DNA of 64,000 nt from Lepidodermella squamata (taxonomy: Eukaryota > Animalia > Gastrotricha), in contig JBLDXI010000026.1 in assembly GCA_047495785.1 (NCBI GenBank), forward strand, positions 1,364,001 through 1,428,000. Direction: 5' to 3'. Of the stretch, positions 1 through 64,000 are shown in pieces. Within the stretch, counting starts at the first letter, position 1; the number at the start of each line of letters is the position of its first letter. The notes under the pieces are model-generated. The model searched no databases and was not told where the DNA came from. It saw only the letters and a list, made by a program, of their open reading frames with translations. Both the position numbers and the translations under genes were made by a program.

Positions 1-3000
1 ATAGCACAACATAGCATTATTTTCTTTCATGCGATTATTATATTATGAGGCCGTGGCGCGGAAGTGCGAGGGTGCGAGGGCTCCTACAGGGGCTCCGTGC
101 AACAAACGAAACGCTGCTTTGTTTGCGCCTGACAACGCTAATGATGAACGTGGCTGAGATTGCGCGCTTTGTGTCGCGCCGCATCTGCGTAAATACGCCA
201 GCTGGTTGTTGTGTTAAGGATGATATTTTGTTTGCGCGAGCGCTCGCAAAAAGTAGCGCATCCTCCCCTCCTCATCCTCAGGCGCAGTGTTTTTCGGTAT
301 TATAGTATTATTATCATTTATCGTCATCATCACACACAACGCACATACACCGCACTCCCCACCACTCGCTCTTAAAGGCCGCGACTATATACTTATATTG
401 GAAAAAGCACCGTGGCCGGCAAAATAAAAGAGCGCGCAAAATTTAGGAAGCGCACACGCGCACAAGAGGCCGAGGCACAAAACAATTGTGAGGTGAAAAG
501 AAAACAGGCGCGTATAATGATATAGGCTGCTATTTTTACAGTGCGAAAGAAGGTGCGAGCTAAACATTTCTTCGACCCCACACGTATTTACCAGCTGATA
601 GTTGAATAAAAAGCCCTCCGGCGTACGAAAATCGATCAACAAAAATAACCGATTTGCTGAAATTCACAACAATAGAATCACAAAAGAAAATCTCATTGTG
701 CAAAATTAATTGAAAATCAACAGAAAAGGTGGAAAAATTCGAGGGAAATGATAACAAAGGAGCGAAAAACGCTATTCTTAATAGTTCTCAAAGGTATAGT
801 ATATATATTGTAATAATAGCGGCGCGTTGATATGTGAAAATCCCTGGAAATAACGGAACGCCGCCGGAAAAAATCGCCATTATTCGCCGGTATAAGATCA
901 ACCAGGCCGCAGCTATTTATATACATGTCCGATTTTTTTTCCTCGCTGCTGCTGTTGCTGCTGCTGCTCTGTACTCAATGAACATCAATAATATTATTGT
1001 CATGTTACATCCTTTGTACATCCTCGGTGTTAGCCATGCCGAAAAATGATGAGGCGGCCAGCCTGAACAGCACACTTGATTAACATTCAGCCTGAAGCGC
1101 CATATGGATGCCGGAAAAATCACGCTCTTATTTTTTGGCACTTACAAATACAAGGTAATTACCATAGGTGTACCCGCGAAAAAAATCCGCCTTAAAAACA
1201 TAAGCTCACAGGATAATACTGTCATTAACGTATATCCCACTACTTTTTCGGTCCCATTTTATGGATATAGACTCGAAGTTTAGAGCACTTCCCAGGACTT
1301 GTTGTAACGCTGTTGTGTCGCCGGGAAGCGGCAATAAAAACAAACATTACGATAATCACGAAATAACACACGCGTGTAGTGAATAGCAGCGCTAAATTCG
1401 CTTCATTTTGCAGCACGCGAGCGCGATAAAGATGAGCAAGAGCGGCATTCATTCATGATTGTAACGCACATACACAACAATCAACAAATCGATAAAAAAG
1501 CCACTGGGCAAATTGCTGTGCGATTACCTCTATTTAGCGAGCACTCTGTAAATATTGTAAAATGTAGTTGATTGAATGCTATACACATAGACAAAAGGAA
1601 GTAAGACGGTTCCGCGGCTGCTCCTGCCTGTCTTCGGGGAATAGCAAAATAATAGAGCGGAAAAGACTCTTTCAAAGCTACAAGGTTGTGGAATATACCG
1701 CGTTAATGAAGTACAAAGTCTATTTAATACTAGGCATTAGATTATAATATTCGAAAACCGGTCGTGTGTGGTATGTATGGAGATAAGGTTATCTGTATAA
1801 AAGCGGAAAACACGCTTTTATAGTAAACATTTCTGAACAAACACGTGTACATCCATTTTTGATCCGTACAAAATTGTGGACAGCCCGCGGGAACAAACCG
1901 CGAAAAATTGAAAAATAACCACTAGAGGCAAAAGAGCAAATTAGTTCATATTTATCATCAATTTTTACTTCATTGTCATCATCGTTCAATTGATACGAAA
2001 AGTTTTCTGTAATATATGGCATCGTTATTATATAAGCTGATCATATAAATGTGATTTCTTTGTTTTGAAATTAACCATATATATCGATATGCACTTGATA
2101 TTGGTAATCAATAATAATATTTTTCATCATCCTCATCATGCGTGCGCCATTCAATTTAAACGTTTTTATATTAACCAGTCCATTAAGGCGGCCGCAACTA
2201 GAGTGTTTTTCGTGACTACCGTCGAGTGGAGATAACACTTCGAGCGGGCGAGCGAGAGAGAGAGAAAAGATGCGGTCTTAAAAATACCGCGCCACCTATT
2301 TACAGAGAAAATACGTCAACAAACCAATTTAGTATTTATTATAATAATAATAATGAAGGAGTTGATGAACTGCAGAAGGAATTCCCGCTGCCTTTACAAT
2401 ATTCACGTTTCTTCATCGTACCTAACAATTTTACAAGGCTTTCAGTGAAATTTACAGCAAGACACGAAAAATCAAGAAACTATAGGCTGTTGTTGTTGTT
2501 GATCGTTGGTTGTTTTTTTTGGTCACAAAATGTCTCGATCGCGCGTACTATCGCCGAAATAAATTAATATGAAACAATATGGAAGCAGTTTGTTTCAGAA
2601 AAATGAAAACATCAACACGATGAGCGATTCACAGAAACTAAAGTGAGTACTGGATATAAAGTTATACATTCGATATTATTTACTGAAAATTTGATTGTTT
2701 TTCTTTTTGGTCATCATTTCGTTAAAAACTTCGTATAAACGATAATACTAGCGATTAGAAATAAATTACGCCGGCTGCAGAAGTCTTGGAATAAAACAAA
2801 AAATGGAAAGAAATGTTCGGTTCAAATAATAGCGTCCCCTTTTTTAATATTTTTTAGTGCTATTAGTATCGTTTTTTTCCGTAGAAAACCAGTCAAGACT
2901 AGACATTGGCTGATGAGGCGCGAAATGAAATGGCTTTTACGCTAGGTACATTTTTGGATAAATAGCAGCAAATCTCGAGCTGAGCCGACTGCTGCTGCTG

Positions 3001-3614
3001 CTGCTCGGTTTCATAATACAAAAACTAATTAGGCGAGCCATTTCAATAGAAATCGATAAAGCGCCGTGGTAACGAAGGGAAGCAACGAGTTGGCTAACTG
3101 AATGTATAACTCATAACTATAGCGATGCATTTAGCACACGCGCACGCATGGTGATCAAATCGAATATTTACCTAGCAACAAAAGGTTGTAGAATTATATG
3201 GAAATTATCGGATCACATTCTTGAAAAAAATAACGGCCGGCTGCTTATCAATCAACAAGAAAAAAAATCAGTCCATTGAGAGAGAGAGAGGAGGCTGAGC
3301 ATGCAAAAATCAACTTGAGACGTCTTGAATTCAGAATTTTATAAGTTCGTGCTAGAAAAGAAAAGATAAAACAACCATCTTCGTTATATATAAAAAAGAT
3401 GCGACTTGAAAATTGGTTTCAGTTTTGTTCGAAGAGCAGAAAATAATAATCAAAAAATTGGTTCATCGCACCCATCAACAATCGAGGTCAGGTGTAGTAA
3501 CTAAGCGCCGACAACCAAATAACGTAAAGAGAACAATTTGTGTGGTAATCATACATCGTGTTTTATACAAAAAGGGCACATGATCTCCTAGAAAAAAATC
3601 TGGCAAAGTTATTA

Positions 3615-6093
3615 TCATCTTCGCTGGTTTCGAGTTGTCGTTGAAAAATTCTGAAGATAGAAGGATGAAAGCAGACTTAAAGCAACAAGAATAGAAATGT
3701 CAAGCACCGAGACGCGCCGCACGCTAGCGGCTCCTGAACCTAATGCTCCGTTGCTGGAAACCGGCGACTGGGAGGGATCCTGCGAGACCATTCGAATCGT
3801 CCGATTGATAAACGCGTCCAACTCAGCGTCGGTCGTGTTGTGAATCGGCTGCAACCACGCGGGCATACGGGCTGTTCCGTACAGAATCAAGCGCCACTCG
3901 AGCAGTTCCGCTGAGGAGGCGCCATTTGTGATTTGCAAGGTCCATTGCCCGATGCCGATCTCACCCCAACTGTGCGTAGTTGTAAACGACCAGCGGTCAA
4001 ACATGCCATTCACGTTGTCATGCGGCCGTTTTGGCAACATGACTGATTCGGTACCGTGAGGCGACGTCAACGTGATTTGCAACTCGCCACGTCGTGTTGA
4101 CCTCAGGGTCACTTGGATTTGAACATGTTCGAGGAAAACAACGGTATTACGCGGCGAATCCCGACACCCGTTCGACGTTAATGAAAGTGTTAAGGTGGTG
4201 AAAGGCGGGATTTGGATAGGCCGAGACGGGTCTGAGGCGTCGTCTCTTGGTCCAGGAGCAATATGGCATTGATGCTGTTCAGGCACTCGGGTCCAATTTA
4301 GCGCAGCTTGTACCATGGCAGTTGCGTCTAGCAAGCCGTAACCGAAGTAATGACTAACCCTACGACCGATTCCAGTCGTTTTCCAATCCAGCGCGTGAAG
4401 CCCGGTTGGGTCTGATGTCATCACCACAATGTGTTGCACATCTCGCCAATTCAAGCTTTGATTCGCGGAGAGGAGCAACGCGAATAAGCCGGCAGCTAGC
4501 GGCGCAGAGGCTGATGTTCCAGTGTGATGATGCGTACATTTATTGTGGAGATCGGAAGTTGTAATGTGACGCTCGTGGGGCGCGCCGCTGCTGTAAGTCG
4601 ACGCCAAGGTCGCGCTACAAGCCTCGGCGTACCATGGCACATTGCCATTTTCAGTCGCCGAACTTATCGAGATCGTGTAGATGAGGTTTACGTAACCGTC
4701 ACAAGCGCAACTATCCGCATTTCGACCTCCATTACCCGACGCCCAGACGTAAATGCAACCTAGACCGTTACGTCCGTTCCACGCGCCTTCTTGGAAAGCT
4801 TTCAGCGTGGCATAACCCGGGCCATCGACGGTTTTTCCGTCGTCCTCCGGACCCCAAGATGCTGAATAGATGCCGACGTAATCGTTTTTAAAGCTGACCG
4901 CACGAGCTTCGACCAGGTCGGTGACGTCACCGTCGAGCATGCGGATGCCGCCGATGCGAGCACGATAAGCAACACCAACAGTACAAAAGTTATTGTTAGC
5001 GTAAGCAGCTACAACACCAGCACACCGGGTACCGTGGCGGTTCTCGTCGTTCTCGTTATACCTAAGATGGAAAAAAAATTAAACAAGATTAAACTGAGCC
5101 GAATATTATCACGAGGCAAGCGCTGTAATTTTAAGCAGAAAGCTAAAAGTCAAACTTGGATCCTCCAGACTTCGAAAAATTACTCAATCGATCGCCTAAT
5201 GATATTTCTCTATGCCTCAATTCATGGCGAGAATGAAATATGTATCTAATCAATTTACACGAACAGCGACGGATAAAGAGGGAGAATATTTAGGAGAAAA
5301 TATCTCACCTAGGCATTGGATCTGGATCGCCACCGTTGATGTCATAACTTGCACGCGGATCATAATTAGTCCGAAGCTCTGTGTGATTGTGTTCAACACC
5401 ATCGTCCAAAATGGTGACTACGACCCCTTGGCCAAAGTAGCCTCGTTGCCAGGCTCCATGGACACGCATCGTTCCACCTTCAGGGCGTGTCAAATACCAA
5501 GTTCGTCCATTGTTCCAATCCGGATCATTGAACAAGCCTTGGGATACTGAAACGCGCAATGTGATATTAAGTAATAATGAGATGGGGAATTTCTTACCTG
5601 GATTTTTCCATGGATACCTGTTGTCAAGACTCATTTTCTCATTATCACCGTCGAAGTTAGAAGTCGGAGCATCGTCTTGAGGAGTGAAGTCTCGTTTAGA
5701 TCTCCTTAATCGACGCACAGGTTCTGACCAGAGAAGTAACGATTCATCGGCAAGGAAAGACTTGGGGTCGCTAGCAGCTAATGAGCGTTTTTGAACAACG
5801 TCTCGCTTGACTACATATACGTTGCCAAAGACCTGAAAATACGGAAATCATAATCATAAGACTCAGTAATGACCGAGACTCACTTTTTCAGCTATCCGAA
5901 AGCCATGTTTTTGTGCAGCGAGTTTTACCGAGCTGATATCTTCGCCAGGAGCAACTTCTATCATCCATGAAGACTGCTGACGAGGAAAAGGTTTGCCCGA
6001 GTCAAACGCAGAGCAGGAGCATAGTGAATTGAAATATATTAGAATCGAAACCAGCAGGGCGATGTATTTGTTGAGAAACGTTGATATGACCAT
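3615..6093 (-). CDS. Furin-like subtilisin/kexin proprotein convertase (3 exons: ~6093-5885, ~5832-5598 + ~5547-5309 split by a short intron, 5061-3615; 4 coding segments)
   Basis: Signal peptide; prodomain ending RRLRRSKR/DFT; catalytic D (ILDDG), H (HGTRCAG, read at ~5030), oxyanion N (ASGNGG), S (GTSAS); P-domain (LEHVQ..RRGEL); hydrophobic C-terminal segment. GT-AG introns join the ORF pieces in frame. Confidence 0.93.
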
Positions 6094-7348
6094 GCTCAGA
6101 CATGCGATTTAACCGCCTATGACGTTAATGACTGAAGCTGTCGAAGAAGCGGGGAGAGGGTGATGGTATGCTTAATTAGGGGACATCTCCAGCATGAATG
6201 AGTTTGGCCTACAAAAAACATGAAAATAGACATATATCAAGAAAATCATGGGTCCTAGGTAAAAATTTGCTAAGACAGATAAAGGCAAAACGAGCGAAAT
6301 TAAAACTCATAGCTTCGATTTCCGACATAGCTAATCGATCACGATAGCCAAACCCTCACCACAACAACATTTCAAAGTCAAAATGTGAGTGATTGAAGAA
6401 TATACAATGCTTGAAAAAAGCTCACAGCTGAAAGAGGAAAAACAAAGAATATAACTTAGCAACTGAAGAAACGCTATTACTACTACGACTAGCAACTGAA
6501 GAGATGCGAGATGCAACTAACGATTTGACTGAATAATCGCCAAGATCAACCAGGACCGCGAAAATCTGAATTCAAATTACGTTCGTGCTGTTGAAGGTCG
6601 TAAATTTAATTTTGAAACAAGATTTATTCAGCTGGAAAAATTATTTTTAAGGCCGTATTATGACAACTGAAATAAAAAAATAATATTATTTTAGCTGCAT
6701 GATTAATAAAACGTGAATTTGTGCTTCAAGTTTCAAGTTGGGCTCCAAGTCTGCAGTTTAACGTTCGGGAAATGCGCGTTTCCTTGAAGTCCAGGATAAG
6801 TATATTCAGGATAAGGATATTCTTATTTACATTATGAAATGGGTCGATGGAGGTCCCTGAACATCGACAAGGAAAAAATGGTCGCATTGTGAGCCTTGCG
6901 CGAGTTTCTTCGAAGAAAGATTCAGGTCAACTGTTTCGAAGTAATCGTTCTCTTCTTTGGAGCCGCGGTACAATTATCTCGCTCTTCCGCGACTTCTCTA
7001 AATGCCTCAACTACCTCAGTCCCTCATGGACTTTATTCTCAGACTGCACTGGGGCAGGGGTAAACCTTGCCAACAACGTCGGGTTGAACAAGTTTTAATT
7101 GGTGGATCGCGTCTCCAATTTCCTGAAACAGTAATAGCAGTGTCATCTGAGGCAGTTTACTAACAGAAGGTGACATAATGTTTTATTCAAGAATCAATTA
7201 CAAATCATTTCAGTTCATCATTAATAAAATCTATGTAATACTTAAACAATGTTCACTAGTGGAATAGCATGGAGGATGAAAAGACATAGACATCAATGCC
7301 GAATCTCGAACTGGTAGGTAAGCTAGGCCTCTAGCCTATTGCTGTCCT

Positions 7349-8182
7349 TCATTCAGATGTCACCGCGCCCGATGGCTCCGACACACTCTTTGAATATTGG
7401 CAAATCGCATCTCTTCGTTCGTTGCAATCTTGAACCTTCCAGTAGCCAGTCTATAGGTTTGAGAAAAGCTTGAATGAATATCCAGGTACAAGCAAGAAAC
7501 TCACGTAATATTTCAGATAATTTCCATACAAGTCGCGGGAAATGAATTCAACGCACGATCCCCATCTTAACATAATTCGATAATATGATTTCAAAATATT
7601 CTAAAGAAGAATTACTTACGTTTCACCTGGTTCACCTGGAGCGAAAAGATTGTATTCATCGTACGTTTTGATTGGAACATCGTCAACCCAAAGCCAGGCA
7701 TTGGCATTGGCCTTCCAGCGAAGTCCTATCCAGGCATTTGTGTATCCGATTCCAAGGATTGCTGAATAAGGTAAAAATTGTAAAAATTATAAGACAATGA
7801 AACTTAAAGCTTTCAAAAATGCTTACATTTAGTCCGGTTCAAGAATCGCGATTCGACATCACTTCGAATAGTTGCGAGTGACCCACTCATATTTGCGCAA
7901 AATGATTTAGCCTCTGGCCATGTGACCCCGTGAATAACGAAGAAACACTTGACCGTTCCATTTCTTTGAATGCAGAAGTCACATTCCGGGCAGCTTCCCC
8001 ATCCCTGAAGCATGTCTTTCGCTGTGGACGTAGGGTAAGCGATCGTGGCTAAAAGCAATCATTATTAAAGCCTGTAAGGTTTTCAGTTTTGTCTTACTTG
8101 TACGAGCTGTTGTTTGTGCGGCGGCCAAGCTGACAATCCAGCAGCTGACAAGGAAAATGATCGCTACGCAGCGATTTGACAT
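7349..8182 (-). CDS. Secreted C-type lectin domain protein (5 exons), degenerate sugar/Ca2+ site
   Basis: Signal peptide MSNRCVAIIFLVSCWIVSLAAA; CFFVIHGVTWPEAKSFC..GSLATIRS; AWIGLRW; FAPGEPGETWGSCVEF; YWKVQDCNERRDAICQ. Paralogous to the 9212-11109 gene. Confidence 0.88.
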
Positions 8183-9211
8183 AGCGATAAATTATTGGTA
8201 TATTAGCCTAAAAATGTTGAGAAAACGCGTTGATCTTCCTTAATTAGTCAAGTGTAAAAGATAGCAATCTAACACAGAGCACAGGGTTATATTTTGTAAA
8301 GTGTCCTTGAACGCAATGAACTGGAAAGCAATTTGCACAGCTAACATTAGGTGTAAGGTGGCGGAAAATAGCGCAACACTGGCCGGGAGTTCTTTATGGG
8401 CACGCGATAGCCGACAGTTGCATTAGCTAACCCCCGCAAGCGGCACGAACAGCGGGCCCTCAACACGTCAACACGCATTGTCGCCTCTGCGCGATCTCGT
8501 AATAATAACACATTTTTCAGGCGACACGGTCGAAAATGTTGCTGTGAAAATGTGGCGACCTTAAAGACGGGTGATCTGGCCCCAGGTGGCCGCACCGGAG
8601 AAAAAAAATCCGACACGGCAACTGGTAAATTGCGCCTATTATTTGTTATAATTCGAATAAATAACCTATCCACGTGTTGAATTTCTGCGCTAATGCGGCT
8701 GGATATTCGTGTTCTATTCAGGTCGAGGATTGACGTAAACGATAGGTAGCTATAAAATATAATCACAAATGATGACTCTGCACTGACACCAGCTCAACAT
8801 CACGACTTGAGCCGGCATAGCTTGAGGTATTAGTCATCGTTTTCAGAGGCACGCTCAGAGATTTCAAGGATTAAATCGCCGGCCGGGGTCGTTTAATCAG
8901 CATATTTGACAGAATTAGGACTCATTCATTACAAAAGAATTATTTACACCTTCAAAATTCGCGCAATTTTATTTTCTCAGTTTTGAATTCAAGCTCTGTT
9001 GTTTTTGACAAGACGAAATGCCATTTTCGAGGGTTGCCAGCATCAACGTCATAGTTTTACAGAATAATATATTACTATCGAGATTTTATACACACTTTTC
9101 GAAAGCCATAATCGCAATAAAAATGAACGACATGCCGAAAACATTAAACAAAAAGATGATGATGACGATCGGTGTTGAGTTGTTGCATCGTTAAGGCGGA
9201 CGAGTCGCGCG

Positions 9212-11109
9212 TTACTTCGCGAGTATCCAATACTTCTGGCAAAGCGCGTCTCGTTTCAGCGTACATTCCTGATCGTTCCAATAGCCAGTCTATATTCAAA
9301 TAAATATTTGGTAAAATAGAGATAAGGAAATTCCGTAAAATCTTACGTAATATCCAAGCGCATTCTGGTAAATATCGGCACCGACAAATTCAACGCAAGA
9401 TTCCCAGCCGTTCCAGTTGTCAGGTTCTCCAGGGGCGAAAGCGGTGTAGGAAAGTTCCCAGTCAATCACAACATCGTCGATCCACAGCCAGGCACTTGCC
9501 GGTTGTTTCCACCTGAGGCCGATCCAAGCGTTGTTGTTATGCATGCCCAAAATAACTAGGTTAAAGAAATATTAAGCTGGAATGTCGCAATATTTTGAAA
9601 TTATCGAAACTTACATTTCGTTCGATTAAGGAATCGCGTTTCAACTTCGCTGCGAATTGTGGCCAGCTCACCGCCCATGTCAGCGCAGCTCTGTTTCGCT
9701 TCGGGCCACGTTAGGTTGTGGAGAACGAAGAAGCATTTGATGCGACCGTTTCGTTCAACGCAGAAATCGCACTCGGGGCAAGGTCCCCAGCCGCTGAGTA
9801 GGTCAGTTGGTCCCATAATAGGGTAAAGCGGCTTTGTTGTAGTCGCGTCGTCTTTGGCTTTCGGATCAGCCTCGGTTACCCCGGCTGAAGGAGCTTCTGC
9901 CAACGCTTCACTGATGATCGCTTGAGCGATGCTTCCCGCCGCGGTTCCAGCAACATTTTGCGCTAAAATGACATTCGAAATTGAAGCGAGGTTTGAATTT
10001 CGGAAATAAACGAACGCAATATATTGCCGAAATATAGTAGAGTTATCAACGTTGTAAATATCATTTTAAAAGCAACTTCTTCTTAGCAAAAGAATAATTT
10101 TACACTAAGTATGAGCTATTTATGCGCTTATAGCTACAACCTTCGATAGACAATACAAACAGAAAACAAAGACGGGAAATAGACGTGATATTTTGGACTC
10201 TAGACTCTAGACGACCCCTGGTGAGTGAACAATAATGCGATGCCCAGCGTAATGAATTCCCCGGATGCGACGCAACAAAGCGGGAGATTGTTATAATAAA
10301 GCGCGTTCGGTACCTACGGCGGTTGGCGTCGTAATATGTACACAGTCACGTATATTGACCGGCAAATATTACTAGCGATAATAATGGCACAACAGGTGAG
10401 AGAATGCGCGAAAAATACGCCCTGTTTTAATTGGCTGATAAAACAACAATTGCACTCACCCCACATTTGGTAGGCAGCCGCTGCGGGCGCTTCGGTAGCC
10501 GGCTCTGGCGGGGCTGAAGTTGTTGTTGTCGTGCTCGTGGTAGCGGCCGTAGTTGAAGTTGTTGTTGTTGTTGTCTTAGCCGGCTTGACCACCTTTGTGG
10601 TCGTAGGCACCGAAGATTTCTGCCTGATAGTCGTCGGTTTAGGTGGGTCGGTTGCTGAATGTTTCCGACCTGCAGCTGTCACCTCGCCTAACAGTGGTAA
10701 GCAGTTGTAAGTGACGCGTAAATACGGCACGATATGCGGGCAATCGAAATCGAATGGCACGTGGGAGATATCAAAAATGCATGAGGGTTGAAATTGGCAA
10801 TGATATCGTACGACAGCTGTCATATCTACGAGGGTTTGGCACTTCGCAGGGTCGTACAAGCTGTCGCGCGTATCACCCGCCGGGCGGCATTCTTGCGTAT
10901 CCTCACGACCGTAAATTGCCCGCTGAACTATCATCACCCCATTGGAACAGGCTAATTTCAAGGAACTCGTCTCGCAAGATACCGCTTTTTCAGCTGTGGG
11001 AAATAACAATAATAATATAAATAATTGAACGAATTCGGAAAATCGAAAATTTACCTATCACCGAACGATAGCTGACAGTCGTAAATAAAACGAAGATAAA
11101 TAATAACAT
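9212..11109 (-). CDS. Secreted mosaic lectin: signal peptide + SUEL/Gal_lectin domain + Thr-rich stalk + C-type lectin domain (5 exons)
   Basis: Exon 1 MLLFIFVLFTTVSYRSVI (ATG 11109); SUEL pattern CE..LKLAC..IVQRAIYGR..C..C..DCP..PYLRVTYNC; poly-Thr; CTLD with WIGL, GEPDN, WND and C-terminal Cys; stop at 9212-9214. Joining the SUEL exon to the CTLD exons is inferred from compatible splice phases. Confidence 0.8.
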
Positions 11110-11747
11110 TTTTATTCTAATAATTAAATAATTAAAAAACTTGAGACGAGATAGTTTATGCGTGGTTTATGCGTGGGTGACAAAAAACCGCTATAAAGGC
11201 GGCTGTTCGATATCCGCACAGGTGAGTGAAATGGTAAATGAGCCTCGTGTTGTTGTTATTTGCGGTTGCTGCCTATTGTGTTTGCACAGCTATAAACAAC
11301 GGTGGCCGAGTTTTGTGCGGCGAAATTACCGCAAAATGGGGGTCTTTGAGAGGTTGTCTCTCACAACCACCAGAACTGTGCGTGTGACAAAAGCGGCTGC
11401 CTGCAGCTAGGTAAAAGTATGATGATGATAATAGGGTGATAAATTGTGGGCAGCCGAGCAAAACGAAAATAAACACTTCTCTGAAAATCAAGTGGCGTTG
11501 AGTAGTTGAAAGCCGGCCGCAGCAGCGACAGTGCTATAACGTTTCCAGAAGGTTCACGTGCCACTCCATTTGTCACAATAATATATTGCGCTGTTATTAC
11601 GCTCAAGTGACCTCGATCCAAACGCGTTGCGTAAATGCGATACATTCAACAAATTTCATTCAACAACTTTTGAAAGCGTTTTATTTTCATATCAAACTAA
11701 TTGATCGTGGCACTAGAATTAAGGTAGTGACCGAAAATATACAGGTT

Positions 11748-13763
11748 TTATGGTTTGTCACTTGTTTTTGTTGTCTCGGATGGGGTTGGCGGAGGTGAAG
11801 AGGGCTTATTTTGCAACTGCAGCTGCTTCTCCATGACTTGACGAAGTCGCTGTTGTCTGACAGCCTGTTCCAGTTGCTCGTGATCGCGAGATCGAGCTAG
11901 GGCTCCCTGCTGCTTGAAAGCCGCTCGCATTTGGTTCCAACTATTTTTCATATTAGCTTGCTGCTCCTGTAAAATAGATTGAATAATATTATAAATTCTA
12001 AAATATGGTTTTTCATTTTTTATTTTTCCCTAAAATCTCCATTTTTATTTTAATGCATGAGCAATAGAACTTGCGATTACGCGTATTTTGCGCTATGAGC
12101 GATTAGTTTACGAGTTGTGCTTCTGCCTGCAGCGCCGATATCGATTTTAAGTATCGATTTCACAAATCAGTGATTTTTCCGATATCAGAAGTCGCGGAAG
12201 CAAATATTGAAAATTTTTATACCTAGTTGAAGGTTCTAGCTAACTGAAGTGAGAAAGAAAAGGATCGTGGAGGGCATCAGTACGATGAAAAATGAATATG
12301 CCGAATTTGCAAAGAACCGGGAAAATTTAGCGCCAGTTAGCGTTGAAACCTCAATTTTATCAATTTTCCAATATATTTAGAACCTTTTGTAAGTTTAATT
12401 TTGGGACTAACCTCTTGAAAACATAGGATCAGAAAATATGTTAGGAATGATACCGAAATTAGGAATGCTACCGAAAAGTATTGTCATAGGAATTTTTCGG
12501 TGTATCTTTGAACCAATTTGAACATTTTGGTAAATATTTAAAAAAAAATTATACATCGGGATAAATTGTTCACAGCTTCGATTCGGGATAGGTAAAAATA
12601 AATCATACCGGAAATCAAGAATTAAAAAAAACTGGGCGTAATGTCATGAGATACCAAAGGAGGGCTAAGCATTCAGTCACCTACTTAAAACTTTGACACC
12701 TGAAATTCGCAAGTAACTTACTTCGAGCATTTTAGGATCATGTTTGATCATCTGAGGAATGCCAAAATATTTGCGGATATTGGGCTGGCGCAAGAGCATG
12801 ACTTGGCCGAATGAGAACACGTTTGAAGTAAACCAATACAAACACATAGCCTGAAAAAATGCGTCTCACTTTCCACCTTAAAATCTTGAATTTTCAACTC
12901 ACAGACGGGAAGAACATTGTCATAGGGAAAATGAATACTGGCATCAGTTGAAAACCAGTTCGCATCCACTTCATCGGCATATTAGCCGGAGACATACCAT
13001 CAGCACCCGATCGAATTGTGAGAAATAAGGTGGCGGAAGTCGCGAGAGGTAGCAAATAGAACGGATCAACCGCTGTCAAGTCCATAAACCAAGCAACGCC
13101 GCCGGTTTTCATCGATTCAACTGGTAAAACGGCCATAGCCCTCAGCCCGGTGAAAACCGACATGAAAATGAAGCCCTGCGCCAACATAGGGGCGTATTGT
13201 CGGAAGGATAGAAGGTTATTTCGTTTTAGGTAGTCGGTGTATTCTTTCGATAAACGCTCCGCCTCAAGCGGGTTGTTACTCGAAACCGCCGCGGACATTC
13301 GCGATTGAAGTCGCATGACTGTAGGCATGTTATTTTGATAATGCGCCATGAAACGTTGAGCTCGGATGACTAGTGGGAACATGCCGAGTCGGACCACCAC
13401 GGTTCCGATGCAAATCGCCTGCCACCAGGGCAGGTGAAGGTCGAAATGAAGCGCATCGAGGCCAGACTGGACCCAGGAACCAGGGCGCCACCACGAATTA
13501 GCGAGGCCGAGATCATACAGGCGAACTTCGCCGACAAATGGCCCGACGTTATCAGCTTCGGTCGTTAATCTTGGCTCAACATTGGGAGGCGGGGGTATGT
13601 AGGTAGAGTTCGCCTCAAAATTATACCCGGTATTTTCTTCAATTTTATGATCTGAAATCGAAGTGGTCGGCTTGGCTGAAATTCCGCGCCGGATTGAGCA
13701 AATCAAATTAGGCCTGGCGTAAAACTGACGAGTTCCAAACAACAACAACCTGGGCAACCCCAT
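11748..13763 (-). CDS. OXA1L: Mitochondrial inner membrane insertase OXA1L (3 exons: 13763-~12903, ~12849-12723, ~11968-11748)
   Basis: Mitochondrial-type N-terminus; LPWWQAI..TVVVRLGMFPL, QGFIFMSVF.GLRAMA.LPVESMKTGG.AWF.DLTAVDPFYLLP, exon 2 AMCLYWFTSNVFS; basic coiled C-terminal tail. Confidence 0.93.
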
Positions 13764-13866
13764 TTTTTAAATACAATAAAAACTCTAGAAAATAGCAAGC
13801 TCATTCGTTTTATTCCATCAAATAAACGCGGAAAAATAGCTAATTGAGCATAAAAAATCGGAATTT

Positions 13867-15241
13867 CTAGCCTTGAAGGCCGCGTTCTTTTCGAAAGCGA
13901 GACGTGGTTCTAGCCGGGTTATTAGCGTTAGATTGAGCACTTTCACTCAGCGGAGCAGGGGTGCGTTCAACCACCTTATCAGCAATCGCTGTTGACTGGA
14001 AAATTTGCCTCGGACCTTCTTCCGCCGCCTTGGCCATCGGCTTATTCACCTCAGTAGGCCGCGAATCCGCCGATTTTTTCAAAATCGATTTAGGTTTCGG
14101 GGCTAACATGGTGTAGACATCAGCTGGCGATTGAATTGCATCACTCGATGACGCAACCGGGGCAGGGCTAGGCGATGGCGAATGCTTGAACGCTATCCGA
14201 ATATTTGAGTTTTCCCTCGGTTTCTGGCCCTCGTTCTTGCTACTCGCAGGAGGCTGTGGCTGATCAAGATTCCAAGACACACGTTTATCGAATGAGGCAG
14301 ATCGTTGCAGGGGTTGTTCTAGTTGAGGAATCGCTTCATCGCTATCCTCCGAGGTAACTTCATCATCATCATCGTCGTCCTCATATAATTCATCGTCATC
14401 TTCGTCTCGCATTCGCAGCAATTTCGTAATCGGATCGTCCTCTTTCGACTCATTCGCCTTATCAAGTTCACGTTGCTTACGAAGAGCCTCGCGCTCCCTA
14501 GCAATACTTTCCCGATGTTTAGCTGAAACAAAGAAAAATATTCAAAATTTCACCCGTTGATTAGGAATTCAAGCTCACCTTGCCATTCTTTTTCAGATGC
14601 TTCATCATACGGCTCTGTAATTTCTTTCGAATCGTGACTCATCTATGAGAGATTATTCGAGTTTCAGAAATTTACCAACTTCGAAGTTATTTTACCGTAT
14701 TCAATTCTTTCGCAATATGGATTTTCTCATCCAACTGCTTTTTGTGGCCTCGAAGCGCCGCGATTTGATCATTGATCTCTAAATTATCAAGGCTATCATG
14801 TCTATCCGTGAGAAATAATGTGAAATCTAACCTTTCATGCGTTTAGCTGCGATTCCTCGAGCCTGCGGCGCCGTAACTTTGCTGAAATAATTATCACCCA
14901 AATGCACCATGATTTCATTCGTGTGTTTCAAATGACCGTAAAAGAAACCACATTTGCTACCCATTGGAACCTGGGGAAACCAATTTTACCATCGAGATAC
15001 ATCAAAACCTGAGTAAAACTAACCAAAACTCGAGGGTGGAGGGTTTGCGGTAGAGTTTCAAGTAGCCGATGAATAGACTCGTATTCAGCCCGGAATTTTT
15101 CCCTGATTACAAAATCAGAATAGGAAACCGAAATTATTGATCATCTCAATCACAAATTCAGTTCATAACACACAGTTGCTGGACCTGTCGTTCATTTGAG
15201 GCAATGTCGAACTGACACGATTCGACCAGTCGATCCATCAT
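13867..15241 (-). CDS. URI1: Unconventional prefoldin RPB5 interactor (6 exons)
   Basis: Spliced N-terminus gives the alpha-prefoldin motif VPMGSKCGFFYGHLKHTNEIMVHLGDNYFSKVT; acidic tract; IAFKHS and IQSPADVY..PKSILKK motifs; C-terminal URI box SRFRKER. Confidence 0.88.
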
Positions 15242-15455
15242 CGATCATTCAGAATTCAAAATCTACATGTGTGGAAACACCAAAATCCAAAAGCTTAGCT
15301 TAATTTTCATCGCTCACATAATCCAACGAAAATTAGTTAGATTTTTATCGTCTCTAGTGTTGTTATCATCATCATCACACGTACAACACAGAATCCAGTA
15401 ATATTTCCGTTCAATTATTAAATAAATCAGGCACTGAATCGGTAACAAACACAGT

Positions 15456-17159
15456 CTACCAGCCGTTATTGTGGTTGTTATAATTATTATTATTATTACT
15501 AGGCGCCGACCCACCGAACGGCGAACGGCCGCCGGTGTTCCCGAAGTAAGACCCGGGTTGATGGGGAGGAAACTGGTAGGCCGAGGAACCTGACGAAGAC
15601 GACGACTTAGCGGGCGGGGCGGATTGGTGCATCGATGACGCCCCGGAATCAGAAATTTCAGATGACTGACTCCACTATAAACAACAGACAACAACAATAA
15701 TCCAAAAAGAAAGCAAAAATGTAGGGAAAAAACTTGCAAAACTGAACAAATAATTTCTTTCCGCTTTGTACGCCATACCATAAAAAAATTCGTTAAATAC
15801 CTGACTCATCACTGCGGTTAGAGCTTGAGCTAACAAAGCCGGGTTTAACAGCGGATTCTGAGATGGCTGCGAAGATTGGCCTCCAGATGAAGAGAGGAGA
15901 GGTGGCGGTTGAGGTGGGCGTCGATTGTGCTGCGGAACTGGGGGAGGGCCGCCTTGCATCGGGCCGTTTAATCGCCTGGCTGGCGGCCCAGACATCTGAT
16001 AACGATCTGAAGACCCGCCACGATGTTCAGAGGGTGGATATTTCGAATAACCCGGCGACTCTGGGTAGCCATAGCTATCCGGATAACCGTCCCAGGAGTT
16101 GTCATTTGTATAGCCGTAAGTCATCGGTGAAGATGTGTAGCCTCTTTTAGGCCGAGAAACGCTTCCTACAAGCTCGGCATCGCCGGCGTCAGAATTAGCG
16201 GAACTAGCTGAAATCGCTGAGCTAAATGAAGGCATTACATTTGAAGGCTGTTTTGATTTCGGCGGAGTGGCGTAAGAAATCTGAACACTCTGATCCTCGA
16301 TAATCATATTTCGCCCAACCAATGACCGAGCGATCTCAGGATCTTTGAATGTGACAAAAGCCCACCTGCGAAATGGATGAGGCACAAAAACATCCAGCAC
16401 TTCGCCGTGTTTTGAGAAATAGCTCCTTAGCGTGTCATCGGAGATTTCTTGATTCAAACGACCTATGAAAATGCGACGGTCATAACCGCCGCCCGAGGAG
16501 CGAATTCCACGTGATAAATCCCCGCCATCTCGCATTACTTGGTCCATCAGCTGAGAATTCGGGATTTTCACATCACACCAACGACCGTCGATAATGTGCC
16601 GCAACACTAAGACTTTTTCTTGAACTTCATAGTCTGAAAATCGGATGAAACCAAATCCTCTCGAAGCGCCGTTTCCATCTCGCTTTATATCGCAAAATAC
16701 GACATCTCCGAATTTTTCGAAATATGTTTTCAAGCTTTGATTGTTCATGTGATATGGTATACTTTGCACCAATAAATCCACGCATTTCTTTTCCAACTTT
16801 TTCGGTTTACTTGAAGCAGTTGTGCCTATCTCTTCCTCGGCTTTCCTCTTATGATCTTTAGGAAAGGTGACAATGTAAACATCATCAGCTTTCCACCCGT
16901 TTTCCGGCGGATAAAGGTAATTTTCGGCGAGTTTAATTCCTCGATAACGCCCCGTTTCGGCGTGTTTGAATTTCAGACACGTGGCTCCAGGAAATTGTGC
17001 CTGTAATGTTGAGAGAGGCATAGTTCCACTAGGTTCGACCGGAAGCTCAATCGCATCGCTCTCGTTACCTTCCTCGGACACCAAGATATAAGAGACATGG
17101 CTTGGTGATAAAGACGATGAAGGTTCCGGCTTCGGGGAGTCTTTCGTGTCTTCAGACAT
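15456..17159 (-). CDS. TARDBP: TAR DNA-binding protein 43 homolog (exons 17159-15801, 15674-15456)
   Basis: N-terminal domain (AIELPVE..LSTLQAQFPGATCLKF), basic NLS, two RRMs (RGFGFIRF; PFRRWAFVTF), conserved helix NPALLAQALTAVMSQ|W, low-complexity tail ending ..NNGW*. Confidence 0.95.
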
Positions 17160-17343
17160 AGCGCATATTTTAGTAAATATCCTAAGATTAATTGAATGAG
17201 AAAAACAGAATTTTATTTGAGCTCATGAAAACTCAATGTGACTTCAATTTTGCTTGATATATCCGCATGTAAAAGAAAGAAGTTAAATATATAGGTAGCT
17301 GTTTGCTTCGATAGCTCGTTGAAAGATGCAACGTCAGGTACTA

Positions 17344-18062
17344 TTATGATAACCAAAGCTTCAATCGAAATGCATCATGGCCGTTTAGGTAGTATCGAAA
17401 CAATCTCCGATCAGCCACGAATCCGAGTCGCTCGTAAAGCGCCAGAGCAACTTTATTGGTGACCTCTGTTTCAAGTACGACTTCGTCGCACCCATAGTCA
17501 GCCTGAATAGTTAAATAATGCCAATAAAAATTCAATTGACAGATGAATGAACAAGAAATACCATGGCGCCGACAGCCCGTTCGACCAATGCGGAGCCAAT
17601 TCCTTTGCGACGGTATCCATCTTCAACAGCAAGCATGGCAATATATCCGCGACTTCTACCCCTATGGTCATCAAGCTTGCAAACTATGGTGCCGATAAGC
17701 TCATCCGATTCAGAAAATGCGAGAAAGCATAAACTTGGCCAATTGTTTAGGAAGTAGCGATAGGTGTACACTGAATAGGGCTCAGATAAGTCTTTGGTGA
17801 TCAATCGCATTATACCAGGAAGCTGGTTTTCTGACTGGTAGCTTTCGAATCGTAGAGGGGGCAGTGTGCTAGCTTCTGAAGCTGGATTCGCAGTGATCGA
17901 TGATTCGGCAGCTACGGTTCCATCCGAAGCCGCAGAAAGTTGTTGGATAAGTTTGTCTACAACTTCGGCTCTTCCATTACGATCAGAATGCTGCGAATGG
18001 GAGTGAGAATGTCCATGGCCATGGCCGCAGCAATCGCTCGATGGATTAGTTAAATTGGACAT
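17344..18062 (-). CDS. NAA30: N-alpha-acetyltransferase 30 (NatC catalytic subunit, MAK3); intron 17561-17503
   Basis: [76 protein letters not shown]. Confidence 0.96.
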
Positions 18063-19036
18063 TCAACTATACCTAAATTCTAAAAAAACATGGTACTTAT
18101 TTAGCGAAAAAAAACATTTATGGGAACTATCATACTAGGAATAATAGCCTTTAATGAATAATATATGATGGGATGAGTTCAGAACTCAATCTGACTCGAA
18201 ACAGGCCGTTCATCAATAGATTATTGCGTTCCCAGTCAGTATTAGACCTACGTATATTCCAAACTTATTCAAATATCTGCAGAAAATAGTTAAGGCTAAG
18301 ATTTAGTCCAGTCCACTTCACGAGAAAGTTGCCAACAAGAACAATGTACAATAGAAAGGGGTAGAGCTTGGGATTTGAAACCGCTTTTACTAACTGGGAA
18401 TTAAACTGTCTACCCACGGAATCACAGCAGTTACTGAAAATTGTGTGCAGATGAAAACAATAACAAACTGCATTTATAATGGGACAAAGATGAACGACTG
18501 CAATAGCCTTGTGATCAGAGTATTGAAAGCGGAAAGCGCAAAAAACAGTGAACATTCAACATGCTTGGATACTGAACTAGGCAAGGTTGCATATCCGCGG
18601 AAAATGAGACAAGATCAAAGGGAAAAGGGCAGCCGCCGATCTCAGGTCAAGAGCCAAGCAAGATCACGAGCCAAAATGCCGCCCGATCTGTCTTCCGAAA
18701 ATTCATGCGGCTAATAATAATAAAATATTTTACCATGTCATGGAAAACAACTCAGTGACTACTTACACTATTAAAAATGTATGTTCGAAAAAAGCTGAAA
18801 TAAATGCGGTCCACAATTGAGTTGTGACTGTTTGAAGCAAGCCCAGAAAAGCATGCTTTCCTGCGGATGCTTTTGCGGAAGGCTTCCTGGGTTCTACTGT
18901 CAGATAGATGCTTTGAAAGAAGTCAGATGTTTGGTGCTTCAATTATTTTTATCGAATATCTGGTATACGGGCAACGTTCAAGGTCCACTAACTTTTCAGG
19001 TGAGCTACTCAATTGAGACTGAGTTGGATGACGAAT

Positions 19037-19100
19037 GCCATGATGACATTTAAGATGTGATGCTTTTCGCAAAATGATACTTGTCTAAGAAGCACTGAGC
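19037..19100 (+). ncRNA. SNORD61: Box C/D snoRNA, SNORD61/U61-like (copy a)
   Basis: Box C ATGATGA at 19040, box D CTGA at 19095, GC..GC terminal pairs; guide TCTAAGAAG complementary to 18S CTTCTTAGA. The D+5 rule points to the human U1442 equivalent. Lies in intron 19000-19173, 75 nt upstream of the AG. Confidence 0.8.
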
Positions 19101-19312
19101 TTGTTACATTTTCCTTGATAATACTCGGAGTTTAACCTATGGAATTAACTGTAGAACTTTCCATATTTTTCAGGAGCTCTAAATGATTTGTCAGTCCTCT
19201 ATTCGAAACCTTCACGTTGAAGTGTCGCGATAATTTGTATGCTTCACTGGAATTCACAGATCACAGAGGTGAGTATTTGATATGATCAATTATCCGTGTA
19301 TTATTAGACGAC

Positions 19313-19390
19313 TCGAATGATGATATTTTGATTGAAGATTTGCGGTGTTAACTCACTGTAATGATTAGTTATCTAAGAAGCTCTGACTTC
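19313..19390 (+). ncRNA. SNORD61: Box C/D snoRNA, SNORD61/U61-like (copy b)
   Basis: Box C ATGATGA at 19317 followed by TATTTTGATTG, internal AATGAT (C'-like), guide TCTAAGAAG, box D CTGA at 19383. Lies in intron 19269-19454, 68 nt upstream of the AG. Confidence 0.82.
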
Positions 19391-19678
19391 AACCTCATTA
19401 TCAAGGAAGCCAATCCTGCGAAATCATATTAAACTTGGTTATGTTTCTTTTCAGATTGCTTCGTATTCTCTGGTCTTTGGTGGGTGCATTTCACACCTCG
19501 AGCGAACTTTCTAACGCTAACCTCTCAGCTGAAAGTTATTTGCACTATCGAATTGTGGACGTTTCAACTGTCAAAGAGCTGGTTCGTTGATGGTACCCAG
19601 ACGTGGCGAAAGATCTTCCCCCGAAAGAGGGCACTCATCGGTAAGTGCGTTCCCAACATGGCTCCCATACGAAATGAC

Positions 19679-19839
19679 TTCCGGGTTAACGTAGTTCTTA
19701 TCAGTTTTAAAACCGTTTTCTACGGGCACCTGATTGAACTTATGCTGCTCGGATAAATAAATTCGCATATAAAACCTTGAATAGAATCTGACCAGCTAAA
19801 AGCTTGTGTCAAATTTTCCAGCTTTCGATGCTAACATGT
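19679..19839 (+). ncRNA. Candidate box H/ACA snoRNA
   Basis: Hairpin 1 (TCCGGG..CTCGGA with internal TCAG/CTGA and GTTC/GAAC pairs), H box AAATAA at 19755, hairpin 2 (GCAT..ATGC, TGAC/GTCA, AGCT/AGCT), ACA at 19834. Sits in an unusually long intron (19641-19855) of the same host. Confidence 0.55.
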
Positions 19840-20007
19840 ATTATTTTTATTGCAGGGAAGAACTGCATCAGCCTTGGCTATAATCGCACTCTGGATTTAG
19901 TGTCCTAGATGCGAGATTACATTGGATCCTTTTCATTTATTTCTAGGTTGTTAAGTGTGTATAGCGTGGCAATTCTATTCTTGGTCAAACACGAAGAATA
20001 GTTTGCT

Positions 20008-23000
20008 ATGGGTTCTTTTACTCATTCTTATGAACTCGCATGTTTTGCTGTAATATTTGGTCTCGCGGCGGTGCGGATCTCGAATGCTCAAACGGTTATT
20101 GCGTGTGGAGGCTTCGTTAAAGGTCCCGAGAGTCTGGATTTCTCTCGGGTTGAAGTTCGCCTCTTCACCGTTGACGGAATATTGAAATATCAATCGTTTT
20201 GCGCCCCGCACAACGGATATTTCACGGTTCCAGTTTACAATAACGGTGATTATATACTCAAACTGCTTCCTCCAACCGGCTGGACGTTCCGCCCTAATCA
20301 AGTAGCGTTAAAAATTGACGGAAAAACTGATCAATGCTCAAAGCAAGAAGATATCAATTTCTCATTCGCTGGTTTTCAAATTAATGGAGCTGTTCAAAGC
20401 CTGGGTAGCGATGTTGGGCCCGAAGGATTAAGATTGGAGCTCCATGGCGAAAATCCGTCGGAAGTCAAAGTCACATCAACCGCTGCAAATGGAGCGTAAG
20501 TCGCATTTCGATTCACAATTTCAAAGCGTATTTCAAGACGATTTTTTTAGATATTCATTTGATGGTGTTAACCCTGGGAAGTACACCCTAAAAGCCATTC
20601 ATTTAACGTGGCGTTTTAAACAAAACAACATTCCAATCGTCGTCACGAAAGAGAGCGTCACCGCTCCTGTCATCCAGATAACTGGATACGATGTAACTGG
20701 TACTGTCATGAGTGATAACAATCCAGTAGCCGGAGTTCAATTGACATTGTTTGCTCCTGGTTCAAACAACGCTGTAAGCAACGTAGATCAGAAGTCAAGC
20801 TTATCATTCATTTTTTCATCTATTTCAGGTTATAGCTGAATGTAAAAATGACCTTACTAAAATTTCTGCGATTGCGGGATATCAACCGATTTGCAGTGTG
20901 ATTAGTGATTTATCTGGTGTATTCTCATTTCCTCCGGTGCCACCTGGTAATTATAAACTGGTAAGTTATTCAAACGCTGCGTTTTTCATTCAATTTTTTT
21001 TCTCGACTTTAGGTACCTTGGTATCAAAATGGTCGCACCAAGTTCAGTGTTTTACCTACTAGTGTCGATGTTACTGTTCTGAAGTCATCGGTACTGATCA
21101 AGGAGCCATTTGTTGTATCCGGGTTCTCAGTCTCCGGACGGGTTTTGTTTGCATCAGGAACCGCGGCAAAGGACGTCGCCGTTTACGTTAACGATAAACC
21201 CGTCTCAAAAACCGGAGATGACGGGATTTACGTTATCGAGGAGATGAAGTCTGGGGCTATCAAAGTTAGATTCTCGGCTGAGCACGCGGAATTTCCATCC
21301 TTAGATGCTAACGTGCTGCCAGAAAGCGCGGTGCTGAAAGATATTCAAGCTTCAAAATTAGCTGCCTGTGGCCAAGTTCAGGGTGATTCTGGTTCGGAGA
21401 CGGTTGAATTATCGGCTAAAAACGTTAAAAATAATGCGATTGTCAAGGTTTCCGTCTCTCCGAAGAAGTCTCGTTCATTCTGCTTCATGCTAGAGCCATC
21501 GGATTACATCCTTAGTGTCGAAAGCCCAGCGTCGATTTTCCGACCTCGCCATTTGAACGTGGCTCTAAAATCTGGTCCCCAGTTCGGATTAACTTTCGAG
21601 GCATTCGTTGCCTCAGCATCCGGTCGTGTTCAATGCCTAGAAAAAGATTGCACTGGAATTTTACTGACGCTGTATCAGCAAGGTGAAAAATCTGCAACTG
21701 CTGAATTGAAAACTTCGAAAACCGGCGATTTCATCTTCAAAAACTTGCACCCGGGTAACTATTTGCTCAAAGCTTCGAAGGCGCCTTTCTGCTTTGGGCC
21801 CTCTGAGGGTCTCACATTTTCTATCGAGGACAAGGACGTGACGAATTTACTGATATCTCATACTGGTTACGGGGTCAAAGTGGCTTCAGAACATCCTATT
21901 CGCCTTGCCTTTAAGCTGAACGGAAAGCCAGAGATTAATACTGCAGTTGAAATTCGCCCGCCTCGTTCCACTTCGACAACTGTTTGCTTACCTCAACCAG
22001 GTCGGTATCAGGTGGTTCATGAAAGATTCCTCGATCGTCAGAAGGACTGGACTTGCCATTACTTCGGAAATTCCTACCCTACCGAAGTGGACACTAGCAA
22101 CTTGCCGCGTGAAATCAACCCAGTTGCGCTGTTGCATCTAGTCACTGTTGATATTTTATCGACCACTGAAGTTTCACTGGATGAATTGTATGTAGGAATC
22201 CGGTATATCGAAAACACGACGCTTCATAACCAAATGCTAGGAAAAACTGAACAAGAAGAAGATTACGGAGCTTGGCTTGAAGACGATATTACGGCTCACA
22301 ATAAGGAAAAAAGCAAGCGCCAGCCCATCACCACGCCAGTTAAACGACGCGATCGCCTATATTTTGGTGAGGATCAAGTGAAAAAGAACGCGAACAACTC
22401 ATTTTCCTATGGCAGCGCTATTTATTGGTACGCTACTCAGATCGCACTGGAACCAAAGCATCCCAAGTTGATTTTCAAGCCGAAGTTGATCGAATTTGAC
22501 CTAGAAGGCGATGACACGGAGTGCCCGGCTTTCGCTGCTTTCTTCAACGGCGTCGAGGCTCATATTTTAAAGGGTTATGTAACCCCTCCAACAGCTGGTG
22601 TTCGTGTCACTTTGACCAATAAGAAGAATGCAGAAGAAGTTCACGTTGTTTGGACAGAACAAGACGGTTCTTACAGCTTGGGACCTCTCGACCCCGGAGA
22701 AACGTTCGATGCCGATGCTGCGATCGAGGGTTGGGAAATTCAACCTGTTACTGGTCAACCAGGAAATTTCACCGCGAAACGACTTGGCTCGATGGATGTC
22801 ACAGTTGCTGATGATGTAAGTTGAATATTCCTTATTGAAACTGTTTGAATTGAATTCTACGAATGTTTAGGCTGGAAAGGCTCTCTCGGGGGCTCTAATC
22901 TCGATTTCGGGACCCGGACATTTCCGCAAGAATTTGGTTACGACTGAGGATGGAACAATTCATCTCGGATCTCTTGCTGGTGGTCAATATTATGCTCAAG

Positions 23001-24208
23001 CGTTCCGAAAGGAGTATGCCTTCGAACCGAAGAATTTGCTAGTACCCCTGAATTCAGGCGAAGCCGCTACTATCAAGTTCACCGGAAAGCGAGTCGCTTA
23101 TAGCTGTTATGGTAGCGTGGTCTCGTTGAATGATGAGCCAGAGCAGAATGTTTTCGTCGTCGCTCGATCAACTGATTGCGAAAATGCCCCAGGTGAAGAA
23201 GCTGAGACCGACGCAAATGGTAATTTCCGAATCCTCGGTCTTTTCCCGAAGTGCACTTACGCAATTACCTTGCGACCGATTCCTCAACTCGAGCGCACCG
23301 TCCCAACCCGCGCTATTGTTCGCATTGAGGACAAGGATGTCCAATACGGCAAAATTTGGGCGGTTCGTTCGCCTCCTCAACAGCTGCAAATTACTGCTCG
23401 CCTTGAAGGTCCTGCTGAATACCTCCATATGCTGCAAGTATCTCTGCTGAATTCGTCTAGTGGCTCAAGTGTAAGCAGTGTCTCGCCAGCTGCGCTCGTT
23501 TTAGCGTTCCCGGCTCTCCCTGCTCCTCAGCCCGGCGCTGCTTACTCCGTTAAAATCGAGCCTCTGGCTTCTTTCACATCGAATGGACTAGTTTTGATTA
23601 CTCAGGCTATCCCATTGAATCTGGTGAGTTTCTGATAGCTGTTTAGTTAGCGTTCTTATCAATATTTTATATTTCAGGACGAGTCTGGTTTTATCCATGT
23701 TGTTATCAGATTTGACGTCAAACGTAAATCGGATATGCCTGACAGTGGCTCGCCAATCGCTGCGCTTGTCTACGGACGGTCCATCGGATCATTGATATTC
23801 GCGTTGTTCATTTTCACAGCTATCGGTAGCGTCTATTTCTACGCCAGCGCTGATAAGAATACGCGTCAGTCGATCAACGAGGGCGCACGTTCGTTTTTCG
23901 CCAACCCTGGGGCGTTTGTCAAAGCGCAGTTAAGTAAACCGAGAAGTGAATCACCCGTTCCGAAACCTGAGAAACTTGAGAAGCCATCTGGTCGTCAAGC
24001 TAGCTTTAAGCAACACATTCCGGCTCAACAGGTTCCGCAAAGTGAAAAATTTGAGAAGTTGAGTGAAGAGAAGACCGCGCCTACCACTCGCAGATCTTCT
24101 ACGCCAACGTCAGATTCATCTGAGGAGTCATCGAGCCCATCGCCACCTTCTTCTGACAACGCCCCGGATCAAGCCCGGAAGAGGCCAGTTCGGTCTCGTC
24201 TCCAATGA
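20008..24208 (+). CDS. NOMO: Nodal modulator / BOS complex subunit NOMO (7 exons)
   Basis: Signal peptide, then CGGFVK..LDFSRVEVRLFTVDGILKYQSFCAPHNGYF.VPVY..GDYILKL.PPTGWTF.P; repeated Ig/prealbumin-like domains; single TM near 23780; basic cytosolic tail. Confidence 0.95.
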
Positions 24209-25635
24209 TGCCACAGCTAAGAGACTGTGAATTATCATTCCGAAATATAACTTGGTCGTAACGTTATTCAAACTGATTATATGATGTCTATCGAACTTTA
24301 CGTGAATTATTTGCTCTATGCCGTTGATTTGTTTCTACGTTTATTCTTCGTGTTAGTTGATGTGAAGAGTGGTCTTTCATTGCGAATGCCGTTCCTGCAT
24401 TATTTGGTTTGATTCAAGCCGTCTAGCTATTGTAGACTCAATGGTATAGTGCATAATTACTTTAACCGGCAATAAACGATCGTTCTTGTCAGTCAAAAGC
24501 TTTTTTCTCCAAGTTAACCAAGTTAACCAGGCAAAAAAGTTGTTGCCTGAATTTTTGATAATTATACAACTTCACGTCGAGGTTCTAGGACTTTAGAGAA
24601 AGAGAGTAAAGAGCAAAGACATTGGATCATCGCAAGGAGAACAGAGCGTCATGACATCGGGGGATAAATCTGAAAGCCGCCAAATGATTCTCGACCCAAA
24701 GAAGCCTGAATTACTGTTTCACCACACCGCTATTCACTTGACAATACACATTTTAAGGAGAAATTATTTATTCGGGGGAAATGAATAGCTTTATCCACTG
24801 AACGAAAAGTGACATTCATGTTTCGCTTAGTTCAATAGCGCTACGATTCGACTTCTTGTCTGCAGACTACGCTTTCACATTGGACGTTGCTAAGAAATGT
24901 TCAGCGCCTAACTATAAATATAACTACGATTTTCAAGAATTCATATTGGATGGAGCGATATAGCCTTTAACGATATCAGAAAATAATCATGGATCGGCTC
25001 ACACTTGTCGGATGCCTTGCCACCAAATACTATTATGCTTTTAGACCACACGTGAGCTACGTATGCTATCATCGTCTTCATACATTTTCATCCTCTGTGT
25101 AATTAAAGCAAGGATTTCCGCACAAAGTGTTCCACTTCATGCTAAAGAAGGCCGTAACGTTCAAGAACTTCACGGAATATCCAACCGTGATTCGTCTCTG
25201 TCTGTGAGTCAAATTTTGGACCAAATTGGTATTGTCAGCATAACCCCATCAGCATACATTAGCATACGTTGATGTCAGATTATCATTCATGCGAGCGTCG
25301 TTTGTGACCATACTGAAGTAAAAGTGTGATCTAGGATCAACATTAGGTAGTATTTCGTGGATTTCGTAGTCACATTAGGCTTGACCTTCTATCTCATGAA
25401 AGGAGTCTGAATCCTCAAACATCAGAGTCATTTCGAAATCACAATTCACTCCTGCCCTGATGTGTTCACACCAAAGTAGCAAAAAATTCGAAAGCGTCGA
25501 CCCAAGGACACGATCACGAATTGACTGCCGAACGCGCGGTTTCTAACGACGCGCTTTAAAACCATGACACCTATTAAAATATAAATGTGTTTAAATTCTA
25601 TTTATTGTTACAGTAATTTATTTTTATTATTTAAT

Positions 25636-25649
25636 ATTGCTATGACAAC
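25636..25649 (+). promoter_or_regulatory. RFX X-box upstream of ciliary gene SPEF2
   Basis: ATTGCTATGACAAC fits RTHNYY-WT-RRNRAC, about 310 bp upstream of the SPEF2 ATG. Confidence 0.6.
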
Positions 25650-25955
25650 GACGCCGGATTGTCGACCACGGAGTAGCGAAAACGGCTAAAGCAAGCGCGC
25701 AAGACATATCTAGTCCCTGGACGCTAGCCGTTGCTCCAGTTTGTGTAGTTGTTACATGTTTCAGAAGATCCAAACTTCCAATCCAAGAGCTGCTGGGTGA
25801 CAATAATGAGCTGCGCATATTCATCAAGCCTAGTTGCAGAACATGATAGGAATGCAGCCGAATTGTGTCAGATTCTCTCATCTTTTGCTTCTTTTCTTTG
25901 GTGTTGCAGAAGAACAATTTTCTCGCAATTAGGTTTTTAAGATACTAATCGCACG

Positions 25956-28900
25956 ATGACGGAAATTTTATGCAATTGGTTGAATAACGAAGCGAAAATA
26001 TCCAAAAATATTGGTAATCAATGGGACTAGTTTCCATGCGCAACCTAATTGTTTATTGGTTCTAGATATTGCTCACTTCGCATCTGAATTCGCATCTGGG
26101 TATTTAATTGGCGAATTACTGCATAAGTATGGTCTTCAGGAAGACTTCGATCAGTTTACGCCTACAACGTAAGTTTAGATATTAATTCAGCAGTACCTAA
26201 CAATTTATTTCGTGTATTCAAGGGCGAGTAATTCCAAGCTCAACAACTTCTCACGTATCGAACCGACTATTCATCTTCTCGATATTCCATTTGACACTCA
26301 AATAGCACGCGATATAATGGACGCTAAGCCAGGCGCTGCCGCTAAATTGGTTTACGAGCTTTTTATTGCACTGACGAGAAAAGAGCGGGCCGGTCTCACG
26401 GGAACTGCAATGGAAACCATGCGTCCTAAAGCGCCTGCTAAGTTGCATGCTCTTGCCGGCCAAGTATACAGAGACGTATGTTTGTCTAAATTTCGTTGTT
26501 ATTAAAGATTACGCTGATTAAATGGTTCGAATAGGATATTGAAACCGAGGTATCAATGATTACTTTTTTACCGTTATATAGCATTACAATAATAGTACTT
26601 CTGTAGTAAATTTCACATGAAGGCATGGCATGTGATAGCCTGATTAGCGTGCTATGGAACAACGGAAACATGAATATCATACGGATCTATTTACTTCCTA
26701 GTAACATATAAAGCATAAAATAACGAAATTATCATCAAGAGTCTGCATGATGATTAATTCTGCATGTTATACGAGTAGAATTTTCTTTCTTCTACTCTGA
26801 AATAGATAATACTTTTCATTTTTCGATTGAAATATTGAAATACCATTTTCATTTCAGGAATTATCTCGCAAAGTACCCAGGGAAAGTATTTTGCAGCTGG
26901 AGCGCATTAGTCAAACTTATAATGAACGGCAAAAGAAATACGAAGCTTTCAAGTTTAAAGAGAGATTGGAAGAAGACGAGCGTAGACGAAATGCTGTTGC
27001 GGATGCGCAAGAGAAAGAATCCCAGGAAAGAAAAAGGCGTCAGGCCCTACAAGCTGAGCTGTTCGCTCGCCTTCGCGCAGCCAAGTACGACGTTTCTGAT
27101 TTTGTTCCAACTCAAGCGCAGCTTAGCGAAGGAGAGAGACAAAATGCGAAACGTCTACGAGAATTACGCTCCGCAATGAAACATATTGATACATTTGAGA
27201 AGCGCCTAGAAGAAACCCGCCCAATGGTCGCGCTATCTGACGCCGAACTAGTTGCCTACGTGAAGAGAACGCAACAACTTCAAGAAATGGGCCTTGATAC
27301 TGACGAGTTCATGGCTCCAGATGTTAACTTGGAAGCCGTGGTTCAGAGCCAGAAAGCAGCCGCTGATAGCATGAATGATTATATGACTCGGATTAAGCGT
27401 CGGCTGAATGAAGAGCGAGCTGCTCGAGTCGAAAGAGAGAAACGCAGGAGGAAAGTGTTGCTTGATCAATTACGAGCTCGTGAGCAACAAGAGGAAGAAC
27501 GCCGTGAGCAGCTTCTATTAAATAGACTTTTGAGAAGAAGTCAACAAGAACGTAGAATTGCCGCCCAACTTCTGTCGATTCGCCGCGAGAAAGATAACAT
27601 TCGAGAAAATCGTCTTGCGGTGCAAAAAACTTATGCCGAAGCTCGAGAAGCCGAATTTAGGGCGGCTCTGGAGCAAAACGCTGCCATGTGTCGTTTAAAG
27701 GCTGCTGAGGATGAAGCAACTCTCATCGAAGCCAAGAGGACTCATCAGTATCTCCTCGAGCAGCGCCAGAAGGCTAAATACGAGAAACACTACGCCTCGT
27801 GCTGGGTAAGCTAGCTATTCAACAAAATCACATGTTTCATGCATTCCCATTTATAGGAATTATTCGAATCGGTCATCGATCTATCTTGTCGTTTTGCCGA
27901 GTATCGTCAAATGACAAACAAGAAGCCTGTTCCGTTGGGCCTGGCGAATGAGTGGAAGCGATTACTTATTGCTGGCTTACCTTTGTACGATTCTCAATCT
28001 CTGGTAGATTTGCCGCAAGAGGACATTAAACCTGTCTCGGAAATCGTCCCACCTCAAATTTTGTCATCAAACGCTCTGCAGCTGCTAGACCAGCTTGATT
28101 TCAGCGATTACTTGAGCAGCGAAGGAATATGGAAATATGTTGAGGATGGACCTATTGTTGAAGCTCCGATGCCAGACGCGCCTGTTCAGCAACAGCAGCT
28201 GAACCGAGTCTTGAAATTTGTCACTGACAAACTAGCAGCCGCTGCTTTTCCACCTCCGGTAAGATTTACCAAACATTGGAGTTTTATGAAAACTTGATTG
28301 CTTGTTTAGCCAAAACCCAAGACTGAAGCTCTGCCGCCAATTCGCTTGTTGGCTACCTTAGTTGGAAAGCCTTTTGCTGGAACTTCAACTGTTGGCATGG
28401 AGCTATTGAAGAACGAGCAAATCAAGCTTTTCACCCTCGGGGAGTTAGTCGACGCTGCCCTGAAATTGAGCGAAGAGCCTGAAGATGAAGAGGCCGAACT
28501 GCTGCCCCTCGCAGCCCCCGAGTCCGAGATGGAAAAGCCGATGGGAATTGATTCATCTAGCCGGCAACCCTCGAGCGATCAGCCACCCGATGTTCAAAAA
28601 GTACCCGAAAACCCACAGACTGGCGAGACTGCACCCGTCTCTACCGCTCCAACCCAGCCATCAACTGTCCAACCGGCTCAGCCTGGCGTAGAGCAAGACG
28701 GAACAGTTGTGACTGAAAGCGAGCCGCCACCGCCTCCACCAGTTGATGAAAAATTACTTTTCAGACGAAAGCGGAAAGATCTTGCGTGCCAACTAGCGGC
28801 TCAGATAAAATCGGGCCTACCGGTCCCAACTGAAATTTTAGCCCAGCTCGTCGTCGACGAACTGCGTGCGATTCCGGAGGATGAAAGCCGCAACGAAATC

Positions 28901-31900
28901 GTGATAATCACCGGGTTTCCGTCGACTTTGAACGAAATTCGCCTATTTCAATCTATTGCGAGCGGATTTGATGGAGCTGAGGAGGGTATGGCCGACGCAG
29001 CGGCTGTCGCCGTTCTACAGCAAGGTCCAAAGCCGAAATTCCTGGACTTATGCATTGTTCTAGATTGCCCCGATGAGGTCTCCCTTGCGAGGAATGCGTT
29101 GATCAACGGAGGTTCGGATCCTAGTGCCATAAATCCTAATAGCCAGGGTCTGGAACAACGTCTTGTTTGGTTTTCCGAACGTTGGCCTGAGGTTGAGGGC
29201 TATTTAGCTAAGAATAACGTGAAAATTCAACGCATTGACGCGTCGAATTCTGTTGAGGAGGTGACTATTGCTGCCTTATGGACAATTGAGCAAAGAATTT
29301 CCGAGGTAAGTAAAAAAAATTGAAAGAATTTCGTAAAATTGACCGATTTAAACTTGACAGCTCGAAGCTCCTCCTCCGCCACCACCAGAACCAGAGCCTG
29401 AGCCGGAACCTGAGCCAGCTTTACTGGAAGTTGTGACCGAAGCTCCGCCACCTACCCCACCTCCTCCTACTCCTCCTCCGCCAGGTTTGATCAAATTTCC
29501 GAGATATTTGGTGCAAAAAAATCACCATTTTTACTTCGTTATAGAATTTTGTTCAATTGCACATACATTTGAGTTTTGATAATTTTTATGTTAATTGCAC
29601 ATGTTCAGCTCCAGCGGCGAAAAAGGGCGATAAAGGGAGAGCGAAAAGCCCGAAAGGCGGCGACAAATCAGGGAAAAAGGCGCCTGGTAAGAAAGTAGAA
29701 GGTTCGCACTTGAGTTGCTGCTTTTTTAGTTTTTACTTTATCCGCCTGCATGCTTCGCTTTTGACCATTCAAGGCAATTGCATCGTACCTATTGGCTAAA
29801 TTATTTTCCGAATTTTTGCAGGATCTCCCAAATCGCCGCCTAAATCGCCGAAAGGCGGCAAAAAAGGTGGCAAAAAGACGCCGGAACCCGAACCAGCCCC
29901 GGTTTCAACCGCGCCCCCAGTTCCACCTGGGCCAACCCCTGATCAAGTTGAGTGGGTTTTCGTCGATCGCCCAATCACTCAAGAAATTACCGTCGTTCTC
30001 GCTGAAATTTGGCGCAATGCCGTTGCAACTTACGGACTCGATTGCCAGAGAGCATTAAGGTAGATTTATCGCTAATCAACGAAAATTTTATTTAACATCC
30101 TCGTTTCTTAGGGGAATTCGTTTGGAACGAGAGCAATTGGTTCGATTTTTGTACCGAGTTCGTGTCGACTTGGCAACTATGCTTCAGCAACCTGATACAA
30201 AACGCGATTTCGTCGCCGTTTTCTGCCGAGATTTTAACAATTCAATCTCTGGTGACATGCGAGTTGTCGATGATGAAACTCGTTCCGAGCTGCACCAACG
30301 CTGCGATGATCTGCGCGATAGATTATGGGCGATTTGCGAGCGGAAACGAGCCGCGGCCGAAAAGCGGCGCATGGATATTGCAACGAGTGGCTGGCTGGAA
30401 GAGCGCGTCAGCATTGTTTTGAATCACTTGATTCGGCTGATGCAGGCTGAAATCGATCGATTCCACGCCGGAGTTTGCATGTTGCGCGACTATTACCGGG
30501 CTATGGACTCGCCGATTCCGGAAAGCTACGTCCACCCAGCTGTGAAATTGCCGCTTTATCAGCTGCCCTCCGAGGAATCGCTACTCGCTGAGTTGGGCGT
30601 TGAAACAGCGTCGCCAAATCCGGTTGAACAGCAAACGACTCAGAGCCAAATTTCGACGAGTGCTCAGCCCCCGCGGCCGGATAGCCGTAGTAGGTCGAAG
30701 AAATCAAGGAGCCCGAAACCATCAGGCGAACCTGACCCTAATCCAAGCGTGGTTCAAGCAGCTTCAACCGTTCCTATCAACCTTGAAGTATTTTTAAGCT
30801 GGATTTTTTCGCACGATTTCAACGATTTGTTGTAAATTAGGTGATTCCGAGACGTCCACGAGAATTGCAGCCAACTATAACGTCGCTGCCCGAAGCCTTG
30901 GCGCCTGGGGATAAGAAACGCCGCCCTTCAGCTGGGAAACGGCCGGCTGAGAAGAAGGGCAAAGGTATGGTGAACAACATAAGGGCTCTTAACGCATTGA
31001 TTCTAATTTTCAAGAACTAATGCCTTGTTGCCCTTAGCCTTAACTTTATTTATCGAGCCAGAGAGTGATGAAGAAGATGAAGGTTTATTTATCGCATGAC
31101 CGAATCGATGTTTCGCACTGTAGAATTTTCTCTTGATAATGGAAAAAAATGATGTGAATTCGACCAAAAATTTCGTCTTCTCGTACGTCTAGCGCGCGCA
31201 CAAGCATCCAGAGCCGATAACACAAGTAAAACCCCGAATACAGATCGACAATTTTTCCCTTTATTCTTTCTATATATACCTGCTTGTTTGAATGCCGTGT
31301 TTCGCACCTTTTTGAATGCTCTTCTTTATATATCAATATTTGGAAAATTTTCCGCTTGATATTATGAATTTTCTCGCACTCAAGGTTTTGTGGTTGAATC
31401 AATGAATTATGTGATGTTTTGCGCATTTTTTGATCGCGAATGTAGCACATAGAAACGCAGCCGATTTTTTGAACCTTGCTTGCATTCCACCCTTGTTACG
31501 CCTGAATTAGATTTCCGGAATTCTGATTTTTTTATCGAATTTTTCAGGGAAAGACGCGATGACCCTACTTGCGGAAGCTAGACGTATCGAACCGTCGCAA
31601 ACGTTGCCGAGCGATTTAGAGCTTCGTTTGTTGTTCGATTCGTGGTGGGGCGCGTTTTCATCTGTCCATAATTTGTCGACTATCGAACAAATTATGACGG
31701 AAAAAGAGCGAGAAGCCGCCGAGGAAGCTCGCGTGGCCATGCTAACCGAACGAATGGCCGCTGCGGGAGTTGCAGCTGCCGAAAAAGAGAAGGAAAAGGA
31801 GAAAGATAAGAAGAAAGCCGGCGCTAAGGGCGGTAAACGATCACCATCTCCGCAAAAAGGCCGATCGCCATCCCCCAAAGCCGTGATCAATCCTGGAGAT

Positions 31901-34692
31901 TTAGGTAATGTTCTGAAAAAAAAATCGAAATTCAAATTCAAAATTTTAATTCCAGATTCTGGAGAAACCCCGGAAGAGAAGGAAAAGCGGATACAAAAGG
32001 ATAAAATGCGCCAGGAATTTCTATTCGCAATCGACACTGATGGTAATATTTTTGATGGATTAATTTTTCTCGAAAAAAATTGGTTTACTAAACAGAACGA
32101 GCCACAAAAATTCGCCTTGAAATGATCAAAGCCCGTGGTCAAATAATAATCGAAGAAATGAAACGAGCATCGGCTACCTCGTTGGACGCTATGACTGAAA
32201 TGGCCGGTCAGCGGTTTTTGTTCGAAATGACAGCGGTTGACCAACTGCTGGCCTACATGCGCAACTGCATCGAGCAAACCTCGCCGTTGAATGCCGACTT
32301 GATTTTAGATGGCGACAAATTTTGGGCACTTTTCGGCGATGAGCGAACTCAGGCGAGCCGATTTTTACGCACTGCAACGTTACCACTTCCGGCTCCTACG
32401 GTAATATTTCATTTCCCGGTGTTTCCTATGTAAATTTAATTTAATTTTAAGATGGATTCTATGTTGACGATGCCGGGGCCGATTGAAATATCGAATACGC
32501 CTGATGTTGGGCAAACATTTCCGATACAACAGCTATACACTTTGCACCAGCAATTTGTCCGGTTCGCCCCGTCCGGTATCATGGAAATACGGGCGTTTGA
32601 AGAGCTGGTTAGGGATGTTGGCTCTGAATTATTTTCTTCGGCTGGCAACGCCCCGCTGGGCGGACCTACTGGATCTAAGCGGCAGCTGCTCAGTCCAACG
32701 GCAGTTGGTAAGAATTTTTCAATTTGCTTCCTGTTAAAATTATCTTCCTCAACTAAATTGGTTGATTTTGTGTACTCAATAATTGCTACAAAAATTACGC
32801 ACATTCAATAGCAAAAAATTCTCGTGACTCGTATTAGACCGACGCACTGCTGGCTATAAAAAAATGTATCACATTGGTTTACTGCCCTTTTTTATTTGTG
32901 ATGCATCTGCTCGTCGTGATTTAACAATACCTCATTTTCAATTATGTCTTCACTCATTTGGGCGCGCTAAAACTTCGTAATGGTCTAAACATCACTCTCG
33001 AGGCCTTTATATTTAAAATATTCACTTTTCGGCCTATGGCTTGGTGTAAATTTTCAACATCCTGGTCTGAAATTTTATTTCCGGCCAATTTCTATATTAT
33101 TATGAAACCCCTATAGGTTAAAGAAATTATTTAGAAATGCCCAAAATAGGTCGAAGAAAACTTATTGGGCGCAAGAGAAAGGGCAAGGGTAAAGGTAGCT
33201 ACGTCAAGAAGGCTGATCGATTGCCTGCCCTTGAAGTATCGCAAGATTCTATCGAGCAATCAACCGACAGTTGCAACTCATCAACCGCCTCATCCATGTC
33301 GCCGATAAAGCTGAAAATTCCACGGTTTCACATCGCGAACGATTCTAGTAGTAATAACAGTGGCTATTGGCAGTCAAAGTACCCGAAGATTGACTCGTCG
33401 TCAGGAAAACCGAAAATAACAATAACTTTGAGGTTCAAGTCGAAATGTGATGAAGCACCTCTCGATCTTTCATTCCCGAAACCGTTGCCTAGAATAGATT
33501 TATGGGAGGATGAGGATGAAATTATTCCGCTGGATTTAACTCTACCTAGATCATCCGATCAATAAAAATTGAAGCGTTTTTAATATGAAGTTTTAAATCG
33601 AGTGATGGAAATAAAAAATGGATTTTCTGGAGAAATAATTTGTTTATTTTTTTTTTCTAGCCGAGTTGGCTCAGATGGTGGCAGTCGACGGAGATTTCGC
33701 CGATTGGCGCCTGTTACTGCTCTGTCTCGCCCACCCCTGGCCAGTCCCGAGCCGGTCTGACATCGTTACGATGCTCATCCGCTTCCGAGACATGGACCAG
33801 CGCCGCCTGTCCTCGCTATCCCGGCCGCAATACAACCGCGTTGAGTTGTGGTTCGCAGGCAGTCCGATCGAGCAAGCTTTCTCGACTAAAGACCTGAACG
33901 CCCCCAAACGACCGCCATCAGCCGGCGACGTTGTGTGGCGGGGCGGCCTGGCTCAGCCTGCGCCGCAGCAAAGCAACTCGCAGGAGTCGATCTCACCAGG
34001 CGATGCCCGTCTACAGCAGTTCCGCGACTTCTTATTCGACATATTTTCAGAACAGCCGCATGGCGCCGATTTGCCACCACACATGCAGCAGCCTCGTATT
34101 GATTACGTGACAATGTTGTCCTATGTCGCGCGTGTTCCAGATGGCACGGATTCGTTGGTGAAAATGTTGTCGCTAGCCCTGGCTGATCACATAACGACGA
34201 GCAAGTCGGCGAAATCTGTATCGTCGAAGGGCCAGCAGGACGCGTGGAATTCGTCCGTCCTGCGCCTGGCGGCTGATGCGAGCCGCGAGGGCCTTCGCGT
34301 GCCTATTGAACCGCTTTTCCGCGTGCTGTCCACCCACATTCGCATGCGGGCGAGCCACAGCCGCGTTGGAGATGCGGCGGCTAAGGAAGAGCGCGTGCTT
34401 AAGGTGAGTGGCTGTGAGACTCAAAATAAGTCTTTTTTTATCGATTTTCTATAGGAAAAACTGCAAAGTGTTTTTGCCGAGTTGAATTTCGGCCGAGCTC
34501 CGGATGATGCTGTCTCTGTTGGTGTCTTATTGAAGCACCCTGTTACTGAGGAAATTATGAACGCGGCTGCGGCAAATTTCCGCGCGCCGGTAAGTACTTG
34601 AATTTTTTTAATCATAAGTTCGAATTTTTTCATTTTTTTTCCAGCATCCGAAATCAGTGTTCCGAGTGTTTCAAGAAATGGATAAGGAATAG
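25956..34692 (+). CDS. SPEF2: Sperm flagellar protein 2 (KPL2/CPC1), multi-exon
   Basis: N-terminus MTEILCNWLNNE..FASEFASGYLIGELLHKYGLQEDFDQF..SKLNNFSRIEPT (CH domain); coiled coil; adenylate-kinase-like GKPFAGTST; DDETRSELHQRCDDLRDRLW; EF-hand-like DWRLLLL..PWP. Stop TAG at 34690-34692. Confidence 0.93.
33137..33565 (+). CDS. Nested intronless ORF (142 aa) in a SPEF2 intron; basic NLS, PLDLS and PLDLT motifs
   Basis: Clean ATG-TAA ORF inside intron ~32708-33660; AATAAA overlaps the stop; its composition differs from the flanking AT-rich intron. Confidence 0.6.
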   Translation: MPKIGRRKLIGRKRKGKGKGSYVKKADRLPALEVSQDSIEQSTDSCNSSTASSMSPIKLKIPRFHIANDSSSNNSGYWQSKYPKIDSSSGKPKITITLRFKSKCDEAPLDLSFPKPLPRIDLWEDEDEIIPLDLTLPRSSDQ

Positions 34693-34853
34693 AAGATCTT
34701 GACTTATTGTTGCCACAAAAATATTTTATTCTCCGCATCTCATTCTGTGATTTTTATGAATTTATCAAAAATATTATATTATGATACTCAACGAAAATAA
34801 AATTTGGTCTTATCGCACCAGGTTGATTTTTTAAAATGGCTATAATTAAATAT

Positions 34854-35992
34854 TTAGCCGATTGTCACAGCGTGTAATTGTTGCCGCCGGTGTCTATTGA
34901 TCGGCGGTCGATAAGAATAAGTCGCATCCACCCTGGAAACTCGCCCACTGATGCCGCTCATTTTGCCGCTGCCGTCGTAGTTGTTGACATCGAGATGAAG
35001 CTTGAATTCAACGCTTGGAATCGATAGCCGTGTATTTTGCTTCTTGACAGCTGGAACCACCGGTGTGGGGCTATAATAATAAAAATATTTAAAATATTAA
35101 TCAAGAAATAGAGAAAATACTTACTCGGATTCTGAAACAACGGCGTTAGGAATAGCCTCGATAGAAGGTGAGGACGAATGCTGCATATCGTGTTTTGAGC
35201 ACACGCGGCTGTGACGGTACGGCTGTTGAAGTTCGGGAGCACTTACGCAGCCCTCAGGTATTTCAAATGGAACAGAAGCCCGGAAGTCTGAAAGCAAACA
35301 TTTTCGAAAATATTTGTAATTTTAGTTGAATTCAAGCTATTACTATCACGATTGGAGCTTCTTGCATAAGACTCGACCCAATGTCCACCATTTGAGTTAT
35401 TCGCATTGGACACAGCGGCGCTATTTGCTTTGTCGATTTCTTGAAAAATCGCCGCAAAGCCGAACACTCGTTCTTCGTTTGCAGTCCGAACGACATATTT
35501 CCTCATTTGCTCAAGTCTTTGCAAAAGATCCGGAAGCACGTTATCACTCATTTTATGTCGAGATTTTGCAGGAGGTGGCGGTGTTGAGTCTTCATTTTCT
35601 TGGCTGCTGTTGTTAAAATAAGTAACAGCATTCTCATCGGTATTCGCATTTTCAGCGGGATTATTCACAGGTTTGCCATTGTATGACGAGGTTCTCTTCA
35701 GAATTTGTGCGCGCGATTTTTGCTGCGAAGCCGGTAATTTGTGCTTACTAGCTTTAGGCGTGTTTGGCGGTCGATTCGATTTAGCTTTGAGTGGAAGCGC
35801 TGACAAATCGCCTTGTAGCGGGTCTGGGTAAGGAAACTCTTCAGGCGCAGGTACATCCAAAGGCCAACGATCGATTTTGTGTTCAAGTACCACGATCAAA
35901 GAGCCTTCTATTCGAGTCACCGTCGGACCGGTGTTATGATCAGGATTTATTGCAGCTGATTTCCGACGAGCTGATACTTGATTGTTACCCAT
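34854..35992 (-). CDS. Orphan, largely disordered protein with possible N-myristoylation (3 exons: 35992-~35344, ~35287-35125, ~35070-34854)
   Basis: Start MGNNQVS follows an AG acceptor; two ~55-nt GT-AG introns join three open frames with matching phases (1 and 2). No recognised domain. Confidence 0.6.
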
Positions 35993-36829
35993 TCTCCTAT
36001 AGCCGATAAAGTGCCTAACCATTGTTATTAAAAGAAAAATATAACGGTGTTTGTGAACGGTTCGCAAAGAAATGATATGGCTAAGAGTAGTATTTGCAAT
36101 CATCATCAATAACTTCCTTGAGAAAACAGATATTGCTGCGTCGTAAGAACGACAGCGCTTCAACCTTGTTATTTTAGTGATCATCGATTAGCATGCTACT
36201 CAAGCCGCATGAATAAAAAATTAAAAATTGCGTAAAAAACTGCAGTTACCAAGATAAATTATCGACTGAGAATTTAACGTGGGAAATAATAATAATAAAA
36301 AATGCGTTATACACTTTTCTATCGTGCACATTGGGCATTATTATATAGTGTGCACGACGGCCGTGCACGATGAAAATGTCAGTCTCACTTTTGTCAGGCT
36401 TTAAAAATCATTTCGGTCGATTTTAAAAATAACCGGGCAGAATAAAACGGTTAAATTTTATATCAGCATTATCGGGCTAAGGAGGTCTATGTAATGGATC
36501 AGATCATTTATTTACAATTTGTCGCGTTTAGAATTTAGCTGTGCACGACGGATCTTGCACGACCTAGTAAGGACCAGTAATTAAATCGCCGATAATTACC
36601 GCGCCCGTACTCAAACATATATAATATAGGGAATAGTGCGCGCACCTTGATAGGTTATTAGCGCGCGCGGGACGCTGTACTCAAACATGAAACCGTATTT
36701 ATTACCTTAAAAATCGGTAAAATCAGAAATAATATTTCTTGTTTTGAGATTTTAATTTTAATTTTTATTGGACGCCTTCTTCGTCGGCCTCCTTCGTCGG
36801 CGCGAGCGCGCTATTTTAATTTCTACCAA

Positions 36830-37979
36830 CTGACCCATCCTTCTCATTTCTACATTTTTGATCTATAGCCATCAAGGCCGAGAAGCGTCCAATTGGGTCT
36901 GGTTTGTTGCTACTAAAATCGGGAAAATCAGACAAAATATTATTACCTTATTTCGTGTAATTTTTTGTGGACGCGCCTCCTTCGTCGGCGCGAGTAATAT
37001 TTTTAAATAATTATTGGGAGCGCTCGGCGCATTGTTCTTGCGTATTTGCGGTTTCATTTTAACTCTTTAATTCAATCTGGGACACGCTCCCTGCGGTCGC
37101 GTGTTCGTTTTAAATTGGGTCATTTATTTTCTCTCGTGGCTACCTCATTTTTTAATCTGGTTTATTTATTGTCTTCAGGGCCATTGCTTGATAATTATAA
37201 TTGAGATAATAGGTAAAATCAGGAATAATTTTTTTTTCTGGACGCGCCCCCCTGCGGTCGGCGCGCATCCCTGTTTTTTCGGGTCATTTATTGTCTCTTT
37301 GGCCGCAAAGAAGCGCGTGCGCAATAATAGTGACCTGGGTCATTTAATTGTGTCAGGTCAATTATCGGAGCGCGCCTCCCTTCGGTCGGCGCGCACGTGC
37401 CATCTTCTGGGTTTCGGTTTTTTACCGGGTTGGGAATGTGACCCAGGTCATGAAATTATTACGGGAGCGCGCCTCCCTTTGGTCGGCGCGCATATGCCTT
37501 TATACAGGGCTTGAGATTTTATTACAGGTAATGGAATGTGACCTGGGTCACGTTTTTTGGCAGGGCCGGGCGGACGCGGCAGGGGTCTCATTAATTTTAC
37601 GCGGCAGCCCTATGGAATCCTAGTGGGCTGCCGCTGCGGCTGTCGTGATCAACAAAAAGGGGTGTTTTCCTCTATTTTCGGAAAAAGTTGAAATTTTCAA
37701 AAAATCGTAGAAAAACAACGGTTTATGACAGGGCGATTTGGAAATCAGATTCCAAGAGACAATTTGCGTCTGAATATGGAAAAAATTAGCAAGACGTAAG
37801 CACACCTCCACAGCGAATAAGCGACAGGTCTATTGATGTCTTATCAAATGAAAAATGGGTGTTATTTTTAATAATTGTAATTTTCATATAAATTAAAATA
37901 AATTTAACCAGAAACAAATGGACGCTTCTCGGCCTTGATGACTATAGATCAAAAGTGTAGAAAGAGAAGGATGGGTCAG
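36830..37979. mobile_element. Non-autonomous element with ~75-bp terminal inverted repeats containing the U2 snRNA 5' end; internal GC hairpin repeats
   Basis: 36830-36904 is the reverse complement of 37906-37979 with few mismatches; no credible ORF; repeated GCGCCTCCTTCGTCGGCGCG-like hairpins. Confidence 0.75.
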
Positions 37980-39008
37980 AAAGGCATCCTAGTTATCTAA
38001 TTTTTTTTTCGTAATTTGGAATTTGCATATTTTACGGCTATTTATAATGGCCTTGTTCCTTCGGTCAATCTCTATAAATTTGAAATGAAATGATGAAAAA
38101 TAGGTGAAAACATTTCTCTGGCGCCTTGACCTATATTTCGGAATACGCGCGCACTCGGGTAATTAGCGTGGCCGACTATATTATTGCTGTTAATTATGGG
38201 CTGAATTTTATATAATTTGTATCTCGCTGATTTTTCACTCGATTTTCATCGGGTAAAATTTGTTAGTCTTCGCTTGACGAATATTATGTGGCTGCAAATT
38301 TTCAATTTTTTTAAATTAAAATTGGGAGAATTATAGCGTTTTGAAATTTTAAAGTACTGGCATGTGTGAATGACCTAGTGCGTGTGCACGATGGCCTGGT
38401 AACGGTTGTGCACACTAATATTAGGCACTGTGCACGAAAAAAAGTGCAGCCTAATTTTTTTAGCGCAATTTGAAAAATTGACGAGAAAATTCTGCACTGA
38501 AAAACTGAATACCGGCCGCTGCCTTATACAAAAAATTACGCGAGTTGCCGAGCAATGCAAATTAACGTACGAACACCTGACAAAGGGGCTTTGAGAGAAA
38601 GCTATTCACCGGGTAAAAGCCACATCAAATCATGATGAATATTCCAGCGACTGATGAAAAATTGTAGGGTTGTGTGCGAAAAGCGCACAAGCGAAATGAG
38701 AGTAATAAAACAGCTAAACGAGATGAGAGCAACAAAATGGGAGCAGAACGACGAAGGAGCAATTGCTGATGATAGAAATTTAGGTCAAATCGGCACGCGA
38801 CCTATTTCTAGCGAATTTCAAGTGAATCACGACCGATTGAGTAAGCTGAGTTAACGCTCACTCGATTTTATGAGAAAAACTCAATCTACGTACCAATCCT
38901 CGATTTAGCACTCGTAATTGCTTTTTCGTCGTTTCGCCTCTCTACTCTCTTACATATCTACTCTTTTCGAACGCAGACAATTTTTGGTGTAAAAACAAAA
39001 AATGTTGG

Positions 39009-39284
39009 AGGTGCGTTTTTTATTAAAACCGAGGTGCTATTGTTCAGCGCTGTGATCAATTTTTCGGTGAGATTCGCAACAGAGAAATCACAATCGGCAC
39101 GTCTTATCATGAACTGACCGGCTCGAATTGCGGTCAAGGCCGGTCAGTAAAGACAAATCCCCGCGCGGATTAAGAACATTCGGCCGCGGCTAAACCGCGA
39201 CATGGCTGTAATTAATTTACGACCATGCATTATGTGACCTGAACGCTGAACAATAGCACCTCGGTTTTAATAAAAAACGCACCT
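39009..39284. mobile_element. MITE, 276 bp, perfect 41-bp TIRs, 3-bp flanking duplication TGG
   Basis: AGGTGCGTTTTTTATTAAAACCGAGGTGCTATTGTTCAGCG at 39009-39049 and its exact reverse complement at 39244-39284; TGG on both sides. Confidence 0.85.
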
Positions 39285-39682
39285 TGGGCGATGGGCTTGT
39301 GATGGATAATCACGCGGCAGCTTGTGATCACAGCATGTGTTACGAAATCAAACAACATGCAGGTGAATAGAGAATAGATTTCAGCATTTTGCTACAAGTT
39401 AGTGCTAAACATTTTCGCTCCTAGATTATTTCAAGCTCAAGAAAATTGGACTTTTTTGTCCGGTTAGCTACGAACTTCCGTCTTGCTTTTGGCCCAGACC
39501 CCAACGTCATTTCCCGCCGTTCAAGAGGCCCAGCGATATAATTAACCGCTGCCCACGCACATAAAAGTGAATTTTGCTATGAATGAGCACGTGTTTTTTT
39601 CCTACTTCAAAACGCACACTTCTGTTAGAGGCTCATTTGACTTGATAGTAATTTTTTTACTAGTGTTCTTATATTCTGAATA

Positions 39683-41002
39683 ATGTCACACTTTACCATG
39701 GTTTGCGGCGGTGAGTGCTGCTTAGCGGAACAGCCACTCTTCATGGAATCGATCAAAGCCACTGTCGATCAGCTCTCGAAAGAAATTAACAAGCGACTGA
39801 ACACAAACAAATTCGGTTTATTATGGCGATCAACCGCTGATTCAACAGCGCCCAGGCCGCCTGAAGGCTGGGCCGGATGGCAGCTGGTTTTCAACCAAGC
39901 CGTTCTACGCTGTGACAACTCAGCCGACGGTCTGTTTATGAACAACGGAGTAAGCAAAACCGTCATTGCATCTCGCGATAAAATTCTCACAATCATGCGT
40001 GAAGTTTTGAATGAGCGATTTTTGAAAAATCGAACTCAGCGATTCAACGTGACAACTTTGTTCCTGCTCAATGTTGCTGTTGAAATGAAGAACGCCATGA
40101 CGCTGTACGTCGTGCTTGAAGCTGCGAATAACACGATTCCGATGTGCACGCTGGCTTATTTGCTCGAAAGATCAATTCGTTTGAATTTTGAGGATGGAGT
40201 CCGTTGGCTTATCGAATTCGGTGCTGACCCACATCACGGGGTTATTTCCGGCTCGGAATTTTCGCCTCTAGTTCTCAGCGCCTCGAAGTTGATTAATGGC
40301 GGAAATTTCAGCTGTCTCAAACTGCTCCTTCCCAGCTGCGATCAGCGAAAACTGCTCGAAGAAGATATCGCCACTGTGTATGAAAAAATCTGCGATTTCG
40401 CCCTCACAGATCCCGAAGTTGTTGAAGTTCTACTTGACTCTACGAGCTCTTTCTTGAGATCTTACGATACTAATGACGATGAAACTAACGACACTGCCTC
40501 CGTGCTCTGGGCCGCAGTTCGGCGGTGTTTCACCACGGATCGTTATTCGGAGAACGAGACGGCTCGAATCGTCGCTTTTGCGATTTTGCCGATGCTTCGT
40601 GCCGGAGGTCGGTGCTCTTTTTCTAAACTTTCAATTTTCCGCCGTGCAATAAGCTCAATTTTCTCTGTAAAATCTCATTACGAAGCTGTTAATCAGTCGA
40701 TATTCGGTCGTCCTCACGCCATTTTGGATCTCCTTGTTGAAGTTTTCTCTCGTAAAGAGCGGCATCAGTCTGCTGCTAAGCGTGTGGAATCTGCAACTCT
40801 CCTTGTCAACAGCATTCCTCAAATCGCAGCTATTACGCGTTACCCTCGCCGCTTAAAAATGCTGGCTCGGCAGGCTGTTTTATCTAATCTTCCTTATGGC
40901 TACAGTAAACGCCAGAGCGTGATCAAGCAGATGAAGCTGTCAAGTTCCCTGAAAGAATTTCTCAACTTCCAAGATCTCGAGCCGCTGGCTGAAAGTCCTT
41001 GA
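39683..41002 (+). CDS. Intronless protein with degenerate ankyrin repeats and C-terminal SOCS box (ASB-like E3 adaptor)
   Basis: LERSIRLNFEDGVRWLIEFGADPH..SPLVLSA..NFSCLKLLL (ankyrin-like); PRRLKMLARQAVLSNL..IKQMKLSSSLKEFLNF (SOCS box). Confidence 0.75.
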   Translation: MSHFTMVCGGECCLAEQPLFMESIKATVDQLSKEINKRLNTNKFGLLWRSTADSTAPRPPEGWAGWQLVFNQAVLRCDNSADGLFMNNGVSKTVIASRDKILTIMREVLNERFLKNRTQRFNVTTLFLLNVAVEMKNAMTLYVVLEAANNTIPMCTLAYLLERSIRLNFEDGVRWLIEFGADPHHGVISGSEFSPLVLSASKLINGGNFSCLKLLLPSCDQRKLLEEDIATVYEKICDFALTDPEVVEVLLDSTSSFLRSYDTNDDETNDTASVLWAAVRRCFTTDRYSENETARIVAFAILPMLRAGGRCSFSKLSIFRRAISSIFSVKSHYEAVNQSIFGRPHAILDLLVEVFSRKERHQSAAKRVESATLLVNSIPQIAAITRYPRRLKMLARQAVLSNLPYGYSKRQSVIKQMKLSSSLKEFLNFQDLEPLAESP

Positions 41003-41837
41003 TGCCATTCCAGCCTTGAACGCGACGCCAAATAGACGCTTACGTCGAATATCTTTTTCAGAAATTGTGTTTTATCGGTCAAAAGTGACTATAAATCACT
41101 CGTGATGTACTTTTGTTGCTCATATAATGAAGTAAAATTGTATTGAAATAACCTGGGAAAATAATTATTTCCGTCTTTCGATTTTTTCATCTCAATCGTG
41201 GGGTTGTTGACCGGCCAGGCTCAGATTGCAATACAGCGAAACGGGAATCAATATTCAATATCCAAAAGGTCTAGGAATAAACATCTCACCCCAAGGAAAC
41301 AAAGGATTAGACCAAAACTCCAAAACCTCACTGACTATCAGGCTATCAGGCTTTGAGAAATTTCATGAAGATCAATTTCGTAAGAGTCAGGATATGAGCA
41401 AAATAGTGGATAGAGCTGTTTGGCCAAATGATGATATGCGCGAGCAATCCTTCTTCAGATATCACAAATAATATGGCATCCTTACAATAAGGGTATTTTT
41501 AGGCGATTTTTTAGGTATAGGTAATTTGGGCAATTTGGCAAGCGGATGACGGCAGCAGAATTGAGGTCAGGATCGTTCGACAATCATGCTGGGGTTCGCT
41601 GATGTGGCAGTACATATGGGAGCTTCGATTTTAATATTTATTGCAGTTTCTGGGTGGGCTCTCTCTGTTTGGCTTCGATTGGTCCGATTCCCTCGGCTAT
41701 CACCAACGGCAAATAGGTTAATTCATGCGTGAGGCGTGAGTGATTTTGAAAGTGGGCGTGGCTTCGTCTCTCGCTCTTGGAAACAAAATAATCTAAGAAT
41801 AATTGAATTGAGTGAAACATCAAATAGCAGGTATTAT

Positions 41838-42980
41838 TTAGAGATAGCCGCACTTTGAGGCAACATCTAAAGCATAACCACATATTGCGAAGAATATTGC
41901 AAGTCCGATTAAAGAAAAAGCGAAATCCATTATTTGAATTCTGGTAATGCGTCTTTTCGCACGCAGTTTAATTTTCTTGTCGAACCAGCGTGGAAAGAAT
42001 TGGACCAAGCCACATGCAGCGCAGGAGTATATTGTTAGAGCCCACGAATAGATTATCCACATGGCGGTAAAGGTTGTCAGAAACATTCTCTGTGGCTTCT
42101 GGGGAACGTAGGTGAGAACGCTGCCTTGAAGAAACGTTTGCGCGAGCAATAGAGTCATATTGAAGTTCGGTCTATCTGGACTTGAAGCAGCAATGAAGAG
42201 CGATGCTAAGTTGAGACAAGCTAACAAAACAACGGGCAAGACCAAGTTGTTCAAATAGTACTCGGGAGACCGGCGGAAGGTGAACGTGAAGTAGGCTGCA
42301 CTTCTGTTCCCAAGCGCGTCAATGACGCCTAAGGAAGAGTTCCCGCCAACTAACAGCCAAGCCGTCTTCTCTCCATTAACAAAGCTCGGCCTGATGTCGA
42401 TTGTCGCTGTGCCGAAACCGACAGCGCTGATGAACTCAAGCATGTTCAACTCGACCTTGCAAGTTTGTTTATCGAAAGGGAAATATGTGAGGTCGAGATT
42501 GCATAAGGACGAGAACACACCGTAACGCTGCCATGTGAATTCCAGCATGTTATTTTTGAGGTTTTTCACGAATAAGCGACTATTAAATCCGTCAATCATG
42601 CCATAATCTTCATAGGTATTTTTGTGGTTGATATTCGGTTTCCAGAAGAAATTCGGGTCGAGCGAGACCGTTTTAGGCCGTGGGGAGTCGTAATTTTCGC
42701 AAAGCACAGTCCAAGATAGCCGTGAAGATCCAGCGAAAGAGAAAACCTCTGAAACGTCGTTGATTCCATGCAGGTAGTCGGCCTGCAAGAGTGCGCTTAC
42801 TGAAGTCTGCTTGCAAATGTCAGTTGTCATAGATCCACCTTCAACGCAAGATGGTGAGTAGATTTCGCTGGATATGTGTGGACATTTCTCCATTATTTCG
42901 TTCATTTGCCGCTGCGAAACTTCCACCATATCAGCTCGAGCTGCCATCGGAATCAGAAGTAAAATTATGAGCAAACCCAT
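41838..42980 (-). CDS. Intronless, divergent Cys-loop (pentameric) ligand-gated ion channel subunit
   Basis: Signal peptide; WKPNI; Cys-loop CNLDLTYFPFDKQTC; pre-M1 FRRSPEYY; M1 proline (LVLPV); four hydrophobic helices; very short M3-M4 loop. Confidence 0.9.
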   Translation of the reverse strand: MGLLIILLLIPMAARADMVEVSQRQMNEIMEKCPHISSEIYSPSCVEGGSMTTDICKQTSVSALLQADYLHGINDVSEVFSFAGSSRLSWTVLCENYDSPRPKTVSLDPNFFWKPNINHKNTYEDYGMIDGFNSRLFVKNLKNNMLEFTWQRYGVFSSLCNLDLTYFPFDKQTCKVELNMLEFISAVGFGTATIDIRPSFVNGEKTAWLLVGGNSSLGVIDALGNRSAAYFTFTFRRSPEYYLNNLVLPVVLLACLNLASLFIAASSPDRPNFNMTLLLAQTFLQGSVLTYVPQKPQRMFLTTFTAMWIIYSWALTIYSCAACGLVQFFPRWFDKKIKLRAKRRITRIQIMDFAFSLIGLAIFFAICGYALDVASKCGYL

Positions 42981-44032
42981 ATTGAATAATGATATAATCT
43001 GATGAACTTGTTATATTTTCCCGTTATATCATGCCCGTTATATTTTGATCCGTCCCAGGCATCTCTGCCAACTACGATTATGAGTCAACTCTAAAACGGG
43101 AGAAGGAATTAAATAATGGAGCGTGCGGCCGATTAGGAAATATTGATTGCGCAGTATCATGAATATATATTGCTTTTAAACAGTTATAATTAGGCAGAGG
43201 ACGACCTTGCACTTTAATCTCGTTAGTGGGCTTATTTACTTTTCCATGAGCCCACGTCATCGAGGGGTCGAAGAAAAAGCATGCAAAACCGGTCGGTCGG
43301 TGTGGCGGGCAGTTAACGGCACGTTATTGTTAGATAAAACTCAGCATCCGATACTGAATGATTTTACAAAATTTCCGAGATCGATGGGATATTGTCATGT
43401 GGGATAGCACACCTATTATCATAAATATTTCATATAATATTGTTCCTACATCAAAATTTTATTTATGAATTTAGAGGATGCATAATTGATCAGTACACAC
43501 AATTCTACCCCTCTTGCCGGCTATGAGAGGGTTAACTCTGCACGGTGCGAATTTAGGGGTTCCAACTTCATCATTTTCGTAGAAATAAATTAAGACCTAG
43601 CAATTAATTGAAGCAATTTTTCGTTAAATTGTATCAACGTCCACCGATCGGAGCGTTATTACAACAACGCTGTTGAACCATGCAGCAAGATAACTGTGGT
43701 TCCCAGAGGTCAGAAATGCTCCACCAAGAATTATACCCAGCAGCCAGCAACACCTTGTACGGACACAATGAATATTATTCAATTCCATTTTACCCTTCCC
43801 TAAAAGCATGCACACCGCTGAAATCTGGGGTTGCTCAACTCGGACTTACGTATTGCACTTACGTATGTAAGGCGCTTCTGATAGCGGAAAACTTCCTCCT
43901 GGTTCTTTTACTCGCTATGAGACATCATTTTCGGTTTTCGGTCAGTAATCCGTCGTAATTGGACAAAGCTGCACTCGATAGATTCTTTGTCGTTTTGAAA
44001 TGATCATTTACGAACAACCTGTTTGACAAGAA

Positions 44033-44464
44033 ATGGCTAATCACGCGACTTTGGTCTGGCGGTGCGTGAACGGTGAGGCTCCCGAATATCTGTGCGAAAT
44101 TTTCGTCCGGAAAGAATTTGACCCAGACCAACCAATAACGAGAAGCGTGTTCAACAACACCCTCGTCGTTCCATGTCTACGATCTAAGCATGGGCAGAGA
44201 ACACTGGCATACCGAGGTACAGTGCTCTTCAACAACCTGTCGTGGGAAACACAGAACGCTAAAACGGCCAACAGCTGCCAACAACTAACATACAATGAAC
44301 TGCTTAACGCGCCTATGCGTTTTTCAAACAAAGTTTAACGACCTCTGAAACGGCTCCGAATGACTATGGCTCTCTGCACGAAAACTAGCGGCTGCACTTT
44401 TTTCTCTTGTAGAGCTTCCAACCCTGGATATCACGCTCTTTAAATAAATAAATAAATAAATAAA
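44033..44464 (+). mobile_element. 5'-truncated LINE (L2/CR1 group) 3' end with (TAAA)n tail
   Basis: ORF2 C-terminal signature WRCVNGEAPEYL..TRS..LVVP..GQRTLAYRG..LFNNL, short 3' UTR, (TAAA)6 at 44441-44464. Confidence 0.8.
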
Positions 44465-45281
44465 GCAGCTTGATAGCCCCTCGATAGCAGGTCGAGATCC
44501 GAGGGCATGATTTCGAAATTTTTGTGACTACAACTGTTCAACAAACTTAGGGTATCGCCTATAACGGCGAGTGGCAAGGTCCTCCAGGTTGAGAGTAGAC
44601 CGCAATTATTTGCTTCGACATTTCGAGATTTGTAATTTGTCTCGATATGAGCATCCCGCATGTCAGTTGGAATCAAAAATTGGAATTTTGAAGCCGAGAT
44701 ATCGATGGTTTTGCGCTAAAACAGGCCAATAGGCTGCATTGAGATATACGCCCATAAAAACTGTGCGGAGTATATGCGAGTATATGGTTATACACAGGGC
44801 TAATAGCATTTTGGTGCATGCACAAGAGAATGCACTCAGACGAGAGCGATCGATTCTTCCGCAGTAACATGGTATATTTGCGTATTTTGTTCTCTTGTTT
44901 TTTTCACTTTTATCATCATTCTTTCTTAGATCTCCCGCATCATTTTTGCTGAAAGTAGGACATTGAAAGCATGCGCTTTAAATTACCCACGATTTTAGTA
45001 ATTCTGACCTGATCTGTTCATGGAACGGAGTAGGAATGTTTTCCAAAGTTGTCCATTCTAAATCGCAGTAGAATTTTCTTCTAGAATGATTAGAATCTCC
45101 GATAGATTGATGGAGGCTTCTTATCAGGTTCTTAAGGAGTTTAGTGAAATCTGAGCTTACCGCAAAGTTAAACTCCTGTTTTGAGATTATAGCAAAAATA
45201 GAGTAGAAAGGTTGTTTTGGCTGAGATTCCGAAAGTGGCTGCTGGATACTCTGTTAGGAAAATATTCCATTATTTCGTTGT

Positions 45282-45789
45282 TGTGGCGTTTATCAAGCTG
45301 ATAATGTGGTTTGGGCCCCTGGATAATTTGAAACTATCGCCCTTTTCCTCAAACAACCACCTACAAAACACAACACAACTTCTGATCAAAGATAGAAAGC
45401 CAAGTTCGTCGGTTTGGGGCTCAAACTCCGCCTAGAACTTGACAGCTAGTTAGACGGAAACTGTGGACTTATCGATCGTTCGTGAATCCTACAATCTACT
45501 TACGGTCGAGGGTCGAAGCCTTACGAACAATCCAAACAGTCTCTTAATTAGGTGTAACCAGAAGTACTCTTTATTGCCTTTTAAAATTTAGCATTTGGTA
45601 TCAGGCGCATGCCATCTTCACAATGCTTAGGAGCCGACTATTCCCATGATTGCTTTGGCCGCTGAGTAGCCACATCTTTAATCTTTACCATATATTACCG
45701 GTGAATGGCGGCCCATACCAGAAGGGAGGAGTTACTTGGCGGTGTTACCCTTCCTGTCAACCCTTCCTGTCAGCTTGATAAACGCCGCA
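45282..45789. mobile_element. ~0.5-kb insertion with TG..CA ends and 20-bp inverted termini (solo LTR or MITE)
   Basis: TGTGGCGTTTATCAAGCTGA at 45282 vs TCAGCTTGATAAACGCCGCA ending 45789 (19/20 match). No clear TSD. Confidence 0.5.
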
Positions 45790-46279
45790 TTCAATGCATA
45801 GATGATTGATATTGCGGTTATTGGGATTGAACCCGGTGCTTTTGAGATGCCTAGGCCGCTCGATCACATGCTACTCACGTGCCAGGGTCAGCTTTTATAC
45901 GACTGGGATAACCCCATTCCAAGTTTAAACTGCTGCAGTTAAAACTAACGTGATTCATTGGAATTTAAGGTTTATGTTTTGGCTTATAAATACCTTTCAC
46001 AGCAATATACAAAGTGAACCTATCGCTTTGTTATGATATTTAAAACTCCCGATTACTGGCCACTTTAACTACTTAACTTAGTTGGGCCATCGGTAGCTTC
46101 ATCGGTAGCTGTAAATCTGAGGTAATACAGCCTTAGATCAAGAAAAGAACTTCTCAGATTGGCAATTCGGCTTTCGACAACTCCCCTGTTTTCTATCCTT
46201 GAAATTCTAATTTATAACGCTTGTATCACATTTAGGACTAAAGCATTCAACGTTTCATTATTAACAACGATTTGAGCTG

Positions 46280-48171
46280 ATGACTGATAACGACAATTGG
46301 GTGAAACAGTTTCCTCCGAGGATAGTGGATTCTAGACACCGCCCGTCCAAACAAGCGATGGAAAGAAAACTCAAGCGCAACTCTGGGAAACCCTACCGTC
46401 AGTCAGATAAAGGGGTTAGCGCTAAGTTTAATTCCGGTCGTAAGCCTGTTTACTTCAAGTGTGGTTGCTGGCGTAAATGCTCCTTGAAATTCAATGAAAA
46501 TTCAGTCAAACAATGCTTTAACACTTACTGGTCCCGAGCATCTATCGACGCTAGACGAGCATTCATCAACCGTTACGTCAGTTATAAACAGAAACGAGAG
46601 AATGGTCCTCGAAGATTTGATTATTACTTACCAGGCAACTACTTGGCAACCCCTTCGCCTTCACAATCTAGGGACTCAATCGAAGTATGCAGGTCTTTCT
46701 TTCTGAAGGCGCTCGATGAAACTCGCGCTTTTATAAACACAACTGTTGAGAAAAAAGTCGAAGACGGCTTCTACATCATACCAGATCAACGTGGTCGCCA
46801 TAAGCCGCCAAATACCACCAGCGATAATACTTACAAATTTGTTTATCAGCACATCACTTCTTTCGAGCGATTAGACAGTCATTATGCGAGAAGTCAAACT
46901 AGCAAGCAATATCTCGGGTCCGCGCTCAATCTGAGGGAAATGCATCGAATGTACTGTATAGCACACCAAAACTGGACTCTGCGTACTGATGAGAAACCCG
47001 TCAAATACGCTACTTACCGATCTATATTCAAGAGATCTTTTCCCAATCTCGCTTTCAGTCATCCCAAGAAGGACACCTGCAAGAAATGCACACGATTTGC
47101 GACTTTGCCGGATGAACTGTTCACCCATGAAGTGATCGTCGAGAAACGGAACCACGAATCCAACAGAGACGCTGCAAGAGATGCCAAGAATGCTGACAAA
47201 ATTCTAGCAAAACAGTCGAAAGGATTGATCTTGTGCATCCAGTTTGATATGCAGTCAATCCTCGAAAGCCCTTGCTGCTCGATAATGTACAAAAAAAGTT
47301 CCACACCTCAAACCTGACTTTCTACGATACTTCATCAAAAGATGTCTACTGTTTCATGTGGGATCAAACAGAAGGGGGTCGTGGGACGGATGAAGTTGGT
47401 TCATGTCTCTATAAATTCATCACTGAAATGATTCCTGGAGAAGTTGAGCAGTTGATTTTATGGAGCGACAGCACTGGAAGCCAAAACAAATCTCAGTACA
47501 TTGTCAACGCTTTATTCGCGGCCTTGTCCAATTGCAAAGGTAATCTCAAAGTCATCCACAAGTTTTTCGAGCCGGGCCACTCGCAAATGGAATGTGATTC
47601 CGTGCATGCCACTATTGAAAGGGAAGCTAAGAAACGAGTCAACATCAGCTATTCAAAGGAATGGAGAGAAATCGTGGCCGCGTCGCGGAAGGCTCCGATT
47701 GATGCTGATCTGAGACTTGAAGTGTACGGCGAGGAAACACCAAACCGCTTGAAAGTGAAACCATACAGCATAACTGAAATGCAATTTTCAAGCTTCTTCA
47801 GCTTTGACAAGTCACCAAAGTTCGCTCAGTATTTGCAAGACGAACAGAAAAATGATGTTAAATGGTCGGAGCCATGTTGGTTCAGATACGAGAAAGACTA
47901 CCCTAATTATCTCCAAACCAAGAAAACTTTTGACTTGGCTTTTCATACTTTCGTCGCCAAGCGCTACAACAAAGACGTCATTTTGTTTCCTTTCCAACTT
48001 GTTCAAAAATACGAAAAGCGATTGCCGATCGAATCCAGTCTTAAGAAGGATCTCATCGAAATGGTCAACAAAGGCACCATTCCAGAAGCTTATCGCTCAG
48101 TCATAATGGCTTACGAAGAAGACGCAGACAAACCTACTGCCTGCAGCATTGACGCTAACTCTCCGCCGTGA
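46280..48171 (+). pseudogene. Transposase split by a 1-nt frameshift in an A7 run (~47291-47297)
   Basis: CGCWRKC, VCRSFFL, DQRGRH, SHYAR, PKKDTCKKC, QFDMQ (D1), WDQTEGGRGTDEVGSCL, WSDSTGSQNK (D2), GHSQMECDSVHATIE (D3). One extra A joins ..SIMYKK to KFHTSNLTFYD. Confidence 0.85.
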
Positions 48172-48559
48172 CATTAGGCCCTCGAAACTTGAAAGGATAT
48201 GACTAATTGAAAGCGTTTCAGAATTATTAAAACAAGCTTATTGTTGAGAGTTTAAACTGTGTTTTACTCGAGCTGTCTAAGAACGATTCAGTCCATGAGT
48301 TTCTGAAACGTTTCCGCCATGATTATCTCGGAATTCCCAGCGCAGATACCTCAGAATGACCGCAATATCGAAGATATTTGTCGGTCATTATTTGTCCAGT
48401 ACATATATTTTTTTCACACAGAATACAGTGGGCTAGATCTTACTATATGTGTACGTAGTACTATTTATAGTGCGTAGTACTCTGGATAGGAATTTTTTTC
48501 GTTGGCTCCTTATAGCGCAAAATCATCGATATTTAACTTCAGTTTGCTAAATTTTTGCC

Positions 48560-49003
48560 CGTGAAGAGAGACTGAGATAGGTCGGATTGTTTTTCGCATT
48601 GAACTTCACAGACTTCACTTGGGTTTTATTTTGAACAAGCGAAAGACGGTTTCCTTTCATCCAGCGATCGACGACGTCTAGATCTCGCCGCATCTTGGTC
48701 TGAAGCACTTTAACGCATTTACCGGTAACAGCCAAGGCGAAATCGTCTACAATTGATAACGTACTGCATGCTCCGTTGCAGCTCTTGGCATGGCTCTTGG
48801 TAGATCGGCTTCGTAGCGTAGAAATAAGACTGGTCCGATAGCGCTGCCCTGCGGCACCCCGAATGGCACAGGCAGGAAGCTTGATTTCTCTTGTACCTGT
48901 TGACAAAATAGAACCGAAGCCAAATCAGTAGCGAATCATCAATCCCATTAAAACTTGGCTTATGCAGAAGAATCTCATGGTCCGCGAGCCTTTCGTTCGG
49001 CAA
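48560..49003 (-). mobile_element. Degenerate LINE reverse-transcriptase fragment
   Basis: DHEILLHK..GID..LLIWLRFYFVNR and VDDFAL..LQTKMRRDLDVVDRWMKGNRLSL..KTQ, in different frames. Confidence 0.7.
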
Positions 49004-49794
49004 GGAAACGTCAAGGAACTGAACGGCTCAAACATTTTCAGCTGCGGAAAATGTAAATAATAATTTTAATTGCAACTGTTGCATTTCACAGAAAATTAAA
49101 TGTTATTACCCTTTTTGAAATTTGTTTCAAAAGCTTACATGACTTTGAAACATATTTCACACGAAAAAAGCGACGACAAAAAAGTGGAGTGATCGCTTTC
49201 AGAAGATCTCGGTTCTCGGTTCTACGCACCCTGTACCCTGTACCAAATTGCCAGAAGATGCGCCTCTGCAGAAACGCCGTAACCATCATTGGTAATCGTA
49301 TCGTACGCTTGTAACCAATGGTGGAGATGTGGGGTCTTTCATCCTGAACGCCCTAAATGCTAAATGGACTGTTGCGTCCCGCGCCCTATCAACCACCAAT
49401 CATTAATTATTGACATTTGAAATAAGCTTCCGCGTTACGTTTATGCACTAGTTACCAGTTGCGCCCTACATGTCCTTTTGTTAAAGCTCTTGAAAGCGTT
49501 GAGAGACCGCTGGAGATATACTTGTCGGACGTGTAAGCTTTCCTTAGGTATTAGACGGTGCAAAAGCTGCGGAGCTTCCAAAGAAGACCAAAACCTAGGA
49601 TTTAGTGCCTGGAATGATTTATAGAGTTGTTTCTTCCCTTATTTTTCATATTACAATCAATTGGCGGTTCGCGATAAATGCCATTGATCTATTTTGTAGA
49701 AGTGTTGAAGGTCTAATAATTGCTACTTGCATATCCAGCTGCTTATTCACGAGTTTATCTGATTTAGGGAACCGTAGAATAAATATAGTTGATA

Positions 49795-52087
49795 ATGGCG
49801 GCTCAACCTGGATTTTTGGAAGCTGTTGCGCGTGCTCGACAAGTGGCCGAAAAAATGCAACAGCAAAAGCGAGGTTTGGAGTCTGGAGGTGAAGAAGATG
49901 GCGGAAAACGATTCCGATCAGACAATTCACTCGGGTTCGCTGCCAACAGTTACAACTCGCCAACTTCAAATTCCCAGTCTGCATCTGAATCAAGCAACCA
50001 AGGGCCCGTTGATCCTCTGCAGAAAGTGAAAGAGGTTGGTCAATATAAATGTATAATGTATAATGTCACGTAATTTCAACAACTTATTTAGGTTGCTGCT
50101 CGCTTGAATCAACAAGTCGCTGTAATGAAAGGCATGCCAGCCGCTGATGGCAACGGTGTTCAAGACGAATTCTGGGTGCCTGAGCGCCTAGTTGGTCTTG
50201 TAATAGGCAAGGGCGGTGAAACAATCTCGCGTCTCCAAGCCGAATCCGGTGCTCATATGCAAGTTGATCAACGTAAGAATAATTTTATTTGACCCGAGAT
50301 TATTGCTAAATTTGATGCTTTTTAAAGTCAGCAATGGTGGACCTGAGCGCCGTTGCATGCTTTCTGGGCCAAGAGATGCTGTTGAGTAAGTCTGAAACCA
50401 TACTATGTCTTTTCTTTTCAACCTCATTGTCGTTTTCATAGACGTATCAAAAATATGCTGCGTAATTTGGTGGAGCGTGGGAAAGGCCCCGGCATGGGCA
50501 TGCCTCCCGGTTCGGTTGTCGAAGAAATTGTTATTCCCGGCAACTTGGTTGGAATCGTCATCGGCAAGGGCGGCGAGCAAATCAAACAAATCCAGGAACA
50601 ATGTGGTGTTAAAATGGTCCTTATTCAAGATTCACATGAAATTAGTGAAGGCGGCAAACCCCTTCGTATTACCGGAGATGCTGAGCGAGTCAGAGTAAGC
50701 GGTTCAACAGCTTTAAATCAGGTCGATGCCTTATACTTTTCATTTTTAGAATGCGAAAGAAGTTGTTCAGAGAATCCTCTCTCAGAAAGAAGATGGCAAA
50801 TTCGGTGCTGGTCGTGGTAGGGGACGTGGTGGCTTCCCTCCGCCTCTGTTCTCAGGCGGCGTTGGTGAATACGGAGGCAGTGATTACTCTGCGTAAGTCT
50901 ATTTGAAATCAATTATATGAATTACCTCAATCATTCGCTTTGTAGTGGCACTTTTCGGTCGACTCGTGTCGAAGTCCCTAACAGCATTGTTGGTGGTATT
51001 ATCGGCAAGAGTGGTGAAATGATCCGTCGGATCTCCCAAGACTTTGGTGGTGTGAAAATGCAATTTGCTAACGATGCTGACCCGTCTACTGGAATGAAAG
51101 TCCTCGAAATAGGACCAGGCCCTGCTCAAGCTGTTGATGATTGTGCTAATTGCGTTAGAAAACTCGTCGACACTATGCAAAGCTCGAAAGGCGGCCGTCA
51201 AGCTGCCGATGCCGTTGCTATTTACCAGCAAATCAGGCAAGAAATGCCAACTGGTCAATATGGCCAGGGATCGATGTCAGGCTATTCCGGCCCCGATCCG
51301 TCTAAACTGTCGCCGTATGACCAAACAGAAATTTTCTTCCCCATTCCGTTCCGGAAGGCTGGTTACGTCATTGGCAAGGGTGGTTCGACCCTTCACGAAA
51401 TCATCCGCGAATCCGGCGCCCATATCGAAGTTTTGCGTGATACGAATGAGAAGGAGTTGATTGCAAGTGGCCAGCAACCAGAGTCAAAAACATTCCGTAT
51501 TAAAGGAATGGTGTCTCAAATCGAATCCGCGCTAAGAATCATCACGAATAAAGCTGGTATTCAACCGCCCCCTGGCTGGTGCACCCAGCCTCAAGATCTT
51601 GCGAGTTTGTACGCGTATTCCCTGGCAACAAATGGTAACGCCGAGGCAGCAGCCGCCGCAGTTGCAGCGGCAGCGGCCACTGCTGTCGATCCAATGGCGT
51701 CGTATTGGTACTCGCAAATGTACCAGCAACCTCAGGCTGGGGCTGCTGCCGCTGCTTACCCGGCAGCTGCTACCGGACAAGCTGCTGCAGCTGGTGCCGA
51801 CGCTGCCAACTACCCCGCTCCATGTATGAAGTTTTTAGCTATCTCCATTCGCAATTTTACAAGTTTATTTTCTAGCTGTAAACCCATCGACCGGCCAAGC
51901 TGACTATTCCGAAGCGTGGGCGCAATACTATCGTTCCCTCGGTCAACACGAATATGCCGATATGATATTAGCACAAGCCCGCGGCCAGCAAGCGGGAGGT
52001 CAAGCCGAGGAAACCAACGGAAGTCAAAATTCCGGGGCGCCTTCAAATTATCCAACATACCAGGGCAATGGATCATCACAGCATTAG
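49795..52087 (+). CDS. FUBP: Far upstream element-binding protein / PSI / KHSRP family (4 KH domains + Tyr-rich motif)
   Basis: N-terminal FLEAVARARQVA; four KH GxxG loops (IGKGGE, IGKGGE, IGKSGE, IGKGGS); last coding exon 51876-52087 encodes TGQADYSEAWAQYYRSLGQHEYADMI. Confidence 0.92.
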
Positions 52088-53524
52088 GTAAGTATTTTTG
52101 CAGTTGTTCAACTTTTTGAGATTTTGCGGATTAAGGCGGATTTTTAATTGATGCTTTCAATTGATATTTTTCCGATTTTTTGGGTGATTTTTAAAATTTA
52201 TTAGCAATTTCCGAGTTTGGCTCATTTTAAAGGCGATACGATGAGGCAACAGCTCAACGCTCATTTCGTAATAACTTTTCTGAACAATTTTCATGCATGT
52301 TCTCCAATGAAATTTTTGATATAACTTGAAATACTATCATTTAAATGTACAATATTCAAATTTTTTGCCCTAAAACGGGCGCTTCAATATTTCCAATTGC
52401 CATGTTTCTTTGTTGCAATTTGATAGGAGCCACAAAAGAATCGATTTCTCTCTTGTCCTGTTCATACACTGTGTTTTTTTGGATGATGATTTTGGACAAT
52501 TTTGCATTTTAAAACACAAAACAGCAACATCTTCAATTCGAAACGTATAACCAGCCGCGATCGTTGCTCTTCAACCGAACCAGCCGCAACAACAACAGCC
52601 GCCATCGTCTTTTTTTGTGTTCAATTTTTGTCTTCTTGAATATAATCATATATATTGCATACTATTTGTCTGTTGTACTAACTTTTTAAGGAGCGATTTT
52701 CGTGAGAATTTCACGGGCACAATCGCTTGTAATTTCCTCAGATTTTTTTGTAATATCCATGTACTTGCTATCGTTTTGCTTGATTCGCCGTTCTAGGTGA
52801 TCGACGCCACGTCGGAAACACACATGCAGTAGGTAAAACTTGATGAATTTTCCGTGAATTTTTGATTATATTACACAAGTGAAGTAGTTTTCAAATATTG
52901 ACTTGAAAGTTTCTTTTCAGCGATACTAATTTTGCCTCATTTCAATGAGATCTAATAATCTCTCTAAAATCACCCACACAGACAGGTTTGCATTTTTTGG
53001 AAATATTATTGATTGAATCGAAATATTGATAAAATTTGTCTACCATAATTTTCACTGTAAATATCTTTGGAGTTGATGATAATAATTTTCAATGTAAGTA
53101 ACGCGTAATTAGCGTTAAGGTACGTTTCTTTTCGAAGCTTTATATCTACCTATCTATAGAGTGAAATCATTGACTGTAATAACCTTGAATTAATTGTACC
53201 TACCTTAATTTGTCCTTTTTGTGAGAGAAAAATGATGAAATGAGAGCTGGTCGCGCGTGTTATTGCCTACTATTCACACTTTTATTATAGGACGACTACT
53301 ACACGTGATGAATTCGGTGTTTTGTTTTTTGATTGGTTCAAAATCGAAAGTGACTTCGGTTAATATAGATGAAAGTGAAGTAAAAGCGAAACAGCTCTTT
53401 GGCAAGAAACACGGCGGTTTGACGGAAATCAATATTTCTGGTGGTTATTTTTTTCATTCCCATTTCAACCAGGTTACATCCCATCACCGTCTTTTGCTTT
53501 TTAGTGGTTTATTTTTGTTGAAAA

Positions 53525-54129
53525 ATGAGTATAAGAGCCTTCAGCTCCGTTTTGTTACGATGTGCAAGTCGGTCAATTTCAAGGCCGCTAGCTGTTAATC
53601 ACGCCTCTTTCATCCGGTTTTGCTCTGGAGCGGCTGGCCCGGACGCGGCGGTTCGGGTGAAATTACCCGGTCACACGCACGCGGCGAGAAAAGCCATAGT
53701 CTACACTTGTAAAGTGTGTAAAACTCGGTCGGCGAAAACTTTTTCGAAGCTGGCGTACGAACGCGGTATCGTGATTGTGAAATGCCCTGGCTGCAGTAAC
53801 AACCACATAATTGCCGATCATTTAGGCTGGTTTGAAGGTTAGAAGATTGACTTGAAAAAAAATTAATTTTCAAGGTAAATTTTTATGCAGATTTCAAAGG
53901 TAAAACTATCGAAGAAGTGCTGAAAGGTCGGGGTGAAACCGTGCGAGTCGCAAATATTGCGTCTTCCGATGCTGAATTGACGAACGAAGACCTCGTCATG
54001 ATTGATGATTCGTTGTTGAAACAAAGCGTAATGACAAAAATCGAAGCGAAACCTTCGAAACAAAAGCCGGCGAAAAGTAATAAGTCGGAACAGCCTCTTT
54101 TATTGCCTGTTGATGATAAATCATTGTAG
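53525..54129 (+). CDS. DNLZ: DNL-type zinc finger protein (Hep1/Zim17), mitochondrial; 2 exons
   Basis: YTCKVCKTRSAKTFSKLAYERGIVIVKCPGCSNNHIIADHLGWF, exon 2 ..KTIEEVLKGRGE; mitochondrial-type presequence. Confidence 0.95.
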
Positions 54130-54177
54130 TTTTAACGTCTTTGTGATACTGAAATGCTCAATAAATACGGGTTTTTT

Positions 54178-57100
54178 TTACAATTGAGTTGGATTATTTT
54201 GTTGCTGAGGGTTTGAAATGACGACTCCTCTCAAATCTAAGGGCATGCCCAGCGGCCGGCGCCGGTTCGGCTGGAAATCAACTTTGCGTAGGGTTGGGAC
54301 GTAATCAGGGGCGAGCCTGACTGGAATGGCGGGTATCTGTGGCACCTCCGGTAATTTTCGTTTGATTTCGGCGGTTGGAGCTGATGAAACGCCTGAAGAT
54401 GAAGTAGATGGAATATCGCTAATATTAGTCGGTGTCACAATTTCACTTTCAGGCGATGAAACAGGCGGCGTTAGGACGAGAGCGGGTGTTGGCACCCTGA
54501 CAGTCCCTGTTCGCGGCTGTGTCTCGGTTATCGTGCCATTTTTCACCCCGGAAAACCGAATTTCTCGTTTATTATTCGAATTTTCATTCCGGTTCGTCGA
54601 CGAGCTTTCAGGGCGGCGGAGAATAGGCGCCAAAGCGGCTCGATTCGCTATAGCAACCAGGCTCTGCATGGGCCTCGATGGCACCTGGTGTTTCTTGGCC
54701 TCGTGTTCTAAACCATTTTTCCACAGGTCAAGTAGAAGAAGTCCAGCGTAAATTTTTCCAGTGGTCAGTTGCTGAAATCCGACAGCTGGAATAAATCGAT
54801 TATAATCGCCAAAATAAAAATAAATTTTTGTTATTTACTTTCTTGAGGTGGCATCAGAAGATGCATTTTGCGTTTTGCATATTTCGGCCAAAATTTAGTG
54901 ACAATATTGCGCAGTTCCTGGTCGAGAGTGTGCATGGTTTTGACTGAAATTTCACAAAAAAATATTGAAATTCAATTAAACTTAATTCTTTTTACCTTCT
55001 CCGACTTTGATTTTCAGCGACTCTCGGACCAAAGCAAATAAAGTGGTGGTGAAATGAACGTTTTTACCATCCGTTAGCGGGATATTCATACGAATCAGCT
55101 TTCGGTAAGCCATTTTCGTAGGGCAGTTTATGCCAAAGCCAAGCGGCGGCTCCAGTTGGCGCACCAATTTATACATGTCCGAGAATGGAATTTTTCCACT
55201 GTCAAAAAATCCATTTTAAATTTGAGCTCATAGAATTTTATTCTCACCATCCATTCGGATCGTACTCCGACCAGTTGCGCACGAACTCGTCAAGGTGGTG
55301 AGGGCCCAAAATGGACGAATCACGGGTCAAAAACTCGAAATTATCCATGATTACTGCCACAAACAGATTGAGTAGCTGAAAAGAGAGACCAGTATTTATG
55401 CTCAAATTTCATAGAATCTTTTTTTGATTTTCACCAAAAATGTTGCGAGAAGAATGAAAGAAAGGAAGTAGATGTAGGCGCCAACATCCGTCCCACAAGA
55501 ATCACCCACAGCGTAGGGCGAGCAGGGCTTCCCGGAGGTACAACTCAACATGAGATCAGGCCATCCTTCGCCGGTCGTAATTCGAAATAACAGCAACAAC
55601 GCGTCGTAAAACGTTTGAAAACTCGCGTTTTTGTTGATTGACGAATCAGGTCGCAGTAGAATCGTGCCGAAAAGCTGCATCCCGATCACAGCATAGGCGA
55701 AATAGGCCATACCCATAAGCATGCAGACGTAGGGTAGGGCTTTAAAAGACTGGAGGAAGGTCCACAGAATGATGCGGATCGAGCGGACTCGTCTCATGAC
55801 TTTGATAAGACGCACAGTTCGGAAAAGTCTCAAAAATCCGATATCGAAGAGGTCCGGCTGGAAAAAAAACCGAAAATTCAAATGCGAAAAAAATCAAAAT
55901 TTCAAGTTACATTGACTTCTGAAATAACGACATCGATAATACTGACGCTGACAGTGAAGAAGTCGAAAACGTTCCAAATATCAGTGAAATATCCAACCTA
56001 ATATTTTTCGAATAAATGTAAATTCTTCGATATATTCGAAATAAATTACCAATCCATAAGCAATAATTCGGAGTAGAGCTTCGATTGCGAAAACTACAGC
56101 TCCAGCAAAATTTACGATATTTTCGAATTCATCATAACCATTCGCTTGATCAAAGTGCTGTGAAAAATGAAAAATTCAGAAAATTGCTATAAATTGTCAA
56201 AATTTTCAGACCTTCATCATCATAACGAGTGTTGTTAAAAAAACGAAGGCGATGACAAAGACTTCGAAGGGCGTTGATTCGACAAAATACCACATCCTCC
56301 GCCGAAAATCTGCTTCAACTGGTGGCAATCGAATATTGATCGGTTTTGCATTAATGACGTAATCGATGCAACGTTTAGAATTTTTATCAATTTCCTTATC
56401 TTCGCCTTGATTTTGAAACGTTACAACGATCAAGGCCACGAATACGTTGACCAAGAAAAATGGGCAGATAATTAAGAAAATGATGTAGAAAATCGCCATG
56501 CTTTGGTTGTAGGCCGGAAGTGGGCCTCGATTTACTTCAGTCGCCTCGATAGAATGAAGCATTACCCTAAGGAATAAATATTTCAATTGATCACGGAAAA
56601 TTCTAGGAAAACTCACGTTGGCCAGCCATCTCCTGTTGTAACAGTGAATAAGGTCTATAATTTTTTGAAAAATGTAGAAAAATCATAAAAAAATTAGAAA
56701 AATTCTTACTAGCATGGCCATGGGTAGATTGTCGTAATTGAAGTCATAGACCTGCCAAGTTCGGTCTTTCACGCCAACGACTTTGTTATCGTCATCGAAA
56801 ACAAACATCTGACCCTGGCATTCGTCCTCGGTCATTTTTATCGGATCGGTGCAGTAGAAAAATTTGCCGGCAAATAGTTGAATGGCCAGACAGGAGAATA
56901 TGTAATCGAACATGAAAAACATGATCAACACATTGACGACCTTGCCCAGCGATGCGATGAGGCACGATAGGACGGCTTGCAGCTTCGGAATTCGGCGAAC
57001 AGTTTTCAGCGGCCGAAGCACTCGGATGATTCGCAGCGATTTTACAGCGGTTGCATAGCCTCCTCTCAGCCCCAAAGCTCTAAATTCGAGAATTCAAATG

Positions 57101-60100
57101 ATGAGGAATATAATGAGAAAAGATTTTTCTTACTCGATTAGGAAGCTGACAAAAGCCGAGATGACGACAATGAAATCGATGATGTTCCACGGGTCGCGAA
57201 AATAGCTACCAGGATGAGCAACAACACCAAGGACAATCATCTAAAAAAATCAGTGATTCATCAGCACTGAGGCGATTAGACGCACTACTCACCTTGAGAA
57301 TCATTTCAGTCGTGAAAATAGCCGTGAATCCATAATCAAGGTAAGCAAGGGCTACATTGCCGTAAGCCTGTTAAAATAGACGGCATTAAAATTGCCTTGA
57401 AAAAAACCAGTATGGGCTACGATAAACATCCCTTATCTTTACAACGTAAAAATGGTGTAATTAATTTGTACACCGTTCAGAATATCAAATTTGCGCGTAG
57501 CGGACCAAAATTGACTTGGGTTTTGGGTGGAATTTTTTTTCGAAACTAAGTACCATTCTTAGAAAAATGTTGTTATTGATAGATAAGGGCTTCTCAACAC
57601 CGAACCCTTGGCGACCCCAAAATCAAAATTCTTACCAGGCTGCGACACCTAGCAATTTTTCTCATTTTTTATCGTTTTTCAGTAAGGGAAAAGGTGCTTG
57701 AAATTTCGAAATTCTATAAAATAAAAATCACTCAATTTACATCCACTTTCCAATAATTTCTTTAACCTTTTGATGAATTGGGCTCTTAACCGGATTTTCA
57801 GCCAGTTTTCAATCGAATAAATTGGGACACGAGCGAAGTGAGCTTTGGCTAACGCTATTTTTGAAGTTTTTACCTGGAAGAGTGACTGAAAATGAACCAA
57901 ATCTTCGCAATGTTCAAGCTTTATAAAAATCATCAGGCGACCCACAGAAAACCGGCCTGCGTCCCCCAGTTCGATAAGCCCTGCTATAGATTATACTAAG
58001 GACCCAGTTTTTTGGATCCCAGAAACCGAATACACTAGCTTTTCTCATACCTTGAGGTCAACAGGATCTTCAGCAGCCAGGGCTACTGTTGAGCCGCAAA
58101 TTGTAGCCAGAACAAAGAAATCAAAAATAGGATCACTGGCGATGTAAAAACAAACTCGTCGAAATCTGATAAATTAAAAAAAAATCGGTAAATGATGCCA
58201 ACAAAAAACCGCCATGCTAACATATTTCTCTGCTCGAAAATGTAAAAACTCGTGAAAGGCGGCATTGTAAGGAGGTCCGACTGAAATTGAGACATTTCCT
58301 TCTCAGCAGTTGTCATTCGTCGACCTCCAGCTTTGGTCGTGCTTTCTTCCTCACGCTTTTTTGGTTCATCACCCGGCGGCTTGTCTTCCTCGTCCTCGTC
58401 CTCATCTTCGTTCGAATTCATGGAAACATCATCGCCATTTTCATCGGTTGACGATCGACGCTTAACTTCACCAGTCTCGGACACTTCGACTTCATCATTA
58501 TTGGCTATGCTATCTACAGCGATAGCCAAAAACAGGTTCAAAAGCGTGTCTATCGAAAACAATTAGTAGAAAAATTAAAAAAAAAATTGGTTCAAACTCA
58601 CAAGTTCCGAAGACAACAACAACGAGAAAATATAGCGCGAAAATCATGCCGAATTTAAATATTCCGCCCTTCGATCTAACGCCATCAAACATTCGCTAAA
58701 AAATTATGAAATAATTTCATTTTCATGGGATAAAATTTTTACCGAATTACCTGAGGCCAATCTTTCGCGGTTGTGAGTTGGAATACAGTTCTTTGGGTGA
58801 ACAAAATTCAAAAAATATCGGGAAATTTGAGAAAATTTATACATGATAGCAGTAGGAAAGTCGTCGAAATGAAATGCCGGACGGCCGTCATCGAAATTGT
58901 AAGACCCGCCGAAAAGACTCATACCGAGCAGAGCGAAAACGATTAAAAATAACAGGAGAAAAACCAGCAGAGAAGCAATCGATTTCATAGCCCCACCAAC
59001 GTTCGTGACAAAAGTTTTCAGCTGCGGCCAATACCTTGTTAGTTTAAAGACTCGAAGCAGGCGGAAACAACGCAAAACTGCAATGCCAACAGCCCATTTC
59101 GGGTTGACTGATTGTAAAATCAACTCCAATACACTTCCGATAATTATCTGAGTTCGAAAAAAATTCGATATAAATTCGAAAAAGGCCAACTGATCTTACA
59201 ATAAACTCGAAGATATTCTGCTTTGAACGGAAAAATGTTCGAACTCCCATGGCAAACATTTTGATAGCAATTTCCAAGCAGAAGACCCCAGCGAAAATTA
59301 TCGCAAAAATATCTGAGCAAATTAACGAAAAAATGATGAAAAATATTGCTATTGAAAAAATTGCGTACGAAGGGTCCTGTCAAGCCATGTAGGCTGGTTG
59401 TAGAACTCCAGCCCCAGCGTGATCGCATTTAAAACCACGAATAAAATGATGACCCAGAAGAAAAATTGCGATTTGATGAAAATTCGCATCTGTCGCCGGA
59501 GTCTAGCGATGGGCGTCATAGATTTTAGTTTCTCCTCAGTTTCCTTCCGTTTCGCTTCTTCAGCCTTGTCCGTCTCCTCCTGCTGGGTGAACACATCGTC
59601 ACTAGCCTCGCCCGCATTCGGAACCGAGGACATGGAAAGCGAAGCTGTGCTTCGGAACAAACTTTTCCCACGCTTTCTAGACATTCGGGCGTCATTTTCT
59701 TTTCTCACTGGAAGCAAGTAGTGTAATGAATTGAGTTGTTTAGAACTATTAAGAGAAAAATACCGCTTATAATTCTGAGTTTTATCTCGTTGTCGACTGT
59801 AGAATCATTGAGCAGGGAATTTTCTGAAAAATTCACAGGTATTATAAGAATATTTGTTTCGTCAAAAATTATGAATACCGGCTGTGGTTATCCAAGCTAG
59901 GTAGCTGCTTAATTCTTTCGCAAACTGTTCCTGTCGATGTTTCCTCAAATATTGTCGTCTCTTTTCAACCCTTCCTCGCTCTTTCGCGAATTCACTAATT
60001 AACATAAAAAATTAAAATTTGGAATATTTTAAGGAGGCGTTTTTCAACTCACGCGCTCAAAACACCGAGTACCAAATTAAGCATGAAAAATGTCCCGACA

Positions 60101-63100
60101 ACGATGAGTAAGCAATAATAAATCCAGTTGAATTGCTTCCCATAAACCTGTAAACCGAAAATTGAGAAAAAATCGAAAATATAAATAATTTCGACTCACT
60201 CCATCGCACATGTACATCAAATCAGACCAACCCTCGGTCGTCACGCATTGAAAAACAGTCAGCATTGCGAAGCCAATGTTGTCGAAATTCGTTATGCCCT
60301 GATTTGGGCCGAGCCAATATCGACGGCAAGTTGCATTTTCCGAACAGATATTCGCTCCCGCTTTTGTAGAGCCGTCAGAAGCGCACGGCTTTGGATCGTC
60401 CCCACCGACAATTTTACCGGTTTGCTTATCGAAACACGTGTAGTGGAAAATTCCGACGTAAAACTGCATGCCGATAACTGAGAAAATGGCGATGACAAAC
60501 AGCAATATCGCCGCGATTTGCGACAATGGTCCCATGGCGGTTATAATTGCTTGCAAAATCACCCGGAGCGGTCGAATTCTATTGTAAAAAAAGTAAAATT
60601 TGACCAACATTTGAATAGGACAAACCGGGTCAGCAATTTTAAAGGCCTCAAAACTCGAAGTGTTCGAAGAAATGACAAATCGATTTGAGTGAACAGAATT
60701 GTGAGCCACCTTAAATAAATTCTTGAAGGAAATAGTTTCATCCCATCAAAATTTACCCAGCTATAACGACGATAAAATCGAGAAAATTCCAAAAATCGCG
60801 AAGATAAGCGCCTCGATTGAGAACAAGACCCATGGAAATAATTTTCACCGTAGCTTCAAATGTGAAAAATATGATGAAAGGTAGTTCGGCGTTGTTGAGA
60901 ATGAGGCTGATGGCAGCTTGATCGTCATTCGGTAAATTGACATCGATTGTCATTACAATAACGTTGGCAATGATGGCGCATATAACGACGTATTCAAACA
61001 CCCACCAGTTGACGAGTAGGGTGCATAGTGATCGAATGAGATTTTCTTCCCGGAATAGGTACAGCGAAACATTCGGTCGCGTCAACCACCGCCAGAGGCA
61101 GCCGAGCGAAACAGGCTCCTGAGGCTCATCTTCGTCTGGATTCCACGATTTTTTCGGTGTCTTCTGGCCGTGAAGAGGCGCTGAGGGGTCGCCGGTTGAT
61201 GGGGTTGACGAGGCGCCCTGGTAGACCATAGGCAGGGTTGTCATCCAGATCGGGGCGTTTTTCGGCGCCACCGACGCGCCTGGTCGCATTCGATTGCTAG
61301 GCCCGAAGGAAGTTTCATAAGCTGGATTGTTGACAGCAGGTGATAGCGGACGAGCAACATTCGGAGATTCCCTTAGCAATTAAATTAATGAATTTAAATG
61401 CTTGTTGGAAATGAGGCTATTGATCGAAGCTATATCAAAGCCTTGGGAGTGGAATAGTGAACCCTTACTTCATCAATTGTATTCAGATATGAACAGAGAA
61501 TGGGCCCTAATTTTGGCAAATAGCTTGGAGAATTCTCTAAGATATTTTGCAAGGGTCTAAAAAATAGCAACCCTAAATTTGAAATTCCAGCGTCCAGCAT
61601 CGTTAAGCATCATCTTTTAAATTTCCTTTACCGCAATAAACTTATACCTTTTAATCAATTCGGCTTCTTGTCAAGGCGCTCTAGTGAGACGCAACTTCTT
61701 TCTTGTATTATTGATTGGTTGAGAGCGTTAGACCTTGGTTTTGTTGTGGATATTATTTATTTAGACCTATCCAAGGCATTCGACACAGTTCCTATTTCGC
61801 TTCTTCTATCTCAACTTCTTAAAATTAATATTGTTGGCTGTGTATTTACTTGGCTTAAAGAGTTTCTCTCTGATCGATATTTTCGCGTTGTGACTGGCGG
61901 GGCGTTTTCAGAATGGGCGCCAGCTCCATCGGGCGTGCCGCAGGGTTCGGTTCTGGGACCCACGTTATTTATTATTTTCACTATATTTTCTAATGACGTC
62001 CTTACTAGTGCTATAGCCAAATATTTTGCGGATGATACGAAACTATACAAGGTGATACACTCTATTAATGACTGTCTTTCTTTACAACATGACCTTGATA
62101 ATATCACAACGTATTATAATACTAATGGGCTTTCCGTGAATCCTAAAAAGTGCGTGGTTCTTATAGATTGGGCAAAAGTGCTATCGATTTTGAATACACT
62201 ATAAATGGTAATAAATTGGTGCTCGAAAAAGTTGTTAAGGATCTCGGTGTATATATTGACAACCAGCTAAATCTTTCGTATAATACTTCTCAAGTAATTG
62301 ACAAATGTGCCCGAGTTACTAATGCTATATTTAAATGTTTTAAATCAAAAGAAATGCGACTGAAAGCCTTTAAAACACACGTTATACCTCTTGTTGAGTA
62401 TTGTCCTGCTGTAGCTTCTCCTATTTTACTTTCCGACATAGATGACCTAGAAAGTGTGCAAATTAATTTTACTAAAAAATTGTTATGTCCTGGCTCTTTG
62501 TTTTATACTTCTGTCGACGGTTTTAACTATGATGAACGACTGAAAAAACTTGACTTGCGAAAACTAGAGGAACGTCGTCTCATCAGGGATATTTGTCTCT
62601 GTCACAAAATGTATCAAAATACTGTTGATCTAAATTTTTATGATTTTTTTTCTATTTCTAGTCGCCGTAGAGCAGTTGCTCATGAAATTAGTTTTATACC
62701 TACAAATATTGATTCTTATAAATATTCCTTTGTTAGGCGTGTGAGGCCTCTCTGGAATTCAATACCTACTGATTATATTAATAATTCTCATAATAACTTT
62801 AAAAACTATGTTAAACAGCTCGACCTTAATAACTATTTGACGTCAGTAGTGAGGCGCCATGACATTTTGTACCTATGACCATTTCGCCACTGTTGTTCGC
62901 GAACAAGAAGAAGAATAAAGAATAAAGAATAAAGCAATAACATTCTCGGTTTCAGCCCTTTTATGACCTTTTATGTAGTAAAAATGTAGTAAAAATGGGT
63001 CACGCCAGTGAAATTTTAGGTGATTTTTGTAAGCCAGAAACGCGAGTTGGACTGAAATCAAACTCACCCTTCGAAAACAGCATCATCGTTAGCATCGACT

Positions 63101-63147
63101 GCAATATTGGTGTTGCGGGGTTTCAGCTTAATATCTGATTTTTTCAT
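54178..63147 (-). CDS. Voltage-gated calcium channel alpha1 subunit, Cav2-like, with non-canonical E-K-D-E filter (many short exons; exon 1 at 63147-63068)
   Basis: Four repeats with intact S4s ([44 protein letters not shown]); AID-like [15 protein letters not shown]; [23 protein letters not shown]-hand; pre-[13 protein letters not shown]; IQ region TGKIYAGLL (invertebrate Cav2 type). Exon 1 splices in phase 2 onto the acceptor at ~61372. Confidence 0.93.
61600..62878 (+). mobile_element. 5'-truncated CR1-group LINE RT, frameshifted, in intron 1 of the Cav gene (antisense)
   Basis: [64 protein letters not shown]; frame break near 62160. Confidence 0.9.
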
Positions 63148-63701
63148 TTTCGAATGAAATTCAAGCTATAGTTGTATCTCATCATAAAGAAGTTTACCCG
63201 CTCAACTGCTACTATAAGACATTTAACTGTGCACTGCTAAAATTAGCATTTTGTATATGTGACCCGGCGCCGATTATCACAACCAGGTGCCTTAATAGGC
63301 ATCAGTCACGCGATTTCCCGGCTTTTCACACGCTTGACTCTGAAATTTGCAATCAGCTCCATCGACTGATATAGGTATGTAAAAATAGAAACGGGCTATT
63401 CAAAAGACGAAGCAAATTAAGATCATCATTGATTGCGTTTTACTTCAACCACCGTCGAATAACCTTTTTTTTAGTACTCAACATACAACGAAATTTCAGT
63501 AGGTATGTAAGAAGAACAACATTTTTTCGAGAAGACTTCAGCAATGACTTCACAGGCGCTGGCGAAGTTGGGCCGATAGATTGATAATATTAGTGATTAC
63601 TGACGTGAAATATCATGATATTCGCACTGGGACACAAGAAAATTCGCATCGAAAATAGTTAGATAAAAATTTGAAATTTGATAATTTAATAGTATAACAC
63701 G

Positions 63702-63870
63702 CTAGACAAAGAAAAGTGAGATGACGATGACGAGCAAAATCACGAGCACAAAAATTGCACACCACTGCCGACGGTCGCTGGAAAGACGGAGCACCTTTTG
63801 CGTCCTCGCTAACAACGTGTCGATTCGCCGCTGCGAGTGCTCCATATCTTGGCCCAAATCTTCGAGCATC
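63702..63870 (-). CDS. STX6: Syntaxin-6 last coding exon (SNARE C-terminal half + TM anchor); gene continues beyond the window
   Basis: Not in the ORF track. After the acceptor TTTTATCAG it reads MLEDLGQDMEHSQRRIDTLLARTQKVLRLSSDRRQWCAIFVLVILLVIVISLFFV*, matching the SDRRQWCAI signature of STX6/10. Confidence 0.9.
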
Positions 63871-64000
63871 CTGATAAAATAAATTCAAATTAAATACATT
63901 GAATGAATAGCTGTAATTGGTATTTAAGATCGTAAAAAGACCGTCAAAATGGGCTTAAAAGATTTAAAAAAATTCAATTTTTCAATTAAAATTAAAATTT

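Follow-up and report, generated by a model that had tools for sequence, protein, structure and literature searches.

A diverged Cav2-type calcium channel gene with a lysine at the domain II position of its predicted selectivity filter

Cav1 and Cav2 channels have been described as EEEE throughout the animals (PMC5095125, PMC4436565), and a lysine in domain II marks pores that are Na+-selective or non-selective, such as those of NALCN (EKEE) and cnidarian Nav2.5 (DKEA) (PMC6259924, PMC5095125). The locus considered here raises the question of whether a channel of the Cav2 type can carry such a lysine and, if so, what its pore would conduct. An earlier note on the window (the whole 64-kb stretch of DNA that was analysed) had proposed a Cav2-like gene with an E-K-D-E ring, and its account of the known rings agrees with the reviews (PMC5095125, PMC4436565, PMC6259924). 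The explanation that we favour, and to which as a whole we give slightly better than an even chance, is that this is a real, intact and constrained Cav2-type gene whose ring changed from E-E-D-E to E-K-D-E, with a predicted current that is mainly monovalent.

Gene structure and channel family

Exons assembled from the minus strand form a single open frame of 1735 codons with GT-AG boundaries at all 24 introns, ending in a TAA stop codon at 54180-54178. The main features outside the pore are these:

54178..61289, minus strand: whole Cav2-type alpha1 gene, 25 coding exons, 1735 amino acids, by exon assembly and translation
60563..60678, minus strand: domain I S4, split by intron 2
59822..59936, minus strand: AID-like motif of the I-II linker, interrupted by intron 5, with Y..WI retained
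59028..59081, minus strand: domain II S4
57368..58050, minus strand: intron 13, the sole long intron (683 nt), with a high-copy repeat inside
56980..57048, minus strand: domain III S4
55774..55839, minus strand: domain IV S4
54715..55306, minus strand: proximal C-terminus with GPHH, pre-IQ and IQ-like regions (GPHHLDEF), exons 22-25

The only close relative that we found is an ortholog on the ENA metagenome scaffold ERZ23486787 scaffold_2130 (locus L001, proteins P0004 and P0151). Most exon joins are independently checked by it, because L001 has the matching stretches either without introns or in the same micro-exons. Similarity to L001 persists 5′ of the modelled ATG as far as a possible acceptor at ~61380, so the gene may begin further 5′ than modelled; a first exon 5′ of the modelled ATG was looked for and none was found. 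The repeat in intron 13 is evident from the word depth in the DNA run X1, which is 1060-1313 at 57567-57960 compared with ~90 elsewhere.

The four domains follow one another in order on one strand, with four P-loop motifs and Pfam Ion_trans matches on exons of all four. The R/K ladder is kept in each of the four S4 segments, and the earlier statement that the voltage sensors and the reading frame are intact is borne out by these ladders together with the open frame. The AID is a hallmark of Cav1/2 (PMC5095125); here the Y-x-x-W-I core is retained, as judged by eye, and is also conserved in L001, and we regard it as a putative beta-binding site. Further downstream, the protein has a Pfam GPHH match (2.3e-15), and three exon pieces cover positions 1-17, 22-52 and 55-74 of the Ca_chan_IQ profile, each alone falling below the gathering score; the ortholog P0151 carries PF16905 and PF08763. 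The acidic D/E-x-W-C terminus, described as the C-terminal PDZ ligand of Cav2 for RIM/Mint (PMC7456537), is absent from the window protein, and the ortholog ends in PPQLPFV.

The genes neighbouring this one are FUBP and zf-DNL. Elsewhere in the window lies a TDP-43 open reading frame whose best identity to anything is 46-47%, the top named matches being from ticks and insects, and Rfam and tRNA scans of the 64-kb window gave no matches.

The assignment to Cav2 made in the earlier note is upheld by structure matches, trees and Pfam domains (Ion_trans on all four domains, GPHH and IQ) alike. PDB matches ranked in the order Cav2.1 (1.6e-43), Cav2.2, Cav2.3, Cav1, Nav and NALCN; Nav matches were ~1e-25 or weaker, and with a query that included the domain II exon NALCN chains were at ~1e-12, compared with 1e-43 for Cav2. 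In trees with a distant outgroup of Nav2-like representatives (P0105, P0113), the window protein and L001 pair at 100%, the Cav2 clade is recovered at 100%, and the pair falls inside bilaterian Cav2 with support of 97-100% (SH-aLRT 97-99%) under LG+G4 and LG+C20 PMSF alike. Their common stem is very long (~1.0 substitutions per site) and the placement is at the level of bilaterian Cav2, not within protostomes. The domain IV tree unites the pair with the rotifer Seison, to which a long-branch warning applies. On these comparisons the gene is identified as encoding a highly diverged protostome Cav2-type (presynaptic-type, high-voltage-activated, HVA) channel alpha1 subunit. The earlier note proposed a Cav2 paralog, but the gene may be the sole Cav2 ortholog of a fast-evolving lineage.

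Other families were considered and rejected. NALCN resembles the protein in its ring alone; its matches are at ~1e-12 against 1e-43 for Cav2, and the window protein has an AID, an IQ region and full S4 ladders, unlike the weakly charged S4 segments of NALCN. Nav1 and Nav2 (DEKA and DEEA-type rings) are set aside by the Glu, not Asp/Ala, in domains I and IV as well as by Nav PDB matches of ~1e-25 or weaker. Likewise, Cav3 (T-type) is set aside by the domain IV Glu (not EEDD) and by the AID-like motif, in place of which Cav3 has a gating brake, and the trees put a Cav3-like representative (P0147) outside the HVA clade. The EEEE filter that serves as a criterion of Cav2 is found neither in the E-K-D-E protein nor in its E-E-D-E ortholog.

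The pore ring and its closest relative

The P-loops of the assembled protein give a selectivity-filter ring of E321-K684-D1060-E1344, encoded as follows:

60233..60235, minus strand: E321, domain I filter, GAG codon
58751..58790, minus strand: domain II P-loop micro-exon 10, 40 nt, acceptor ACCCAAAG, donor GTAATT
58763..58765, minus strand: K684, domain II selectivity-filter (HFS) position, AAA codon
56617..56654, minus strand: domain III P-loop micro-exon 17, 38 nt, with the D1060 codon at 56630-56628
55567..55569, minus strand: E1344, domain IV filter, GAA codon

The ring and both micro-exons reported earlier, with the same codons, were thus recovered in the assembled gene. The introns on either side of exon 10 are 52 and 55 nt long. 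All four P-loops have 'TT' before the filter position, and K684 aligns unambiguously with the domain II Glu of ~90 full-length relatives (VFQILTGEDWN). The Asp after the domain II filter position is retained (AKDW); lying next to the Lys (K-D-W), it could partly compensate.

A six-frame scan of the whole 64-kb window found no P-loop-like motifs beyond these four, so there is no alternative Glu-encoding domain II exon within it. The scan thereby rules out, in the window, a mutually exclusive Glu exon of the NALCN kind. Among 297 fetched proteins no other HVA sequence has K, R or H at any filter position, the only other lysine P-loop being a Nav1-type domain III. A degenerate DNA pattern, T[VIM]FQ.xTxKDW, run against JGI metagenomes returned one bacterial chance match and no K-bearing HVA P-loop.

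Overall identity between L001 and the window protein is 59%, rising to 66-70% across the membrane domains. The two genes have in common the 40-nt and 38-nt P-loop micro-exons, the domain III Asp, the TT motifs and the FUBP and zf-DNL neighbours; in L001 the orientation relative to FUBP is inverted, two extra genes lie in between and there are far fewer introns. The crucial difference is in the filter. The domain II micro-exon of L001, also 40 nt and in the same phase as exon 10, encodes TIFQITTSEDWHM, with a GAG codon for Glu where the window has AAA, and its ring is E-E-D-E. The domain III Asp is accordingly a feature of the clade, and the Lys in domain II is confined to the lineage of the window. 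The earlier note had suggested looking for K-bearing orthologs, and the one close ortholog has Glu. It had also argued from changes around the Lys against a base error, and this argument fails because equivalent changes occur in L001 (S in front of the site, H following the W, Asp in domain III), which nevertheless keeps the domain II Glu. The case for the Lys thus comes down to a single codon of a single lineage.

Further members of the clade did not appear in a JGI metagenome scan with clade peptides, a search of 5.8 billion proteins with P0151 gave no match above 56% identity, and a search with the window's domain II open reading frame found no close relative. Three other metagenome Cav2 loci (L002-L005), from other samples, are canonical EEEE genes. 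In the sequences compared here, the domain II Lys change is known from one lineage only.

The lysine codon in a DNA run, and selection on the gene

Is the lysine the normal residue of this protein? The AAA codon could instead reflect a base error (G to A), a variant that is somatic or stems from the assembly consensus, or an allele of low frequency; the functional protein would then have the E-E-D-E ring typical of the clade. The sole ortholog does have Glu (GAG) in the same micro-exon, and GAA to AAA needs a single first-position transition. Heterozygosity in the sample is also very high: at 56138-56383 two haplotype contigs differ by ~6%, and beyond the 40 listed differences between X1 and the window there are 201 more. 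Against this, an X1 contig at 58530-58767 has no differences from the window and includes the K684 codon, as AAA, so that Lys is seen in one DNA-run contig as well as in the assembly; X1, however, may be the very sample behind the assembly, and the contig ends 2 nt past the codon. The position of that end is consistent with two haplotypes joining 30 nt past a variant at 58737, in which case both would carry AAA. The K684 codon lies outside any long homopolymer. Furthermore, of the 40 listed differences 29 fall in exons, all of them synonymous and none non-synonymous, which indicates that non-synonymous polymorphism is rare in this gene. A K/E polymorphism may exist in the population, given where the contig ends and the differences beyond those listed, but we consider it improbable that Lys is not the normal residue.

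Alternatively, A-to-I RNA editing could recode the Lys to Glu (AAA to IAA), such that one gene would supply both Ca2+-selective and non-selective pores. Recoding of pore sites by RNA editing occurs in other channels, and here the idea draws on codon logic (AAA to GAA) with no direct support. Folding of exon 10 with its flanking introns yields no stable structure: the MFE is -17.8 kcal/mol, while shuffled sequences average -20.4 (z +0.85). The ortholog region gives none either (z +0.61). An editing hairpin around exon 10 is therefore unsupported, folding no better than shuffles in either sequence, and we regard editing as very improbable indeed.

The listed exonic differences show constraint on the coding sequence, with purifying selection acting on exons of the pore and on the others. 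In the tree, the terminal branch of the window protein (0.33) does not exceed the one leading to L001 (0.37).

Predicted permeation and comparison with known channels

Under the explanation that we favour, the ring of the clade had first changed from EEEE to E-E-D-E, and the domain II Glu later became Lys in the window's lineage. The Lys ammonium would then be part of the ring that makes up the only high-affinity site for Ca2+, so that Ca2+ binding and Ca2+ block would be greatly weakened, and the channel, once opened by depolarisation, would carry chiefly monovalent cations (Na+ inward) and little Ca2+. In its voltage sensors, its beta-subunit site and its calmodulin/IQ region the channel would stay Cav-like. 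Loss of Ca2+ selectivity is plausible on this analogy: with a Lys in place of the Ca2+-binding Glu of all described relatives, the channel has probably lost its selection for calcium. The prediction draws on mutagenesis and comparative literature in which the cited E-to-K data concern Cav1 repeat III, not Cav2 repeat II. In those Cav1 mutants single changes strongly reduced Ca2+ affinity and large monovalent currents still passed (PMC2229453). The ring alone is insufficient to predict selectivity, as snail Cav3 illustrates (PMC5095125).

Two other outcomes need to be weighed if the lysine is real. The channel could be essentially non-conducting for Ca2+, serving as a voltage sensor or scaffold, or the gene could be a very recent loss-of-function allele that has not yet decayed. 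There is a precedent in the mutant SkEIIIK, which gave no inward Ca2+ current yet still triggered Ca2+ release (PMC2229453). The pore is altered here while voltage sensors, AID and IQ are conserved, and the C-terminus is without the D/E-x-W-C ligand attributed to Cav2 (PMC7456537). However, purifying selection acts on pore exons as it does on the rest, and the gene has not evolved faster than its E-bearing ortholog; moreover, the Cav1 E-to-K mutants pass large monovalent currents, so that 'non-conducting' is not the expected outcome, and we think this alternative unlikely.

The protein could also still be a Ca2+-preferring HVA channel, with the E, D and E of the ring, the Asp that follows the filter in domain II (AKDW) and outer-vestibule residues offsetting the Lys. 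Turrets and outer residues do also shape four-domain selectivity, as with exon 12 of snail Cav3 (PMC5095125), and were no other Cav2 present in the organism, transmitter release should presumably depend on entry of Ca2+. On the other hand, the reviews place every natural pore that they list with a domain II or III Lys among the Na+-selective or non-selective ones, and single E-to-K changes strongly lower Ca2+ affinity in Cav1. A retained preference for Ca2+ has, in our estimate, a small but real chance.

Reviews confine the rise of Na+ selectivity through a ring lysine to NALCN (EKEE/EEKE) and the Nav lineage (DEKA, DKEA). A naturally occurring E-K-D-E gene of the Cav2 type, kept under constraint, would mean that the same route is open to the HVA calcium-channel scaffold. 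More tentatively, and with the balance of probability against it, this may be a fourth independent lysine-pore origin in four-domain channels, inside Cav2, giving a voltage-gated, beta- and calmodulin-regulated channel that carries a Na+ or mixed monovalent current instead of Ca2+ and aids electrical excitability in a fast-evolving protostome, with the E-E-D-E sister as the intermediate. Nature has matched the ortholog and the window gene as a pair that is unlike at the decisive residue, which would offer a clean test of how much a domain II Lys contributes to Na+/Ca2+ discrimination on an HVA background. Should the organism have no other Cav2, one would also have to ask by what route Ca2+ enters presynaptically.

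With bilaterian Cav2 (Cav2.1-2.3, Drosophila cacophony, schistosome and mollusc Cav2) the window protein has in common the four domains, the S4 ladders, the AID-like Y..WI, GPHH and IQ, as well as a Gly before the domain III filter residue (TGxGWP). It is, however, only ~44% identical to any of them, and differs in having E-K-D-E rather than EEEE, TT before all filter positions and a short C-terminus without the acidic-WC end. Natural non-EEEE rings in the Cav2 clade also occur in the Hydra vulgaris paralogs XP_065647840 (E-E-D-D) and XP_065647837 (D-E-D-D), one of which has the same domain I motif as the window protein, but these rings are all-acidic without Lys, and the paralogs are cnidarian and not near the window clade in trees. 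Engineered L-type mutants (CEIIIK, SkEIIIK; the Yang et al. 1993 series) likewise have a single Lys in an HVA EEEE locus and set the expectation that Ca2+ permeation is lost and large monovalent currents remain (PMC2229453); they were made in the laboratory in repeat III of Cav1, whereas the lysine in the window occurs naturally, in repeat II of a Cav2-type protein, and is accompanied by a repeat III Asp. Cnidarian Nav2.5 (DKEA) and bilaterian Nav1 (DEKA) share the independent conversion of a ring Glu to Lys, which turned Ca2+-preferring four-domain channels Na+-selective (PMC5095125), but they come from the Nav2 lineage and have Asp/Ala in domains I/IV, whereas the window protein is of the Cav2 type and keeps three carboxylates. 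Finally, NALCN with EKEE (flatworms, leech, the lophotrochozoan alternative exon 15) has the domain II Lys in an otherwise acidic ring and, given its similar net ring charge, is the closest natural analogue of the possible pore action, although it belongs to another family that is without AID, GPHH and IQ, and the window is without an alternative Glu exon.

Gene structure and Cav2 identity

The channel gene comprises 25 coding exons separated by introns which all follow the GT...AG rule (24/24), and the joined exons give a single open frame of 1735 codons with a TAA stop at 54180-54178. When codon positions were checked in this spliced model, the four P-loops proved to be exactly as an earlier note had read them, with one residue from each contributing to an E-K-D-E filter ring:

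54178-61289, minus strand: multi-exon channel gene, introns of ~50 nt
60235-60233, minus strand: codon for the domain I (DI) filter residue, E321
58765-58763, minus strand: AAA codon for the DII filter residue, K684, on a 40-nt exon (58790-58751)
56630-56628, minus strand: codon for the DIII filter residue, D1060, on a 38-nt exon (56654-56617)
55569-55567, minus strand: codon for the DIV filter residue, E1344

The arginine/lysine ladders are retained in all four S4 segments, and in the I-II linker the beta-subunit site still has its Y-x-x-W-I core. Pfam recognises Ion_trans in each of the four domains, and GPHH and IQ domains in the proximal C-terminus.

That this is a Cav2-type channel, as the earlier note proposed, is borne out by structure matches, trees and domain content. 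Against solved structures, the exon spanning DII S4-S5 matched Cav2.1 best (1.6e-43), then Cav2.2 and Cav2.3, with weaker matches to Cav1 (~1e-36), Nav (1e-25 or weaker) and NALCN (~1e-12). The DIV exon was used as the query in an exhaustive search of 1.84 billion representative proteins, and the top full-length relatives were the Cav2 channels of Schistosoma japonicum, Drosophila (cacophony), Branchiostoma, Saccoglossus and Littorina, at only ~44% identity over ~1500 residues. The DIII motif has Gly, as in Cav2 (TGxGWP), where Cav1 has Phe. Maximum-likelihood trees placed the protein within the Cav2 clade (100% SH-aLRT) and within bilaterian Cav2 (97% under LG+G4, 99% under LG+C20); under the site-heterogeneous model it falls in a protostome group without resolved branching. 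Its stem, at ~1.0 substitutions per site, is several-fold longer than that of any other bilaterian Cav2 lineage. Judged by sequence, the gene is a bona fide Cav2-type gene and its Cav2 identity is confirmed; it may be either an additional paralog or the Cav2 ortholog of its lineage.

Similarity to an ortholog (see below) extends 5′ of the modelled ATG, to a candidate acceptor near 61380, and a search for an exon upstream of the modelled start found none. A 39-codon out-of-frame ORF overlaps the stretch resembling the ortholog's N-terminus, and its ATG precedes the modelled start codon; it is either a uORF or a sign that the true start is in a further upstream exon. The coordinates of this ORF, and two other features of the window, are:

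61241-61360, minus strand: the 39-codon out-of-frame ORF
61668-62878, plus strand: reverse-transcriptase fragment (Pfam RVT_1, 4.3e-16), then a further ORF with no Pfam matches
15678-17159, minus strand: single-exon TDP-43 homolog (TDP-43_N and two RRMs)

The RVT_1 fragment is antisense to the channel gene and directly upstream of its first recognised exon, and may sit within a 5′ intron or the promoter region. No public protein is more than 46-47% identical to the TDP-43 homolog, so the whole genome appears to be fast-evolving, isolated and unsampled.

An ortholog with glutamate and the origin of the lysine

The sole protein more than ~60% identical in DIV is a 458-aa ORF (72%; P0004/P0151) on an ENA metagenome scaffold (ERZ23486787 scaffold_2130, here L001). 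This scaffold carries a complete channel gene which, like that of the window, adjoins FUBP and zf-DNL genes:

49789-53842, plus strand (1-1958 of L001): FUBP-like KH-domain gene and zf-DNL (DNLZ-like) gene

On L001 the channel gene is inverted relative to this pair, and trypsin-like and LamG-like genes intervene. Searching L001 with our model (tblastn) recovered the whole protein at 59% identity over its length, rising to 66-70% in the membrane domains. Both genes share the 40-nt DII micro-exon, its phase included, as well as the DIII micro-exon. The ring on L001 is E-E-D-E: its DII exon encodes TIFQITTSEDWHM, with GAG at the place of the window's AAA. Aspartate in DIII, the 'TT' motifs and the unusual neighbours of the DII site therefore belong to the clade, and the lysine is a lineage-specific change with one codon as its sole support. 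The earlier note had used the flanking changes as an argument against a base-call error. This argument fails, because in the ortholog equivalent changes accompany Glu and so say nothing in favour of the window's lysine.

Two further routes to a glutamate at this site were considered. A six-frame scan of the entire 64-kb window found no P-loop motif beyond the four, and the introns on either side of the lysine exon are just 52 and 55 nt, which together rule out a NALCN-style alternative exon encoding Glu. RNA editing could instead turn the K684 codon back to Glu, but the lysine exon and its flanking introns form no stable fold (z +0.85).

The lysine codon and selection in a DNA run

A rival view takes the lysine of the window for an error or a minor allele. 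A search of sequencing runs found no RNA run. In the DNA run X1, which consists of short assembler contigs, 67% of sampled words are present, and over the gene region it resolves two haplotypes, at ~45x each; contig pairs such as that at 56138-56383 show 0 versus 15 differences from the window, and at some sites all X1 contigs disagree with it. The AAA codon lies inside a contig (58530-58767, depth 43.6) with zero differences from the window. This contig stops at 58767, which would fit haplotypes merging 30 nt past a variant at 58737, in which case both would share AAA. A K/E polymorphism at K684 is nevertheless possible, as the comparison rests on the 40 of 241 differences that were listed. 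Among those 40, all 29 exonic differences are synonymous, which supports the model's reading frame, and the other 11 are intronic; this shows strong purifying selection on the channel protein among the haplotypes sampled. At 0.33, the terminal branch of the window does not exceed that of its Glu-bearing ortholog (0.37), giving no sign of decay since the Glu-to-Lys change. Both the assembly and one DNA-run contig thus contain the lysine, which is lineage-specific and lies in a constrained gene.

Within intron 13 of the channel gene (57567-57960), X1 word depth rises to 1060-1313, against ~90 across the remaining gene, with many loose ends and internal skips of 161-272 nt. An ORF there has no Pfam match, and the segment has the appearance of a repeat, high in copy number and variable in length, or of a small mobile element.

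Predicted permeation and comparison with known filters

Reviews describe EEEE in Cav1 and Cav2 from sponges and cnidarians through mammals, with protostomes retaining one gene each of Cav1, Cav2 and Cav3, and list as Na+-selective or non-selective both the pores with Lys in DII (NALCN EKEE, cnidarian Nav2.5 DKEA) and those with Lys in DIII (Nav1 DEKA, NALCN EEKE) (PMC5095125, PMC6259924, PMC4436565). Engineered E-to-K mutants of L-type channels (CEIIIK and SkEIIIK; Yang et al. 1993 series; PMC2229453) have strongly lowered Ca2+ affinity and lose Ca2+ permeation, but carry large monovalent currents. By analogy with these pores and mutants, an E-K-D-E ring should lose the single high-affinity Ca2+ site, and a channel opened by its intact voltage sensors would pass mainly monovalent cations. 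Against this, the mutants bear their change in repeat III of Cav1 and the window its Lys in DII of a Cav2-type channel, the Asp right after the DII site is still present and residues beyond the ring also shape selectivity; such compensation might keep a Ca2+ preference, or the protein might act as a voltage sensor which conducts poorly.

Full-text literature searches found no paper on an EKDE filter, and EEDE only in an engineered T-type mutant or non-animal channels. Among 297 channel proteins fetched there was no basic filter residue save one in a Nav1-type DIII, and a degenerate DNA pattern, written to match the DII P-loop of an HVA channel with K in it, gave a single match in JGI metagenomes, bacterial and by chance.

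Two oyster proteins also stand out. Crassostrea XP_078326088 (P0005, isoform X17), otherwise a canonical Cav2, has Ala as its DII filter residue (VFQILTGADWNE), which could be an artefact of annotation or come from an alternative exon. Saccostrea echinata XP_061188059 (P0022) is a highly divergent second Cav2-like protein (terminal branch 1.7; TAEDW in DII, VITTGEGW in DIII), so additional fast-evolving Cav2-type genes occur in at least one spiralian.

The window holds a Cav2-type gene without the family-defining EEEE, a kind of change that marks Na+ permeability in other families. The Cav2-clade paralogs of Hydra vulgaris, XP_065647840 (P0039) and XP_065647837 (P0111), read E-E-D-D and D-E-D-D, respectively, so the Cav2 family is less uniform than the reviews' description. 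The Hydra rings are nonetheless all acidic, whereas that of the window carries Lys.
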